NCBI GenBank assembly: GCA_963555755.3
Contig: OY820905.2
Location: forward strand, 3,200,001-3,264,000
DNA from: Nitrospirales bacterium
GTDB taxonomy: Bacteria; Nitrospirota; Nitrospiria; Nitrospirales; UBA8639
Reading direction: 5' to 3'
DNA: 64,000 nucleotides
Part shown: positions 1 to 64,000 of the stretch, piece by piece
Layout of the letters: each line of letters begins with the position of its first letter
Numbering within the stretch: the first letter of the stretch is position 1
Notes under the pieces: generated by a model
What the model saw: the letters and a program-made list of their open reading frames with translations, nothing else
What the model was told of the DNA's origin: nothing
Database searches by the model: none
Made by a program: the position numbers and the translations under genes

Positions 1-2
1 AA

Positions 3-776
3 GTCGGGGATGCACTAGTGGGGTTTTCCCGGAATAAACGCGAATTGGCCTTTAGTCTTGGAGTGAATCGATTTTCTGACAACAAGGTATTGCATGAATA
101 TCTCAACAGCGTTGCCTGGGCCACCACGGGAGGTACATTTGCCGTAGACTTGGGAAAGATGGCCGTCAGCGGTCCTGCAGGGTCAGTGTTAACGGGTTTG
201 TCTTTAACGAGAACCATGGGAAGGATGCTGCGGGATAACACCATCCCGGGCCTTCAGAGGATGAATGAGGAGGCACTCGAAGGCATGGGATTTACAGAAT
301 CTACCATCAATCGATTTATTGGGAACAAAAAGCTGACGCCCCGTCATCAAACGGCGATCACTCTATCTTTAGTCTCTTTAAGTAAGGCCAAAAACCGCGA
401 AAAAATTTTACACCTTGTTTCAACACACACCCGCACATTAGATGACGCAAATATGTATCAAGCGGTTGCGGCAATGATCGCAGCCTATAACAAGACCCAG
501 GTTCCGATTACAGACGTCAGGGCTGTGGGAAATGTGCTCTTATTTCGAAATGAAAAAGGTTCCTCTGTGCTCACCTATCCCATTGATAATTTTTTCTGGA
601 CCAAACACACCGCGGAAAAAACGAAAAAGGTGTTAGGGCGATTGCCTTCGAAGGATAGAAAGGAGCTTTGGATTTCAGGAACATTTTCAGCCCTGGCTGC
701 AAAAAAACTACATGAGCTGGGTTGGGTGTTGCACGACCAGTCCATGGCGAAATTGAAAATGGTGAATCCCTATTAA
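3..776 (+). CDS. Hypothetical protein, 5' truncated by the window edge
   Basis: Frame is open from base 3 to TAA 774-776; no family recognised. Confidence 0.6.
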   Translation, partial: VGDALVGFSRNKRELAFSLGVNRFSDNKVLHEYLNSVAWATTGGTFAVDLGKMAVSGPAGSVLTGLSLTRTMGRMLRDNTIPGLQRMNEEALEGMGFTESTINRFIGNKKLTPRHQTAITLSLVSLSKAKNREKILHLVSTHTRTLDDANMYQAVAAMIAAYNKTQVPITDVRAVGNVLLFRNEKGSSVLTYPIDNFFWTKHTAEKTKKVLGRLPSKDRKELWISGTFSALAAKKLHELGWVLHDQSMAKLKMVNPY

Positions 777-920
777 ATTTGGGGCCGCCCAGGAAGACTG
801 TGTCTTGGGATGCCTGTTGTAATATTTTCTTGAGTTCTTTGCGCAGGGCCTGAGCGATGGATGATTTAGGCTTACCACAAGGTCGCGAGATATCGATTTC
901 AACAAAGTGAGGTTTTTACC

Positions 921-1733
921 ATGCGAATCCATGAGCCCTTCAAAACAAGCATGATCTCTCAAGGAGAAAGACGATCTCTTCTTCCTCATTACATAATTCT
1001 GGGCTGTTTCGCCGTGTTGTTATTTGTGGGGTGTGCCAGTGTGGAAACCCAGACCCACAAGAAATACCTTGGCGGAGAACCACTGGTCAAACCTGACAAG
1101 CTCCTGATATACGACTTTGCCTTTACGCGTGATCAGGTTCAGCTTGACGAGGGAATTGGTAAAGATCTCACAAAACTCTTGAAGGGGAGGGAGGGAATCC
1201 CAAAGCGGGAATTGGAATTTGCGGTCGGCCGAAAGGTGGCCAATGCGTTGTCAGCAAACCTCGTGACCGAGCTAGGAGCATATGGAATTCTGGCGGCGAG
1301 AGCGACTCGTACTCCCTCAACCACAGAAAATGTGCTCATGGTCAAAGGCCAATTCGTGTCCATCGATGAAGGAAATTCCACGCAGCGCATGGTGGTTGGA
1401 TTTGGGCTGGGCCGAAGCATCGTGCGGGCTCAGGGCCAGGTCTACCAAATGACCCCTCAGGGAAAACGGCACATCGGTGGGTTCGACTCGGAGGTAAAGA
1501 CCGGAAGGAAACCAGGCATGGGTCCGATGGTGGGGGCTGGGGCTGCTATGGGAAACATTGCCATGTCTGCCGGTGTAAGCGGTGCAATAGGCATTGCTTC
1601 AGAAAGTTCCGATTCGCTCCCCTTTTCGGCCAGCCTGGATGCCAACGTAAAGAAAATGGCCAAGGAGCTCGCAAACAAAGCCGCAAAACGCTATGTCAGG
1701 GAAGGATGGTTACCCCCGCAGGTACTTAAATAA
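921..1733 (+). CDS. DUF4410-family lipoprotein
   Basis: Lipobox LFVGC; motifs IDEGN..RMVVGFGLG and GRKPGMG shared with paralogs at 32618 and 35442. True start may be ATG 951. Confidence 0.75.
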   Translation: MRIHEPFKTSMISQGERRSLLPHYIILGCFAVLLFVGCASVETQTHKKYLGGEPLVKPDKLLIYDFAFTRDQVQLDEGIGKDLTKLLKGREGIPKRELEFAVGRKVANALSANLVTELGAYGILAARATRTPSTTENVLMVKGQFVSIDEGNSTQRMVVGFGLGRSIVRAQGQVYQMTPQGKRHIGGFDSEVKTGRKPGMGPMVGAGAAMGNIAMSAGVSGAIGIASESSDSLPFSASLDANVKKMAKELANKAAKRYVREGWLPPQVLK

Positions 1734-2005
1734 CTGTAAAAACTTAGACTTTATCTGTCAGGCAGCACTTGATGCTATGCACATTCAATGGTTGAGGGCC
1801 ATGGCCTGCGTATCTTCGTCCTGTCATTCCCGACATTCGTTATCGGGAATCCATCTTGCCGTTTCTTGCAAGGGAAAGGCAGAAAACCTGGATCCCCGAT
1901 GAAGGACGTCGGGGATGACGGAAAGAGAGTTTCTCCTGTCGGCAACCGACTCCTTTCGGCCTTTCCATCTGACAATGTCTGAAAGATAAAATACAAGTTT
2001 TTACA
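1734..2005. mobile_element. MITE (~270 bp) carrying a GTCATTCCCG..GGGATGAC REP-like palindrome (1823-1919)
   Basis: Imperfect 30-bp terminal inverted repeats (TIRs) TGTAAAAACTT..TTTATCT..CAG; AATAA duplicated at 1729-1733 and 2006-2010; the empty site is seen in the inverted duplicate near 20790. Confidence 0.85.
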
Positions 2006-2132
2006 AATAAACGGTGCTTCCGTGTTTTCCGTGGGCAACCTCCAGTCTCCGGATCCTTTTTTGAAATGAATCTACTTCTCATTCCTCTCCTTTGTAAGGA
2101 GAGGCGAGGAGAGGTAGAATATTGGGGTTATC

Positions 2133-2836
2133 GTGCAGAAAGAAGAAAAGCTAGGAGTCATACGAGGCAGTGGCAATATTTTTCAGGATTTTGGTCATGG
2201 CGATGGAGAGTTGCGTCATCTCAAATGCCAGTTGGCGGCGGAAATCATCGGCGTGCTCGATGATAACGGTTGGTCGGTCAGACAGGCTCAAAAGGAAACT
2301 GGTTTTGATGCCGGAGACTTTTCTCGTATTCGGAATGCGGACTTCAAAGGGATCACACTCGATAAAGTGGTAAGGATGCTGGAGAAGCTAAATCTCCGGA
2401 TGAAGCCGAAGTTTGAAAAAATAGGACCAGTTGCAATTTTGGTGGAATTGGGACCTATTCCATGGCCCGCCGGAGGTCATGGGGATCGTGTTGAGGGGTG
2501 CACAGCCTGTCAGGTGTGGCGGGAATGGCGAGATTTCTCCCAAGGGTCGAAATGACAAGAGGGGGAAGGGGTAAGAAGCAAGTCTGGTTGGAGGAACAAC
2601 CCAAAGGCTCCCTGCTGTCATTTCGAGTGCAAGGAGAAATCTCTTGGCCCGAGAGAACGTGACCCGGGTGGGAATGGGGGAGAGTTCCTCCAAGGGTCGA
2701 AATGACAACGGACAACGTGTGATACGGGCGAAGCGTCATAGAGTTTAGCCTACCTCCACCAAAATTGAGATTGATCCAAAAAATACCCAACCCTTCACGT
2801 CGAAGAGCACACAAGGACCCTCTCGTTTCTGTATGA
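2133..2836 (+). pseudogene. HigA-like XRE antitoxin copy, toxin deleted, interrupted by a MITE
   Basis: Nearly identical to 19581-19925; interrupted at 2424-2777; C-terminus resumes at 2786 and ends at TGA 2834-2836. Confidence 0.85.
2424..2777. mobile_element. MITE (~354 bp), copy 1
   Basis: 23-bp imperfect TIRs GGACCAGTTGCAATTTTGGTGGA / TCCACCAAAATTGAGATTGATCC; 8-bp TSD AAAAAATA (2416-2423, 2778-2785); internal GTCATTTCGA..TCGAAATGAC palindromes. Confidence 0.92.
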
Positions 2837-2849
2837 GGCGTTACAGTCT

Positions 2850-3989
2850 TCAATTTTCGTAAGCGTAGCCGATGGTGACAAGGCCCTTGACATCTGAGGA
2901 GTCTGTCCCTTCAGATGGAGTATTATTGTATTTATAATTTATTTGTAACGAGAAGTTTAAGCCTTTCCAAAGCTTAAACCGGATTCCTTGAATGGTGTTG
3001 ACATAAAAATCACTCGTATCTTCCGTTGATGGAAACCCCTGTTGCCTGTGAAAGATTATTACGTCGTCTACAATCGGCCAATCCAAATTTACTGACCAGC
3101 GCCAGGTAAAGAAATTTATATCCTCTCCGATCTTTTTGTCTTCATTAAAAAAACCAACTCCAACATCTCCCGCAAGCTCCATTTCACGAAAATACGGGCT
3201 GGCATAGTCTCCCTTGTCAATGAGTTGATAGCCCGGGCCTGCGCTAACACTCGTGCGAAGGTTTAAATCATCAAAAGTATCTTGTTCCAGGAGAGTACTG
3301 AGGAATACATACGTGCGTTTTGTCATAAAAAAGTCCAATTGCCCGGACCCAAAAGCGTTTCTATCAGTTACCCTTTTATCATCTTCTGAATAAAAATATC
3401 GAGCCTCAAGTCTCAGCCGGAGCCGTTCACTCCGAGCCGAAAATTTACTTAACAAGTTCGCCTGTTTATTGACTGCGTTTCCTTCACTAAATTTTGCACC
3501 GAAATCGACATTTGCTTGATACAGCACAGCCTTTTTTGGGGGCGGGTTAATGGCCGTAATAGTGGATAAGGAGATGGGGATGGTCATGGCCAAAGGCTTA
3601 GATGCGAGTCGCAGTTCCCCTGGTTCGCCCTTTTCTAATGTACCGTTGATGCTGGTCCCATCCGCTAAAATCAGAGTGACGGACTGACTCGTGGCTATAT
3701 TCTGAACCTCTTCCCACTTGATGAGGAACGGGTCTCCGGCGCCAAAAGGCGCTTCAACTTGGAGTTTTCCTTTGACCATCTGGTTGATATCACCGTGTAT
3801 GATACTTCCATCCTTCATGATAATGGAGCTCAACACTCCTCCAAAGCTTGGGCCAGGCGCCCAAAAGATTAAACAAAACAAAAAAAGCACCCACCGGTGA
3901 ATCATCAAGAAGGTCCTTGTTGGTATTATCAACTTAGTGCGATTGGAACGATACAGGGCTCGTCGGCAGGCAGTTGTGTGATTCGCCAT
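2850..3989 (-). CDS. DUF481-family outer-membrane beta-barrel protein
   Basis: Signal peptide, N-terminal small beta domains, motif EQDTFDDLNLR..AGPGYQ, terminal TIGYAY. Real start probably at MIHRW. Confidence 0.75.
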   Translation of the reverse strand: MANHTTACRRALYRSNRTKLIIPTRTFLMIHRWVLFLFCLIFWAPGPSFGGVLSSIIMKDGSIIHGDINQMVKGKLQVEAPFGAGDPFLIKWEEVQNIATSQSVTLILADGTSINGTLEKGEPGELRLASKPLAMTIPISLSTITAINPPPKKAVLYQANVDFGAKFSEGNAVNKQANLLSKFSARSERLRLRLEARYFYSEDDKRVTDRNAFGSGQLDFFMTKRTYVFLSTLLEQDTFDDLNLRTSVSAGPGYQLIDKGDYASPYFREMELAGDVGVGFFNEDKKIGEDINFFTWRWSVNLDWPIVDDVIIFHRQQGFPSTEDTSDFYVNTIQGIRFKLWKGLNFSLQINYKYNNTPSEGTDSSDVKGLVTIGYAYEN

Positions 3990-4194
3990 GCACCGGCTAC
4001 CGCATTACAAACCAGAAAAGCACGAGTGCGCAATATCTGATGGTGGACCGCTTGTAACACCTGTAACATGTGACGGCCGACACGAAAAAGATTCTCTGTA
4101 AAGTGGTCGGGAAAGTCAATAAGGTGGACGGGAAAGTTAAACTGTTTTTTTGAGTGAGATAGGTGGACTCTTTTCGTTATGCTGTCTGCTTCAA

Positions 4195-4357
4195 CCTAGA
4201 AACGGCAGTTGGGCGCAAAAAAGCCGTATAAGATATTGGTGTGCATGGTGAAATAAAAAAAGTCGTGTTCACCTTGGTGGTGATGAGACATTTTTTTATT
4301 GTGCCAGGTGCATCAAGAGCTTGCGTGGACTTTTGTGATCCAACTGCTGTTTCTAGG
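4195..4357. mobile_element. MITE of the CCTAGAAACGGCAGTT family
   Basis: TIRs CCTAGAAAC(G/A)GCAGTTG; 5-bp TSD TTCAA (4190-4194, 4358-4362). Confidence 0.85.
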
Positions 4358-4402
4358 TTCAATACCGTATTTCCAAAGTATATTTCTGCCGGCCCCTTTC
4401 AA

Positions 4403-4626
4403 CCCGGATTCCGCAATAGGAAATAATGACTCTTCCCCAGTTGTCATTTCGACCAACGGGAGAAATCTTTGCACATTGGAAAAGATCTCTCGCTCTGCTC
4501 GAGACAAGGATTTCTCACATCCGTTCGAAATGACAAGAGGGATACGGCCTAAGCCTTCATCCTCGTGTTTTGTCGGGGCTGTAACAATAACAACCTGGTG
4601 TGTGTTTTCTAACTGCTGAATCCGGG
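4403..4626. mobile_element. Probable MITE containing a GTCATTTCGA palindrome
   Basis: Imperfect TIRs CCCGGATTCCGCAATAGGAAA / TTTCTAACTGCTGAATCCGGG; flanks TTCAA and ATCAA. Confidence 0.6.
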
Positions 4627-4735
4627 ATCAAAGGGATGAGGGTGGAGAAAACTCGTATTTCCCCTGGTTCAAAAGTGTGTAAAAAAAACATGGTTTGTGG
4701 ATCTGTCGGGGTATGGTTGTGGAGAAGAAGGGGAA

Positions 4736-4918
4736 AATCCCCCCTTCCCCCCTTTGCAAAGGGGGGAATTTAGTTTTTCCTTTACATTTTTACATACCCC
4801 ATAGTCATACTCGGGGAATCTTCGTTATTCAGCTCTTCCTGAAATCATGCAACTGTTGATTCTTCCATTCCTCTTCATCTTCATCCCCCTCTTTGCAAAG
4901 GGGGGGAAGGGGGGATTT
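4736..4918. repeat. CCCCCTTT-nn-AAAGGGGG palindromic intergenic repeats
   Basis: Two copies here; further copies near 12955-13002, 19381-19428, 27614-27670 and 29391-29423. Confidence 0.8.
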
Positions 4919-5039
4919 AGCAGAGGCCTTCATCGATTCCGTGATGACCACTCAGCCTTTTCTACCCTCTACCAGAATTGCGATTGATCCTGTTTTGCCA
5001 GGGTAATCTTCGTTTGGAACCACACAATTTTTGTGGCCG

Positions 5040-5291
5040 TTATCTTGTGGTCAGAGATTCCTCAATCGCCCTCCGAATATATTTCTGGTAAGAGATGCCT
5101 TGCTTGGTGGCTTTTTTGCGGACCTCCGAAAGTAGCTCAGGGGGGAAGCGCAGATTGACTTTTGCCGTTTTCGGGAGAAACTCAAAGGTCACCTGTTGGG
5201 CTTTTCGGGGATCAATATAGTCGGTCAGGTCCTGTTCCAGAAACTGTTCAGCTTCTTTGTCGGATTTAAATTTTGGCAATTTTTTCTTCAT
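5040..5291 (-). CDS. BrnA/CopG-like antitoxin
   Basis: MKKKLPKFKSDKEAEQF..VNLRFP..GISYQKYIR ribbon-helix-helix pattern; overlaps the toxin end. Confidence 0.8.
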   Translation of the reverse strand: MKKKLPKFKSDKEAEQFLEQDLTDYIDPRKAQQVTFEFLPKTAKVNLRFPPELLSEVRKKATKQGISYQKYIRRAIEESLTTR

Positions 5292-5568
5292 ATTCCTGAG
5301 CCTCCTTCTTGTGCATGTATCTGGCACTGATGGGCCTGATTAGTGTTGCATCCTCCCGGATCCGAAAGGTAAAAGCTACCAACATGGGTCTCCCTTTGAG
5401 AGACGGGCCGTAGGCGATATACCTTTCTTCCAATTGGGAGTGATGAATATCCGGCATGATAAACAGCCCGGGCTGGCGAAAAAATTCTTCAATTTCTTTC
5501 AGGCCCAGGCGGTGTTTTCGGCATTTTTGCCTGTTGGCGAAATCCCAATCAAACCCTAAAGGCTGCAA
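5266..5568 (-). CDS. BrnT-family toxin
   Basis: FDWD..N..KH..EER...FTFR..IRPISAR motif. Confidence 0.85.
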   Translation of the reverse strand: MQPLGFDWDFANRQKCRKHRLGLKEIEEFFRQPGLFIMPDIHHSQLEERYIAYGPSLKGRPMLVAFTFRIREDATLIRPISARYMHKKEAQEYEEKIAKI

Positions 5569-5903
5569 TTAAATCATATCCTAACCCTATCTATTTGTCC
5601 ATACAAACGTCAACCTAACATTTAGTGCCCCGCCCCCTATAATTCGGTCCAGTTTTCATTTCGTGATGGAGAGAGGTTTTGTTGACTCTTGATCAGCGGG
5701 CCAGAATGCTGTTTAAGGGAAATTATGTAGGAATTACTTCTTGTTAAAAAGGATGCTGTTCTCTATTCCAAAGGTAGGACTACTTTTTTGCCACTAATCC
5801 TCCGCCAGATTTTTCAAAATACCTTAAGCGGCAACAAATTCATTGAGCGTTAACCCGGTCGCGTCGATCCGAAAAGTTCTAAAATCGTCCAGTAGCCCCA
5901 GTA

Positions 5904-6083
5904 GGGAATGTTGAAAAAAGCCGCCAACGGCGTTCTCGCCTTTTTGACGCGCGGAGCGTACACTTTGTACGTGAGCACGGCAAAAGGGCGACCTGCCTAC
6001 GCGAAGCCGCTTCGGCAGGCATGGAACCGCTGGCTTGTCAGCCGTAGCTTTAGCGAAGGCTGGCGGCTTTTTTCAACATTTCC
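5904..6083. repeat. GGGAATGTT(G/C)AAAAA-family MITE/REP
   Basis: TIRs GGGAATGTTGAAAAA / TTTTTCAACATTTCC. Other copies: ~11580-11643, 15170-15291, 21091-22514 (split by IS110), 41016-41205, ~54378-54658, 59598-59814, 63208-63329. Confidence 0.85.
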
Positions 6084-6277
6084 TATATCAATGAGTCAGA
6101 CATAGAAGGAGACTGAGGATAATGACACGTTTCTCACGCACGATTTTGCTACTCGCAGCCATGGCCATGCTGACCACGCCGGCCCTAGCCCAGAATTTTG
6201 GGGACTTCAACATGGAGATTTTGGCTAAAAAACTCAAAGCGGATAAAAAACAAGTCGTCGCCATGAATATGGATTTG

Positions 6278-7289
6278 TATGCCTTCCCATTTAACTAAGG
6301 TTGCTTCAGTTTATTGAATCCCAAGGGTTTTGAGCTGCTGGTCAGGATTTTCAACAAACTCTGGAAGGTACTCATTGGAGTCTCACGGCGGTTATAGCGA
6401 AAGACAAACTCATCAAGATAGTGTTGCAGGTATTTTGAATCCACTCCATGGTGAATCCCGTTCAGCCAGGTCTGCAGATTGCCGAACGCTCTATGGATGT
6501 GTGGAGCGTGCTTCCCAGCACTTGCTGGGTCACCCTGGGTCCGTCTCAGGTGTTCGTATCCTGCCAAGGCTTTTGCCGAGTATCCCTTCCAACCATCGGA
6601 CTTGATCTTACTGCCCTCAGCGACATGGCTATTGAGGAATGCTTTGATCTCGTTCTCTCCAGCGTCTTGAAGAATCGCTAATCGTAAACGCCCTGCTTTC
6701 TCTCGAAAGTGATCCCCTTGTGTGTACGTGACAATTTCTACGGCTCCGGCTATTAACGTCTTGGTTTTCGCTTTCGCGACGCCACGGCCCGTTTTGCCTT
6801 TTACCGGTCCACCGATATGGGTTTCATCGGCTTCAACTGTTCCTGCGAGCCGTTCACGGTTCTGTCGTACCATTCCTCGTCGCAATCTGTGGAGCAAATA
6901 CCAGGCGCTATCCACCTTCTTGATACTGAGTTGACGCTGCAATTGCACAGCACTGATGCCAGGTGTGTGCGTGGAGACGAAATAGGCAGCCCAAAACCAA
7001 AGCCGTAGCGGCAAGTGCGATCTATGCATCACTGTGCCGCTTAGCGGTGATGTCTGTCTATGACACGACGAACACTCAAACCGGAAATATTTTTTGAGCC
7101 ACCAACCACCGCGATGACCGCAAGCTGGACACATAAACCCGTCTGGCCACCGAATCGCCCGCAAGTACTCGAAGCACGCTTCTTCGGTGTGGAACCTAAC
7201 AGAAAAATCCAAGATATCAGCAGCATACCCTGTGTCCATAGTCCAGCAGACTAGTCTAGGGACTAACCTTAGTCAAATGGGAAGGCATA
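6278..7289 (-). mobile_element. IS1595-family insertion sequence
   Basis: TIRs TATGCCTTCCCATTT(A/G)ACTAAGG; 8-bp TSD TGGATTTG (6270-6277, 7290-7297). Confidence 0.93.
6295..7239 (-). CDS. IS1595-family (ISXO2-like) transposase
   Basis: N-terminal zinc ribbon CPAC..CSSC, VEADET, SDGWKGY, YLDEFVFRYNRR. Confidence 0.93.
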   Translation of the reverse strand: MDTGYAADILDFSVRFHTEEACFEYLRAIRWPDGFMCPACGHRGGWWLKKYFRFECSSCHRQTSPLSGTVMHRSHLPLRLWFWAAYFVSTHTPGISAVQLQRQLSIKKVDSAWYLLHRLRRGMVRQNRERLAGTVEADETHIGGPVKGKTGRGVAKAKTKTLIAGAVEIVTYTQGDHFREKAGRLRLAILQDAGENEIKAFLNSHVAEGSKIKSDGWKGYSAKALAGYEHLRRTQGDPASAGKHAPHIHRAFGNLQTWLNGIHHGVDSKYLQHYLDEFVFRYNRRETPMSTFQSLLKILTSSSKPLGFNKLKQP

Positions 7290-7624
7290 TGGATTTGAAT
7301 AGATTTGAAGCCATGAGTTTTTGGCCGTTGTACGATACCTATCAGGTCCAACTTCGGAAAATGAACCAACGGATAAAGACAATAATGAGGGAATATACTA
7401 TTGCTTACAGTAAAAGCGGGTTGGTCCCCGATCCCATAGCCCAAAAGCTTATAGAGGCTGTCCTCGTGACTGAGATTAAAGAATTGCAAATCAAACTTGC
7501 CAATTATCGAGCCGTCGAGTCAGTGTTACCTGCGGTAAAAGTTGCACGATATATGCAAATTGAAAGCAAAATCCGGGCTATTGAAAAGTTGAGAATGGCT
7601 AGTGAAGTCTCTTTAATCTATTAA

Positions 7625-8128
7625 GGGCACCTCTACAAACCAGGCATTTTTTGTGAGGGCAAGGAAGCCGCGCGCGGAAAACCGGAGTGTATGGGCGAAT
7701 ACATGAGGATGTGAGCACGCGGCTGACGCTGCCATCACGGAAAAGGACGGTTTTTAGGACCAGTTGCCATTTTGGTGGAATTGGGACCTATTCCATGGCC
7801 CGCCGGAGCTCATGGGGATCGTGTTGAGGGGTGCACAGCCTGCTCAGGTGTGGCGGGAATGGCGAGATTTCTCCCAAGGGTCGAAATGACAAGAGGGGGA
7901 AGGGGTAAGAAGCAAGTCTGGTTGGAGGAACAACCCAAAGGCTCCCTTCTGTCATTTCGAGTGCAAGGAGAAATCGCTTGGCCCGAGAGAACGTGACCCG
8001 GGTGGGAATGGGGGAGAGTTCCTCCAAGGGTCGAAATGACAACGGACAACGTGTGATACGGGCGAAGCGTCATAGAGTTTAGCCTACCTCCACCAAAATT
8101 GAGATTGATCCGGTTTTTAGAGGTGCCC
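7625..8128. mobile_element. GGGCACCTCT-family MITE interrupted by a second MITE
   Basis: TIRs GGGCACCTCT / AGAGGTGCCC, TTAA on both sides; intact ~140-bp copies at 24711-24851 and 61452-61591. Confidence 0.88.
7757..8111. mobile_element. MITE (~355 bp), copy 2
   Basis: Near-identical to 2424-2777; 8-bp TSD GGTTTTTA (7749-7756, 8112-8119). Confidence 0.92.
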
Positions 8129-8287
8129 TTAAGTTCCAATTCCATCATCATACAGCGGGTCGGGGGGAAGGCTACATTTTAAGAGCGGGCCGACGCAGGA
8201 GGGCATAGCGAGGTTCGAGCCTTACCGCATTCAGTGACCCAACCTTTTATATTTCAATGACTCATGCGTAGAAGGAGACTGAGGATA

Positions 8288-8767
8288 ATGACACGTTTCT
8301 CACGCACGATTTTGCTACTCGCAGCCATGGCCATGCTAGCCACGTCGGCCCTAGCCCAGAATTTTGGGGACTCCAAACTGGAGATTTTGGCAGAAAAACT
8401 TAAAGCGGATAAAAAACTGGTCGTTGCCATGAATATGGATTTGAATAGTTTTGAAGCCAAGAAGTTTTGGCCATTGTACGAAGCCTATCAAGTCCAACTC
8501 CAAGAAGTGAACGTGGAGATCGGCAGAATAATAGGGGAATATGCCAATGCTTACAATAAAGGGCCGGTCCCCAATCCCCTGGCCAAAAAGCTAATAAAGG
8601 CTATCCTCGCAACCGAGGTCAAAGAAGTGAAAATCAAAATTGACAATTATCGAGCCGTCCAGGCGGTATTACCTGCGGTAAAAGTTGCGCGGTACATGCA
8701 GATCGAAAGCAAAATCCGGGCTATTGAAAAATTTGGAATTGCCAGCGAAGTCCCTTTAATCTATTAA
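8288..8767 (+). CDS. Secreted/periplasmic helical protein
   Basis: GAGGA RBS, signal peptide ALA|Q, motifs KADKKLVVAMN, FWPLY, KVARYMQIE; paralog at 37233. Confidence 0.75.
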   Translation: MTRFSRTILLLAAMAMLATSALAQNFGDSKLEILAEKLKADKKLVVAMNMDLNSFEAKKFWPLYEAYQVQLQEVNVEIGRIIGEYANAYNKGPVPNPLAKKLIKAILATEVKEVKIKIDNYRAVQAVLPAVKVARYMQIESKIRAIEKFGIASEVPLIY

Positions 8768-9134
8768 GTTCCAAATCCATCATCCCTATACAGTGGGTCG
8801 GTGGAATGCCACATTTTTCTAATTTTTCTATTGAGTGGCCTCACCGCCTTGTCCCTTCTATTCATTCACCCCGTATAGTCAAAAAACTTATCCAACCTTG
8901 CGGCATCTGAAAAATTAAAATATTTCAATGCGGATGAATTAATGGATGGGACAGGGGGCGTAAATGCCTTCCTTCGAAGAAATTGAGAAAATGGGGCCAA
9001 ATCTTTTTGGTTCCAAAAGATAGTCTTGACACGGTACTATACGATCATGGCCGTAGATGAATAACACAAGCCTGCTTCTATAGAAAGAACGGAATGAGAT
9101 TTTTCGCCTCCATCCTCGCCTAGGGATCATCAGC

Positions 9135-10496
9135 ATGGAAACCGCTTTGTTTTACGACCGTCTTCAGTTTGCGTTCACGATCACGTTCCACTATCTCTTT
9201 CCTCAACTGACGATGGGTTTGGCTTTGTTAATTCTGTACTTGAAAAGCCGTGCACTCTGGACCAATGACGAACACTTCAACAATGCAGCCAGGTTCTGGA
9301 TTAAGATTTTTGCCCTGAGTTTTGCCTTTGGAGTGGTGACTGGAATTCCGATGGAATTCCAGTTCGGGACCAATTGGGCGAAATTTTCAGAGTTGACTGG
9401 AGGTGTTATCGGCCAAACCCTGGCCATGGAAGGCCTGTTCGCCTTTTTTCTTGAATCGTCGTTTCTTGGATTCCTGTTGTTTGGAGAAAAAAAGTTTGGT
9501 CCACGAGTCCACTGGATGGCATCCCTGATGTTGTTTCTGGGTTCTTGGCTCTCTGGTTATTTCATTATGGCCACCAATGCATGGATGCAGCATCCTGTGG
9601 CGTTTACGGTCACTGAGGATGGAATTTTTCACGTAACGAGTCTGTGGGGCCTCCTCACAAATTCATGGTTGGTCTGGCAATATTTACATAACATGACGGC
9701 TGCCGTTGCCACAGGCTCATTTGTCATGGCCGGCGTGGGTGCCTTTTATCTCCTCTCCAATCGGCATACAGATTATGCGAAGACATTTTTGCGGACTGGT
9801 GTGACGGCTGGAGCGATAGCCAGCCTTCTGCTTGTGTTCCCAACGGGCCATGAAAATGCCAAGCAAGTTTTTGAACATCAACCCGCCACTGGCGCTGCGT
9901 TTGAAGGTCTCTTTCAGACGGAGCGTGGAGCCGGCATGATCCTTGTTGGGCAGCCTAATATGGAAACCCTGACCATTGATAATCCTATCACAATCCCCTG
10001 GGGCTTAAGTCTATTAGTGTACGACGAGCTTTGGGCGGAGGTGAAAGGGTTGGATGCCTTTCCTCGAGACGAATGGCCCGACAATATTCCACTTTTGTAT
10101 TACAGCTACCACATCATGGCAGGACTGGGAACGATATTTATAGCCATTATGGTTCCCGCTATGCTCTTGCTATGGCATGGGAAACTCTTCAAAGCCAAAC
10201 TGGTCCTGTGGGGCATTTTGTTGATTACCCCGTTTCCGTATATTGCCACAACAGCCGGTTGGATGACGGCGGAATTGGGACGGCAGCCCTGGCTGGTTTA
10301 TGGTTTGTTGCGGACATCGGAGGGCATCTCGCCACTGGTTCACTCTGGCAATGTGCTCTTCACACTTATAGGGTTTGTCGGAATGTATTTTCTCCTAGGA
10401 ATTCTCTTCTTATTCATGTTTGCTGAAACGGTCTCTCACGGACCAGAACCGCGGAACGCTGGAGGCGAAGCACCCGTGGTGCATTCGCCGTATTAG
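9135..10496 (+). CDS. cydA: Cytochrome bd quinol oxidase subunit I
   Basis: RLQFA..FHYLF, MEFQFGTNW, MEG..AFFLES, NAWMQHP, YHIMAGLG and ELGRQPW motifs. Confidence 0.97.
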   Translation: METALFYDRLQFAFTITFHYLFPQLTMGLALLILYLKSRALWTNDEHFNNAARFWIKIFALSFAFGVVTGIPMEFQFGTNWAKFSELTGGVIGQTLAMEGLFAFFLESSFLGFLLFGEKKFGPRVHWMASLMLFLGSWLSGYFIMATNAWMQHPVAFTVTEDGIFHVTSLWGLLTNSWLVWQYLHNMTAAVATGSFVMAGVGAFYLLSNRHTDYAKTFLRTGVTAGAIASLLLVFPTGHENAKQVFEHQPATGAAFEGLFQTERGAGMILVGQPNMETLTIDNPITIPWGLSLLVYDELWAEVKGLDAFPRDEWPDNIPLLYYSYHIMAGLGTIFIAIMVPAMLLLWHGKLFKAKLVLWGILLITPFPYIATTAGWMTAELGRQPWLVYGLLRTSEGISPLVHSGNVLFTLIGFVGMYFLLGILFLFMFAETVSHGPEPRNAGGEAPVVHSPY

Positions 10497-10510
10497 GAGG
10501 GGCTCTGTTC

Positions 10511-11557
10511 ATGGAGACATTTTGGTTTGTGGCCGTTGCGCTGATGCTGGCGGTTTATATTGTGCTGGATGGATTCGATTTTGGCACAGGTATCATCTAT
10601 ATGTTCGTGGCAAAGACCGATGAGGAACGTCGTCTCACCCTGAATGCCATCGGGCCCGTGTGGAATGGAAACGAGGTGTGGTTGATTGCTGGTGGCGGTT
10701 TGTTGTTTTTTGCCTTTCCCAAAGCCTATGCATCAGGGTTTAGCGGCTTTTACTTGGCACTCATTCTCGTATTGTGGTTGTTGATGTTGCGTGGAATAGC
10801 GATTGAACTCCGATCTCATTTGGATCACCCTCTGTGGCGACCGTTGTGGGATGTCACATTTTCGGTTTCCAGCCTTCTGTTAGCGGTGGTTTTTGGCGCT
10901 GCGGTTGGCAATTTGGTTCGCGGGGTCCCCCTGAACATGGAGGGCTATTTCCATACCCCATTTTGGACGTCGTTTTTGCCAGGGTCTGAACCAGGTATTT
11001 TAGATCTGTATACCGTCTCAACGGGGATCTTAAGCGCCACCGTCCTGAGTATTCATGGAGCGTATTACCTGGCGATGAAAACCGAAGGGGATCTCCACCA
11101 ACGGGCGCATCGATTTGCGAAGGTAGGCGGGTGGGCGCTGATCCCTATCATCCTCCTGAATCTTCTTTCTCTTAAGAATGTCCAGCCGATCCTAAGTGCG
11201 AATTACTCTGCGTACCCAATAGGGTATACGATTCCTCTTGCGGCAGCTGTGGCGTTGGGACTCATGCTATATTTTTGCCAGAAAGGTCGGGATACTGCTG
11301 CATTCTTTGCTTCGTGCCTTTTTATTTTGGCTGGCATTGGGATCACCGCCTGGGGCTACTATCCTAATCTACTGATTTCGACGACAAACCAGAGTTATAA
11401 CCTGACAATTTATAATTCCGCTACGTCCGCCTATGGGTTACAGGTGGGACTCATTTGGTTCGGTATAGGCTTTCCCTTGGTGCTTGCCTACACTATGTTC
11501 ATGTACCGATCCTTCAGGGGAAAGGTGACGCCGGTCTCCCTCCACGAGTCTTATTAG
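10511..11557 (+). CDS. cydB: Cytochrome bd quinol oxidase subunit II
   Basis: LDGFDFG, IGPVWNGNEVWLI; follows cydA with AGGAGG RBS. Confidence 0.96.
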   Translation: METFWFVAVALMLAVYIVLDGFDFGTGIIYMFVAKTDEERRLTLNAIGPVWNGNEVWLIAGGGLLFFAFPKAYASGFSGFYLALILVLWLLMLRGIAIELRSHLDHPLWRPLWDVTFSVSSLLLAVVFGAAVGNLVRGVPLNMEGYFHTPFWTSFLPGSEPGILDLYTVSTGILSATVLSIHGAYYLAMKTEGDLHQRAHRFAKVGGWALIPIILLNLLSLKNVQPILSANYSAYPIGYTIPLAAAVALGLMLYFCQKGRDTAAFFASCLFILAGIGITAWGYYPNLLISTTNQSYNLTIYNSATSAYGLQVGLIWFGIGFPLVLAYTMFMYRSFRGKVTPVSLHESY

Positions 11558-11786
11558 AAAGAAAGGGAAAATGAGGTCAAGTCTGCGGCCTTGCTGGTTA
11601 GACCCTTCGGAAAGACTCAGGGCATGCTTTTTTGAACATTCCCTCTCACTGATGTTGGTCGTCTGTCCTGGCGAATTGTGTGCTCAGGGTGGAATTTTCG
11701 TTAAGTTAACAATGCCGACGGCAGCAAGTCCTTCGGGCCTTAACCCCTATCCTGAACAGATTTCTCATTTTTCCATGCAACCCTTG

Positions 11787-12803
11787 CTACGATTCTAGCC
11801 ATTGCGGGTTCGACTTCACTTGCCCTTCCAATTCCTTTAGATGAAGCAAGAGACTTCCCACCTGTTGATACACATGAGAGGGCAATGTCAGACCAGGGGG
11901 AGCAGGTTTCTGTGGTGGATCGATCTGTGGGCTTGTGGCAAAAAGGTAGGCCAACTCAGATACCACTAAAGAAGCTAAGTCATACACTTCGTTGGGTTGA
12001 ATTCTTGTTGTATCCGGATTTTTAAGAGCCAATTGCAATATTTTGAGTTTGGAATGTTGGGCAATTGTTGACAGTATCGTATGACAATCAATGAGGTGCA
12101 TATACACATCACCTGGACGCCGACCTCTCTCAAAAGGCGGCATAGGGAAATTGTCAATGGCCTGAGGAAATTGTTGGAGAAGGCGTTGTGTGTACAAAAG
12201 GGCCAAGCTCAATTGTCTAGAGACATCACGCGGAGAAAAATGCTGATTCACCATCACGTTCAGTTGCTGATTCGCCAGCCCAATCGAAAAAAAGACATGA
12301 GAAGGTGTGGCGGAAGAATTGGGGAGCCCCTCCGAATTCATGAGAGTGACCCCTAAACGTTTTTTCAGAAATCGAAGGCGTTCCAGTGCCGCAGTGACAA
12401 CCTGAAACACGTGAGCAGGTTGAATGTTGTGGGGGGTCGCAAGCTCTAAGGGAACACTTTCTTCTCCGGTGACCTCTACGACAACGCGATCCGCTTTCCG
12501 GTAAAGGGATCGAGCCTGAAAAAAGACTTCATGGGGGGCGGCATTTTGGACCACCATTTCAATATCTATAATTTTTGGTCTTCCCATCTCAAATCGGATG
12601 TCATCGAGTTCTTTTCGAAGCAATTCGACCCGAGTCAAGACATTTGCCGGGAGGATCTCTTGGCTCGAGTCAACCGTTGCACTCACAAGCCGGGAAAAAT
12701 CAGATTGGATTTCTCCAACGGCGGGAGAAGAAACAGGCACACACATCAACCACAAGACGATGAACACACCAAATTTTTTAGGGGGAAAGTGTTGCACGGG
12801 CAA
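11787..12803 (-). CDS. Exported hypothetical protein
   Basis: 338 aa with signal-like N-terminus and repeated P..V(F/Y) helical motifs. Confidence 0.65.
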   Translation of the reverse strand: MPVQHFPPKKFGVFIVLWLMCVPVSSPAVGEIQSDFSRLVSATVDSSQEILPANVLTRVELLRKELDDIRFEMGRPKIIDIEMVVQNAAPHEVFFQARSLYRKADRVVVEVTGEESVPLELATPHNIQPAHVFQVVTAALERLRFLKKRLGVTLMNSEGLPNSSATPSHVFFSIGLANQQLNVMVNQHFSPRDVSRQLSLALLYTQRLLQQFPQAIDNFPMPPFERGRRPGDVYMHLIDCHTILSTIAQHSKLKILQLALKNPDTTRIQPNEVYDLASLVVSELAYLFATSPQIDPPQKPAPPGLTLPSHVYQQVGSLLLHLKELEGQVKSNPQWLES

Positions 12804-13148
12804 TCTCCTTCATAAGATATAATGCCACTTCAATATGATCGCATTCATGTCCCTTGTTGGAGTGACTCAACCGGAACCGCTCGATTATCTGGCATACACA
12901 GAAGAGGATGCAACGATGGAACAGAGACCTGTGGTGTCCTCATCGCAGCCTGAAAATCCCCCCAGGCCCCCTTTTTCAAAGGGGGGGAATGAGGGGACAC
13001 TTTCAAAAAAAGCACCCGCATGATTTCGCGAAGAGCCATATTTCCTGTTTGACGCCCTGGTTTTCCTGTTGTACCCTCACCGACCGGGCAGGCCGACACC
13101 GAACACATTTCACCGATCATGAACCCATTTAATCGGGGAGGAGAAAAG

Positions 13149-13367
13149 ATGATGAACACACGCTGGGCTCTTTGTATGTGTATTTTGGTAGGAGGCCTTT
13201 TGATTGGATGCTCAAACCCGGTGAAGCGCTCGGCCGATGCCCAAGCGGTCATTGATGAACAAAAGGCCGAAATTATGAAAGACTATCGGGCCTGTCTGAA
13301 AAAATACCAAAAACCGGAACTACATGCGGTGTGCGAGCGATATGATGCCATCATCAGTTCATTTTAA
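13149..13367 (+). CDS. Small lipoprotein
   Basis: GGAG RBS, lipobox LIGC. Confidence 0.6.
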   Translation: MMNTRWALCMCILVGGLLIGCSNPVKRSADAQAVIDEQKAEIMKDYRACLKKYQKPELHAVCERYDAIISSF

Positions 13368-13428
13368 GCCACTGACAGAGGGCTTCCCTCAGACTCATAT
13401 CTTACACGTCCAACAGAGGAGGTGGGGT

Positions 13429-13986
13429 ATGTTTGGAAAACTCGCAATAGCAATCTTGAGTATAATCGCCGTATTAGGAGGATGCGCGGAATCTATACAA
13501 GTCAATTCGGATTTTGATCCCTCGATAAATTTTTCCGAATTCCATACCTACAACTGGCTCCCTACCCCTCAAAAGACAACCGAAGGTCCAAGCAATTCAT
13601 TATTGGACTCTCGCTTTCGGGAAGCCGTCGAAAATCAATTGGCGCTCAGAGGATACGACAAGCAAACAACTGGATCACCCGACTTTTTAGTTAACTACCA
13701 TGTCGTCGTGAAGGGTGTTCTCGATGTGAGGACGATTCATGATACCTACGGCTATGGACGACGGTATCGGGGTGGCTGGGGGGGAGGCATGGGAACAAGT
13801 ACAACCTATGTGAGAGAGGCGCAGCAGGGGACAGTGTTTCTGGATTTTTTGAACCCACAGACCCAAGATCTCCTTTGGCGTGGGACGGCACAAAGCTACA
13901 TTGATCAATCACTCAAACCCGAAGAAAAAACAAAAAGAATCCATAAAGCTGTGGGTCTCATGCTCGCTCAATTCCCACCCAAGTAG
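13429..13986 (+). CDS. DUF4136-family lipoprotein
   Basis: GAGGAGG RBS; lipobox LGGC; DFDP..F..Y.W, GTVFLD, LLWRG, FPPK motifs. Confidence 0.85.
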   Translation: MFGKLAIAILSIIAVLGGCAESIQVNSDFDPSINFSEFHTYNWLPTPQKTTEGPSNSLLDSRFREAVENQLALRGYDKQTTGSPDFLVNYHVVVKGVLDVRTIHDTYGYGRRYRGGWGGGMGTSTTYVREAQQGTVFLDFLNPQTQDLLWRGTAQSYIDQSLKPEEKTKRIHKAVGLMLAQFPPK

Positions 13987-14149
13987 GAATTCAATTGATC
14001 GAAAGACCTCGGTTGGAGCTGTCCATCATGCCCCCCGGTAGGTAGTGCGCATTCACTCCGTCGTCATTCCCGCGGACCCTGGCGCAAAGAATTCGAACCG
14101 CAAGCGAGACTGCATTTGAAGCTATTCTGTTAGAGACAACCATTCCGCC

Positions 14150-14942
14150 GGTATTGTCAACTTAACGACAGAAGGACGAATTGAACCCGGTAAGGCAAGC
14201 ATCTCATGCGCACACGACGTCCTGCCATACCTGCAACGATCGGGTCCCCAAAATCCGATAGTTCACTGCCTGCATGAGGTGGCGGCCGAGACGAAAGAGA
14301 TTTTGAGTGAGTCCATGGAGTGTCAGAAATGCTTGGGCCTGAGTCGATGAAGAAAAGCCTCGCATATGATACTCACGTTGCCGGGTCGGTTGATGCGCGA
14401 CTTCGGTGCGATTGTTGGCATAGACCGCATTGATGTGCTCGACTGTTGGCATCACTGTCCGATGCGCTGCATCATAGCTTTTGAGTTTATCCGTCATCAG
14501 CCAGCGCGGCTCACGGCCTTGGCCTTTCAGCAAGCGGCGAAAAAAGCGTTCGGCTGCTTTTTTGTTGCGTCGCCGTTGCACAAGAATATCAATGGTATCG
14601 CCGTCTTGATCCACGGCCCGCCACAGATACTGGCGTTCTCCTTGAATGGTGACAAAGACTTCGTCGAGGTACCAGGCGTCACCGAGGCGGCCTTGGCGTT
14701 TCTTGAGTTTCCGCGCATAGGCCGGTCCAAACTTCTTACACCATTGTCGGACGGTTTCATAGGTGACGGTGATGCCTCGTTCGGCGAGGAGTTCTTCCAC
14801 CTCACGGAAGCTGAGGCAGAAGCGATGATACAACCAGACGGCGTGACTGATAATTTCAGAGGGGAAGCGGTGACGTTGATAGCTGGGTGTTTTGGTATTC
14901 ATGAGGCCCAGTCTGCCAAACCTGAGTTAAATTGACAATACC
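14150..14942 (-). mobile_element. IS6-family insertion sequence
   Basis: TIRs GGTATTGTCAA(C/T)TTAAC at 14150 and ending 14942; no TSD; extra IR copies ending 14979, starting 15097, and degenerate near 11700. Confidence 0.9.
14204..14902 (-). CDS. IS6-family transposase
   Basis: RHRFP..II..AVWLY, WYLDE, YLWRAVD, TDKL..Y and NNR.E motifs. Confidence 0.95.
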   Translation of the reverse strand: MNTKTPSYQRHRFPSEIISHAVWLYHRFCLSFREVEELLAERGITVTYETVRQWCKKFGPAYARKLKKRQGRLGDAWYLDEVFVTIQGERQYLWRAVDQDGDTIDILVQRRRNKKAAERFFRRLLKGQGREPRWLMTDKLKSYDAAHRTVMPTVEHINAVYANNRTEVAHQPTRQREYHMRGFSSSTQAQAFLTLHGLTQNLFRLGRHLMQAVNYRILGTRSLQVWQDVVCA

Positions 14943-14979
14943 AGAAAATCAGCTCAATTTGGCTTAAGTTGACAATACC

Positions 14980-15210
14980 ATTGGAAGGGCATGTGAAGTC
15001 GAATCCGCAATGGCTACAATCGTAGCAAGGGTTGGGTTGAGAAACTGAGAAAGCTGGTCAGGATAGGGGTTAAGGCCCGAAGGGCTTCCTGCCATCGGTA
15101 TTGTCAACTTAACGAAAATTCCACCCTAAGCACACAATTCGCCAGGACAGACGACCAACATCAGTGGGAGGGAATGTTCAAAAAAGTCCGTCCAGCAAGG
15201 CCGCAGCCCT
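14980..15210 (+). repeat. Decayed inverted duplicate of ~11590-11832
   Basis: Reverse complement of the 3' end of gene 11787-12803 and its downstream region. Confidence 0.85.
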
Positions 15211-15617
15211 TTTGACGCGCGGAGCGTACTCTCAGTACGTGAGCACGGCAAAATGGCGAGAACGCCGCTGGCGGCTTTTTTCAACATTCCCAAAAAGCCT
15301 AATGAATGGCCTGATCTATCCTCCCAGGACCTGAAAAAGATCGTATTGGCACCCGATCTGAAAAGCCGTCAACTTAATTTCACCAATTCCAGTAGGGCCT
15401 GGAATGCTTACTGGTAAAAGTCTAGAATTCTCCACAGTTAACAGTTTTTTGGGGGTCTGCGATCGGTAAAAAATGCGTCATGATGGATTCTGAATGGAAA
15501 AATAGAGGACTAGACGAGACTCTTGAAACGATCCCCTTCGACGGTTCTTGAAATCAATGTGTTCTCATTTTTAGGAGTAGTATTCCCAACAGGAAAAAAG
15601 GAGGATTTTTCTATGTA

Positions 15618-17465
15618 GTGTCTGAGAGAAAACGCCGTTTTTTTCGGGCATGGTCCGAGATATTTTTTCAATACCTCTCTCAGGCATCCTCTCTCGTGCT
15701 TACAAACGTCTTTTTTCGTGCTCCCTTCGTGCCAGGTCCTGGGTGAGAGCCCTTCCCTGAACGTTGCCGTCGATTTGTGAGAGAGGTCTCCCTCGGTGGG
15801 AAGATTCTTTCCGGCAACTGGCGGCGCTAAGCGGCTTGCTGGAGTCGTGGCTGGCGGCGGCGGTCGTGTGCCAACAGCCGGTGACCGATCTTGTGGAGGT
15901 TGTACGCCAAGATCCCAAACCCGACGTAGCGCTGAAACCCCACCCACCCTTTGTCGGGGCAGCGATTCAACCCATGGTGTTCCAAGGCATTGATGTCCGA
16001 TTCGATCCCACTGTGCTGCTGTCGTAAGCGGCGAAAGGTCTTCTGCGTTTCCCGGGCCTGATCGGCTTGGGAGTGCCGTCCCTTTTTCGGCATGATGACC
16101 TCGGGGATAAACAGCTCTAAGAGTTCCCGATCCGCTTGGGCGCTGAACCCCTTATCCACACTCCAACTCTGGAGGCACCCTTCGCCAAACCGAGCCAGCC
16201 GCCGATCGGCTAAGGGCAGAGTTTCCTTGACGTCACGGCTTTGGTCCATGACCGTATAATCCAGAACCAAGCTATATTGATCCGTAGTGATGAGCAATTT
16301 ATGGCCAAGTTCCACCGCTGGGGAGACTTTCCCCTTGTTGATCCATTCGGTATGCGGTTCAAACAGTGAAAAGAGTTTGTCGGCATGGGGAATCGTTTCC
16401 CCCTGCAGCACCCGCCGGTCGATGAGATCCAGGTGCTTGATGAGCATCTCGTGATAATACTCCCCCTCGGCCAGGATCCCTTGCTCCAGCAGGGAGAAGG
16501 CCTGGGGCCGAAGAGCCAGCAGACTGGCAAAAACTTTCTGCTCCAGCGCGTAGGCTTTCTGCAGATAGGCCGTGACCGCTGCGTCGAGCCGCTCGCGCTT
16601 CTTGGCTCCGCCGCCATGGTGAATCGTCCCACAGACCCGGAGTAACGTCTTGAGCTGCTTCCGCCACGTGTAGGCCTTGCGCCACCCCGAGTGCTCCAGG
16701 TGCTGAGCCAGACGCGGGAGCAAGACCAGACATTTCCGACAGGCATCCCACAGCAGATTCAAATCCGTGGGGAAATGGACGTTGGTCTCAAGCACGTAGG
16801 TATCACTTTTGGCGTGAATGGGCTCGTCGTCTTTTTTTTTAAACAGCGGCCGCCCGGCCTGGACCACACTAGCATTGATGGCCGCCAATAAGGCCTCGTC
16901 GACGTGGCAGACAGTCTCACTCAACGTCTTTTGATGAAACCCTTTCCCAAACTCTCCACGGAAGTGGGACTCCAAACCCATGATGCGCCGGAGTCATGTG
17001 TCATAGTGAACCAGGTATTCCACCCGGTCATAGTCACAATCCAAGGCGAGGCGGACGACGCCCAGTACCAGAACATGCCAGAGGTCCATCCCCGGCCGTC
17101 CTGTCGCCGGCTTCTTCGTCCCCTGGATCTTCTGTTCCAGCACGGCAAAGATTTGCTCATTGACGTCGGGGGTCTGAAAAATCCACTGGAGCCCCCGCAA
17201 CACCGGCGGCAATTCATCTCGACTCTTCGGGGGAATGGGCACTTCCTCAATTGGGGTCTGCCCTAAGTCCAACTGCCGTTCAAATCGTTGCCGCATCGTC
17301 TCGATCCTCCCTCAACCAACACTGTGCACTCGGTGAATGTTGAGGCAGTTTACACGAAAAACAGGCTGTTTTCAGGGATTTCTCTCACATACCGTGAAAG
17401 ATTCACAACCCAAAAACCGAGAAAACCCGCGTCACGCTTAGGCAATCCTGTTTTCTCTCAGACAC
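15618..17465 (-). mobile_element. ISNCY/IS5-like insertion sequence (~1.85 kb)
   Basis: Perfect 16-bp TIRs GTGTCTGAGAGAAAAC / GTTTTCTCTCAGACAC, TA on both sides. Confidence 0.88.
15827..17296 (-). pseudogene. DDE transposase with in-frame premature stop (TGA 16994-16996)
   Basis: ORFs 16994-17296 and 15827-16981 are in the same frame; DTYVLETNVHFPTD, DKGF and IESDINALEHHGL motifs. Confidence 0.85.
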
Positions 17466-17502
17466 TAGGTATTATTTCAGGTTCAACCAAACGCGCCTTC
17501 CA

Positions 17503-19284
17503 TTGGTCGGTTTGCTCTGCGTTATCCATTCTATGGTCGGTGTGTTTGTCCCCTTCCAGAATGATGCTGCTCAGGCTCAACCAACCCTTAAACAAATGAT
17601 GGAAAGCGAGGCCCTCCAAAAAACCGACGTAGTAGAAAAAGAAATGGAAAAGGGAATCCCTAGGGATGAATACAATCGAGGGACACCCCAATCTACGGTG
17701 AAAGCTTTCTTTCAAGCCGTCGAGACCAGAAACTTTGAACGAGCGGCTCAGCACCTGGACCTCAGAAATTTATCAGACTCGGTTGCCACCCTTCCCGAGG
17801 AAGAGCTCGCCCGACAATTAAAAGTGATTCTTTCCCGAACTTTTTGGGTGGATATCGAAGCCCTCAGCAATGCTCCAGAGGGTCATTTGGAAGACGGACT
17901 CCCTTCTTACCGTGACCTCGTGGGAAAGATCAAGACACAGGAACGAACCTATGATGTTCTGCTTCAGAAAGTACCACGGGGAGACGGTGAATTTATTTGG
18001 AAATTTTCCAACAAAACCGTTGAGCAAATTCCCCAACTCTATTTGTTGTTTGGCCATGGGATGCTGGATGAAATTTTCCCCCACTGGGTCTTTGATGTAA
18101 AAATTCTCAAGATCTATGTGTGGGAATGGGTGGCAATGGCGCTTATTGTCGGAGCATCCTATCTCCTTTTACTTGCCGTGCTGAATCCCATAGCCATGCT
18201 GTTGCGAAAAAGGGACACGGCCTTAACGACAGAGTTGGTTAAATATTTCCATGGGCCGTTGCATCTTCTCGGGTGGCTTCTGCTGAGTCGCTATTTGTTC
18301 CTCGAATTAAATCCATCCGTGGTGGCTGAATCAGCTGTCCAAGCCGGGACTTTAGTGCTCATCGTTTTTATTTGGACTGTTATGAGAATCATTGAATTTT
18401 CGACCGGGCGCATTCTGAAGGGAGTGAAATATACCAGCATTGGTGTAAAAGTATTCATCAATCCCATTGGTAATGCTCTCAAAACCATTCTTATTGTTGC
18501 CGCGCTTATTTTTTGGCTCGACAATCTGGGATTCGAGGTCACGACCCTTTTGACGGGACTGGGTATTGGGGGTATTGCCCTTGCCCTGGCCGCCCAAAAA
18601 ACCCTGGAAAACTTCATTGGTGCGATTACCCTCTTTACCTCCCAGCCCGTGAAAGTGGGCGATTTTTGTCGATTTGACGACCGTTATGGCACTGTGGAGG
18701 AAATCGGACTTCGGTCTACGACTTTGCGAACAAATGATTCCACCCTCATCGTCATTCCGAACGGGGAATTTTCCAGCAAGCCCATTGAAAATTATTCCAG
18801 CCGGGAACACATGTGGTACCACCCCAAGATCCATCTGCGGTATGAAACCACACCCGACCAGTTGCGTTTTATATTAGTTGAAATTCGGAAAATGTTTTAT
18901 TCTCATCCGAAGGTTTCTCCCAAACCAGCCCGAATCCGGTTCTCCGAATTCGGTGATTATTCCCTTAACCTCGACGTCTTTGCCTTCGTGGATGCGAGGA
19001 ATCAAGATGAATATTCCAGAATTGAAGAAGATTTACATTTCCGTATTATGGATATTGTTACGGAAGCGGGTTCCCAATTTGCCTTCCCTTCCCAAACCTT
19101 ATATCTCCAGCGCCAACAAGGATTCGATCAAAAACGGGGTCAGGAAGTCGAGGAACGGGTCAGAGGTTGGCGAGCGGAAAAATCTTTATTTATGCCTGAA
19201 TTCCCTCAAAAAAAAATAGAAAAACTTAAAGGGTCCCTAACCTATCCCCCCCTGGGATCCCCTGATTCGCCTGCGTATCCTTAG
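17503..19284 (+). CDS. MscS-family mechanosensitive channel with periplasmic N-terminal domain
   Basis: GLGIGGIALALAAQKTLEN, GTVEEIGLRST, IPN motifs; start uncertain because an IS abuts the 5' end. Confidence 0.92.
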   Translation: MVGLLCVIHSMVGVFVPFQNDAAQAQPTLKQMMESEALQKTDVVEKEMEKGIPRDEYNRGTPQSTVKAFFQAVETRNFERAAQHLDLRNLSDSVATLPEEELARQLKVILSRTFWVDIEALSNAPEGHLEDGLPSYRDLVGKIKTQERTYDVLLQKVPRGDGEFIWKFSNKTVEQIPQLYLLFGHGMLDEIFPHWVFDVKILKIYVWEWVAMALIVGASYLLLLAVLNPIAMLLRKRDTALTTELVKYFHGPLHLLGWLLLSRYLFLELNPSVVAESAVQAGTLVLIVFIWTVMRIIEFSTGRILKGVKYTSIGVKVFINPIGNALKTILIVAALIFWLDNLGFEVTTLLTGLGIGGIALALAAQKTLENFIGAITLFTSQPVKVGDFCRFDDRYGTVEEIGLRSTTLRTNDSTLIVIPNGEFSSKPIENYSSREHMWYHPKIHLRYETTPDQLRFILVEIRKMFYSHPKVSPKPARIRFSEFGDYSLNLDVFAFVDARNQDEYSRIEEDLHFRIMDIVTEAGSQFAFPSQTLYLQRQQGFDQKRGQEVEERVRGWRAEKSLFMPEFPQKKIEKLKGSLTYPPLGSPDSPAYP

Positions 19285-19580
19285 AATTTTAACCTGATGG
19301 GAAAGGGGATCAACCGCAATTTTGGTGGAGGGCAGAAAAGGCTGAGTGGTCATCACGAAATGGATGGAGGCCTCTGGTTACCCCCCCCTTTCGCAAAGGG
19401 GGGCATGGGGGGATTTTCCAAAGGGGGAGGTAAAGCCGCAGCCTTAATAATCAGTGTGGAGTTTATCGAGTAAAACGATTCCAGCAAGAGTTGATTGCGG
19501 TGAATCACAGTACCGGGAAATTGGCTTTGCTGATCCTCGTCGTATTAGATGACTTTTTGCGAAAAAAAGGCAAAAACGCC

Positions 19581-19925
19581 TCATACAGAAACGAGAGGGT
19601 CCTTGTGTGCTTTTCGACGTGAACGGTTGGGTATTTTTTCAAACTTCGGCTTCATCCGGAGACTCAGCTTCTCCAGCATCCTTACCATTTTATCGAGTGT
19701 GATCCCTTTGAAGTCCGCATTCCGAATACGAGAAAAGTCTCCGGCATCAAAACCAGTTTCCTTTTGAGCCTGTCTGACCGACCAACCGTTATCATCGAGC
19801 ACGCCGATGATTTCCGCCGCCAACTGGCATTTGAGATGACGCAACTCTCCATCGCCATGGCCAAAGTCATGAAAAATATTGCCACTGCCTCGTATGACTT
19901 CTAGCTTTTCTTCTTTCTGTTTCAT
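19581..19925 (-). CDS. HigA-like XRE helix-turn-helix antitoxin
   Basis: GSGNIF.D.G motif and HTH; ATGA overlap with the toxin stop. Confidence 0.85.
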   Translation of the reverse strand: MKQKEEKLEVIRGSGNIFHDFGHGDGELRHLKCQLAAEIIGVLDDNGWSVRQAQKETGFDAGDFSRIRNADFKGITLDKMVRMLEKLSLRMKPKFEKIPNRSRRKAHKDPLVSV

Positions 19926-20260
19926 TTCAACATCTCCGTTAATCGTTTCAGGCGTTCCTTCACGAGATCGATGTCCTGCTTTGGTGTTTTGATGCCGGTT
20001 TTCGATTTCTTTTGAAAGGCATGAAGCACCCAAATATCCTCATCGAGTTGCACAGCATAAATCGCCCGGTATGCGTTTGTTTGGTAAGGTAGGGCAATTT
20101 CAAAGATGCCTGACCCGAACCCTTTCAACGGTTTCGCAATATCCGCTTTCCTCCCGAATGCGGCAATGTCCAGAGCATTCTTCATTTGATCCTGAACAGT
20201 AATCGGGAACTTCTTAAAGTCCTTTTCAGCCACTCGAATCCATGAAATGCGTCTCGTCAT
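19922..20260 (-). CDS. RelE/HigB-like (Gp49-type) toxin
   Basis: KPLKGFGSGIFEI..AYR..Y..VLHAFQKKSKTGIKTP. Confidence 0.9.
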   Translation of the reverse strand: MTRRISWIRVAEKDFKKFPITVQDQMKNALDIAAFGRKADIAKPLKGFGSGIFEIALPYQTNAYRAIYAVQLDEDIWVLHAFQKKSKTGIKTPKQDIDLVKERLKRLTEMLK

Positions 20261-20272
20261 AAACTTCCTTAT

Positions 20273-20301
20273 ATGTTGGTGGATTTACCAACATTTGTCA
20301 A
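20273..20301 (-). promoter_or_regulatory. TA promoter/operator
   Basis: TTGACA on the minus strand followed by inverted repeat ATGTTGGT-N6-ACCAACAT just upstream of the toxin. Confidence 0.6.
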
Positions 20302-20659
20302 CTAAATAATTTTCTTACCTTTGCAGGTGATGGAGAGATATAAGAGATCCGGAGTCTTAGAGATCTGTATTTTTAATGGGAGAGGTGAGGTGTTGTCCAA
20401 GCTTCAACTAAGGATGGGATTTACTCACAGCGGTTGCCCCGTTTACCCTTATTGGGGTTTCTGACAATCATTTTTTCCCAAACCTCGTCGCTAGAGGATA
20501 AGCACGGGGGTCGAGGTAACTACCTAAGATTAAGGGGGCTTGGGACATTAGCATTGGTAAAACATATAGCTGATCGGTCTTGGATCTCCATCCTTCGTAA
20601 GGAGGGGCGAGGGGCAGGTAGCATCTCCACAGCACTCAATTGCTGATACCTTCATGGCT

Positions 20660-20972
20660 GCACGATAGCCCCAGGACTCTACCTCACCTCGCCTCTCCTT
20701 ACAAAGGAGAGGAATTAGAAGTAGATTCATTTCGAAAAAGGATCCGGAGACTGGAGGTTACCCACGGAAAACACGGAAGCACCGTTTATTTAAGTACCTG
20801 CGGGGGTAACCATCCTTCTTTGCCATAGCGTTTTGCGGCTTTGTTGGCGAGCTCCTTGGCCATTTTTCTTTACGTTGGCTTCGAGGCTGGCAGAAAAGGG
20901 AAGCGAATCGGAAGTTTTCGAGGCAATCCCTAATCCACCGCTTACACCGGCAGATACGGCAATGTTTCCGCC
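20660..20972 (-). pseudogene. Decayed inverted copy of the DUF4410 gene 3' end and downstream intergenic region
   Basis: Reverse complement of ~1550-1733 joined directly to 2011-2138. Confidence 0.85.
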
Positions 20973-21274
20973 ATTCTCGTTGCAAATGTGTTATTTGTCA
21001 CTTAGTTGATAGACAAGTTCTAAACCTGTCTCTCATAATCCAATACCGAAATAATCTGGCTCTAAGGTTTCGAACATCAATATGTTTTAAGGGAATGTTG
21101 AAAAAACCGCTAGCCTTCGCCAAGTCGCCGACGCGCCATAGCTGCTTTGGCGACGGCGCGGCTACGGCAGACAAGCCAGCGGCGTTCTCGCCCTTTTGCC
21201 GTGCTCACGTACCAAGAGTACGCTCCGCGCGTCAAAATGGCTGCGGCCTTGCTGGATAGACCCTTCGGAAAGAC

Positions 21275-22492
<1,218 letters not shown>

Positions 22493-22514
22493 GGCATGCT
22501 TTTTCAACAGGCCC

Positions 22515-23858
22515 CCAAAGTATCTTGGCTGGATCCTCTGTTTTGGGGTGGGGCTCTCCCTGTTGGCTCCGATTCCAGCTCGCGCGGGCCATATAGAGAA
22601 TGCGCTCAACGAGTGGCGCATTCTCCGCCCGAACCTCGATGGCAGGGGCATCACACTTGATACCACAAACACCACCCATATCGGGTCTGCCGTCAACCGC
22701 AAGGGGGGGGCCAAGGCTTTGGTTATAGGGGATATAGATCTCCTGCTCACCCTTGATGCTGAAAAGCTGGTGGAGTGGAGAGACGCGACCTTTTATCTCT
22801 ATGGTCTCGGCTTGTACGGTGGCAATATCGCTGAGGGGCGAGATGCCCAGGGCGTCAGTAACATTTCAGCGAGAAATACGTGGAAGCTTTTTGAGGGATG
22901 GTATCAGCAGAACTTGTTTCAGGAACGCCTCTCCTTATTGGCCGGGCTTTACGACGTGACGTCGGAATTCGACGTGATCCGTACGTCCTCTGAGCTGTTC
23001 GTTCATAGTAGCTTCGGCACGAATCCCACGTTTGGGCTCAGCGGAAAAAATGGCCCTTCCACGTTTCCCACCACCTCGTTGGCCTTTCGGGGGCAGGTCA
23101 AACTGACCGAGAGCTTGACCTTCCGGGCCGCGGTTGCTGATGGAGTGCCTGGGAATCCCGACGACCCCGGAGGCACTCAAGTCATTCTTCGCAATGAGGA
23201 TGGAATCTTGGCAACGACTGAGGTGGCGTACTATGTGGGCAAACCGGACTTTCGTAAGAAGGTTCGAAGGGGCACTGCGACTGAACGACCACGCCGTTTA
23301 GTGTTCCGCCGGCTTGGGAGGGGCGCGGAGTTGCAGTACGATGCCAAAATGGCCCTGGGAGGGTGGCTCTACACAACTGAATTTGATGATTTGAGTGACC
23401 TCGATGGCGCTGGGAATCCTGTGAAGCGAGACGGGACATTCGGGGTATACGGCTTGGTGGAGAAGCGTCTCTACGGGGAGCCAGGCGCTCGCGACCAGGG
23501 GCTCTGGGCATTTGGGGAAGTTGCCTTCGCCGATCCGAAGGTGAACCGTTTCTCTCACTATATCGGCGGAGGCCTGGTCTATACAGGTTTGATCTCTGGT
23601 CGGGACAGGGACGAGACTGCCTTCGGCTTTGCCATTGCCCGCAATGGTAGTCACTACAAGGATGGGCAACGCCGCGATGGCAAAGGTGTGAACGACCAGG
23701 AGGTGGCGCTGGAATGGACCCATGCCATACATTATTCACCTGAAATCACCATCCAGCCTGATGTGCAATACATCATTAATCCTAATACCGATCCCCCCCG
23801 CAGCAATGCCTTGGTCTTGCTCATGCGGCTGGAACTTACGCTGAATTGGTTTGAGTGA
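22515..23858 (+). CDS. OprB-family carbohydrate-selective porin, start uncertain
   Basis: AQGVSNI, SLLAGLYD..SEFD, QPDVQYIINP motifs; signal-like segment right after the MITE end. The ORF-track extension to 22134 lies inside IS110. Confidence 0.85.
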   Translation, partial: PKYLGWILCFGVGLSLLAPIPARAGHIENALNEWRILRPNLDGRGITLDTTNTTHIGSAVNRKGGAKALVIGDIDLLLTLDAEKLVEWRDATFYLYGLGLYGGNIAEGRDAQGVSNISARNTWKLFEGWYQQNLFQERLSLLAGLYDVTSEFDVIRTSSELFVHSSFGTNPTFGLSGKNGPSTFPTTSLAFRGQVKLTESLTFRAAVADGVPGNPDDPGGTQVILRNEDGILATTEVAYYVGKPDFRKKVRRGTATERPRRLVFRRLGRGAELQYDAKMALGGWLYTTEFDDLSDLDGAGNPVKRDGTFGVYGLVEKRLYGEPGARDQGLWAFGEVAFADPKVNRFSHYIGGGLVYTGLISGRDRDETAFGFAIARNGSHYKDGQRRDGKGVNDQEVALEWTHAIHYSPEITIQPDVQYIINPNTDPPRSNALVLLMRLELTLNWFE

Positions 23859-24705
23859 GCCGATGTTGAGGTCCAGCTCTGATACTTCTTTGTGGGCATT
23901 CCTGGCACCTTGGTTGTGTTGTTTCTTGATAACCTCCCCAGTTGTTTTCGCCAAGGCCGATGAGATAACAGAACTGGCAAAACAGGTTCAAAATCCCGTC
24001 TCGGATCTAGTGAGAGTAGGGTTTGTAAATAGCACCTTGGGGGGTGCTGGGCAGAACAACTTTACCTCGAACCTATTCGTTCTGCAGGCAGATACCACAA
24101 AAAGATTTGGTAATTGGGCCCTGTTGAACCGGCTCAACATTCCTCTCCTCTATATACCGGCCAGTGGCATTTCACAAGAATCGGGAAGTAGTTTTGGATT
24201 GGGAGACATCGTATATACCGCCTTCTTTGCTCGGGATGAATCAAAGAGATTGCTAAAAGCCATAGCTGGTATCGGTCCCACTTTCGTTTTCAATTCCGCG
24301 TCGGAAGATCGACTCGGTACCGGGAAATGGAGCGTTGGGCCGACTGCGGCCTTAGCCCGGGTGCTGGATGATTGGGTATACGGCGTAACTGTCGGCAACC
24401 TCTGGTCTTTCGCAGGAGATGCTCAGCGCCGCCGGGTCAATCTATTCACGCTTGCACCCTTTATCAACTACAACTTTTTGAATGGCTGGTATCTTACGTC
24501 GACACCTAAGATTGTTGCCGACTGGGAACTTGCCAGTCATAACCGCTGGCTCGTTCCGATTGGAGGAGGAGTTGGTGCTGTGCTATTCCGTGGAGAAAAA
24601 CGTCCTATAAACTTGCAGATTCAAGCTTTCTATTTCATTAAAAAACCAGATCTCGGCCCTGATTGGTCCGTGAATCTAAAAGTGCGAATATTATTTCCTC
24701 AGTAA
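23851..24705 (+). CDS. Putative outer-membrane transporter/beta-barrel
   Basis: LAK..QNPVSDL, GLGDI, LGTGKWSVGP, PFINYN, VPIGGG; paralog of 28462. Confidence 0.75.
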   Translation: MSEPMLRSSSDTSLWAFLAPWLCCFLITSPVVFAKADEITELAKQVQNPVSDLVRVGFVNSTLGGAGQNNFTSNLFVLQADTTKRFGNWALLNRLNIPLLYIPASGISQESGSSFGLGDIVYTAFFARDESKRLLKAIAGIGPTFVFNSASEDRLGTGKWSVGPTAALARVLDDWVYGVTVGNLWSFAGDAQRRRVNLFTLAPFINYNFLNGWYLTSTPKIVADWELASHNRWLVPIGGGVGAVLFRGEKRPINLQIQAFYFIKKPDLGPDWSVNLKVRILFPQ

Positions 24706-24710
24706 TTGAA

Positions 24711-24851
24711 GGGCACCTCTAAAAACCAGGCATTTTTTATGAGGGCAAGGAAGCCGCGCGCGGAAAACCGGAGTGTATGGGCGAATACATGTGGATTTGA
24801 GCACGCGACTGATGCCGCCATCACGGAAAAGGACGGTTTTTAGAGGTGCCC
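24711..24851. mobile_element. GGGCACCTCT-family MITE
   Basis: TIR GGGCACCTCTAAAAACC; 4-bp TSD TGAA. Confidence 0.9.
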
Positions 24852-24855
24852 TGAA

Positions 24856-25150
24856 GACAGAAAGATTGGAGAGGATAAAAGTTTCATTGTCTGGCGCTGG
24901 GCAATACATTGGGATTAGCCAATTGTAGACGACGTAACACTCTTTCACAGGAACCAAGGATTCCCATCAGTGGAAAATAGGAGTGATTTCTCTATCAATT
25001 CCATTCAAGGATTCCGGTTTGGGCTTTGGAAAGGCTTAAACCTCTCGATCCAAATAAATGATAAATACGGTAATACTCCACCTGCAGGGACTGGCTCCTC
25101 AGATATCAAGGGCCTAGTTGCCATCGGCTACGCTTACGAAAATTGAAGAC
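24856..25150 (+). pseudogene. Decayed copy of the 3' end of the DUF481 gene
   Basis: Reverse complement of ~2845-3140, ending ATCGGCTACGCTTACGAAAATTGAAGACT. Confidence 0.8.
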
Positions 25151-25188
25151 TTCCCACCTTTTCAAATTGGCCTACCAATTAGCGTAGA

Positions 25189-25269
25189 CTCAGGGCCGGC
25201 ATTTTCAAACCTGCTGACCTCCACAGTTTACGGCATTCGTTCGCGACTCACCCGCTTTATCTTCCATAA
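25189..25269 (+). pseudogene. Tyrosine recombinase box II remnant
   Basis: Translates LRAGIFKPADLHSLRHSFATHPL. Confidence 0.7.
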
Positions 25270-25279
25270 CCCATAAGGC

Positions 25280-27182
25280 CAGGGCCATTTCATTCTTTTT
25301 ATAAGCAAGTGGTTCCATTAGGTTTTTTTGCTCTCTTTTTCAGGGCAAGGCCATACGGATGGCTACATGCGGCTTGGCCCAGAGCCATCTAAACGCCTGC
25401 GCGATATTGGTGTTGCCTTTCACGCGTAAGAGACTGATGGCATAGCGTCTCAGACAGGTCATGACCATCGGGCCATTGAGCCGTCTGATCTGACTCCGGT
25501 CTTCATCAAAGGTGACATCCAACACATAATGCTGCTTATTCTCCACACTCCAATGGTTCCGGTTTTGCGAGAGGATTTTCTGCGGCGATGCCTTCGCTGG
25601 TGACTGACTCGTGACTCCGCATACGGTATCTACCGTCGTGATGCCCTTCTTGAGATGCGCGACTTCCCTCTCAATGCAGAAGACTTGCTGCACATGGGGA
25701 AAGGTGACAGAGGCATTCAAGGAGTCGTCACACCAGATCCTACGGGTCGTGATCCGCCCATGGCCTTTATCGGTTGTTTCAGTATCACACCGTCGTACTC
25801 GCAACGCCAAGGCCTCAATGTCGCGTTTCAAGGTCGGCTGGTTCCCCTTGACGGTGAAGACGAAGTCGGCCCCGCGTTCTTGCACAAGGTAATTTGCGAT
25901 CTCTTTCTGGGTGAGGAGCGCATCCGCCGTGATGACCTTCCCTTCGATCTCCAGCTCATCGAATAAGGGACGCACGCAGGGGATCTCATTGGTCTTGGTG
26001 TCGACTTTTTTGGGGTGAGGTGGCGCCCCTCGTCATGGGTGACGGCACTGAGGACATGGGTCTGTTCGCTCGGGACCTTCGAAGTCCCCCGCATGGTCTT
26101 GCCATCAATGGCGATGCCCTGATCCTCCCCGCCGAAGGTATCCAGCCACCGGCCGAGCAGGGTATCGACTTCACAGGGGTCGACGGCATTGATAAACCGG
26201 TAGAGAGTGCTGCGGCTTGGGACGAGGTAGCGCCCTCCTCGCTTGGGACAGCCCAGCCGCGTTCTCATCGTCTGGGATAAATGCTGGGCCCAGTCCGCTA
26301 TGGCTTCATACCCACGTGCTCCACACAAGGTGGCACAGAACATGATCGCGGTGAGAGCTCGTCGGGGATGCCGTTGCCCTTGCAACTTGCGTGGATCGGT
26401 CAGCTGCACCACATAGGTAAACAGGGAGTCCGTCTGCTTGGTATTCAATCGCATCTGAGGCACCTTTCCTTTCTGATAGGTCGGATCAAGCATCGGGCGT
26501 GCAAGAATCTCTCGGGCTTGGGGATGGAGGCTCTTGACCAGGATGCGTTTCGGGCGGTCATGCTGAACATACCGCGTATTGGACTTGCGAAACCCGCGTG
26601 TCAGCCCGAGCTCCTGCCACCCGGCGGCTCGATAGCAGGTCCCGGTGAAGCGGGCAGGATCGACGAAGGTCTCTAAGAGGAGCAAGGGGTAGCCGTGGCA
26701 CAGGTGCCAATCGGCCGCGATCCGTTTCGCGCAGAGCGACAGGACTTTCGAGGCGAGGTTTTGTTGCGAACAGTCCGGCAGGATGAGAAACCGGGTGTTG
26801 TTGGCAAGTAAATGGAGGCGTTGCCATTGGAAACAGGGGGGCCAGCCGATCCAGTGGTCTCGCGCTCTCGATTTGAGGGCCGCCACCGCAAACACCCGCA
26901 AGGCCAGCCAGCGATCCTGCACACAGGCGAGATATTGGATCGATGGGCCAATCAACGGGGCAGGCCCGAGGTAGTGATGTCGGGCGAGAAGGGTCGTGAA
27001 GGCTTCCTTCTCGTCCGGGACAATCGGTCGAACTACGACTTGCCCAAGATCGATGGCCGGATGTCCGCTTGGCGATTCGTCTGGCATGAAAAAGAGTATG
27101 CCCCAAACGAAAAGAAAAAGCCAGCCTAAATCGATTATCCCTTATTATCTATGAAGTTGCACTTTAAAATGAAATAGTCCTG
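25280..27182 (-). mobile_element. ISAs1-family insertion sequence
   Basis: TIRs CAGGGCCATTTCATT / CAGGACTATTTCATT; 10-bp TSD CCCATAAGG(C/G). Confidence 0.9.
25340..27087 (-). CDS. ISAs1 transposase with N-terminal DUF4338-like domain; -1 frameshift near 26005-26011
   Basis: HHYLG, NNTRFLIL, LETFVDP..GTCYRAAGW; DPR..G.RH; AIDGKT.RG; after the shift TNEIP, TADAL, VKGNQP and HWSVEN. Confidence 0.88.
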
Positions 27183-27327
27183 CCCATAAGGGTCCCACAT
27201 CACCAGGATCTTCCCCATCTAAGCAGGCTGCCCCAATCCACGCAGACGGCCTGATTTCCTCCCGTGAGCCGATGTATTTCGGTTCGGCCCCTGAGCCGAC
27301 AGTCCTCCAACATACCTAAAACGCGAT

Positions 27328-27420
27328 GTCGTGAAGTCCCGCTTAGCCTCAGATCTTATTCATGCGATGCATGAGGCCCTATCCAATCGCTCCTTTGTCT
27401 CGTCCTTTCAGTCAACTGAA
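27328..27420 (+). pseudogene. Response-regulator receiver-domain C-terminal remnant
   Basis: Translates VVKSRLASDLIHAMHEALSNRSFVS. Confidence 0.5.
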
Positions 27421-27773
27421 AGGAAAGGGTCAGTGCATACTTCCCCTTTAAGTCCCCCCTTCAATCTCTTGACCGTTTTTCTCACCTTGGCCACGATTGG
27501 ACCTAACCAGGTGTACAGGTCTAACCTGTCAGTTTTACCAGTTATGCCGGTAGCCAGTTTCAGAGTATAAACATATCTTTATCATCGGGTACTTATGACA
27601 TTTCAGATGAGGTCCCCCTTTGGAAAATCCCCCCACCCCCCCTTTGTCAAAGGGGGGCAAGGGGGGATTTTCTGGCCGTTGGGGCACCGAGCAACAACCT
27701 GCCTGTGTGAAGCCGCTCCAGCGAAGGCAGGGAATCCCGCTGGCAATCCCTTCGGCGATACTGGAGGTATCCC

Positions 27774-28409
27774 ATGTTTTCAAAGAAACTCTTCCTTATC
27801 TTAATATTAATCATATTAACTATGACCCTGACCGCTTGCTCCTCCACGACCATGAAATCGACATGGAAGGATCCCGATTCTCAACCTCTTCATTTCCAAA
27901 AAGGGGACACCGTGATTGCACTGGTAATGAGCCCCAATGAAGGTGTACGACGCCACGCCGAATTCGCTCTCGCCAAGGAATTAACCAGTCGTGGAATCAT
28001 CAAGGGTGTTCCCGCGTACACGATTATTCCCACCGAAGATCTTCGAAACGAAACACAAGCTAAAGCCCATATTGAGGAATCCGGTGCATCCGGTGTGGTG
28101 GTCATGCGGGTAGTAGAGAAGTCCCAAAAGGTGACAGCCACACAACCGGTCTACACCGGTCCTCGATATCGTTCTTTCTACGGAGGGTATTATGGAGCAG
28201 GGTGGGGTGCTGCATACAGTCCAGGATATCTACGAAAGGATACCATCTATTCCATTGAGACTCTGGTCTATGATCTCAAACAGGGAAAGCTTGTGTGGGC
28301 CGGACAAAGTGATACCTACAATCCTTCCAAAGTCGAAACGGTGATCAAGGAAATTATCGACGAAGTGGTGAAAGAAATGGTCAAGCAAGGGCTGATCAAT
28401 AAACCCTAA
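27774..28409 (+). CDS. Lipoprotein, DUF4136-like
   Basis: GGAGG RBS; lipobox LTAC; ETLVYDL..KLVWAG motif. Confidence 0.75.
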   Translation: MFSKKLFLILILIILTMTLTACSSTTMKSTWKDPDSQPLHFQKGDTVIALVMSPNEGVRRHAEFALAKELTSRGIIKGVPAYTIIPTEDLRNETQAKAHIEESGASGVVVMRVVEKSQKVTATQPVYTGPRYRSFYGGYYGAGWGAAYSPGYLRKDTIYSIETLVYDLKQGKLVWAGQSDTYNPSKVETVIKEIIDEVVKEMVKQGLINKP

Positions 28410-28461
28410 CGTGTTCCTATTGGGTTTTTGAGGATTATTGAGTCATTGACTTGAAAGGGAA

Positions 28462-29307
28462 ATGATAATGCTGGTGTCTGTAAAAAGATTATTTCCGTGG
28501 ATCGGGATACTCGGCCTGTTGCTGGCCAGTAACCCTATTGCCCAAGCTGCTGATGAAGATCAACTGCGCAAAGCCGCGCAGAACCCTATCGCCGATCTTA
28601 TCAGCCTGCCCTTTCAAAACAATACCTTCTTTGGGATTGGGCCAAACGACGATACGGTCAATGTCCTCAATATCCAACCCGTCATTCCATTCCATCTTAA
28701 CTCAGAGTGGAACCTGGTTACCCGTACAATCGTTCCTCTCCTGTATGTGCCTGATCTTGTGAGCGGGTTGCCAGAGCTGCCGGCCGGCATCACCGGGGGT
28801 GATACATTCGGGCTGGGAGATATCAACACCACCCTGTTCTTTTCTCCGGCAAAACCAGGCATGGCGATCTGGGGTGTGGGGCCTTCACTGACCTTGCCCA
28901 CGGCCACGGACGAATTGCTGGGGACACGCAAGTGGAGTGCTGGTCCGTCAGGGGTCATCCTGTTCATGTCCAAACCCTGGGTGTACGGAGCGCTTGCACG
29001 GCAACTGGTGTCGTTTGCTGGGAATGACGATCGCAAGGATGTGAGCCAACTTCTGGTGCAACCCTTTGTCAACTATAATCTCCCGGGCGGTTGGTATCTG
29101 GTCAGCTCCCCGGTCATTACCGCCAATTGGGAAGCAGCCGGGGGGCAAAAATGGAACGTGCCCATTGGTGGCGGGTTCGGCCGCCTCATGAGAATCGGCA
29201 AACTTCCTGTCAACACCTCAGCCCAGGCGTTCTACCATGTGGAACACCCGACGAATGGCGCTGATTGGGCGTTTCGTTTCCAGGTTCAATTTTTGTTTCC
29301 CAAATAA
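28462..29307 (+). CDS. Putative outer-membrane transporter/beta-barrel
   Basis: QNPIADLISLPFQNN, NIQPVIP, GLGDI, QPFVNYN, C-terminal FLFPK. Confidence 0.8.
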   Translation: MIMLVSVKRLFPWIGILGLLLASNPIAQAADEDQLRKAAQNPIADLISLPFQNNTFFGIGPNDDTVNVLNIQPVIPFHLNSEWNLVTRTIVPLLYVPDLVSGLPELPAGITGGDTFGLGDINTTLFFSPAKPGMAIWGVGPSLTLPTATDELLGTRKWSAGPSGVILFMSKPWVYGALARQLVSFAGNDDRKDVSQLLVQPFVNYNLPGGWYLVSSPVITANWEAAGGQKWNVPIGGGFGRLMRIGKLPVNTSAQAFYHVEHPTNGADWAFRFQVQFLFPK

Positions 29308-29497
29308 AATAAAGGAGCAGATCCGACATGACATCGTTTCACGCCACAGACACGTCTGACCCACATACAAATAACCAAATATCGAAAGGAAAATCCCCCC
29401 AACCCCCCTTTTTCAAAGGGGGAGATGAGAGGGAAGTTTCACAACAAGCCCCTATACGATTACGCGAAAATCCTTATATCTCAACTAAGGAAAAGAA

Positions 29498-31186
29498 ATG
29501 ATGAGAAGACGAACAGGTATTCTGGTGGCACCTCTTTTGTCGTTGTCCCTTTTCCTTGTGATCTCCGGGACATCATGGGGGGAAGGAAACGACGCCGCAC
29601 AACCTAAACTCGTTCTGCAAATCACGGTTGATCAGTTTCGAGGGGATTTACCAACGAGGCATGTGGATCGTCTCGGCAAAGGAGGTCTTCGGTATCTTTT
29701 AGAAAAAGGCACTCATTATGCGAACGCGCATTATCGGCATGCCAATACGGAAACGGCCGTGGGTCATGCCACACTTTTTACCGGAGCTGACCCTTCAAGA
29801 CATGGATTAGTCGGCAATGCGTGGATTGATCCGTTGACCGGCGAATCTGTGTATAACACGGAAGATGCCCGCCATCATCTCATCGGGAAAGATCCAAAAC
29901 CGCACGAGGGTGTCTCCCCGCGCAATCTCCTGGCCAGTACGATTGGTGATGAGCTGGTGGTCTCCAATGCCGGTCAATCGCGCGTGTTCAGTGTCTCGAT
30001 CAAAGATCGGGGTGCCATCATTCCTGGTGGGCATGCGGGTAAAGCCTTTTGGTATTCCAAACGCACAGGAGAATTTGTCACCAGTACGTATTATTACGAT
30101 GCGTATCCCCAATGGGTGAAGCAATGGAATCAAGCAAAGCCGGCGGATCGCTATAGAGGAAAGACATGGGAGTTGCTCCATGACCGCTCCACCTACGTGG
30201 CAGGAAAAATGGATGATCGTCCGTATGAAGCGAACTTCCCACCGTTGGGGAGAACCTTCCCTCATCAATTCGGGGACAACAAATACCTCTACTTGATTCT
30301 TTCATTGACTCCGGTTGGTGATGAATTGACGCTCGATTTTACCAAGACCCTTATTGAACATGAAAACCTCGGTCAAGGCGATCATGTTGATTTCCTGGCG
30401 GTCAGTTTTTCTTCGACCGATTATATCGGTCACATGTTCGGCCCATCGAGTCTTGAGAGTGAAGACAATGTTTTACGGCTTGACCGCATCTTAGCGGAGC
30501 TATTTGACTTTGTTGATAAAAAAGTTGGTTTGCAAAACACCCTTATTGTCCTCTCGGCCGATCACGGGGCACCGGAAGCGCCGGAATATATGACGAGTCT
30601 CGGGATGGAGGCCGGACGCTTCGACCTTACGTATTTCAGGGAGCAAGGGCCGTTAAACAAAGTATTAAAAACGCGTTTTGGGCGTGATGATTTGATTGCC
30701 ACGCATAGCCATCCGTATCTCTATCTGAATGTGGACGCTATTACTGAAGCGAAACTTGATATCGAAGAGGTAGAAAAATTTATCGCAGAGGAAGTCATGA
30801 AAATCCCGGGGATTGCGTACGCGCAGACACGGAGCGACCTGCTCGCGGGACGGATAGCGAATTCTCCTTTGCAAATCCAGATTCGACGCAACTTTCATCC
30901 CACGCGTTCCGGGCATATCCACATGATTCAGGAGCAATATTGGTTTTTACATTCCACGGATGAGGCGGCAAAGATGGGGATTGGAACGATTGCGGTAATC
31001 CACGGATCGCCATGGGCGTATGATACCTATGTCCCGATATTTTTTGCCGGCCACCATGTGCCTGCCCAAACGATTACCCGGCGAGTGGCACCCAGCGATA
31101 TTGCTCCCACGCTTGCAGCATATTTGAACATTAAATTTCCATCCGGATCCATCGGGAACCCGCTAAAAGAAATTTTAGAAAAATGA
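29498..31186 (+). CDS. PafA-like alkaline phosphatase superfamily protein
   Basis: ITVDQFRGD, Thr nucleophile motif TETAVGHAT, D.IGH.FGP, SADHG, HGSPW.YD. Confidence 0.92.
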   Translation: MMRRRTGILVAPLLSLSLFLVISGTSWGEGNDAAQPKLVLQITVDQFRGDLPTRHVDRLGKGGLRYLLEKGTHYANAHYRHANTETAVGHATLFTGADPSRHGLVGNAWIDPLTGESVYNTEDARHHLIGKDPKPHEGVSPRNLLASTIGDELVVSNAGQSRVFSVSIKDRGAIIPGGHAGKAFWYSKRTGEFVTSTYYYDAYPQWVKQWNQAKPADRYRGKTWELLHDRSTYVAGKMDDRPYEANFPPLGRTFPHQFGDNKYLYLILSLTPVGDELTLDFTKTLIEHENLGQGDHVDFLAVSFSSTDYIGHMFGPSSLESEDNVLRLDRILAELFDFVDKKVGLQNTLIVLSADHGAPEAPEYMTSLGMEAGRFDLTYFREQGPLNKVLKTRFGRDDLIATHSHPYLYLNVDAITEAKLDIEEVEKFIAEEVMKIPGIAYAQTRSDLLAGRIANSPLQIQIRRNFHPTRSGHIHMIQEQYWFLHSTDEAAKMGIGTIAVIHGSPWAYDTYVPIFFAGHHVPAQTITRRVAPSDIAPTLAAYLNIKFPSGSIGNPLKEILEK

Positions 31187-31264
31187 TAAGTGAAAAATGA
31201 TAAGTGAAAAATGAACAAAAGAGAGCCCATTTTTCACTTTTCATTGTTCATTTTTCACTTATTC
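31178..31264. repeat. Heptamer-repeat hairpin A
   Basis: AAATGAA-like units followed by their reverse complement; contains the stops of both convergent genes. Confidence 0.9.
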
Positions 31265-32413
31265 CCCCAGCTCTTTGAATAATTTGGTTGGATGAAGGAC
31301 TCGCGCAAAGGATAGTTTTAACGGCTGTTTGACCGGCGCAACGATAAAACAGGGGACCTCCGGATGGCTTTCATGGAACGATCGTAAACCAGACAAATCG
31401 CTTGAGGAAGGATTTGCAGAAATCTTGCATTCTATCGCGTAGAGAATTTCTGTCCCGCGGCTGATTAACAAGTCGACTTCAGCCCCATGGCTTGTCCGCC
31501 AGAAGGAGAGTTTCCAGTCTCTTTGATAGTATTCGTTATGTCGGATAACTTCTTGTATGAACCATTGTTCATAGAGACGTCCTTGTTCGATACGACTTGG
31601 CGGGTCTTTCAGTGTTCCTAAAATGGCTCGGGTCACACCATTATCGAAAAAATAAAATTTTGGCTGATGACTCATGCGTTTTCGTTGGCTTTTCAAATAG
31701 GGGTACAGGAAGGTTCCCAGTAACGTATCTTCAAAAATAGAATAATATTCACGGACTGTTGAAAGTGCTATTTGGCAATCACGAGCGATACCGGAAAAAT
31801 TTATCTGTTCTGCATATTGTGCGGCGGCAACATCTAAAAAGTTCTGAAAACCTTGAAGGTTTCGCACCAGAGCTTCCGCTTTCACCTCCTCTTTGAGGTA
31901 GGTGATCACGTAAGCTCTTAAGAGATCTTCTGCTTCCGCTGGTTTTCTTTGATTGAGGGTAGTGTAGATTTTAGGGAGCGAACCATATGCGAGTATCCAT
32001 TGCAGATTAAAGGTCTTAGACAATTCCTCGAATGTCAAAGGATGCATGGTGCGGTATAACGCTCTTCCTCCAAGTAGATTTGCTGCGCCGTGCCGAAGTT
32101 TTCGGGCAGAGGAGCCGCATAGAATAAATGTGAGTTTCGGCTTCTGTTCCATCAGTGAGTGGATGACATCAAGAATTTTGGGGACACGCTGTACTTCATC
32201 AATAAATATTGTCGAGGATTCTTTGAGTTCTTCGACCTGTTCCCTTAGCAGGTTAGGATTTTTTGTGTACGAGAGTTGGAGCTCAGGATCGAGCAGGTCG
32301 ATTGTCAAATTCGCGTTCTCCTTTTTTAAAAGCGTGCTTTTCCCAACCTGGCGTGGGCCAAACAGAAAGAAGCTCTTTTTGGGCAATTGATTCTCCAAAG
32401 TTCTTGAATACAT
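31259..32413 (-). CDS. AAA+ ATPase with DUF4143 domain
   Basis: GPRQVGKST, FIDEVQ, GSS, LLGGR, PKFYFFD.G, EVDL..IECK. Confidence 0.92.
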   Translation of the reverse strand: MYSRTLENQLPKKSFFLFGPRQVGKSTLLKKENANLTIDLLDPELQLSYTKNPNLLREQVEELKESSTIFIDEVQRVPKILDVIHSLMEQKPKLTFILCGSSARKLRHGAANLLGGRALYRTMHPLTFEELSKTFNLQWILAYGSLPKIYTTLNQRKPAEAEDLLRAYVITYLKEEVKAEALVRNLQGFQNFLDVAAAQYAEQINFSGIARDCQIALSTVREYYSIFEDTLLGTFLYPYLKSQRKRMSHQPKFYFFDNGVTRAILGTLKDPPSRIEQGRLYEQWFIQEVIRHNEYYQRDWKLSFWRTSHGAEVDLLISRGTEILYAIECKISANPSSSDLSGLRSFHESHPEVPCFIVAPVKQPLKLSFARVLHPTKLFKELGE

Positions 32414-32452
32414 AATTGTTAATATACCGTGCAAATTAACATGATATCAAGC

Positions 32453-32600
32453 AAAATGAAGGGAAAGGAAAAATGAACAATGGTAAATGAAAAGTGAAAA
32501 ATGGAAATAAAAATTTTGGACACCCAATTTTTCATTTATCATTTTTAATTTCCCTCCATCATTTTTCATTTTTCACTTTTCATTATTCATTTATCACTTA
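32453..32600. repeat. Heptamer-repeat hairpin B
   Basis: Purine-rich arm, AAAATTTTGG loop, pyrimidine-rich arm ending just before the RBS of 32618. Confidence 0.88.
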
Positions 32601-32617
32601 GTTCAGGAGGTTTCGTC

Positions 32618-33331
32618 ATGAAGTCGTTAACGCGTATCGTATTATGTATGTTTGTCCTAGCGGTGGCAGTCGGATGCGCCTCAACCAAGGTCACCAAGCG
32701 CGACTCGAAGATCGGCACGGAAAAGATTGCTCGGCCCGATCGTATTTATGTGTATCCCTTTGCGGCCACACCTGCCGACATCCCAACCTGGTCCGTTTCC
32801 GCAGGCCGGTATGCTGAAAGCACCACACCACAAACGCCAGAGCAAAGCGAGATGGGTCGAAACCTGGGCGTCCTCGTGGCGAAGGCATTGGTCACGGAAA
32901 TTCAGAAGATGGGACTTCCAGGATTAAGGGGTGCCAGCTACACCGTTCCGCGAATCAACAACATTATGATCATAGGGTATTTTGAAGCGGTCGAAGAAGG
33001 CAGTACGGTCAAACGCCTCTCACTTGGTTTCGGTTCCGGGGCCACAGAGTTAACGACAGCCGTGGAGGGCTACCAAATGACCCCTGAGGGCCCGCGCCTT
33101 CTTGGATCGGCCGAGCTCCAATCCGGCGGAGGAAAAACGCCTGGTTTGATTGTTCCTATTGCGGTACTCGCCGCCACCGCTAATCCGATCGGGCTTCTTG
33201 TTATGGGAGCGATGAAAGTGCGTGGTGAGATGACAGGAAGCAGTAAGCTCGAAGGTGCAGCCAAACGAACGGCCGAGGCCATTGCTGATCGGCTACGGGT
33301 ACGATTCAAGGAACAGGGGTGGATTCGGTAA
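32618..33331 (+). CDS. DUF4410-family lipoprotein
   Basis: AGGAGG RBS; lipobox AVGC; EEGS..R..LGFGSG and GGKTPG. Confidence 0.8.
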   Translation: MKSLTRIVLCMFVLAVAVGCASTKVTKRDSKIGTEKIARPDRIYVYPFAATPADIPTWSVSAGRYAESTTPQTPEQSEMGRNLGVLVAKALVTEIQKMGLPGLRGASYTVPRINNIMIIGYFEAVEEGSTVKRLSLGFGSGATELTTAVEGYQMTPEGPRLLGSAELQSGGGKTPGLIVPIAVLAATANPIGLLVMGAMKVRGEMTGSSKLEGAAKRTAEAIADRLRVRFKEQGWIR

Positions 33332-33662
33332 ATGAAAAATAATAGGGGAAATTAAAAATGATAAATGATAAATGAACAATTATGGTGGAAAATTTAAAAA
33401 GGAACAATGATAGGGGAAATTAAAAATGATAAATGATAAATGAACAATTATGGTGGAAAATTTAAAAAGGAACAATGATAGGGGAAATTAAAAATGATAA
33501 ATGATAAACGATTGGGGAAATGAAAAGTGAACAATGATAAATGAAAAATTATGGTGGAAAAATGAAAATTTTGGCCCCTAACCTTAATTTTTCATTTTTC
33601 ACTTTTCATTTTTAATTTCCCCTATTCTTTTTCACTTTTCATTTATCATTTTTCATTATTAA
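33329..33662. repeat. Heptamer-repeat block C with internal 68-bp tandem repeats
   Basis: 68-bp units start at 33343, 33411 and 33479 (last partial); inverted relative to block D. Confidence 0.9.
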
Positions 33663-33665
33663 TTT

Positions 33666-34019
33666 ATGAAGGATAATCCCCTTAAAGATAAGAGTTATAC
33701 ATTTGCAATTCGTGTTGTGAAACTATCTCAATTTTTACAGCAGGATAAAAAAGAGTTTGTGCTGAGCAAGCAAGTGCTTCGCAGTGGTACTGCAATCGGT
33801 GCACTCATTCGGGAGGCGGAGTTTGGGCAGAGTAAGGCGGATTTTGCTAGTAAAATGAGTATTTCATTGAAAGAGGCTAACGAAACGGAATATTGGTTGT
33901 CTTTGTTAAAGAACACAGACCTTATTGGTGAAGAGCAGTTTGTGAGTTTACAGTCTGACTGTAAGGAATTAATCGCGATGTTGGTATCAACGGTAAAAAC
34001 GGTAAAAAATGAAAAATGA
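33666..34019 (+). CDS. Four helix bundle protein (23S rRNA intervening-sequence protein / Avd-like family)
   Basis: KSY.FAIR..LSKQVLRSGTAIGA..REA..QS.ADF..K..I.LKEA.ET.YWL.LL. Confidence 0.93.
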   Translation: MKDNPLKDKSYTFAIRVVKLSQFLQQDKKEFVLSKQVLRSGTAIGALIREAEFGQSKADFASKMSISLKEANETEYWLSLLKNTDLIGEEQFVSLQSDCKELIAMLVSTVKTVKNEK

Positions 34020-34190
34020 AAAGTGAAAAATGAAAAGTGAACAACTAAAAATGAACAATGAAAAGTGAAAAATGAAAAATGAAGGTTAGGGGCCAAAATT
34101 TTCATTATTCATTTTTAAATTTTCCACCATAATTTTTCATTTATCATTATTCATTTTTCATTTCCCTTATTATTTTTCATTTTTAATTTT
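34004..34190. repeat. Heptamer-repeat block D
   Basis: Starts within the last codons of the four-helix gene; reverse complement of block C. Confidence 0.9.
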
Positions 34191-34195
34191 CTGCT

Positions 34196-35191
34196 ATGCA
34201 AGACAAAGTCGTCAAATACTCCGTTCTCTTCATCGCCCTGGTACTGGGGGCGCACGTGCTGCAGACGCTGGCGCAGGTGCTTCGGCCTCTGGCTATTGCT
34301 GTACTACTGCTGTTCGTGTTCACACCGCTGGCGCGCTACTCGAAGGAGAAGGGCATCCCGGTGTGGCTCACGTTCTCGGGAGCACTCGTGGCAGTGGTCC
34401 TACTCCTGAGCTTCGCCGGTTCCTTCCTCCACGTAGACGACATCCACCTGCAAGACAAAATTCCGCAGCTCCAGGAGAGGATCCGCAGCGATGGCGACGG
34501 TCTGCTGGCGACCGCGCTTCGGTTGGGGCTCGACCAGAGCTTTACACCGGAGAAGCTGAGCAACCTGGCAACGGCCACTGCCAGTCTAGGACTGGCGGCG
34601 GTTCGCACGCTGATCAGTGAGTCGCTTCTGGCTTTGATTCTGCTGATGTTCCTGGTGCAGTCCCGCGCACTGCTGGTGAGTGCCGTGGAGCGCAAATACG
34701 GTGCGACCGGTGTGGAAAATCTCGAGGCGATCGTGCGCAAAATCGAGGGGGATGTGGTCGCCTATCTCGGGACCAAAACCGCCATCAGCTTCGGGACGGC
34801 AGTGGTAAGCGGCGGCGTCCTTTTCCTGTTCAGCGCCAAGGCCATCGTTATCACCTCCCTGCTGATCTTCCTCCTGAATTATATTCCGATCATCGGTTCG
34901 CTGATCGCCGTCCTTATCGCCTTCGTGGTCTATGTCGTGAGCTTCGGCCTGACGGCGACGGCGGGTTGGATGCTGCTGGCGATGATGGCTGTCCAGATCC
35001 TGTTTGGCAGCATCCTGGAGCCGAAAATCGCGGGAAAGCAGCTGAATATGTCGCCGATCCTCATCGTCATCAGCCTTTATGTCTGGGGATGGATCTGGGG
35101 CATCACCGGCATGCTGCTATCGGTGCCGCTGACTATCTTCATCCTTGTCGCCGTCAAGCACGTCGCTGGCACGGAGAAAAATGAAAAGTGA
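34196..35191 (+). CDS. AI-2E family transporter
   Basis: LNYIPIIGS, ILEPK..G..LN.SP, WGWIWG..GMLL.VP; visibly GC-richer than its neighbours. Confidence 0.92.
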   Translation: MQDKVVKYSVLFIALVLGAHVLQTLAQVLRPLAIAVLLLFVFTPLARYSKEKGIPVWLTFSGALVAVVLLLSFAGSFLHVDDIHLQDKIPQLQERIRSDGDGLLATALRLGLDQSFTPEKLSNLATATASLGLAAVRTLISESLLALILLMFLVQSRALLVSAVERKYGATGVENLEAIVRKIEGDVVAYLGTKTAISFGTAVVSGGVLFLFSAKAIVITSLLIFLLNYIPIIGSLIAVLIAFVVYVVSFGLTATAGWMLLAMMAVQILFGSILEPKIAGKQLNMSPILIVISLYVWGWIWGITGMLLSVPLTIFILVAVKHVAGTEKNEK

Positions 35192-35380
35192 ACAACGAAA
35201 AATGAAAAGTGAACAACGAAAAATGAAAAGTGAACAATGAAAAATGAAAAGTGAACAATGAAAAATGAAAAGTGAACAGTGAACAACTAAAATTGAAAAG
35301 TGAACAGCGAACAATGAATAGTGAAAAATTAACCATGCGGATATCACAACAATGAAAACCTATTTTTCATTTATCATTGT
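35176..35380. repeat. Heptamer-repeat block E
   Basis: About five 21-bp units GAAAAATGAAAAGTGAACAA(C/T), then a short complementary arm. Confidence 0.9.
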
Positions 35381-35441
35381 GGCGGGCTCTAATCAATAAG
35401 TCACCAGTTTCATTGGGCCAGAAAATTGGGGGAGACTATTG

Positions 35442-36184
35442 ATGGTGCATCGAAGTTCATTGAAGGTTCCAAGTCGTTTCTTGAAATATTGTGTTCTGGG
35501 TCTGAGTGCCACCATTCTCTTTGGATGCGCGAAAGCATTGGTTGTGCCGATCAATCCTGCCAGTGAGGGCTTGCCAAAACCCGACCATATTGTGGTCTAC
35601 GATTTTGTGGTCACGTCTGGAGATGTACAGCTCGATGTTGGTGTTGGAACCAAAATGCTTCGCGATGCGAAAGGCACCTCTCAGACTGCAGAGGAAATCC
35701 GTGTCGGCCGTGCGGTGGCCGAGGCGCTTTCCAAAAAATGGTTGAGGAACTTCGGGGAAAGGGCATTACGGCCTATCGAGCGCGTTTTACTCCCCCTGCC
35801 TCTTCAACCACAGCATCAATTAAAGGGCAATTCAGGCAAATCGATCAGGGAAACCGAACCCTTCGGACTATGGTGGGTTTCGGGTTTGGAGGGAGTAAGC
35901 TGGGGACAAGCATCCAGTTCTATCAGGGAAAGGGACGGGAGGCGAAATTGGTCGGAGAAGCGGAAACCATGACTGAAAGCAGTTTAAAGCCCGGCATTGG
36001 CGTTCTCTTTCCAGTTGGTGCTGCGGCTGGGACTGTGGCGACGGCTGCTGCGGTCAGTGGTACGACCACTGTCGCCATGGAGAAATTTTTCGCGACCGTT
36101 GAAGCAGATGCCAAACGTACTGCCGAGGCTATTGCAAAAAGAATTATCAACTATTACGAGCGTCATGGGTGGCACAGGCGGTAA
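35442..36184 (+). pseudogene. DUF4410-family lipoprotein, frameshifted in an A6 run (35733-35738)
   Basis: One extra A fuses ORFs 35439 and 35738 into a full-length paralog. Confidence 0.8.
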
Positions 36185-36312
36185 GCTGATGTCGGCATCA
36201 TGGCAGCTGACAACATCATATACGATTGAGGAGGTCTGATGCAGACTGCTCTTTCATGCAGGGAAGCAGTGTTAATTTGTAAAGGGCTACTCCTAAATTA
36301 AAAAGAGGCCAT

Positions 36313-37140
36313 ATGAGACATTTTTCTCCAATCATCATCTTTCTTTTTTCTTTTGGCTTCATGCAGAGTGGAATGGCCGAGGTTGGTGACCATAATGTCC
36401 AAGAAGGAAAGGGCCTATCCTCGGAGAAAAATCAGGAGGTTGATCTCAGTCATTGGGGATATCGTGGAGTGGAGGGTCCGGACCATTGGGCCATGTTGAA
36501 TCCTTCCTACAATGTTTGCGAAACAGGGAGGCAACAATCTCCCATTAACATTGTGATGCCTCGGCATGGGCACGACCAAGAAGAACTTGTGTTCCACTAC
36601 CAACCTACGCCCCTTTCCATTCGGAATAATGGTCACACTATTCATGTGAATTACCAGGGTGGTAGCTATCTGAGCTTGAATGGTCGGACTTATAAATTAC
36701 GACAATTTCATTTTCATGATCCGAGTGAACACCATATTGATGGGAAGATCTATCCAATGGAAATGCATCTGGTGCATCAGGACGAGAGAGGTCATCTCCT
36801 CGTTGTTGGAGTCCTCCTAGAGTTTGGCAAGGAAAATCGGGTTTTTTCTCGAGTGGGAGATTGGATACAACAGCATACAGGGTCTCGACTTCCCTCTACA
36901 GGGCAGGAAGTGTCCACGGATTTAACATTTAATATTATGGATATTCTGCCACAGGATACGCACCATTTCTCCTACCATGGCTCTTTGACCACTCCACCCT
37001 GCTCTGAAGGTGTCCAATGGATCGTCCTGAAGACTCCCATCGAAATATCGAAAGTTCAAGCGGATCGTTTTGCCACGACTGTTGGTCCTAATGCCCGGCC
37101 GGTACAATCGCTTGAACACCGGGATGTTCAGGAAAATTAA
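36313..37140 (+). CDS. Alpha-class carbonic anhydrase, periplasmic
   Basis: HWGY, QQSPINI, NNGHT, QFHFH.PSEH, EMHLVH, GSLTTPPCSEGV. Confidence 0.96.
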   Translation: MRHFSPIIIFLFSFGFMQSGMAEVGDHNVQEGKGLSSEKNQEVDLSHWGYRGVEGPDHWAMLNPSYNVCETGRQQSPINIVMPRHGHDQEELVFHYQPTPLSIRNNGHTIHVNYQGGSYLSLNGRTYKLRQFHFHDPSEHHIDGKIYPMEMHLVHQDERGHLLVVGVLLEFGKENRVFSRVGDWIQQHTGSRLPSTGQEVSTDLTFNIMDILPQDTHHFSYHGSLTTPPCSEGVQWIVLKTPIEISKVQADRFATTVGPNARPVQSLEHRDVQEN

Positions 37141-37232
37141 TGCTGTTCACACCCAAAGAAATGCCAATTTCCCATTCAATACGGCTTTAAGCTACGCACC
37201 ATAATATCAATCGAACATAAGGAGTTTTTACA

Positions 37233-37715
37233 ATGAAATCGTTTTCCCAATTTTTGGTTTTCCTTGTCGCAATCAGCATGTTTCTCGTCTCGCCAGTTAT
37301 GGCTCAAAATGCTGGGAATGCCAACATGGAAATTTTGGCGGAAAAGGTTAAAGCTGATAAAAAGCTCGTTGTCGCCATGAATTTGAATCTGAGTGATGCA
37401 GAGGCCGAAGCTTTTTGGCCCGTGTATAATTCCTATCAAGTCGATCTTGAAAAAGTGTACCAGCGCCTTGGTCAGCTTGTTTCCGATTATGCTGATGCCT
37501 ACAACAGTGGTTCCATTTCCAATGACACTGCGGGGAAACTTATCAAGGAGTGGCTCCATGCGGAAGCTGAGGAATTGAAACTCCGGGTTGCGAATGTGAA
37601 AAAATTGGCGAAAGTGTTGCCCGCCAAAAAAGTGGCACGTTATCTTCAGATTGAAAACAAAATTCGGGCGTTGATCCGATTCGGCTTGGCGGCTGAGGTA
37701 CCATTGGTTTATTAA
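37233..37715 (+). CDS. Secreted helical protein (third paralog of 8288)
   Basis: AAGGAG RBS; KADKKLVVAMN, FWPVY, KVARYLQIE. Confidence 0.8.
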   Translation: MKSFSQFLVFLVAISMFLVSPVMAQNAGNANMEILAEKVKADKKLVVAMNLNLSDAEAEAFWPVYNSYQVDLEKVYQRLGQLVSDYADAYNSGSISNDTAGKLIKEWLHAEAEELKLRVANVKKLAKVLPAKKVARYLQIENKIRALIRFGLAAEVPLVY

Positions 37716-37744
37716 AGAATCGTGATTCAGAAAGAGGAATACCC

Positions 37745-38029
37745 GTGAACAGTAGAAATCTTCTTTTGTTATCCTGCATCCTTGGCCTCTATTTAGTTGG
37801 CTGTGCTTCTGCACCGCCGCTGTGGGTGAAACCCGGTGCGACGGAGGCAGACTTAGGGGCGGCGATGAATGAGTGTGATCAGCGGCATATTGCATCCCGG
37901 CTTGGTATTCGCGATCCTTTTATTCGTGAAGACCCGGTGTTTAACCCGGTGCGGCGCTATGGTGGAGGGGCTTCGGCCCTGGCCCGAGACCTGTGTCTTG
38001 AGAAACAAGGTTGGATATATCAGGAATAA
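37745..38029 (+). CDS. Small lipoprotein
   Basis: Lipobox LVGC; W.KPGAT..C..C.E.QGW. Confidence 0.65.
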   Translation: MNSRNLLLLSCILGLYLVGCASAPPLWVKPGATEADLGAAMNECDQRHIASRLGIRDPFIREDPVFNPVRRYGGGASALARDLCLEKQGWIYQE

Positions 38030-38405
38030 TTGGGGTTGTATGGTATGTCATCTGCATCATTTAAAATCAGGAAACCAAAGAAGGAGTCTTCTTTTCAGCC
38101 CATTTTTTTATCCTTCCATCGGTTTCGTGAGTTTAAAACATGCTACGTCAATTTTTTCTTTCCATTTTTGTCTTAATGTTAATCTCTTGTGCCAGCACCA
38201 AGTTATCTGTGTGTCTGTCTTGAGCTACCGATGAGAACAGTCCATGGGGTCACCGTTCTGCCCTAACGAAAATTTCTGAATGAACTGTGGGGTGGGACTT
38301 ATTCCTAGGAGGAAATCGGAAGATTGAGAAAAAAGCATTGAAGTAAACAATAACCCAGGGTAGAGTACGCAAGGTTTTTTCCCTAAGAGAAAAGTAAGGA
38401 GTGTT

Positions 38406-38912
38406 TTGCTGGTCATCTTTTTCATTATTCTACTGACAGGGTGTACCGCGGCTGGTGATCGACTGTCTGGATCAGCCTTACATCGAGACCCCGGCATTGC
38501 CTATCCCACCAGCCTTGACCATATTCACATTGGGGTCACAACCGAAGACGATGTTCGGAACCTCTTTGGTAACCCGACGGACATCCAACTATCGTCTGAC
38601 CATACCCAGGCCCGTGAGTCCTGGGCCTATGCTAAAGCGAACCCTTCAATTCACCCATTGCAGTATGTCCCGGGATTTGGTGCACTTTCTCTTTCCAAGC
38701 AACAGCACCAATCATCCTTCTCTATTAGCTTTTCTCCTGATGGAATCGTCGATGGGATTGCACTCAGGGATGTTCAACCTTTAGGGGAGGCAGGGGCATC
38801 ACTGTCTACCCTCGGAACCACATCCCATGTTCTTCCCTACGGAATAAATAATCCCTTAACCCATCACGCAAGGCAGGATGCCTCTGTTGGTTCTGAAATC
38901 TCCGGAGAGTAA
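38406..38912 (+). CDS. Lipoprotein with SmpA/OmlA (BamE)-like domain
   Basis: Lipobox LTGC; I.IG.TT..DV..LFG.P..W.Y. Confidence 0.6.
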   Translation: MLVIFFIILLTGCTAAGDRLSGSALHRDPGIAYPTSLDHIHIGVTTEDDVRNLFGNPTDIQLSSDHTQARESWAYAKANPSIHPLQYVPGFGALSLSKQQHQSSFSISFSPDGIVDGIALRDVQPLGEAGASLSTLGTTSHVLPYGINNPLTHHARQDASVGSEISGE

Positions 38913-38979
38913 CTTCTTTATGCACACAGGAGGGGTGTTTCACAATGGACGATCCCACACAATCAGATCAGCATGAGCC

Positions 38980-39150
38980 CAAGATGGATTTTACATCCCG
39001 GTTGGATCGCGACGCTCTTTCTTTCAATGGGTAACAGGTGGCATTGCGGGAGTGATTGGTCTGGGGCTCGCTGTGCCGTTGGCTGCCTACTTTATCGGGG
39101 CTTCCTCAAATCGAGTGGGTCGATACTATCGACCCACTCGATTTGAGGAA
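38980..39150 (+). pseudogene. Possible Rieske Fe-S subunit N-terminal remnant
   Basis: PVGSRRSFFQWVTGGIAGVIGLGLAVPLAAYFI twin-arginine anchor between frameshifts; no CxH motifs left. Confidence 0.45.
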
Positions 39151-39184
39151 GCCCCTTTTTTTTAACAAGGTGACCGTGCACGAG

Positions 39185-39544
39185 ATGGCGATCAACTGGA
39201 AAAAGATTGGTCTGGTAATATTCGCGATCGTCATCGCGGCGTTTTTTATTGCAGCAGGACTTTCAAAGGTCATGCAGCCAGAAGACCATACGGAGAGTTT
39301 TGTTCGATGGGGGTACCCTGCGTGGTTTGTCTATTTCACCGGAGTGGTAGAACTCTGTGGAGCGGGGCTTTTGCTCGTACCCCGAGTGAGGTTGTATGGC
39401 GTGATGTTGTTAGGGGTGACGATGATTGCTGCAGCCTTGACCCATTTCCAGGCGGATGAAATGGCGGCTGTCCCGGTTCCGTTGGTTCTCTTAGTCCTTG
39501 TGGGCGCTCTCGGATTTTTTCATTGGAAGAGATCGGGCCAATAA
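39185..39544 (+). CDS. DoxX-family membrane protein
   Basis: AG.SK, F.RWGYP.W, G.VEL.G, A.LTH. Confidence 0.85.
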   Translation: MAINWKKIGLVIFAIVIAAFFIAAGLSKVMQPEDHTESFVRWGYPAWFVYFTGVVELCGAGLLLVPRVRLYGVMLLGVTMIAAALTHFQADEMAAVPVPLVLLVLVGALGFFHWKRSGQ

Positions 39545-39985
39545 ACGTAGAGAAGCCGTTTGCGAGGTCATCTTAGGCAAAGAAGCAATAAGGTCATCGC
39601 TTAGGGGATTCCCACCTGAAGTCGGTTGCCAGTCAATCCGACCTGCCATTGTGAGTATTCGACCGTTGAGGGTTGTCTGAAGGCCGGAATGTACCAAGAG
39701 AGGTTTCCAAAAAATTCCGTGTACTGAGATGGGTTGAAGGCTGAACGTTCCCGCCTGTATCTTGGGCGGAACTGCTGAGTGATATGTGTTGATGAGCAAA
39801 TCCGGCTCAATCAAATTTCCAACCTGATACAACTCCAATCCTGATTCCGTTGACAGCACAAATAATTCTTGCGCTGATGCCGAAACTGGCGAAGCGAGTA
39901 ACAGGCCGAAGGTGGCAGCCAATGTCCAGGCAATGGACACGACCGAGTTTTTACGTCTGGGGGTTTTTAAAGGTATTGGATTCAT
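39491..39985 (-). CDS. Exported hypothetical protein
   Basis: GAGGA RBS and signal peptide ASA|Q. Confidence 0.45.
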   Translation of the reverse strand: MNPIPLKTPRRKNSVVSIAWTLAATFGLLLASPVSASAQELFVLSTESGLELYQVGNLIEPDLLINTYHSAVPPKIQAGTFSLQPISVHGIFWKPLLVHSGLQTTLNGRILTMAGRIDWQPTSGGNPLSDDLIASLPKMTSQTASLRLLARSLPMKKSESAHKD

Positions 39986-40217
39986 GATCTGTTTTCCTCA
40001 TCACGTTGTTTGGCCGGGTCTTGAGATTTCCCAGATTCAGCCAAAAGTTTGTTTGCCTTTTCTAATGCCTCTTTGGCTTTTTTACACAGTTCACGAGCGT
40101 GTAAATTCAGAAGACAGGTTGCGGTATCTGCTTTTCTCTCTTTTTCCTCTTCGCTCATGAACTACCTTTCCTTGGGTTTTGGCCATCTCAACTACACCTG
40201 CCTCGGTTCAACTAATG

Positions 40218-40556
40218 TTAGAAGGAGAAAAGGGTAAAACTCTCTTTCCCCGTAGGGCCAGGCAGTGGCGCCCAAGAACCCACTTGGGAATATTCTGAAT
40301 CAAAGGTGATCCCTTGGACTGGTCTTGGCGTTTGGCCCTCACTCATGATGGGTGTGTTTTTCAATAAGGGTGTTTGAGTTGCCAGCCAATCATTTGGTTG
40401 CACGACTTTCTTATTCATCTCTTGGGAAAGTTGGTCAGTTTAAAAAATCCCTTGGCCGAGTAGAACCCTCCATTCTTGAGCCAAAACCGTAGAGGTATTT
40501 ATCAACACTGTCGCGGTGATCAAGGTGGCGATGAAGAATGCAGTGGTGTGTTTCAT
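40218..40556 (-). pseudogene. Small secreted protein with in-frame TAA at 40439-40441
   Basis: AAGGAG RBS, signal peptide VLA|Q, frame continues into ORF 40218-40418. Confidence 0.55.
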
Positions 40557-40606
40557 GGCGTTGCTCCTTGGGTTGTGGTTCTAATCACGTTTCATTTATT
40601 TAATAA

Positions 40607-40622
40607 AGCAAGCCATGTGCCA
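40607..40622 (-). promoter_or_regulatory. Sigma54 -24/-12 promoter
   Basis: TGGCACATGGCTTGCT matches TGGCAC-N5-TTGC. Confidence 0.8.
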
Positions 40623-41015
40623 AAATGAAAAAATAATGAATTTTTTTTCTTTTCTATTTAAAAACAATAAGTTAGGAAAATTAACCAACAAAGGGTTCTA
40701 TGAAAAAATCTTAGTGGCCGCCGTGATACTTCGTGGCCTGCGACATGTCGTGACACATCTTCAAAAATCCTAAAAACGGCAGTTACATGACCATTGGCCC
40801 ATTAATGCTTCGACCCTTCGGCGAGCTCAGGACTCAGCACGAACGGGGTTCCCCGGCAATCACCCGTTGGGTGAGAGTCAGCTCGCCCTGCGCGCCGCGG
40901 CTTCCGCAGCAGTCGAAGGAATCCGAGAGTTCCCACTGGCCTTTTTAAGATAATTCGGTTGTAGCAGCAGCATCTCACTCGCCTGCGCACTTGCGCGTTG
41001 TAGCGGCTACAGCGT

Positions 41016-41205
41016 GGGGCTGTTGAATAATTCACGTCAATAGCCAATACACGCTCCAGATGAGCCCCACATCGTCAGTGGGAGGGAATGTTCAAAAAAG
41101 TCCGTCCAGCAAGGCCGCAGCCCTTTTGACGCGCGGAGCGTACTCATAGTACGTGAGCACGGCAAAAGGGCGAGAACGCCGCTGGCGGCTTTTTTCAACA
41201 TTCCC
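41016..41205. mobile_element. Long form of the GGGAATGTT MITE
   Basis: 5-bp TSD AGCGT (41011-41015, 41206-41210). Confidence 0.85.
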
Positions 41206-41462
41206 AGCGTGTAAACGCGAAGCCGCGTTGGTGGAACCAGGTGCTGCCTTTTCCGGGCGGTGGTGATTAGTGGGGGTGAAGAAGCACGACCTGCCTGCGT
41301 GGAGCCGCTTTCAGCCTTCCTAGCCACTACGGCGAAGGAGGCTCGGCAGAAGCAGGCAAGATCGTGGAGGTAATTTGCCTGTATGTCAAAGGGCTCACTA
41401 CAAACAGAATGGGAAGGAATTTCTAAAACAGGGCAATAGTGCACCAACAACACCAGGTTCAA

Positions 41463-41669
41463 TCAGGTCTCAACGTACTCGCAGATGCTTGTGGGTTCTG
41501 GGATAGGAAGCCCGTCTTGTCTGAAACCATCTAGGTGAAATCGAATCGCATCTCGAATATTGGATTTGATTTCCTCAGGTGTTGAACCTGTCGCTACGCA
41601 CCCTGGAAGGTCTGGGACATAGGCAGAAAAGTTGTTTTCCGTCTTTTCGATTACAATGCCATATCGCAT
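41463..41669 (-). CDS. HicB-family antitoxin (orphan)
   Basis: Y.IVIEK..AYVPDLPGCVATG.T.EE..AI.FHL..G.PIPEP. Confidence 0.9.
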   Translation of the reverse strand: MRYGIVIEKTENNFSAYVPDLPGCVATGSTPEEIKSNIRDAIRFHLDGFRQDGLPIPEPTSICEYVET

Positions 41670-41710
41670 GGGGTTACCTGCCTTTCAGTTGGGCTTGTTT
41701 CCAATTAGTT

Positions 41711-41843
41711 GTAACTACTCAGGTGGATAGGCTGAAGGCCGAAGGCTTTTAGGAAGCAATCATGCGTGATAATACAAAACCTCGGACATTATGAGTAATA
41801 GCCTTCAGTCTTTAGCCTTCAGCCTAAATACCTGAGTAGTTAC
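41711..41843. mobile_element. MITE, IS66-like ends
   Basis: TIRs GTAACTACTCAGG / CCTGAGTAGTTAC; 8-bp TSD AATTAGTT. Confidence 0.88.
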
Positions 41844-41850
41844 AATTAGT

Positions 41851-43344
41851 TTACGACTGAAGAGGTGGCTTTTTTATTTTCAATTTCTGCATGCGTGAAC
41901 GGAGAGTGCTGGGGTTCAGGCCTAAAATGGCCGCCGCGCCGCGTTCACCTTCGATGACCCATTTGGTTTCTTTGAGGACATTCTGGATATGAGTACGCTC
42001 GACTTTTTCAAGGGTGTGAAAGGTCGGGGAGGAAACTTCAAGCGGCTTCGATTTTTCAGACGAGAAGGCACGGAGTTCGGGAAGGTCGTTGAGGGTGAGC
42101 GCTGCGTCTTGAGCCAAAATTACGGCACGTTCGATGGTGTTTTCGAGTTCCCGGACATTGCCTGGCCAAGGATAGGCCTTAAGCGCAGTCATGGCTTCTT
42201 GAGAGATTTTCTCAATATTTTTTCCGATTTTACTCGAAAACTTTTTCAGGAAATGCGTGATCAATACGCCGATATCTTCTTTTCGATCTCGAAGGGGCGG
42301 ACTTGTTATAGGAAAGACGTTGAGCCGGTAATACAAGTCTTCACGAAAACTTCCGGCCCTCACCGCTTGCTCTAACGCTCGGTTAGTGGCAGCAATCACT
42401 CGCACATCTACTTTGGTTGTGTGCGGATTGCCCACACGTTCAAATTCGCCTTCTTGCAAAACCCGGAGCAATTTGGCTTGAAGGTCCAGAGGCATCTCAC
42501 CGATTTCATCCAAAAAGATCGTTCCTTTATCCGCCAGTTCAAACCGCCCGATTTTTTTGGCCACTGCTCCAGTAAAGGCCCCCTTCTCATGTCCAAATAA
42601 TTCGCTTTCAATCAAATTGCTTGGGAGCGAGGCGCAATTCACTTTGACTAAAGGACGATCGCTTCGCCGGCTTCGACTATGGACTGCCCGGGCCAGGAGT
42701 TCTTTGCCAGTTCCCGACTCTCCCAGAATAAGAACCGACGCGTCAGTCGGTGCGACTTGCTCGACCTGTGTTAACACCGCGTTCAGCGCTTTCCCTTGGC
42801 TAATAATGTCGTCAAAGTTGTGTTCGAGTTGAATTTCTTCTCGGAGGTATGTGTTTTCTGCTTGGAGCTGACCTTTTAAGTGTTCGACTTCATCGAGAGC
42901 TTTCTGGAGTTCCGCGGTGCGCTCGGTGACGCGTTGTTCGAGATGTTGCTGAAGCGAACGAAGTTTCAGATGTGTGGTCACTCGGGCTAACACTTCTTCA
43001 TGTTGAATAGGTTTGGTGACGTAATCTACGGCGCCCACTTGAAAACCTTTCACCTTATCCAGTGTTTCTGTCAGGGCGGTCATAAAGATCACAGGAATGT
43101 CGGCAGTAGCAGGATTGGCCTTCAATCGTTGACAGGTCTCAAACCCGTCCAGCCCTGGCATCATGACATCTAATAAGATCAAGTCGGGACGAGTGGCTGA
43201 GATTTGTTCTAAGGCACTTTCCCCATCCGTGGCCACAAAGACTTCATAGCCTTGTTTGTCGAACACTTGGACCAAAATTTCGAGATTCGTCGGGGTATCG
43301 TCAACTAAGAGGATGGAAGGTTTGGAAGACGGCAGGAGGCTCAT
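41851..43344 (-). CDS. Sigma54-dependent response regulator (REC-AAA+-HTH)
   Basis: Receiver LLDVMMP; GESGTGKE, ESELFGHEKGAFTGA, FLDEIGE, WPGNVREL; Fis-type HTH. Confidence 0.96.
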   Translation of the reverse strand: MSLLPSSKPSILLVDDTPTNLEILVQVFDKQGYEVFVATDGESALEQISATRPDLILLDVMMPGLDGFETCQRLKANPATADIPVIFMTALTETLDKVKGFQVGAVDYVTKPIQHEEVLARVTTHLKLRSLQQHLEQRVTERTAELQKALDEVEHLKGQLQAENTYLREEIQLEHNFDDIISQGKALNAVLTQVEQVAPTDASVLILGESGTGKELLARAVHSRSRRSDRPLVKVNCASLPSNLIESELFGHEKGAFTGAVAKKIGRFELADKGTIFLDEIGEMPLDLQAKLLRVLQEGEFERVGNPHTTKVDVRVIAATNRALEQAVRAGSFREDLYYRLNVFPITSPPLRDRKEDIGVLITHFLKKFSSKIGKNIEKISQEAMTALKAYPWPGNVRELENTIERAVILAQDAALTLNDLPELRAFSSEKSKPLEVSSPTFHTLEKVERTHIQNVLKETKWVIEGERGAAAILGLNPSTLRSRMQKLKIKKPPLQS

Positions 43345-46300
43345 ACCTTCTCACCAAGATGGGGTTTCAAGAATTCGCTGAGTTGTTTCATATTAAAAGC
43401 CCGGGCAAAACCCCGAAGTTCTTGTGTAAACGGTGCGTATTGATGGCCCATCTGGTCAATGGCGTCTATCTGTTTTCGGACTTCCAAGATCTGCCCCTTT
43501 ATGGCGAGTTCATACAGAGGTTGTAATATGTCTAAGGGAGGAGTCGGCATGACCTCCATATCATCAAAAGCAGCGTGTCCATCTTGCGTCGGCACTTCAT
43601 ATTCCCATTCAATCCCAGCATGGGTTTCAAGAGCCTGAAGTAATTCAGGTTCTCGAATAGGCTTCGACAAAAATTCATTACATCCAACGTTGAGACTCTC
43701 CTGACGACTATAGTCAAACACGCTCGCTGACAGGGCGATGATCACGGTGTCTGCAAACTCAGGCATGGCACGCAAGGCTCTGGTGGTAGCAAACCCATCC
43801 ATCACGGGCATGACCAGATCCATAAAAATGACGTCGGGGCGATGACGCTGTGCCCGTTTCAAACCTTCTTGACCATTCGAGGCTTCGTCTATCGTCAAGC
43901 CCTTGTGTTTGAGCATATGGGCGAGAACGGATCGATTCTCCCACTTATCGTCGATGATCAGAACCCGTTTCTGACCATGCTTGACGCCGATGATGCGGCG
44001 TAGGTCCTGTGTCTTGGTCGGCGCTCGTTGGGCAATAGACGGCAGCGGAATCGTAAACCAAAAACAGCTTCCTTGTCCTTGAGTGCTTTGAACTTCTAAC
44101 GTTCCTCCCATCAATGTGACCAGCTTGTTCGTGATGGTTAAGCCTAACCCCGTTCCTTCTGCCTGACGATTGGGGTCAGCGACTTGCTGAAAGGGGAGAA
44201 AAATGTCTTTGAGGTGTTGTGGCGCAATCCCGATGCCCGTGTCTTCAATGTGAAATCGCAAGGTATGAGGAACATCGGTGGTAATGGAAAGGGTCACCTG
44301 ACCCGCGTCGGTAAATTTCACCGAATTGCCCAACAAGTTTAAGAGCACTTGTCGTAAACGCTTTTCGTCACCTTCGACTTCTGTGGGAAGAGAGTCAGGA
44401 AATTCATAACGAAACGATAGCCCAGCTTGGTCGGCCCGAACTTTTATGATCTCCACAATCGTTTTCAAAAATTCCGGAAAGTGAAATGCCGTGGGACTCA
44501 ACTCTAGTTTTTGAGCCTCGATTTTTGAAAGATCAAGGATGTCATTGATGAGTGTGAGCAAGTGTTCGCCGCTGCGATGAATCACATCAAGCCCGGACCG
44601 TTGGTCTTCGGAAAGGTTCGCATCCCCTTTCAGAATTTGGGAAAACCCCAAGATGCCATTGAGAGGTGTGCGCAGTTCATGGCTCATGTTGGCTAAGAAC
44701 TCGCTTTTGGCCCGGTTGGCTGATTCCGCAGCTTCTTTGGCAAGTAGCAAAGCTTCCTCCGCTTCTTTTCGAGAGCTAATGTCTTGAATGGTGCCTTCGT
44801 AATACAGTAAAGAACCATTGTCCTTTGTGACGGCTCGAGCATGTTCAGAGATCCAGAATATGGTCCCATCACGGTGATACACCTGACATTCAAACCCCTG
44901 AACGGTTCCATGCTGTTTTAGATGCCGAACAAACCGATCACGATAATGTGGGTCAACATAAATTTGTTTGCCAATACTTTCGATTGAATGCAGGAGTTCG
45001 TCAGGGGAGGCATACCCATACATTCTTGCCAGCGCCGGGTTGACGCTCAAAAAACGTCCCTCCGGTGTGCTTTGGTAAATCCCCTCGACAGCGTTTTCGA
45101 CGATACTGTGATACTTTTGCTCGGCGACCCCAAGAGCTTTTTCACCGCGTTGGCGTTCGGTAATTTCTTCTTGTAATCGAGTGTTCGTGTCGGACAGTTC
45201 GGACGTCCGGTCTTGTACCCGTTGTTCAAGATAGGTGTGGGCTTCATGTAAAGCTTCCTCTGCAGCCTTTCGTTCAAAGGCATTCGCAAAGATTTCTCCA
45301 ACGATGCGGAGGAGCGACACAATATCTTCCTCCCACGTTTTCTCTTTTTGAATGGAGTCAAGTCCCAAAAACCCAACAAGCTCTCCTCGACGGACAAGAG
45401 GAATAAAGATCGCTGATTGGACGGGATCAAATTTCAAAAACAATTCGCGTTCAACTATGGCTTCAGGGGGCAATTCAATAATCCGTGGGATATGAAGGGG
45501 TTTTAGTCGTCGTAACTGTTCCATAACCCATGGAACGGCATCCATGGGAATGCGCTGGAATTGGTCCCGAAGAGGGGTGTATCCCTTAGCATACCATTCA
45601 TGAGTGGCGCTAAAGGTCGTCCCATCTTCCGAGATTAAAAATACAAAGCTGCGTTCGATTTCCACAAAAAGGCCTATGGTTTTCAGTGCCTCGGTAATGT
45701 GGTGATCAATTTCGGAAATGGGGAGGTTGATAAGTTCGGTGGAGATCGTGGTGATCAAATCTTCAAAAAGTAAACGTTCTTCAAGGGCTCCCTGAACCCG
45801 TTTTCGTTCGAAATAGTTTCGCAACATTTCTGATAACGAATTAATGAGTTTCCGTTCTTCATTGGTGAAAGGACCTTCATCAATTACCGGACGTTCTTCC
45901 AAATAACAAATTTCCAAAAGGCCCGGTGTGCCATCATCGGTGGCAAACTCAGCACGCTGCATCCAGTCCGTGTGCTGAAAGTGTGTCGTGGCCATGTCGA
46001 TGTCCGCATACGAGATGCGAGCCTCAGTGATCTGTGGGTATTGCCAGGCTTCACGCAAGAGAGGAAGGAGCTGCTGCACCACCTCTTGAGGCGTGGCCAC
46101 GGGATCCTGAGCGAGTCGGGCGGTATGATGCAGAACGGTGAGTTCCTTGACGCGGCTTCCTAAGTCTTGCATGAGACCATACGCTTCTTCTTGGATGCGC
46201 TGTCGTTCGAGAGATTCAAAGGTATGCGAAACAAAGTCCGCAATCGAACTGCCAAATTGTTGTTCATCTAAACTCCAGACCCGGGCTGGGCCAATATGCT

Positions 46301-47426
46301 CGTGGCAGAGGACTCCAACGGTTTGCCCTTGCTTAAAGATGGGAGAATCCATCATGGACGTAATGCCCAGGACATCCAGATAGCCAACAGCAAATTCGCT
46401 CGTTCGCAGATCAGTGCGAGCATCGTGTGCGGCAATAGTGAGGTTCTGGCTCAATGCCGAGAAATAGCGAGGATAATGTTCAATAGAGAGTTGGGTGCCA
46501 TGAACATGGGTCCCCTTGCTACGTTCATAGACATCAAGGCAGGTGAGATGAGTTTTATCTTCATCAAGCATCCAAATACTGACCCGCTCAACCTCCAATG
46601 TATCGGCCACCAGTTGCGTCACCCGCTGACAAGCCGCTTCCCGTGTTTGAAATACCGCACGAACAAGGCTGAGCAAGGCGGCTTGATGCTGAATGGTCCG
46701 ATCCCGCGCACGTTTTTGTTCGGCTTCGATGTGTTTGCGTTCGGTAATATCCAAGGCATAAATGTTGAGATACCCTGAATCAACTATTGGCGCGAGATTC
46801 AAAGAATACATTCGTTCGCCTACCGTGACTTCCGTCTGTTGTGGCTCTCCGGATTGAAAGGCTTGTTCGACAATAGGGCACCAAGGTCCAGAAATTGATT
46901 CACCGGCCCGACAGTCCCAAAGGTTTAATAAGGGAGCGCTGGCTTTGTTGTGATACAGAATGGTTCCGTCCTGCGACAGGCGAAGGATAGGGTTCGGGTT
47001 TTCGTCGGGAAACTTGGACAAGCTGGCGATTTCTTCCTGTGCTCGTTTGCGTTCCGTGATATCTCGAATAAAACTACAATGGTAGGATTCACCTTCAAAC
47101 TCGACATAATTGACCGATACCTCTACTGGAAATAGGCCTCCATTTTTTCGACGATGTTCGGATTCAATGGTAAAGGCTTGTTGTGTGCGAATCTCGTCCC
47201 ATAAGGAAGGCCATTCCTCAGTTGACAACCCAGGATTAATATCAAATACCCTCAGAGCGAGAAATTCTTCTCGGGAATAGCCATAGAGTAAACAGGCTGC
47301 TTCATTCACCCCATAAAATCGACCTTTCGCATCGACCCAGAAGATAGGGTCCGACGCCCGCTCAATCGTAAACTGCGCCAACCGCGCATCACGATTATTG
47401 GGATTAGATTTCGATTTATCAGTCAT
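43341..47426 (-). CDS. PAS/GAF hybrid sensor histidine kinase
   Basis: Multiple PAS and GAF domains, [13 protein letters not shown], HATPase, C-terminal receiver. Confidence 0.95.
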
Positions 47427-48192
47427 CTTTTAGCTCACACCAAACAGGTGTATGATCCGAAGGTTTCTCTTTCCCACGTGGGCCTTTATCCACACCGGTG
47501 GCTACGAGTCGGTCAGCAGCTTGTGGGGAAAGCATAAAATGATCAATGCGCAACCCCTGGTCTTTATTCCAGCATCCGGCTTGGTAATCCCAAAATGTGT
47601 ACAAGCCTACTTGCGGATGCTGGGCTCGAAGCGCATCAGTCAGGCCCAGATAACACAAGGTGCGAAACCGAGTCCGAGTTTCTGGGTGACACAGCGCATC
47701 CCCGGCAAATCCATCAGGGTCATACACATCGTCATCCGTTGGACACACATTATAATCGCCACCCAAAACTAAAGTTTCTTCATAGGTGAGGAGCGTTCGG
47801 ACATGGGAGATCAGACGGTCCAGCCAGGCGAGTTTGTATGTAAACTTTTCAGTGTCGATAGGATTACCATTGGGAAGATAGATCGAGGCTATGCGGACGT
47901 TTCCAACAATAGCTTCCACATAGCGAGCCTGTTCATCACTGGAATCACCAGGAAGACCTCGCTGTTCTATTTCGATCGGGTGTTTCGACACAATCGCCAC
48001 GCCGTTGTAGGTTTTTTGTCCAACCACGGCTAGGTTATACCCGAGGTCCTCAATTTCGGTTCGCGGAACATTTTCTTCTTGAGATTTCAGCTCCTGAAGC
48101 AACAACACATCCGGGCTCACCTCTTTCAGATAAGCTCCCACATGCGGCAACCTGGATTTAATGGAATTCACATTCCACGTCGCGATTTTCAT
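47419..48192 (-). CDS. xth: Exodeoxyribonuclease III
   Basis: ATWNVNS, LQELK, YNGVA, GDYN, GLRIDH, SDH.P. Confidence 0.96.
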   Translation of the reverse strand: MKIATWNVNSIKSRLPHVGAYLKEVSPDVLLLQELKSQEENVPRTEIEDLGYNLAVVGQKTYNGVAIVSKHPIEIEQRGLPGDSSDEQARYVEAIVGNVRIASIYLPNGNPIDTEKFTYKLAWLDRLISHVRTLLTYEETLVLGGDYNVCPTDDDVYDPDGFAGDALCHPETRTRFRTLCYLGLTDALRAQHPQVGLYTFWDYQAGCWNKDQGLRIDHFMLSPQAADRLVATGVDKGPRGKEKPSDHTPVWCELKDD

Positions 48193-48235
48193 CGCAATGG
48201 AGTTCCTTCTTTCCTTGGACCAGAGTCATTACCAA

Positions 48236-48637
48236 TTATAGATTAGATAGGGTAGCAAATCCCGGCGACTGCAGTAACTGTACATCTGCCGTGACAAGAG
48301 TCAAATCATAGACCTGTGCGGTGGCCCCGAGAAAGCGGTCCACGGGATCTTGGTGAGTCAGTGTAAGGCGGCGACTTTGTATAGCCACTTCATGGTTCAG
48401 TTGAGCTTCATGAAAAGGAATGCGGGCATAGGCTTGGCGGATCCAAGTAAATGGGTCAGTCTCGAGCAAGATCCTACCTTTGTCTGAAAGGAGAATAACT
48501 TCCCATGTGGTCATGGGGGAAAGCCAGAGACTATTGGAGGGGTTTTCCAGTTCAGAGGAAACTCGGTGATGAAGACGGCTTGGTTCAAGAAGGGCCCAGA
48601 GAAAAATATGCGTATCAAGGAGGAGGTTCAAGTTTAT
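48236..48637 (-). CDS. VapC/PIN-domain toxin
   Basis: LLLDTH..LW, WE, H.DP.DR, LVT.D; start approximate. Confidence 0.88.
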   Translation of the reverse strand: MNLNLLLDTHIFLWALLEPSRLHHRVSSELENPSNSLWLSPMTTWEVILLSDKGRILLETDPFTWIRQAYARIPFHEAQLNHEVAIQSRRLTLTHQDPVDRFLGATAQVYDLTLVTADVQLLQSPGFATLSNL

Positions 48638-48870
48638 GAGATTTCCCAATCTTGAGAGTCGGTGACAGGGGTAATAATGTCACCTTGGATTGTGCCACTT
48701 CCTTTCATAGAGCCCAACCAAGATTCTGGAGGAGAGGGAGGGACAGGAGGAATGACTTGGGCTATGGGATCTCCTTTACGAGTGATCAGTATAGGCTGGC
48801 CCGTACGCTTTACTTTATCCAATAGAGAAAGGCACGTGGCTTTAAATTTTGAAATAGGCACTTGTTCCAC
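48634..48870 (-). CDS. Phd/YefM-family antitoxin
   Basis: FKA.CL.LLD.V..TG..I.IT.KG.P.A. Confidence 0.88.
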   Translation of the reverse strand: MEQVPISKFKATCLSLLDKVKRTGQPILITRKGDPIAQVIPPVPPSPPESWLGSMKGSGTIQGDIITPVTDSQDWEIS

Positions 48871-48888
48871 GGAAATACCTTTTATAAA

Positions 48889-48913
48889 AGACTATGGTCA
48901 ATGACTATAGTCT
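48889..48913. promoter_or_regulatory. Probable TA operator
   Basis: Inverted repeat AGACTATGGTCA-A-TGACTATAGTCT upstream of the antitoxin. Confidence 0.6.
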
Positions 48914-48947
48914 ACTGCTTGATTCTGTAAATAGCAATATCGTTTAA

Positions 48948-48987
48948 CCTAGAGACGGCAGTTGGGCGCAAAAAAGCCGTTTCTAGG
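48948..48987. repeat. 40-bp mini CCTAG element downstream of polA
   Basis: Collapsed TIR pair; a similar 40-bp element lies at 57066-57105 with TSD ATTAT, and a solo end at 51855. Confidence 0.7.
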
Positions 48988-48996
48988 CTAAAGGAT

Positions 48997-51831
48997 TTAA
49001 TGCGCCTCGCCCCAGGAAGCCCCTTGTCCCACTTCGACCGTCAGTGACACCGAAAGTTGGAGGGCAGGGAGGGAAGCCGACTCCATCACTTTCTTCACAA
49101 CCTCGCCTGTTCGATCGACAGCATCTTCTTCAACTTCAAACAACAATTCGTCGTGGACGGTTAAAAGCATTTTGGCTTTTGTGGTGAGGTTGTGTTGTGC
49201 CAAAGCACTGGGTACGCGAATCATGGCGCGTTTCAAAATGTCAGCGGCGGCGCCTTGGATGGGGGCATTGATGGCGGCGCGCTCAGAAAAATTTCGGCGG
49301 GCGGCATTTTTTTCATGGATGTCTGGCACATGGCACCGCCGGCCAAAGAGTGTTTCCACGTATCCATGTTCGCGGCAGAATTGTTTGGTGCGGTCCATGT
49401 ATTCTTGAATGCCAGGGTAGCGTTCGAAATAGGCTTTCATATAGGCGGCGGCCTCTTCATTGGATATGCCAAGTTGACGGCTGAGCCCAAACGCGCTGAT
49501 CCCGTAAATGATGCCAAAATTGATCGCTTTGGCTTTGCGGCGCATAGCAGGATCTAAATCTTCAGCTTCAACTCCAAAAATTTGGCTGGCGGTGAGGGCG
49601 TGAATGTCTTGGCCTTCGTGGAACGCCTGTTTCAACACATCGATATTGGCAATGTGTGCGAGCAGGCGGAGTTCAATTTGGGAATAATCCAGTGACAGCA
49701 AGGTCCACCCAGACTTGGCGACAAAGGCGTGGCGAATTTTTCGACCATCTTCGGTACGTATGGGAATATTTTGAAGATTGGGATCCGTCGACGACAGGCG
49801 ACCTGTTGAGGCAGCGGCCATGGAATAGGAGGTGTGGACTCGCCCCGTTCGTGGATTGATCTGTTCCACCAAGGCATCGCTGTAGGTGCTTTTCAATTTA
49901 TCGAGCTGTCGCCACTCCAACATTTTGGCTGGTAGCTCGTGGCCCTCGGCGACAAGGGATTCCAATACATCGGCACCCGTGGAATACGCGCCGGATTTCC
50001 CCTTTTGTCCGCCCACGAGTTGCATTTCTTCAAACAAGACTTCACCAAGTTGTTTGGGCGAGCCGACATTAAATTCATGCCCGGCCAGTTGGTAAATGTC
50101 TTTCTCTAAGATGGCTTGGCGTTCAGCAAAGTCTTGGCTGAGTGACTCCAACTGTGCGCGATCGACTTTTATCCCTTCGGCTTCCATCTCCACCAGAACA
50201 GGAATAAGCGGGCGCTCTAATGTCTCATAGGGCGTGACCATCCGTTCGGCCAACAGGCGGGGTTTGAATAAGTGGTGAAACTGAAGTGTGATATCTGCAT
50301 CTTCAGCGGCATAGTCCAAGGCTTTATCCAGCGGAACCAAGTCAAAGGTAATTTTCGATTTCCCGGTTCCCGCGACTTCTTTGAACTTGATCGTGGTGTG
50401 GCCAAAATGAAGTTCGGCTAATTCATCCATACCGTGACCATGGCTGCCTCCGTCCAGGATGTAGGACATCAACATGGTATCGTCGATAGGTGAGATGGTC
50501 ATGTCGTATCGACGAAGTACCACCATGTCGTATTTCAGGTTATGACCGATTTTGAGCACCGAGGAGTCCGCTAAGAGCGGACGCAGGATATCGAGCGCCT
50601 CATGGAGGGGAATTTGAACGAGAGGTTCGTGTTGTTGGGATGAGTGTTCTTTGGTAGATGATTCGGAGAAATCCAATTCTGATACAGCCTCAGGATAGCG
50701 GTGTGCGAGTGGGATGTAGCACGCATGGCCGGGCTTCACGCACAGAGAAATACCAACTAATTCGGCTCGGCTTTCATCCAATGACGTGGTTTCGGTATCG
50801 ACCGCAACCGCGCCAGCATAGCGCGCTTGGGTCACCCAATCTTGCAGAACTGAGATGGATTGGACGAGTTCATAGTATCGAGTGACTGGAGCCATCGGCC
50901 CAGTTGGCAAGGCACCTTCGATCTCAGGAATGTCTTGACCGGAAGCCGCTAAGCGGCTTTGGATCTTGGCTATGAGGGATTTGAAGCTTTGTTCATTGAG
51001 GAAGTTGAGTAATTGTTGTGGGTCTGGATTTTGGCGTTGCAACTGGTCCACTGTGAGGTTGGTCGGCACGTCGTCTCGTAGACGAACCAGTTCTCGTGAG
51101 AGTCTGGCTTGATCCGCAAAATCGATGAGGCTTTGGCGTCGCTTCGGTTGCTTAATCTCTGAAGCCCGAGCGAGAAGAGAGTCAAGATCACCATATTCCT
51201 GAATGAGTTGGGCCGCGGTTTTCACGCCAATGCCAGGGACCCCTGGCACATTGTCTGTTGAATCGCCAGCCAGGGCTTGCACATCTACAACTTTTTCCGG
51301 GCCAACGCCGAATTTCTCTTTGACCTCAGCAGGGCCAATCTTTCGGTTTTTCATCGCGTCGAACATGCTGACGCGATCCGTGACCAACTGCATCATATCT
51401 TTATCCGACGATACAATGGTCACGTCTATCCCCTCGGCCTCCGCTTGTCGCGCATAGGTGGCAATCAGGTCATCGGCTTCGAAGCCTGGCTTTTCAATAC
51501 ATTCCACATTAAAGGCACGCGTAGCATCTCGAACCAATGGAAACTGGGGAATCAATTCATCTGGAGGTTCGGGTCGGTTCGCCTTGTACTCCGGAAAAAT
51601 TTCATTGCGAAAGGTTTTCCGAGCCGAATCAAAAATCACGGCTAGGTGGGTGGCGTGCAGGTCATCCAGTAGTTTCATCAACATGTTGGTGAAACCCAGG
51701 ACCGCATTCACCGGTGTCCCATCTGGTCGAGTCAGAATCGGTAGGGCGTGGAATGCTCGAAACAAAAAACTTGAGCCATCCACGAGACACAGGTGCTTCT
51801 TAGAAGAGTCCTGTTTTTGGGTCATCATCAT
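48997..51831 (-). CDS. polA: DNA polymerase I
   Basis: 5'-3' exonuclease (LVDGS, EADD), 3'-5' exonuclease (DTETT), polymerase motifs DYSQIELR, KAINFGIIYG, VHDE. Confidence 0.98.
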   Translation of the reverse strand: MMMTQKQDSSKKHLCLVDGSSFLFRAFHALPILTRPDGTPVNAVLGFTNMLMKLLDDLHATHLAVIFDSARKTFRNEIFPEYKANRPEPPDELIPQFPLVRDATRAFNVECIEKPGFEADDLIATYARQAEAEGIDVTIVSSDKDMMQLVTDRVSMFDAMKNRKIGPAEVKEKFGVGPEKVVDVQALAGDSTDNVPGVPGIGVKTAAQLIQEYGDLDSLLARASEIKQPKRRQSLIDFADQARLSRELVRLRDDVPTNLTVDQLQRQNPDPQQLLNFLNEQSFKSLIAKIQSRLAASGQDIPEIEGALPTGPMAPVTRYYELVQSISVLQDWVTQARYAGAVAVDTETTSLDESRAELVGISLCVKPGHACYIPLAHRYPEAVSELDFSESSTKEHSSQQHEPLVQIPLHEALDILRPLLADSSVLKIGHNLKYDMVVLRRYDMTISPIDDTMLMSYILDGGSHGHGMDELAELHFGHTTIKFKEVAGTGKSKITFDLVPLDKALDYAAEDADITLQFHHLFKPRLLAERMVTPYETLERPLIPVLVEMEAEGIKVDRAQLESLSQDFAERQAILEKDIYQLAGHEFNVGSPKQLGEVLFEEMQLVGGQKGKSGAYSTGADVLESLVAEGHELPAKMLEWRQLDKLKSTYSDALVEQINPRTGRVHTSYSMAAASTGRLSSTDPNLQNIPIRTEDGRKIRHAFVAKSGWTLLSLDYSQIELRLLAHIANIDVLKQAFHEGQDIHALTASQIFGVEAEDLDPAMRRKAKAINFGIIYGISAFGLSRQLGISNEEAAAYMKAYFERYPGIQEYMDRTKQFCREHGYVETLFGRRCHVPDIHEKNAARRNFSERAAINAPIQGAAADILKRAMIRVPSALAQHNLTTKAKMLLTVHDELLFEVEEDAVDRTGEVVKKVMESASLPALQLSVSLTVEVGQGASWGEAH

Positions 51832-52139
51832 ATCATGGGTTGTCCTGTGTTGAACCTAGAAACAGCAGTTGGCTCCATACTTTACAGGGATGTAGCATAT
51901 TCTGAGTCAGAGGGGAAAGAAACGAGATTGCAAAGGTGTAACAGGATGAAAACTGACAGGACCATGGAGAGAAGCCTTCTTGTTCAAGGCTGAAAGGACA
52001 AGAAATTAGCCACGATATGTCGTTTGGCCGCGAAATAACGCAGTCTGGGGAATGGAGAAACACATGGCTTTAAATTTGAGGCTTTTCACAACTCGTTGAA
52101 AAACACGAGAACTTTTCCGATAAAAGCCATCTATCTTTT

Positions 52140-52155
52140 TGGCATCAGGTCTGCA
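52140..52155 (+). promoter_or_regulatory. Probable sigma54 promoter
   Basis: TGGCATCAGGTCTGCA: GG-N10-GC spacing. Confidence 0.6.
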
Positions 52156-52177
52156 ATAGAGACTGCAAGAGGACGAA

Positions 52178-53173
52178 ATGGGAAATTCTTTCAGAAAGAT
52201 TTTTAAGGAGAGCCCGATGTCACCAAGATTAAAGTTTCACGCACTCGCTTCCCTTTCAACATTGATCGTCGGCCTTACATTTGGAGGGACTTTGACTTTT
52301 GCCGAGTCTAATAATGAAAATTCGGTTATGGTGGCTCTTCTCCTACAACAAGGGCAGCTTGATCATCAGATTGGTCAAGTCGAGCAGAGGATCTTGGATG
52401 TTCAACAACGACCGTTCCACTCGGAGACGCCAAACCCTCTGATGGCCCTGCTTATTGACGGCAAGAACAATGGGGATGGGAGCAACCAGGACGATGAGGT
52501 GACCACGCTCGAAGAGTATACGGTGGAGGATACCTATTTGGACCCCTTTGATGAAGGTCTTTCGGAAGTCGTACCGGATCCCTGGGAAGGATTCAATTCC
52601 CCGGTGTTTGATTTTAATCTTAGCTTGGATCGAAATTTCATCCGGCCTGTAGCGCAAGGATATCATGCCATCATGCCTGATGTGGCTGAAGAAGCCCTGG
52701 GGAATGCCTTTTCAAACATCCGCATTATACCGCGCCTGACCCACAATCTGCTTCAGGGCAAGGTCTCTGAGGCCGGCGTGGTCGTCAGCCGGTTTTTGAT
52801 CAATAGCACCATCGGTCTGGCAGGGTTTTTCGATGTGGCCGAAGCGCAGTTTGGTCTCACCGCGCCTGCTGAAGAAGATGCCGGTCAAACGCTGGCCAAG
52901 CTGGGCATGGAATCAGGACCCTACTTGGTGTTGCCATTTTTGCCGCCAACGACGGTTCGAGATGGCATCGGAACGCTTGCAGACTTAGCCCTGGATCCTT
53001 TGAATTACGTGTTGCCGTTTGTGGCTCAGGCTTCTAAACGGGGCAGTGAAACTGTCAATACTCGCGCCCAGAGCCTTGCAACCTTTGAAGGCATCGAAGA
53101 GGGTACGCTAGATTTATATGCGGCGGTCCGTGACGCGTATGGGCAAACTCGCGCCCAAGCCATTCAACACTAA
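52178..53173 (+). CDS. mlaA: VacJ/MlaA-family protein
   Basis: DPWEGFN, RFLINSTIG.AG.FD, ED.GQTL, GPYLVLP..P.T.RD; unusual extended N-terminus. Confidence 0.88.
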   Translation: MGNSFRKIFKESPMSPRLKFHALASLSTLIVGLTFGGTLTFAESNNENSVMVALLLQQGQLDHQIGQVEQRILDVQQRPFHSETPNPLMALLIDGKNNGDGSNQDDEVTTLEEYTVEDTYLDPFDEGLSEVVPDPWEGFNSPVFDFNLSLDRNFIRPVAQGYHAIMPDVAEEALGNAFSNIRIIPRLTHNLLQGKVSEAGVVVSRFLINSTIGLAGFFDVAEAQFGLTAPAEEDAGQTLAKLGMESGPYLVLPFLPPTTVRDGIGTLADLALDPLNYVLPFVAQASKRGSETVNTRAQSLATFEGIEEGTLDLYAAVRDAYGQTRAQAIQH

Positions 53174-53417
53174 CTGGCCGGCTTGATTACGGCTAGGCTT
53201 TCACCCCACATTTTTGTCAAAATGTTCCCCGCCGATCTTCCCTCGTTGTAATTTGACCTCGCTTTTAATTATCTTTAGAAAATCTCATAGGATGCCGGTA
53301 AGGCATTCCTTCAATCATCCAACAATTCTGGTCACTTACGGATTCAACAGCTGACAAAACGCAGTTGCGGGTAGATCATATGTGTCTTTCAGGTCAACTT
53401 TTCTGACAGGGGTGGTC

Positions 53418-54287
53418 ATGAAGAATGCATTTTTCAAGGGTCATGGTTTGGGGAATGACTATATTGCCCTCAACCCGAAGGATTTAAGTTTCAAACTGAC
53501 GCCGAAGAACATTCGGGCCATTTGCGATCGTCATTGGGGTGTGGGCAGTGACGGTATCTTGGCGTTAACGCCATCAAAGAAAGCCGACTTTGGGTTACGG
53601 ATATATAATCCCGATGGCAGTGAAGCCGAGAAATCTGGAAATGGGTTGCGGATTTTCGGGTGCTATCTGTATGCCACCAAGAAGACCAAGCGGCGATCCT
53701 TCAGCGTCGAGACCAAGGGGGGGATGGTGCACCTCGATTTAGAACTTGATCATCGAGGGCAGGTGATCGGGGCGACGGTCGATATGGGGCGGGCGTCATT
53801 TCACCCTCGTGCGTTGCCGTGTACCATCCGTGCTCCGGAGCTCATTCTTCAGCCGATAAAGGCCGTGGGCCGATCCTTACGGTTCACGGGGGTCAGCGTT
53901 GGGAACCCACACTGTGTGGTGTTTAAAGATAAGGGCGGGAAGTGGACCCGTGATGATTTGCTGCGAATGGGTCCGGAGCTCGAACATCATTCGATTTTTC
54001 CCAAGCGCACGAATGTCCAACTCGCCGTACCCACCGGGCCCAAGTCCATCTATATGTTAATTTGGGAGCGGGGGGCTGGGGAAACGCAAGCTTCGGGGTC
54101 TTCGTCGTGTGCGGCGGCGAGTGCCGGTGTGCGGCTGGGACTGATCACAAGCCCCGTGACGGTAAAAGCGCCGGGAGGAAGCCTTTTGATTACCGTGGAC
54201 TCCCAGTACAACCTGACGATGAAAGGCCCCGTGGCTGAGGTCTATCAAGGCCAGCTACACGGAGCATTTTTACAGAGTATGCGTTAG
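53418..54287 (+). CDS. dapF: Diaminopimelate epimerase
   Basis: K.HGLGND, NPDGS.AEKSGNG.R, GNPH, WERGAG.T.ASGS (Ser at both usual Cys positions). Confidence 0.92.
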   Translation: MKNAFFKGHGLGNDYIALNPKDLSFKLTPKNIRAICDRHWGVGSDGILALTPSKKADFGLRIYNPDGSEAEKSGNGLRIFGCYLYATKKTKRRSFSVETKGGMVHLDLELDHRGQVIGATVDMGRASFHPRALPCTIRAPELILQPIKAVGRSLRFTGVSVGNPHCVVFKDKGGKWTRDDLLRMGPELEHHSIFPKRTNVQLAVPTGPKSIYMLIWERGAGETQASGSSSCAAASAGVRLGLITSPVTVKAPGGSLLITVDSQYNLTMKGPVAEVYQGQLHGAFLQSMR

Positions 54288-54298
54288 TTTGGCACCAA

Positions 54299-54658
54299 GG
54301 GTCCGTCATGAAATAACCGGTACAATTGGCCGAGACGATTTTGGAGCGAGCCAAGGAGCGAAGAGCGCGCATACCGGGAGTATGGAACTGTTGAAAATTT
54401 CATTCCCATGGCAAATACATGCCCAAGAGGAGACAGCCATCATCAGCTGGAGGGAATGTTCAAAAAAGCACGCCCTGAGTCTTTCCGAAGGGTCTATCCA
54501 GCAAGGCCGCAGCCCTTTTGACGCGGCGGAGCGTACATCGAGTACGTGAGCACGGCAAAATGGCGACCTGCCTACGCGCAGCCGCTTCAGCAGGCATGGA
54601 ACCGCTGGCTTGTCAGCCGTAGCTTTAGCGAAGGCTGGCGGCTTTTTTCAACGTTCCC
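54299..54658. repeat. Truncated composite MITE matching 59513-59814
   Basis: GGGTCCGTCA.GAAATAACCGG left end followed by a GGGAATGTT element. Confidence 0.8.
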
Positions 54659-55317
54659 TAATAGTATTTCTGCTTGAGTACCACTTTCCCCACTGTTCGG
54701 TGCTTTTTCTGGAGGGGAATATCCTGGTAGGTCGGGTTCAAGGAATGAAGAAAATACGTCGTTCCCACTTTTCTGAGTTGTCGGAGTAGCACGGTCTCTG
54801 ATCCGTGTTTAGGAAGTGTGGCGATGACAAATTCATTGGGCCTCGGTTGAATATCAGGATTCACAACAATGATATCACCTTCCTGAAATTCCGGTTCCAT
54901 TTCGTTGCCAGAAACACGAAGGGCAAAATTATTGGTCCCAGGAAGATCGGCTTCTACGTAACCTTGAATAGACTGATGAGGCGGTAACGCTCCACGTTTC
55001 TGAAGTGTTCCCGCCTGTGTGTAGGTCAGAATAGGAACTTTCTTTGAGGTGGAAGTCGGTTGAGAGCTGGTTCTCTTATAAACGGGAACAGTTTCATTGA
55101 CTGTAGGGAACTGGCGGTGTTGCGTACTCAGTATTTTTGACAAGTCTATGCCAAAAAACTGAGCGAACCGTTCCAGCACTTGCAGCTTTTGAGGATAGAC
55201 GTCAGCTAAAATATTGTTAATGGTTCCTTGGGATACGCCAACCCTCGCTGCTAACTCTCTTTGAGTTAGTCCCTCATTTAATTTCGTCCTCACCAATTCT
55301 CGCAGATTCATGGACAC
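54658..55317 (-). CDS. XRE-HTH / S24 peptidase (LexA/CI-like) regulator
   Basis: HTH LTQRELA..GVSQ; C-terminal FALRV.GNEMEP..EGD; catalytic Ser/Lys appear substituted. Confidence 0.85.
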   Translation of the reverse strand: MSMNLRELVRTKLNEGLTQRELAARVGVSQGTINNILADVYPQKLQVLERFAQFFGIDLSKILSTQHRQFPTVNETVPVYKRTSSQPTSTSKKVPILTYTQAGTLQKRGALPPHQSIQGYVEADLPGTNNFALRVSGNEMEPEFQEGDIIVVNPDIQPRPNEFVIATLPKHGSETVLLRQLRKVGTTYFLHSLNPTYQDIPLQKKHRTVGKVVLKQKYY

Positions 55318-55906
55318 GAAGGTACTCCATAAGAAAAAGCTTCACAAACGAAAATCACCATGGTATTATTCATGGTTTTTGTGAGCCCGCCTGATGGGAA
55401 TGGTGAAGGAGAAGTGAGCCCTCATTTAAAGAAATGCAAATTTTGTGGTAATATTTATACGGTAAAAACGGGAATGCTTGTTGACCTAATGAAAATCATA
55501 ATGGTAGTCAATAGGTGTAATATTCGAAATGGGTAGGGTTGTGTGGGGAAACTGTCTAGGAATGATTGCAGGAATTGCTCTCTAGGATGTTGGCACGAAG
55601 GGGAATATTCCCCCATATAAAAAATGGAGAAATTATCCTGTGTCTCAGGATGAGACCAAGAGAAACCAACTTGAACGCCAATTACATTTATCCAATGTGC
55701 AGACGTTATTGCTGTTAGATCAAGCAGGTTTACTCAGATCACCCTTGTCTTCTGCACTACGAATGCAATTGTGTTGGGAGTATAGGAACTCGGATGTAGA
55801 AAAGTGTTTACATGAAGATGGGCATTGGAATCATGAATCTTTCAAGTATAAGATTGGTTAGCTGGCCCCACTCGCATAGAGTCGCACAGAGCCTAAGCCC
55901 CTGGCC

Positions 55907-56947
55907 TTATTTGGGAAATGTAGCAGGTGGCAAAACCTCCCAGCCTTCTCCGTTCAAGGCGTGCAAGAATTCCACTAAATCTTCTTTTTCTTGATTCGAT
56001 AAATTTAATGGCTTGATCACGGGATCAAGGTAAGGATTGGGGGTTCCCCCTTGATCATAAAAGTCGACTACCTGGCGCAAGGTGGCCAATCGGCCATCGT
56101 GCATGTAGGGTGCTGTTCGAGCGATCTCCCGGAGGGTCGGGGTTTTAAACGCGCCAAGATCTTTAGGGTTTTTCGTGACGGCAAAACGCCCGACATCAAT
56201 ATGGTCCATGTCCCAATCCACGCCAAGGTTATGGAACCGTTCATCCGTAAAGTTGAACCCAAAGTGGCAACGGAGGCATTGTCCTTTCCCAACAAAGACG
56301 CGAAATCCATTTTGAGCCTTGGCCGATAAGGCCATTTCGTTACCTCCAATCCCAAATTGATCATAGGCACTATTTCCGGAGAGCAGCGTACGTTGAAAGC
56401 TCGCAATGGCTTTGCCGATCAGCTCTACGGTAATGCCTTCTGGGCCAAAGGCTTGTTCAAAGAGAGGGTGGTATCCGGCGATACCCTTCACCTTCGCCAC
56501 CAGTTCGTCGTGATTGGCAAATCCATGCTCGACCGGGCTGACGAATGGCCCAACCGATTGATCTTCTAAGGTTGCAGCGCGCCCGTCCCAAAACTGGGCA
56601 GAACTGAATGCTCGATTTATCGCCGCTGGCGCACTTCGACCACCTTGCTGTCGGTGAATACCAGTGGACACCGGCTGGCCATCTGTAAAAGCCAAGGCTG
56701 GCATATGGCAACTGGCACAAGCGATCGTATTATTGGCGGACAACCGTTTGTCAAAGAAAAGCAGTTTGCCAAGTTCAACTTTGTCTCTCGTCAAGAGGTT
56801 GTCCTCGGGAAGAACGAGGCTTTCTCTTTCTAATCCCAACGGCAAGGTCAGGTGAAGCTCCATTTGGGCATGAGAGATGGTCATCCCACCAGTCAACATT
56901 CCGACAGTTAGCCCAAGAGCAAGGCTCCATCGCTTCTCCCATGTCAT
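55907..56947 (-). CDS. Di-heme cytochrome c peroxidase / MauG family
   Basis: CASCH and CLRCH; QFWDGRA; FKTPTLR; APYMHDG. Confidence 0.93.
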   Translation of the reverse strand: MTWEKRWSLALGLTVGMLTGGMTISHAQMELHLTLPLGLERESLVLPEDNLLTRDKVELGKLLFFDKRLSANNTIACASCHMPALAFTDGQPVSTGIHRQQGGRSAPAAINRAFSSAQFWDGRAATLEDQSVGPFVSPVEHGFANHDELVAKVKGIAGYHPLFEQAFGPEGITVELIGKAIASFQRTLLSGNSAYDQFGIGGNEMALSAKAQNGFRVFVGKGQCLRCHFGFNFTDERFHNLGVDWDMDHIDVGRFAVTKNPKDLGAFKTPTLREIARTAPYMHDGRLATLRQVVDFYDQGGTPNPYLDPVIKPLNLSNQEKEDLVEFLHALNGEGWEVLPPATFPK

Positions 56948-57132
56948 ACTAGACCTCCAAGTAGTGAATCGTGAGCATGCGAATCCACCGACTCCCGGAG
57001 AGAGTCTACGGTGAAACATTTTGGTATGATAATCGAAGGGAAAGCCTTCGGAAAAAAATCATTATCCGAGAAACGACGGTTTTACACTCAACTGCCGTTT
57101 CTAGGATTATACTTCATTGTTCCGTAGGCATG

Positions 57133-58677
57133 CTAGGAGGTAGAGTCATCGAGCACATGATTAATTATTTCGACGAGTGCTTCAATTTGGTAGGGTTTTT
57201 GAATAAACGCCTTGAAGGGGCTCCCGGCAAATTGCCGAACGGCTTCTTCTTCCGAGTAGCCGCTAGAAAGAACCACAGGCACATCCGTTCGGATCTGTTG
57301 TATTTTAGAAAATAATTCTTCGCCATTCATGTGTGGCATCGTCAAATCCAATAATACCGCTCGAATGTCGTGATGGTGCTGACGAAAGAGATCAAGCCCT
57401 GATAGGCCGTCCTGGGCACAGATGACTTGGTATCCTGTGTCTTCCAAAATTAACTGAGCAGCAAGTCGAACGTCATCTTCATCATCGATCACCAATATCG
57501 TCCCTTTCCCCGAGGGGGTTTCTTGGATGTCCGATTGCTGATGGGAGCTACCCTCTATTCCAAGTATACGGGGCAAGATAATCCGAAAGGCTGTTCCCTT
57601 TCCTAATTCACTGGTGACTTTAATCGCTCCACCATGCGACCGAACAATGCCCAGCAGTGCGGCAAGACCGAGACCTCGCCCTGTAAATTTCGTGGTAAAA
57701 AATGGATCGAAAATTTTTTCAAAATTCTCTGAATCAATCCCTATGCCCGTATCAATAACTTCAAAAAATACACAGGTATGATCCTCAAATTCGCCCCGAA
57801 CATGGCAGCCACTCAGATAGTCCTCCGTGACAAACATTTCTCCGGTTCTCAATGAGATAATGCCCATCCGATCGCCAATGGCTTCTGATGCATTGATAAT
57901 CAGGTTCATCACCACCTGACGCATTTGTGCGGGATCAACATTGACCATGGGAAGGTGTGAGGATAAGTCATAGACAAGCGAAATTCTTTTGGAAATAGAC
58001 ACAGCGAGCAAATGTCCCATTTCCTCTACGAGTTTCGAAACATGAATGGCCTGGATCAGCGGTTTGCCTCGTCCTGCATACGTCAGCATTTGATTCGCCA
58101 ACTCGCCTCCGCGAAGTGCAGCTTGCTCGATCTTGAGGAGGTGCTCTCGACCTGGAGACTCAAGCGTCATTTTCTTGGCCGCCAGTCCGGAATGCGCCAC
58201 GATCGTCATCAGAAGGTTATTAAAGTCATGGGCAATGCCTCCGGCTAACACGCCAAGACTTTCGAGTTTTTGCACTTGTTGCATTTGAACCTCGGTCCGT
58301 TTGCGTTCTTCCTCGGCGATTTTTCGAAAGGTGATATCCCGCAACGAGGCCAGGTAGGTGGACTCTTCCTCCCAGACAATTTCCACTATTCGCATTTCCA
58401 CTTGAAGGGTTTCTCCTTTTGGAGTGACGATGTCGATTTCTGTCGTATCTCCCACCAAAAGCGGAAAACAAAACTCTGTTCCCAACAGATCAACCCAGGT
58501 TTTCCCAAAGATGGCTTCGGCAGCAGGATTCACAAATCGAATCGTTCGATCTGATCCCACGATGACCATCCCGTCAACATTTTGTTCAATGAGTAGCTGA
58601 AAGCGTGGATGACTGGGTTTTAACTGCCCAAATGGTTGGAAGGGCGGTTTGGGATATAAAAGTTTGAATCGAGACAT
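57133..58677 (-). CDS. PAS hybrid histidine kinase
   Basis: LAGGIAHDFNNLL, FDPFFTTK..G.GLGL, C-terminal receiver. Confidence 0.93.
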   Translation of the reverse strand: MSRFKLLYPKPPFQPFGQLKPSHPRFQLLIEQNVDGMVIVGSDRTIRFVNPAAEAIFGKTWVDLLGTEFCFPLLVGDTTEIDIVTPKGETLQVEMRIVEIVWEEESTYLASLRDITFRKIAEEERKRTEVQMQQVQKLESLGVLAGGIAHDFNNLLMTIVAHSGLAAKKMTLESPGREHLLKIEQAALRGGELANQMLTYAGRGKPLIQAIHVSKLVEEMGHLLAVSISKRISLVYDLSSHLPMVNVDPAQMRQVVMNLIINASEAIGDRMGIISLRTGEMFVTEDYLSGCHVRGEFEDHTCVFFEVIDTGIGIDSENFEKIFDPFFTTKFTGRGLGLAALLGIVRSHGGAIKVTSELGKGTAFRIILPRILGIEGSSHQQSDIQETPSGKGTILVIDDEDDVRLAAQLILEDTGYQVICAQDGLSGLDLFRQHHHDIRAVLLDLTMPHMNGEELFSKIQQIRTDVPVVLSSGYSEEEAVRQFAGSPFKAFIQKPYQIEALVEIINHVLDDSTS

Positions 58678-59125
58678 CCAATCTCCTTGGTTAACCTCAC
58701 GATCCCTTCTGGCTTAACATCGTCGTGTTCCAGCTATGAACCAACACACTAGCAAAATGGAAAATTAAGTCAGTGTCCCAGCACGAATGGAAATCGTGAA
58801 CTACGACCCTTCTGCATTCACCATGGCCAGGCCTAAATGGCTTTGGGCATCTCCGCTTCTTTGAGCAAAGACGTGAAATCTCAGACAACAAGCGTAGGGA
58901 AAAAAACGAATGAAATGGTGGAGGCCGACAGCCTAACGAGGCTCTTCGGATAATAGAAAGGTGAGCTGATAGATGCCCATTGACGATACATAAATAATTC
59001 TCGCAAGGGCTTAAAATTAAACGGAAAAATTGAAAATATAAAGGTGTTAACCCTTAGTTAAGATTGTGTATGAACCTTTTGTTCGGCAATGTCAAGACTT
59101 ATCGATAGTACTATGTAAGTATAAT

Positions 59126-60059
59126 CCTAGAAACGGCAGTTGGATCACAAAGGGTCGCGCAAGCTCTTAGGACCTGCGAGAAAATAACTTGATCAATCTC
59201 GCATCCAATTTTCGGGCCATCTTTGAACGGGCCTCAATCGAAAAACCCTCACCATAGCTGTGCTATGCCTCGAGTGTTTCTCAATCGTTTCGTCCAAATC
59301 CGACCCAAATCTTGGCCCGATATTGATCAAGTTATTTTCTCGCAGGTCCTTAGGGCTCGCGCAAGAATAACTTCCCATTTTGGGGTGACGAGACACCTGT
59401 CTGGCAAGGCGCGAGGACTGCGCATACTCTTGGTATGTAAGGGACGAGCAACGCCGCCAGACAGGATGGATCGACGCTCAAAGATGGGAAGTTATTCTTG
59501 CGCGAGCCCTTAGGGTCCGTCACGAAATAACCGGGACAATTGGCCGAGACGATTTTGGAGCGAGCCAAGGAGCGAAGAGCGCGCATACCGGGAGTATGGA
59601 ACTGTTGAAAATTTCATTCCCATGGCAAATAAATGCCCAAGAGGAGACAGCCATCATCAGCTGGAGGAGGGAATGTTCAAAAAAGCATGCCCTGAGTCTT
59701 TCCGAAGGGTCTATCCAGCAAGGCCGCAGCCCTTTTGACGCGCGGAGCGTACTCATAGTACGTGAGCACGGCAAAAGGGGGAGAACGCCGCTGGCGGCTT
59801 TTTTCAACATTCCCAGTATGGAAGCGATGAGCAACGCCGGCGCAGCCCAAAAGCGTCCGGCCCTCCGGGGAGGCCCATCTTTGGCCTGGGGCAGCGTTGC
59901 TCCTCGGTCACAGAGCCCCGCTAGGCTCCATGGTCGCGCCTTGCCCCGATCACAAATCTGGGCCTCCCAATTGTACCGGTTATTTCGTGACGGACCCTTA
60001 GCGCACCTGGCACACCAATTTCTTACACGACTGCTTTGCATCGAACTGCCGTTTCTAGG
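59126..60059. mobile_element. Composite of five stacked/nested MITEs
   Basis: Outer CCTAG element (TSD ATAAT); three inner elements separated by TTA; one nested element with TSD AGTAT. Confidence 0.9.
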
Positions 60060-60198
60060 ATAATTTTCACTGGCTAGACAATAGTGAGGAGTAAGGGGTA
60101 AGGAAGTTAAATGCAAGGAGTCCTATCTTGCTCCTCATTCCTTACTCCCTCACTCCTTAACTTCTACGAGGGCCATGGGCACCGGTGAAGGTTTGGGC

Positions 60199-61449
60199 CT
60201 ACCCGTTGGACACCGGAAGGTAGATGGTGAAGGTCGTTCCCCTGTCAGGTTCAGAATCCAAGGAGATACGACCCTTATGTCGTTCGACAATCCGACGGAC
60301 AATAGTGAGCCCCATCCCTTCGCCTCCTCCTGAGGAAGGATTGAGTCGATAAAACATCTGAAAAATTCTTTCCTGATGATCGTGCCGAATGCCAATTCCG
60401 TTATCTTCAACCCCATACCTTGCATACCCGTCCTCTCGAACTCCCGTGATGCGAATCATGCCCTGACGAGTTGAGGAAACATATTTATGCGCATTGTCAA
60501 TCAGATTGAAAAACAGCTGAGTGACCAGAGTGGCGTCACCCGTACAGTTGGGGAGGTCTTCGATTTGCAGGGAGATCCCTTTTTCTTTCAATTGATACTC
60601 CATCCCCATAATGATGCCGGCGATCATGGCATTCATATTCAGTTCTTCAAATTTTAACGTGAGCTGGCCCAGTCTCGAAAAACGCAATAATCCATGCAAG
60701 AGGCTTTCCATTTTCTTTGCCCCTGCTTGGATGTAATGCAACGATTCCGGGATATCCCCCTCAAGGATCGCCATCACCTCCTGTTTATACTCAGGCGCGA
60801 GTTTGTGGGATTCGAGGAGTGTGTGAAGCCGAAGACGGGAATGGGAAAGTTCTTTGTTAAACCCTTGGATATTGATCAAGGGTGATCGAAGGTCATGTGA
60901 CGCAACATTGACAATCGTTTTCAATTCCTGGTTTTGCTCCAATAGGGTGCGATTGAGATCGGCCAGATCAAGTTCGGATTTTTCACGGTGGAGAATACTC
61001 ATCTGTAAGTCGGAATGCGAGTGTTCGAGTTCTATTGTTTTTTCCTGTAAGACCGCGCGTAACGACTGTTCTGTATTTTTTCTTTTTGAAAGGAAGAGCG
61101 CCAGACTCCAAACCATGATCAGGGCCAGAATCCTATTAAAAATATCACTGTGGTCTTCCTGAAAAGCTGGAGAGCCAAAGGCGCCAAGAGTGATCATGAC
61201 CGAACACAAACTTGCCGTGGTGAAAAATCCATAACGTGATGGTACCCACCAAGCCAACAAGATCACGAATACATACAACACCGGAATGGCTATGTTTGTG
61301 GAGAAGGTAAGATCCAGGAGAAGAATGAGGAGGCCAGCGATCACACCAAGAATTGCGCTGAGCCGTGCGTGCTGGGAATTCTGCTGAGAGCCCACAGCAT
61401 GACGAACCAGGGTCCCTTGTGTTGGCCATCCTTTGCCAAACTCATTCAT
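60199..61449 (-). CDS. Membrane sensor histidine kinase
   Basis: Four TM helices, ASHDLRSPL, NLIDNA, DNGIG, G.GMGL; the ORF-track extension to 61530 lies in a MITE. Confidence 0.92.
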   Translation of the reverse strand: MNEFGKGWPTQGTLVRHAVGSQQNSQHARLSAILGVIAGLLILLLDLTFSTNIAIPVLYVFVILLAWWVPSRYGFFTTASLCSVMITLGAFGSPAFQEDHSDIFNRILALIMVWSLALFLSKRKNTEQSLRAVLQEKTIELEHSHSDLQMSILHREKSELDLADLNRTLLEQNQELKTIVNVASHDLRSPLINIQGFNKELSHSRLRLHTLLESHKLAPEYKQEVMAILEGDIPESLHYIQAGAKKMESLLHGLLRFSRLGQLTLKFEELNMNAMIAGIIMGMEYQLKEKGISLQIEDLPNCTGDATLVTQLFFNLIDNAHKYVSSTRQGMIRITGVREDGYARYGVEDNGIGIRHDHQERIFQMFYRLNPSSGGGEGMGLTIVRRIVERHKGRISLDSEPDRGTTFTIYLPVSNG

Positions 61450-61451
61450 AA

Positions 61452-61591
61452 GGGCACCTCTAAAAACCGTCCTTTTCCGTGATGGCTGCGTCAGCCGCGT
61501 GCTCACATCCTCATGTATTCGCCCATACACTCCGGTTTTCCGCGCGCGGCTTCCTTGCCCTCACATAAATGCCTGGTTTTTAGAGGTGCCC
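61452..61591. mobile_element. GGGCACCTCT-family MITE (inverted)
   Basis: TIRs as at 24711; 4-bp TSD ATAA overlapping the kinase start codon. Confidence 0.9.
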
Positions 61592-61833
61592 ATAAAGAGA
61601 TGTGATGGGGATGAATGGAGTTACGTCTATTGAGGTTCAACCGGAGCCACACTTTGCCTCTGCCAACCGAGGATGTCAAGATATAAGAATGGGTCTGATT
61701 AAAAAATCGTCAGCCGTCAGACAGGAAACGGAAAACATGTTGAAAGACGAGATGCGAACGACGAAATACGAGTGTGCGGAAAAGATCATTTCGTTGTCAG
61801 CATCCAGGGGGCTATGATATTATTCAATTTTGT

Positions 61834-61908
61834 GGGCGATTAGCTCAGTGGGAGAGCGCTTCCCTCACACGGAAGAGGTCACTGGTTCGATACCAGTATC
61901 GCCCACCA
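61834..61908 (+). tRNA. tRNA-Val (CAC)
   Basis: Acceptor GGGCGAT/ATCGCCC, anticodon arm CTTCC-CTCACAC-GGAAG, GGTTCGA T-loop, encoded CCA. Confidence 0.97.
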
Positions 61909-62011
61909 CGTCACAGATCTCACGCACAAACCTGGCATTCCCTTGCGTTTGAACCTCTTTTCATTTGATTGTCAGGGTCAGGTACGACCTGTTTTCCCAA
62001 GGCTTTCTCTC

Positions 62012-63145
62012 ATGAAATGGAGCCGATGCGTATTGCTCTTTGGGGTCTTAGCCACCTGGTCTTCCTGCAGTAGTACCCCCCAGCCGGAACCCGGTCTTCC
62101 GCCATCAGCAAGCGACCTAGAACTGCTGGGTTCGACGAAGCTGTGTGACGACCAAACTTTGATTCTCAGCCAATGGAAAGGTACGGCGTTTACTCAAGAA
62201 CCATGGGGTTCCGGGGAAAAACTTCAACGTTTGGCTCAGAGCAGTCAGCCGGATCACGACCGTTTTTATTTCTTTAATGATGAAGGGATCCTTGTTGGGG
62301 CCATCTTTCGCTACGCATCTGGGTTGAACCTGAAACCCTATCCCGTCTTACGTCAAACCCTGTCTGAATTGCCTCCTTCATCTGCCTTCTTTCTTGATCC
62401 CACACAGCTTCTCCAGAGTACGAAAGCCACATCAGCGGTCCTCTATCGTACGGGTGATAAAACAACTACCACGCAGTACCTCGTTCTTGATGACGAAGAT
62501 CGTCCGCAATTACTCGTTGCCTCAATGGCCATTGACCCCTATGAACAATTGTTATCCAGTTATCAGGAAACGTACCTGCCAGGGTTAGTCCGTTCGGCAC
62601 AAGCCGATACAGAAAAAGAATCTGCGTTGAGCCAAGACAACAAGTTTTTGGCGCTCCAACAATTCGCTCGTGGAGAAGCGGCCCTTTTCTCGTCATGTGG
62701 CCAACGACAACCCGATGTAGCCATTGATGCGTATCGACAAGCTGTGGACTACGGGTTTAAGGATACAGTGCGATTGGCTGAATCTCATCACCGTCTTGGC
62801 TTGGCTCTTCGAGAAAAGGGACAAGTCAAAGAAGCACAACAACACTTGGAAAAGGCTTTGGAGATCAGACCCAATGTGCCCGAGGTCATCAATAATCTTG
62901 GCAGTGTGTTGGCCCAACAGAAAAAACGTGCGCAGGCCGTGACACTATTCCAACAGGCCATTGTGTTACGTCCCAATTATGCGCGAGCCCGATTTAATCT
63001 GGCCGAGGTGTTAGAGAAGGTGGACGTGCGGCGAGCGATCGAAGAATATGAAACCTATCTGGCCCTAGTCGAGGGCATTCCTGAAGAAGAGCGTCGGATG
63101 TTGCTCGTCGAAGAACGTCTGAAGCGGCTCAAAGGGAACCGTTGA
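62012..63145 (+). CDS. TPR-repeat lipoprotein
   Basis: Lipobox-like WSSC; C-terminal TPRs (NNLG..LA, ARFNLA). Confidence 0.8.
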   Translation: MKWSRCVLLFGVLATWSSCSSTPQPEPGLPPSASDLELLGSTKLCDDQTLILSQWKGTAFTQEPWGSGEKLQRLAQSSQPDHDRFYFFNDEGILVGAIFRYASGLNLKPYPVLRQTLSELPPSSAFFLDPTQLLQSTKATSAVLYRTGDKTTTTQYLVLDDEDRPQLLVASMAIDPYEQLLSSYQETYLPGLVRSAQADTEKESALSQDNKFLALQQFARGEAALFSSCGQRQPDVAIDAYRQAVDYGFKDTVRLAESHHRLGLALREKGQVKEAQQHLEKALEIRPNVPEVINNLGSVLAQQKKRAQAVTLFQQAIVLRPNYARARFNLAEVLEKVDVRRAIEEYETYLALVEGIPEEERRMLLVEERLKRLKGNR

Positions 63146-63350
63146 ATAGAAAAAATTTCATCATGCCGTTTACATGTGACTCAGGCTATGAAATGCCAAG
63201 AGCAATGGGGGATGTTCAAAAAGGTGCGCTCAGCAAGGCCGCAGGCCCTTTGACGCGCGGAGCGTACTCATAGTACGTGAGCACGACAAAGGGCCGAGAA
63301 CGCCGCTGACGCCCTTTTTCAACATTCCCCAAAGGGAAATAATCACTTCC

Positions 63351-63983
63351 ATGAAATTCTATGCGGTTCGGGTTGGGCGTTCGCCCGGTATTTATACGAC
63401 GTGGGATTCCTGTGCCACACAAGTGAAAGGATTTCCGGGAGCCGTCTATAAATCCTTCAAAACCCAGGAAGAAGCTCGGTTGTTTATGGGTGAGGAGATA
63501 GATGGGCCTCAACCGGGGACCGGGAGGGGCAGTACCACGAAGTCATCATCAACTGCTGTTCATATTTGGGTGGATGGGTCCTGTATCCATAATCATGGCG
63601 AAGCCATGCAACTCGGCTGGGGCTATCTCATTCGCGAGGGCAACCGGGAACTTCATCGCGCCAGCGGAAACGATATTCCCGAAGAGGCTCGGCACCATCG
63701 CAATGTGGCCGGTGAGATTCAAGCCGTGTTGAAAGCCCTGGAATGGTGTGGAGAACGCGGTATCCCCAGCGCGACCATTTATTTCGATTACCAAGGGTTG
63801 GCAGAATGGGTGAACGGCTTCTGGAAGGCAAAAATGCCTTTTACCCAGGCTTATGTTGCCACCGTGAAATCACATGGAATGGATCTTCGATGGGTAAAGG
63901 TCTTGGCCCATTCCGGAGAAGAGTTTAACGAGATCGTGGATCAATTGGCCCGAGATGCCGCCCGAGCAGAACGTAAGACGTGA
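63351..63983 (+). CDS. rnhA: Ribonuclease HI with N-terminal viroplasmin-like hybrid-binding domain
   Basis: FYAVR.GR.PGIY.TW..C..QV.GF.GA.YKSF; VDGS, NVAGE, DY.G, KV.AHSG..NE..D. Confidence 0.9.
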   Translation: MKFYAVRVGRSPGIYTTWDSCATQVKGFPGAVYKSFKTQEEARLFMGEEIDGPQPGTGRGSTTKSSSTAVHIWVDGSCIHNHGEAMQLGWGYLIREGNRELHRASGNDIPEEARHHRNVAGEIQAVLKALEWCGERGIPSATIYFDYQGLAEWVNGFWKAKMPFTQAYVATVKSHGMDLRWVKVLAHSGEEFNEIVDQLARDAARAERKT

Positions 63984-64000
63984 TGCGTAATGGGTGATGC

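Follow-up and report, generated by a model that had tools for sequence, protein, structure and literature searches.

The five hairpins that separate a row of unrelated genes in this Nitrospirales genome are probably remnants of a small mobile four-helix element, either its arms or hairpins left empty, and probably serve as portable homology for ordinary recombination that deletes and re-joins genes. If so, clusters of leftover hairpins would act as joints for whole-gene loss and exchange, and integron-like rows could form with no integrase involved. The row lies in a window of 64,000 nucleotides, the whole stretch of DNA that was analysed, where the earlier note had described five consecutive junctions made of an AARTGAA-type heptamer arm followed by its reverse complement; all five were recovered at the positions claimed. 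As also proposed there, this heptamer class is confined to the row, with 0 of 20 runs of at least two heptamers falling outside 31170-35390. The window also has heptamers of other classes, at 41804 and 63971.

Hairpin 1 (31178..31264; purine arm, loop, pyrimidine arm) contains both stops of a convergent gene pair: a PafA-like alkaline phosphatase-family gene (29498..31186, plus strand), whose final EK* codons come from the hairpin, and an AAA_14 + DUF4143 ATPase gene (31259..32413, minus strand), which is reversed in the row. Hairpin 2 (32453..32600) lies between divergent genes, has no stop codon inside, and ends 4 nt ahead of the AGGAGG of a DUF4410 lipoprotein gene (32605..33331 with its ribosome-binding site, plus strand). 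Hairpin 3 (33329..33662), with a purine arm enlarged by 2.6 copies of a 68-nt unit, precedes the four-helix-bundle gene (33666..34019, plus strand, 117 aa), whose final codons are replaced by the purine arm of hairpin 4 (34004..34190). The AI-2E family transporter gene (34196..35191, plus strand) takes its last residues from hairpin 5 (35176..35380), which has an expanded purine arm and a pyrimidine arm truncated by a deletion that took out two genes found in L167. A second DUF4410 gene (35442..36184, plus strand), frameshift-split here and intact in L167, lies beyond the hairpin-bounded part.

Five stops lie inside a purine arm or at its edge: PafA (31184-86), AAA (31259-61, minus strand), DUF4410 (33329-31), four-helix (34017-19) and AI-2E (35189-91). 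Three of these genes have repeat-encoded endings, namely PafA (ILEK*), four-helix (KNEK*) and AI-2E (KNEK*); the PafA relatives in L043, L172 and G005 terminate in ...NTR* at the edge of the arm. Three starts follow closely 3' of a pyrimidine arm, at 32618 (17 nt), 33666 (3 nt) and 34196 (5 nt). The composition of the genes differs visibly (GC/GC3 of.50/.50 for PafA,.44/.44 for AAA,.55/.57 for DUF4410,.39/.40 for four-helix and.59/.77 for AI-2E); the earlier description of stops, endings, starts and GC content stands.

Local RNA folding gave z scores of -8.2, -3.8, -4.8, -5.0 and -1.95 for hairpins 1 to 5. The last fold is weak because the pyrimidine arm is truncated, and 8 of 200 shuffles fold equally well. 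Hairpin 3 is the reverse complement of hairpin 4 (82-91%), and the two jointly form one long predicted stem around the four-helix ORF (33320-34200; -264.9 kcal/mol, z -11.2 from 20 shuffles). An Rfam search of the locus returned six weak matches, all far below gathering scores; these were hairpin look-alikes, with no rRNA among them. The hairpins could instead be kept as RNA signals (RNase III-type sites, terminators or translation coupling) that split a polycistronic mRNA into pieces the size of single genes, with gene loss as a side effect. We consider this improbable as the main explanation, and it can be compatible with a mobile four-helix element. It is favored by the long stem around the four-helix ORF and by the fact that four of the five junctions fold into stable stems, as well as by the 23S rRNA intervening sequence of Coxiella burnetii, which encodes S23p, a member of the same protein family accompanied by heptamers, and is described as excised by RNase III (PMC4990558). 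The position of hairpin 2 between divergent genes counts against such a role.

The four-helix protein matched the PF05635 and TIGR02436 profiles above their cut-offs (E 1.3e-26 and 9.1e-30) and is 57% identical to 2RLD, which is pentameric. The Avd-like fold suggested earlier was recovered by Foldseek (4DWL, TM 0.77/0.83, E 0.024), with 2RLD and 2GSC ranking higher. The proposed tie between heptamer class and four-helix gene was borne out across genomes: the 80 closest relatives, spread over at least ten phyla, mostly lie between the same arms. At least three AARTGAA-like heptamers stood directly upstream of the gene in 61 of 77 relatives, and reverse-complement heptamers directly downstream in 53 of 77, against 130 of 5057 background windows. 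None of the 77 scored for any of three other heptamer classes. The layout was purine arm, gene, pyrimidine arm in 41 of 72 relatives, with a complete hairpin on both sides in only 2 of 72. The basic unit elsewhere is a four-helix ORF with a purine arm before it and a pyrimidine arm after it, and it fills the gap from the stop of one gene to the start of the following one. Arms of the same class are about ten times denser at 0.3-4 kb from the four-helix gene (43 of 8360 segments) than at 4-6 kb (2 of 3751).

In a quick tree of 96 rows, from which three of the 80 relatives were omitted for internal stops, heptamer class and protein clade go together across at least ten phyla, at GC contents of 29-53%. 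Within one genome, three heptamer classes adjoin three four-helix clades, and together these two patterns offer a built-in control for binding and mobility. Since the arms are physically linked to the gene, the clustering of classes on the tree reflects co-transfer rather than recognition. Among 31 kin genomes, both the class and the clade are rare: the AARTGAA class was found in two, G000 and, at the orthologous locus only, G005, and the four-helix clade of the locus in G000 only.

That the arrays are simple repeats arising by local slippage, with the four-helix gene a bystander, is very improbable. Arms do grow and shrink in 7-nt steps, and two distant AARTGAA runs (sdhA/sucC and fliM/fliN) apparently grew out of GCGTGA-class arms. 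However, the arms are paired and inverted, with homologous loops, and the idea is already contradicted by the tracking of class with clade across phyla and base compositions, by the lack of other classes around the 77 relatives, and by the single genome in which three clades are each accompanied by a class of their own.

Beyond the locus, the genome holds about 100 further heptamer sites of other classes, many of them in housekeeping operons and often on stops. The arrays are not due to chance: there were 85 period-7 regions, against 3, 9, 1 and 11 for periods 5, 6, 8 and 9, and 131 strict arms, against one in each of two control sequences. Relying on a simple gene caller, as do all our genome-wide counts of arms, operons, empty pairs and stop distances, we found 62 of the 65 arm pairs in G000 to be empty and no cargo gene inside any of the 65. 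A cargo candidate at C1:3817041-3818011 was rejected: it is a host gene with a hairpin on one side and a gutted four-helix copy on the other. In one GGCTGAA arm pair, the opening codons of the matching four-helix ORF survive; gutted element copies do leave empty hairpins. Such hairpins stand at guaB/guaA, nuoA/B, purH/purD, murB/ddl, hisB/hisH, atpG/atpD, fliM/fliN and others.

These sites also bear on a role as RNA signals. The hairpins are anchored to stops genome-wide (35 of 70 neighboring stops are no more than 10 nt from an arm), only 5 of 60 sit between divergent genes, and each of three genomes has a different heptamer class at the fliM/fliN junction, all of which would suit a transcript-level function. 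Yet 5 of 60 is only mildly under the 14.7% of junctions that are divergent, loops occur in both orientations, G003 has no hairpin at fliO/fliP, and close alleles of the same genes manage without hairpins.

The related-strain comparison called for in the earlier note revealed genes present or absent with both breaks in hairpins: the AAA gene is absent from L043 and L172, and the four-helix gene from L167. These absences are nested among carriers, which makes loss the simpler reading; both clean cases thus polarise as apparent losses, judged from distances among mosaic sequences and, for AAA, from only 185 nt of PafA. The G005 locus (genome 64% complete) keeps hairpins 1 and 2 without the AAA gene. 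At the same hairpins, a different gene lies upstream in L127 and a different gene downstream in L043 and L167. Homology ended within 16 nt of a hairpin in 33 of 43 cases, a figure inflated by the hairpins occupying the entire intergenic space, and ended mid-gene in five and at hairpin-free junctions in five. In contigs from sequencing runs, the joints were accounted for by a paralogous locus, repeats or other organisms.

The DUF4410 alleles are mosaic, with 193 of 521 near and 472 of 845 far site pairs incompatible (0 of 2000 permutations), and the hairpin may be present or missing at either end. Among the 50 DUF4410 loci (45 scorable at the 5' flank and 34 at the 3' flank), five carry arms, all among the closest alleles; five directly adjoin an array gene, with a hairpin there in all five. 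No hairpin-free version of the array adjacencies was found among the 50, and insertion into pre-existing junctions is thus not supported. In hairpin-free pairs, similarity is lost no more than 60 nt from the stop in 21 of 26 cases and no more than 60 nt from the start in 15 of 20, and hairpin-free neighbors likewise turn over as whole genes. Hairpin-bearing and hairpin-free alleles split 2 nt past the last codon in all 8 pairs compared there, and 12-20 nt ahead of the ATG in all 14; these joints are tighter than those of hairpin-free pairs (the pairs are not independent), which counts against our preferred explanation.

Such tight joints would suit a dedicated capture system. In it, the four-helix pentamer would be an Avd-like adaptor that reads its own heptamer code and binds cognate hairpins, either as RNA or in the form of single-stranded DNA. 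Together with a reverse transcriptase or recombinase supplied in trans by the host, it would copy hairpins onto the ends of genes and link foreign units of gene size at them. We regard both this adaptor role and the capture system as unlikely; if true, they would constitute an integrase-free gene-capture platform that also explains why 7-base repeats are overrepresented in bacterial genomes. Joints tight at a stop, ribosome-binding site or -35 box argue for capture, as do the varied GC of the genes and their foreign origin; the AI-2E gene is foreign by its GC3 of.77, and a search of 200 other genomes from the phylum did not find it. The adjacencies that are never hairpin-free, the swapped neighbors at unchanged hairpins, the Avd fold and the 34 reverse transcriptase matches above cut-off in the genome point the same way. 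So do similar rows in the Bacteroidales loci L074 and L112, where AAA-DUF4143, ParE and nucleotidyltransferase genes lie among arms.

Several observations speak against capture. The clean differences polarise as losses, G005 keeps two hairpins without a gene at that locus, and most of the genome's arm pairs enclose nothing, with many of these in operons of fixed gene order. The AI-2E arm took the place of the final four codons, and the joint is hence inexact. The AAA gene has a predicted sigma-70 promoter (32421..32450, minus strand, 10/12 match) whose -35 box begins 2 nt from hairpin 2, where homology also ends with a hairpin-free, 81% identical copy in G144 that adjoins IS-like sequence; a unit carrying its own -35 box speaks against a copy of its own mRNA, which would lack one. 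Matches to AAA came from 34 of 151 genomes, and 30 of the loci were retrieved; flanking heptamer arrays were found at 0 of 29 other AAA loci, and comparison of protein ends indicated a repeat-coded AI-2E tail in 2 of 70 homologs. Given these counts and the 5 of 50 DUF4410 loci, AAA, AI-2E and DUF4410 were rejected as far-travelling hairpin-carrying cassettes. Stop overlap was likewise rejected as a cassette mark, being common to empty hairpins in fixed housekeeping operons and to TAACTGA repeats.

The mobile four-helix element may have recently entered the lineage inside a plastic, IS-rich island and seeded neighboring junctions with arms. With stops in all three frames of the AARTGAA class, and with insertions inside genes purged, the surviving arms would be those next to promoters, ribosome-binding sites and stops. 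Hairpins could then undergo RecA-type exchange or slippage during replication, which would delete genes and join genes from different loci into a cassette-like row. Two points weigh on this scheme: the hairpins, being short, AT-rich and about 70-85% alike, are a marginal substrate for RecA, and no mobility enzyme was found at the locus apart from IS transposases. The claim that neither recombinase nor reverse transcriptase is encoded locally held with the exception of these transposases; none of the genome's 35 PF00078 matches falls in the window. In the literature covered, mostly freely available papers, we found no account of four-helix-bundle genes joined to inverted heptamer arms outside rRNA.

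Integron cassette arrays comprise IntI, attI and attC. The locus resembles them in that unrelated genes, most of them without a promoter, stand in a row with hairpins at their borders; whole genes (AAA, four-helix) are present or absent at hairpins, and a single reversed gene has its own predicted promoter. The attC-like, site-specific capture proposed in the earlier note was nevertheless not supported, given two clean differences that polarise as losses, mid-gene crossovers and generic stop overlap. RYYYAAC/GTTRRRY cores were found at 0 of 5 junctions, by a script that did find one attC-like site near the true IntI, and no IntI tyrosine recombinase lies within the window; the sole full IntI in the genome, at C1:318997, is 2.9 Mb off and without heptamer arrays. 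Integron identity was rejected on the missing cores and integrase. Unlike integron sites, the hairpins are also symmetric and in both orientations, and fixed housekeeping operons carry the same design.

REP/REPIN sequences and their RAYT are short palindromic intergenic repeats with many empty copies, class-specific and dense near the cognate gene. Here, too, palindromic repeats cluster around a cognate gene and empty copies are dispersed; the units, however, are tandem heptamers, and the cognate gene encodes an all-helical 117-aa protein, not an HUH (Y1) transposase, with no known catalytic domain to our knowledge. As far as we know, a function of the PF05635 family is known only for a few rRNA intervening sequences. 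Cyanobacterial STRR are comparable intergenic heptamer repeats.

PF05635 and the accessory protein Avd of diversity-generating retroelements are reported as homologous (PMC10053308). The four-helix fold agrees with Avd (4DWL, 8UBE) at the TM and E values given above, at only 14% identity and in a window without a reverse transcriptase. TAACTGA-type intergenic heptamers are described in Beggiatoaceae, Cyanobacteria and Bacteroidetes, where intergenic heptamer repeats were noted without a mechanism of spread and a mobile repeat-binding protein was raised as one possibility (PMC4679880). They share with our arms the period of 7, the intergenic position near starts and over stops, stops in three frames and a patchy distribution across phyla; the accessible text presents them mainly as direct repeats and names no four-helix gene or paired arms (PMC4679880). 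The S23p intervening sequence differs in lying in 23S rRNA rather than among protein-coding neighbors with additional empty hairpins at adjacent junctions. It shares with our locus, as far as described, a PF05635/TIGR02436 ORF that is prone to decay, enclosed by complementary ends in a long predicted stem and preceded by tandem heptamers of varying number (PMC4990558).

The hairpin row (window positions 29498-35380) comprises a PafA-like phosphatase gene, an AAA_14-DUF4143 ATPase gene (AAA, reversed), a DUF4410 gene, a PF05635/TIGR02436 four-helix bundle gene and an AI-2E transporter gene, each followed by a hairpin of purine arm, loop and pyrimidine arm. The features described in the earlier note were borne out, namely five repeat tracts, five stops within purine arms, three starts after pyrimidine arms and the contrasts in GC content, and the AARTGAA heptamer class was indeed confined to the row, with none elsewhere in the window. 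Four hairpins folded far more stably than their shuffles, and the fifth was marginal. Hairpin 3 is the reverse complement of hairpin 4, loops included, so the four-helix ORF additionally lies inside one long predicted stem. Contigs from three sediment/marine runs (X9, X12 and X15) share a 230-nt skip within this ORF (33776-34007), with sides of only 28-30 nt, and may derive from other organisms. A second DUF4410 gene (35442-36184) is frameshifted in G000, the source genome, and intact in L167, a related locus.

Period-7 arrays are frequent throughout this 4.6-Mb genome, of which the window is C1:3200001-3264000 (85 regions, versus 1-11 for neighboring periods), with 105 strict heptamer sites in five classes against one in each control. 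Most arm pairs (62 of 65) are empty purine arm-loop-pyrimidine arm hairpins, and housekeeping operons hold many hairpins (guaB/guaA, nuoA/B, nuoB/CD, purH/purD, murB/ddl, hisB/hisH, atpG/atpD, fliM/fliN and flgK/flgL). On gene calls made for this analysis, 60 hairpins adjoin 70 stops, with 19 of the 70 overlapping an arm and 35 of the 70 at most 10 nt from one. Overlap with stops thus belongs to the repeat family as a whole; as a mark of cassettes it was rejected, since the genome's other hairpins, including those in housekeeping operons, share it. Any 7-mer with TGA or TAA supplies stops in every frame, a point that MacGregor made for TAACTGA (PMC4679880). Stop coding is not universal, as a four-helix gene with TCGTATY-class arms (L014, genome G003) has no arm-encoded stop on its own strand. 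At fliM/fliN, three genomes have three different heptamer classes (L203:10151-10336 in G000; L239; L243). The G000 version is a hybrid in which an AARTGAA purine arm is paired with a GCGTGA pyrimidine arm, with the same loop as in genome G005; the class of an arm can change in place. Elsewhere, one heptamer is repeated perfectly some 18 times from a flavoprotein gene to sucC (L205:2400-2527, C1:4254899-4255026), beginning on a stop codon with the partner arm absent, and a lone AARTGAA-class pyrimidine arm (L222:2319-2357, C1:1387818-1387856) has neither a partner arm nor a four-helix gene nearby.

The four TIGR02436 genes of G000 represent three clades with three heptamer classes. Among the best 80 of 557 four-helix relatives in GTDB genomes, which span at least 10 labelled phyla, AARTGAA-like arms lay upstream of 61/77 genes and their reverse complement downstream of 53/77, compared with 130/5057 background windows, the enrichment that the earlier note had proposed to look for; three other heptamer classes were found beside 0/77. 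The commonest layout is purine arm-gene-pyrimidine arm (41/72); genes flanked by two full hairpins, like the window's, are rare (2/72), and intermediates are present. The density of same-class arms is some tenfold higher at 0.3-4 kb from the four-helix gene than at 4-6 kb. A GGCTGAA pair (C1:3817700-3818011) retains the first codons of a four-helix ORF that is intact between GGCTGAA arms in genome G006, so empty hairpins can be gutted elements. Clusters covering several junctions also occur in Opitutales and Bacteroidales; one Opitutales chromosome (L044 and L046) packs four PF05635 genes, with many hairpins of the same class, into 21 kb, among DUF3604 and sulfatase genes. AAA_14-DUF4143 genes lie no farther than 6 kb from the four-helix gene at 3/80 loci (L074, L112 and L049), and at L074 ParE and nucleotidyltransferase genes stand among the arms. 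A long-lived, fixed four-helix site is the ybeY/ftsY junction (L204/L017, C1:3789360-3790003), where the gene is broken in G000 by an inserted repeat, intact in G002 and, in G008, downstream of ybeY (L016, L015). The predicted structure of the four-helix protein (pLDDT 95) matches 2RLD (TM 0.9), 2GSC and the DGR protein Avd (4DWL, TM 0.77-0.83). The comparison shows co-transfer of gene and arms, and the model an Avd-like fold; binding of the repeats is putative.

The genes of the row recur in relatives in other combinations. With hairpins between genes throughout, L043 reads PafA, DUF4410, four-helix, AI-2E and another gene; L172 PafA and DUF4410; L167 DUF4410, AI-2E and another gene; and L125 a hairpin, DUF4410 and four-helix. 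L127 (another gene, AAA, DUF4410) and G005 (PafA fragment, AAA, DUF4410) lack the 3' hairpin, a paralogous locus 74 kb upstream of the window's (DUF4410, four-helix, AI-2E fragment) lacks the 5' hairpin, and DUF4410 in L124 and L126 has hairpins at neither end. L043 (the same contig as L123) is labelled Caldithrix, but its 85-89% identity and its possession of the multicopy repeat of G000 led us to treat it as a mis-binned relative. As the earlier note predicted, AAA (in L043 and L172) and the four-helix gene (in L167) are each missing from relatives, with both breaks in hairpins. AI-2E of L167 matches the window's at 97.3% identity, that of L043 at 92% and the paralog's at 87-88%; all three of these loci carry the four-helix gene, and its absence from L167, nested among carriers, is read as loss. 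AAA is carried on both sides of the deepest split in PafA (91.4%), and its alleles diverge as far as their neighbors (94-96%). With the caveat that the sequences are mosaic and the PafA stretch short, both absences are read as losses between adjacent repeats.

DUF4410 alleles have recombined within the gene, and they occur with a hairpin at the 5' end, the 3' end, both ends or neither; hairpin-free alleles exist for AAA (genome G144) and DUF4410. Homology ends at hairpins in 33/43 cases, which is weak evidence because the space between genes is taken up by hairpins and a gene stays intact only if breaks are intergenic; the other ends (10/43) fall mid-gene or at hairpin-free junctions, and hairpin-free DUF4410 pairs likewise diverge no more than 60 nt from the gene (21/26 and 15/20 pairs). 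An AI-2E homologue 94% identical to the window's carries a different tail, so an arm replaced the last four codons of the latter. Since joints between genes and hairpins are tight and the row's adjacencies occur without a hairpin at none of 50 DUF4410 loci, the genes may be joined through hairpins. Exchange between the hairpins of separate loci would explain this, but the hairpins are short and diverged. A dedicated protein-dependent route is a less probable alternative; G000 has 34 reverse transcriptase matches over cut-off that could act in trans, many of them identical multicopy copies, probably of group II intron type. Capture of AAA from its own mRNA is made less likely by the extent of the unit, which starts at the predicted -35 box.

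The earlier note had inferred a possible gene-capture, recombination or RNA-processing system with the hairpins as attC-like sites and the four-helix protein as their recognition factor. Gene absence at hairpins and the tie between heptamer class and four-helix gene stood; the attC-like sites did not. A site-specific capture system of the attC kind is not supported, as no junction of the row has an attC core, the integron integrase over the TIGR02249 cut-off (C1:318997-319857) is 2.9 Mb from the row, and both differences polarize as losses. No heptamer arrays occur at that integron; two fragments of IntI and a single attC-like site lie near C1:318997-319857 and 333264. What this locus adds is evidence that genes are lost and exchanged at leftover hairpins, without this amounting to a system like attC.

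In the order, 31 genomes were compared: the AARTGAA class was detected in two (G000, and G005 at the orthologous locus only) and the four-helix clade in one. A search of 200 further genomes from the phylum did not turn up the AI-2E gene. From this we infer a recent arrival inside a plastic island. The island also carries IS110, IS1595, IS240-type and DDE transposases. A multicopy IS (DDE_Tnp_1; window 25340-27087), whose first ORF fuses a DruA-like domain to a DDE-associated domain, has at least 20 further genomic copies, and a 150-nt repeat (window 24705-24855) has more than 100 at 90-97% identity.

We found no description of an element of four-helix gene plus arms in the literature searched. 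The row departs in a defining respect from each of three known systems: it resembles the S23p intervening sequence (PMC4990558) in build, although sited outside rRNA; it recalls REPINs around RAYT in distribution; and, loosely, it behaves like an integron array.

Follow-up and report, generated by a model that had tools for sequence, protein, structure and literature searches.

A four-helix-bundle gene between complementary heptamer arms in Nitrospirales: a candidate mobile cassette

The locus and the enclosed gene

The window, a stretch of 64,000 nucleotides from a Nitrospirales bacterium, contains a small open reading frame (ORF) of 117 aa (33666..34019) between a DUF4410 gene (PF14366; 32618..33331) and an AI-2E transporter gene (PF01594; 34196..35191), all on the forward strand. 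Both flanks of the ORF are arrays of degenerate 7-nt repeats, each arranged as an A-rich arm, a short core and a T-rich arm. The left block starts on the DUF4410 stop codon with a forward-strand A-rich arm (33329..33568), which includes a 68-nt unit present 2.6 times (33330-33508), continues through a non-periodic loop core (33569..33585) and ends with a T-rich arm (33586..33665) that runs up to the ATG of the ORF. The right block has its A-rich arm at 34005..34081, overlapping the last codons and the stop of the ORF, then a core (34082..34098) that is the exact inverted copy of the left one, and a T-rich arm (34099..34190) that stops 5 nt short of the AI-2E start. The AI-2E gene has no Shine-Dalgarno sequence and its 3' end falls inside a further long A-rich arm with a short T-rich partner (35176..35380). 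On the other side, two hairpin blocks of the same heptamer family (31178..31257 and 32462..32600, the latter before the DUF4410 gene) enclose a reverse-strand gene for an AAA_14 and DUF4143 protein (31259..32434). With these further blocks at 31178, 32462 and 35176, one block stands between each gene and the next in the series phosphodiesterase, AAA, DUF4410, four-helix and AI-2E, and several genes of this stretch have their stop codons inside an arm.

A sequence-only reading of the window had described the two blocks as reverse complements, each able to fold on itself, and both descriptions were borne out. Positions 33561-33585 are the exact reverse complement of 34082-34106 (25 bp), and past a single mismatch (33586/34081) the inner stem continues for 24 perfect base pairs to 33610/34057. 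An outer segment of 29 bp (33533-33561 with 34120-34148) also pairs perfectly, as that reading had it except that its start had been placed one position too early, at 33532; 13 additional bases on the right side (34107-34119) put it out of register with the inner stem. Folding, which had been proposed as a check, gave −269.4 kcal/mol for 33300-34220 (z −13.9, with none of 20 shuffles as good), and the single blocks folded on themselves at −55.2 (33478-33665) and −47.7 kcal/mol (34005-34195). Two bases of the start codon are paired in the predicted long-range fold, and the ATG at 33666 indeed lacks a Shine-Dalgarno sequence.

Sequencing contigs from two runs in two studies matched 33882-34225 with no other letters; the left block was bridged by none of the contig pieces among the matches listed. 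Among the runs listed with a match, none was recorded as RNA. No intrinsic terminator was called at the unit, 31100-35500 holding 2 sites against 5.2 expected. An Rfam scan of the window returned only a tRNA, and the unit is flanked by protein genes rather than lying inside an rRNA gene.

The ORF product belongs to TIGR02436 / PF05635, scoring 103 bits against a curated cut-off of 24 and 93 against 33.8, respectively. The predicted structure consists of four helices (pLDDT 95), aligns with BT_0352 (2RLD, five chains) at a TM of 0.91 and 58% identity, and also matches Xcc0516. Family searches with the protein returned four-helix-bundle families only; no nuclease or recombinase family was matched, and no HUH Y1 transposase was found between the inverted repeats. 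With Avd of diversity-generating retroelements (4DWL, 8UBE) the model shares the fold, at a TM of about 0.75-0.76, but the two are 14-17% identical and no reverse transcriptase or template repeat was found near the ORF among the 11 window proteins scanned against Pfam. PF05635 has been likened to Avd (PMC10053308; 10.1101/2023.10.23.563531), whose pentamer is described as binding structured RNA and gripping flipped-out RNA bases between its protomers (10.1101/2023.10.23.563531), and the protein encoded here is likewise predicted to be a pentamer. Ten relatives were compared at the codon level: dS was saturated in three, and in the seven with computable values dN was 0.035-0.082 against a dS of 0.19-1.4, giving a dN/dS of about 0.06-0.2. 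The ORF is under purifying selection.

Complementary arms among family members and their link to protein clade

The 80 closest homologous genome loci, which are spread over many phyla, were collected, and 75 remained after five with short flanks were dropped. Complementarity between flanks was assessed from alignment scores with a threshold of z>3, using flanks 1 kb away as a control. The upstream flank was complementary to the downstream flank at 63 of the 75 loci and at 3 of 62 distal controls, counts that are not independent because the loci are related. Direct similarity between flanks reached z>3 at 22 of the close-homologue loci, and the 7-nt periodicity of the flanks was 0.52/0.49 against about 0.31. 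Among 42 more distant family members complementary arms were present in 28 of the 37 that could be scored.

The commonest form, in 41 of 141 non-redundant loci, is a single A-rich arm 5' of the gene and a single T-rich arm 3' of it; full hairpins on both flanks, as in the window, were found in 22 of the 141. Gene direction was examined at 154 loci, some of them too short or unclassified, and the gene pointed the same way as its upstream neighbour in 110 of 113 classifiable cases and as its downstream neighbour in 101 of 114. By eye, the arms often start on the upstream stop codon and finish near the next start. The unit recurs at the 3' ends of genes over many phyla. Family members are also multiple within genomes, 15 genomes chosen for holding one member giving 2-18 family matches each.

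The genome of the window has four family members with three repeat types. When downstream arms were ranked within each genome (89 usable of 94 loci), the cognate one came first in 61 of 82 tests, against 12 expected by chance. Between genomes, arms cross-paired for 62% of the 138 pairs with a protein identity of 55-70% and for 91% of the 56 pairs above 70%, and among 337 same-genome pairs under 45% identity they did so in 1-5%. These comparisons, which rest on a quick protein tree with many open forks and on kin that are not independent, show at the level of sequence that arm type tracks protein clade rather than host. Since dS is saturated in relatives at about 73-75% identity, the heptamer consensus outlasts neutral linkage. 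It is likely that the protein binds its own repeat type, and such recognition would be the force that maintains the repeat consensus; joint inheritance plus concerted evolution could give the same linkage between arm and clade with no recognition by the protein.

These data also bear on whether the heptamers are a genome-wide slippage repeat that lies beside an ordinary accessory gene by chance. The genome of the window has 135 periodic tracts, most without an ORF, and relatives differ by indels of 7n bases, as slippage would predict. Against this, copies within one genome bear different, self-matching repeats, which largely refutes the explanation, and the dominant repeat of the genome differs from that of the locus and flanks another family member. 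Slippage beside a chance neighbour is decidedly improbable. A second family member, in the loop of a hairpin of the dominant family (G000:C1:3789350-3790015), is apparently interrupted near its 5' end by another palindromic repeat. Single arms of up to about 40 units that have no equal partner also occur in this genome (G000:C1:3382134-3382833, 2747259-2747493 and 4254882-4255040).

Alleles, junction states and signs of movement

Four alleles of the unit comprising the four-helix and AI-2E genes were compared: the window, L016, a paralogue in the same genome (C1:3159278) and L196. In two of them, the window and L016, the left core is an inverted copy of the right one, their core sequences differing from each other; the paralogue and L196 have a direct left core. 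For the core before DUF4410, the window and G005 share the direct form and L016 has the inverted one, and L223 provides an independent case of an inverted core. Arm length and cores differ among the four alleles and there are no fixed terminal repeats. The predicted advantage of the long-range fold over local folds is 76 kcal/mol in the window, compared with 21 for L016 and 10 for the paralogue. L016, a contig labelled Caldithrix sp., is syntenic and 85-89% identical to the window over about 3 kb, which reflects either a recent transfer or a mis-binned contig. The paralogous unit (G000:C1:3159278-3160000) has a truncated AI-2E gene, of which about 59 codons match.

The ORF has the same orientation in all four alleles, and the flips are limited to the short loop cores. 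This bears on one of the possibilities raised by the sequence-only reading, an invertible DNA segment that would switch the gene on and off by phase variation. The inverted repeats are long enough to recombine and the loop cores do flip between alleles, but the constant orientation of the ORF and its co-directionality with upstream and downstream neighbours argue against inversion of the gene. Joints in the contigs of four sequencing runs trace to the paralogue or to further copies of the repeat, with no strand-change joint among those listed, contigs being prone to drop rare variants. An invertible segment is extremely improbable.

The same reading had proposed a mobile unit with ends of about 190 bp. 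Mobility is supported; the ends are short heptamer arms, and the long match is not conserved in the alleles. The match of about 190 bp is likely to be a recent copying accident between the two ends of the cassette, local to the window copy, in which a template switch or gene conversion would have overwritten one hairpin with an inverted copy of the other. Template switching has two known outcomes, homogenisation of arms and inversion of the spacer (PMC8604942), but the cases reported there have much shorter spacers than the spacing of more than 400 nt seen here. The long perfect stem of the window copy is probably an incidental by-product.

Empty sites in relatives, which had been suggested as a check, were found at orthologous operon junctions. 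At an aldolase-II gene junction, which we take to be araB-araD, the upstream homologue was adjacent in 24 of 30 loci, and the junction was a gap of at most 12 nt in eight, an ORF-less heptamer hairpin in four and a cassette in one; the four ORF-less hairpins are, by eye, of different types. At the FTCD_C junction a cassette was present in 5 of 30 loci and an ORF-less hairpin in 2 of 30. Orthologous junctions thus occur in empty, ORF-less and ORF-bearing states. Behind DUF4410 homologues a cassette was found in 1 of 29 loci examined, the paralogue of the same genome. G005 was considered as a clean empty site and rejected, as the 3' end of its DUF4410 belongs to another type. At a second site in G005, the orthologue of G000:C1:4437161, two hairpins of different heptamer families are seemingly nested, one inside the other.

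For ORF-less hairpins, 33 sites were entered into a comparison with relatives, 3 of those listed having no syntenic pair. Hairpins were shared, with indels of 7n bases, at 18 of the 24 evaluable sites, so most are positionally stable in the genus and turnover is slow. At the other 6 sites other sequence was in place, often another hairpin, and in the flagellar region one junction may bear different repeat families in different relatives.

Evidence for the manner of movement was sought in flanking duplications. Duplications of at least 11 nt, the shortest within reach of the test, flanked 4 of 131 loci (of 160; non-redundant, both arms detected) against a null of 1.4%, so there is no general target-site duplication, and a constant one was rejected. 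Duplications of 13-19 bp flank individual copies (L074, L212 and L213). At L074 (about 2900-3430) the first ~25 nt of the downstream gene occur on both sides of the cassette (a 19-nt match); the product of that gene is SpvB/TcdB-like by Pfam.

In the clade closest to the window gene the cassette lies behind DUF3604 genes, and at 9 of 16 loci of this type the last codons of that gene (WYTP) are repeated after the downstream arm at a fixed distance, with one further match at 157 nt (L198, L200-L202, L204, L209, L211-L213 and L021). Cassette genes that are 84-86% alike in DNA occur behind DUF3604 genes with proteins only 53-62% alike, and L205 and L021 retain only a 3' fragment of the DUF3604 gene. 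This pattern fits transfer by recombination that carried flanking DNA along.

The alternative of a non-autonomous, MITE-like transposon with terminal inverted repeats of about 190 bp and a transposase acting in trans would account for the long inverted repeat, the 13-19 bp duplications and the fixed distance of the WYTP copy. It is highly improbable given the scarcity of longer duplications, ends that vary in length and are not common to alleles, and the replacement of missing hairpins by other sequence at 6 of 24 sites. Movement would instead rely on recombination assisted by homology, with no part for a transposase.

The AAA_14 and DUF4143 gene is missing from the syntenic L016, where a single block is found instead (L016:213-460 compared with window 31178-32600), and is present between two blocks in G005, as in the window. 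It is possible that this gene is cargo gained or lost between hairpins.

RNA stem, mobile cassette and related systems

The main rival to a mobile cassette is an mRNA intervening sequence (IVS), in which RNase III would cleave the stem formed by the paired arms, the ORF would be released or silenced and the operon would tolerate the event. The sequence-only reading had likened the unit to an IVS, and the likeness holds for the architecture. In Coxiella burnetii an S23p ORF of the same protein family lies within a 28-bp stem in the 23S gene, with tandem heptamers upstream of it and RNase III cutting at the first repeat (PMC4990558). Shared with the rRNA IVSs of Coxiella and Leptospira, as described there, are a terminal stem whose loop contains a PF05635 ORF (the fold being a prediction here), heptamers beside the ORF and a poor Shine-Dalgarno sequence. 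The family is reported at several rRNA insertion sites, and rRNA insertions of CPR bacteria occur in ORF-less and ORF-bearing forms (10.1101/2024.02.27.582315), as here. The cassette differs in lying at a junction of protein genes, with arrays on both sides and each flank itself a hairpin, and in that its ORF is under purifying selection, while that of Coxiella is reported to be in decay (PMC4990558). Since it does not lie in rRNA, the cassette does not belong with the rRNA IVSs, yet it is built like one.

An IVS in mRNA would be helped by the RNase III gene present in the genome, by the preference of the window copy for the long-range fold and by the partly paired start codon. The placement of hairpins in this genome also favours it: of 119, 69 lie in tandem gaps, 31 in convergent, 9 in divergent and 10 in coding sequence, where the background has 522 convergent and 588 divergent gaps. 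The fold advantage, however, falls to the 21 and 10 kcal/mol of L016 and the paralogue, and comparisons of the arms gave little sign of selection on pairing. Across 48 hairpins of a single family, all lacking an ORF, variable positions paired at 0.677 in cognate and 0.673 in swapped arms, with no excess of locus-specific compensatory pairing, and the arm-only duplex was slightly better in cognate combinations (−24.9 against −23.7, sd 0.51). Sense-strand G-U exceeded A-C among close homologues (119:75, from 28 loci against 19) but not in distant homologues (34:32) or in the hairpins of the genome itself (79:86); an excess in one of three sets is inconsistent and was rejected as a signal of stem selection. 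By these comparisons, selection for an RNA stem is weak. As judged from the sequences, the inverted arrangement of the heptamer consensus is preserved and exact pairing is not, which suits recognition of the unit by a protein or concerted evolution. Cutting without ligation, established for IVSs (PMC4990558), would moreover fragment the operon message, and cleavage could also be a side effect of a mobile cassette. An mRNA IVS is on this evidence unlikely.

On balance we lean, by no wide measure, towards the four-helix gene and its complementary heptamer arms forming a mobile cassette that spreads by recombination of the arms, its protein likely binding its own repeat type. In the host transcript the arms would be predicted to pair and loop out the ORF, with the upstream stop and downstream start near the base of the stem. 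The long perfect match of the window copy would then result from an inverted hairpin copy made by recent template switching or gene conversion. The allelic series at the locus, with core flips, arm-to-arm copying and gain or loss of a neighbour gene, indicates that arms recombine and hints at a way of moving. It also cautions against reading function into a perfect stem, however striking, that is seen at a single copy; interest centres on the class of cassettes rather than on the long stem of the window copy.

Intergenic 7-nt arrays are likewise known as the cyanobacterial STRR, and REP/RAYT and integron attC systems combine a gene flanked by inverted repeats with dispersed gene-less hairpins of the same type. 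The possible gain or loss of genes between hairpins, here the AAA gene, strengthens the latter likeness, but the enclosed protein is small and all-helical, the arms are tandem heptamers and no conserved crossover site was found at these units. The TAACTGA repeats of Beggiatoaceae (PMC4679880) similarly form 7-nt arrays between genes near start and stop codons, carry stops in all three frames and are patchy over phyla, and their mechanism of spread is given as unknown. They are direct repeats for which the available text names no four-helix partner, in contrast to the inverted pairs tied to protein clade seen here. Genes of the present kind appear without comment in the available part of PMC5524665, and the open literature, subscription papers and supplements apart, yielded no description linking the PF05635 family to heptamer hairpins outside rRNA.

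As a broader and tentative proposal, PF05635 proteins might be sequence-specific readers of heptamer arrays, the pentamer of each clade recognizing its own 7-nt unit and aiding the maintenance or spread of cassettes and gene-less hairpins alike. In that case the 23S IVSs, intergenic heptamers and cassettes would form a single mobile system of two parts, Avd a domesticated member, and the hairpins also exchange sites for neighbour genes such as the AAA ATPase. PF05635 is very large and without a function, and heptamer repeats have so far been without a partner or a means of spread, as far as the available text of PMC4679880 goes; a clade-matched pair of protein and repeat makes both questions testable, with BT_0352, of solved structure and from a tractable host, as a model.

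Elsewhere in the window, a multicopy element of about 1.9 kb at 25270-27190, matched about 40 times in the genome (87-99% identity), is probably an insertion sequence, and 35439-36184 holds a second DUF4410 gene that is seemingly split across two frames (ORFs of 177 and 148 aa).
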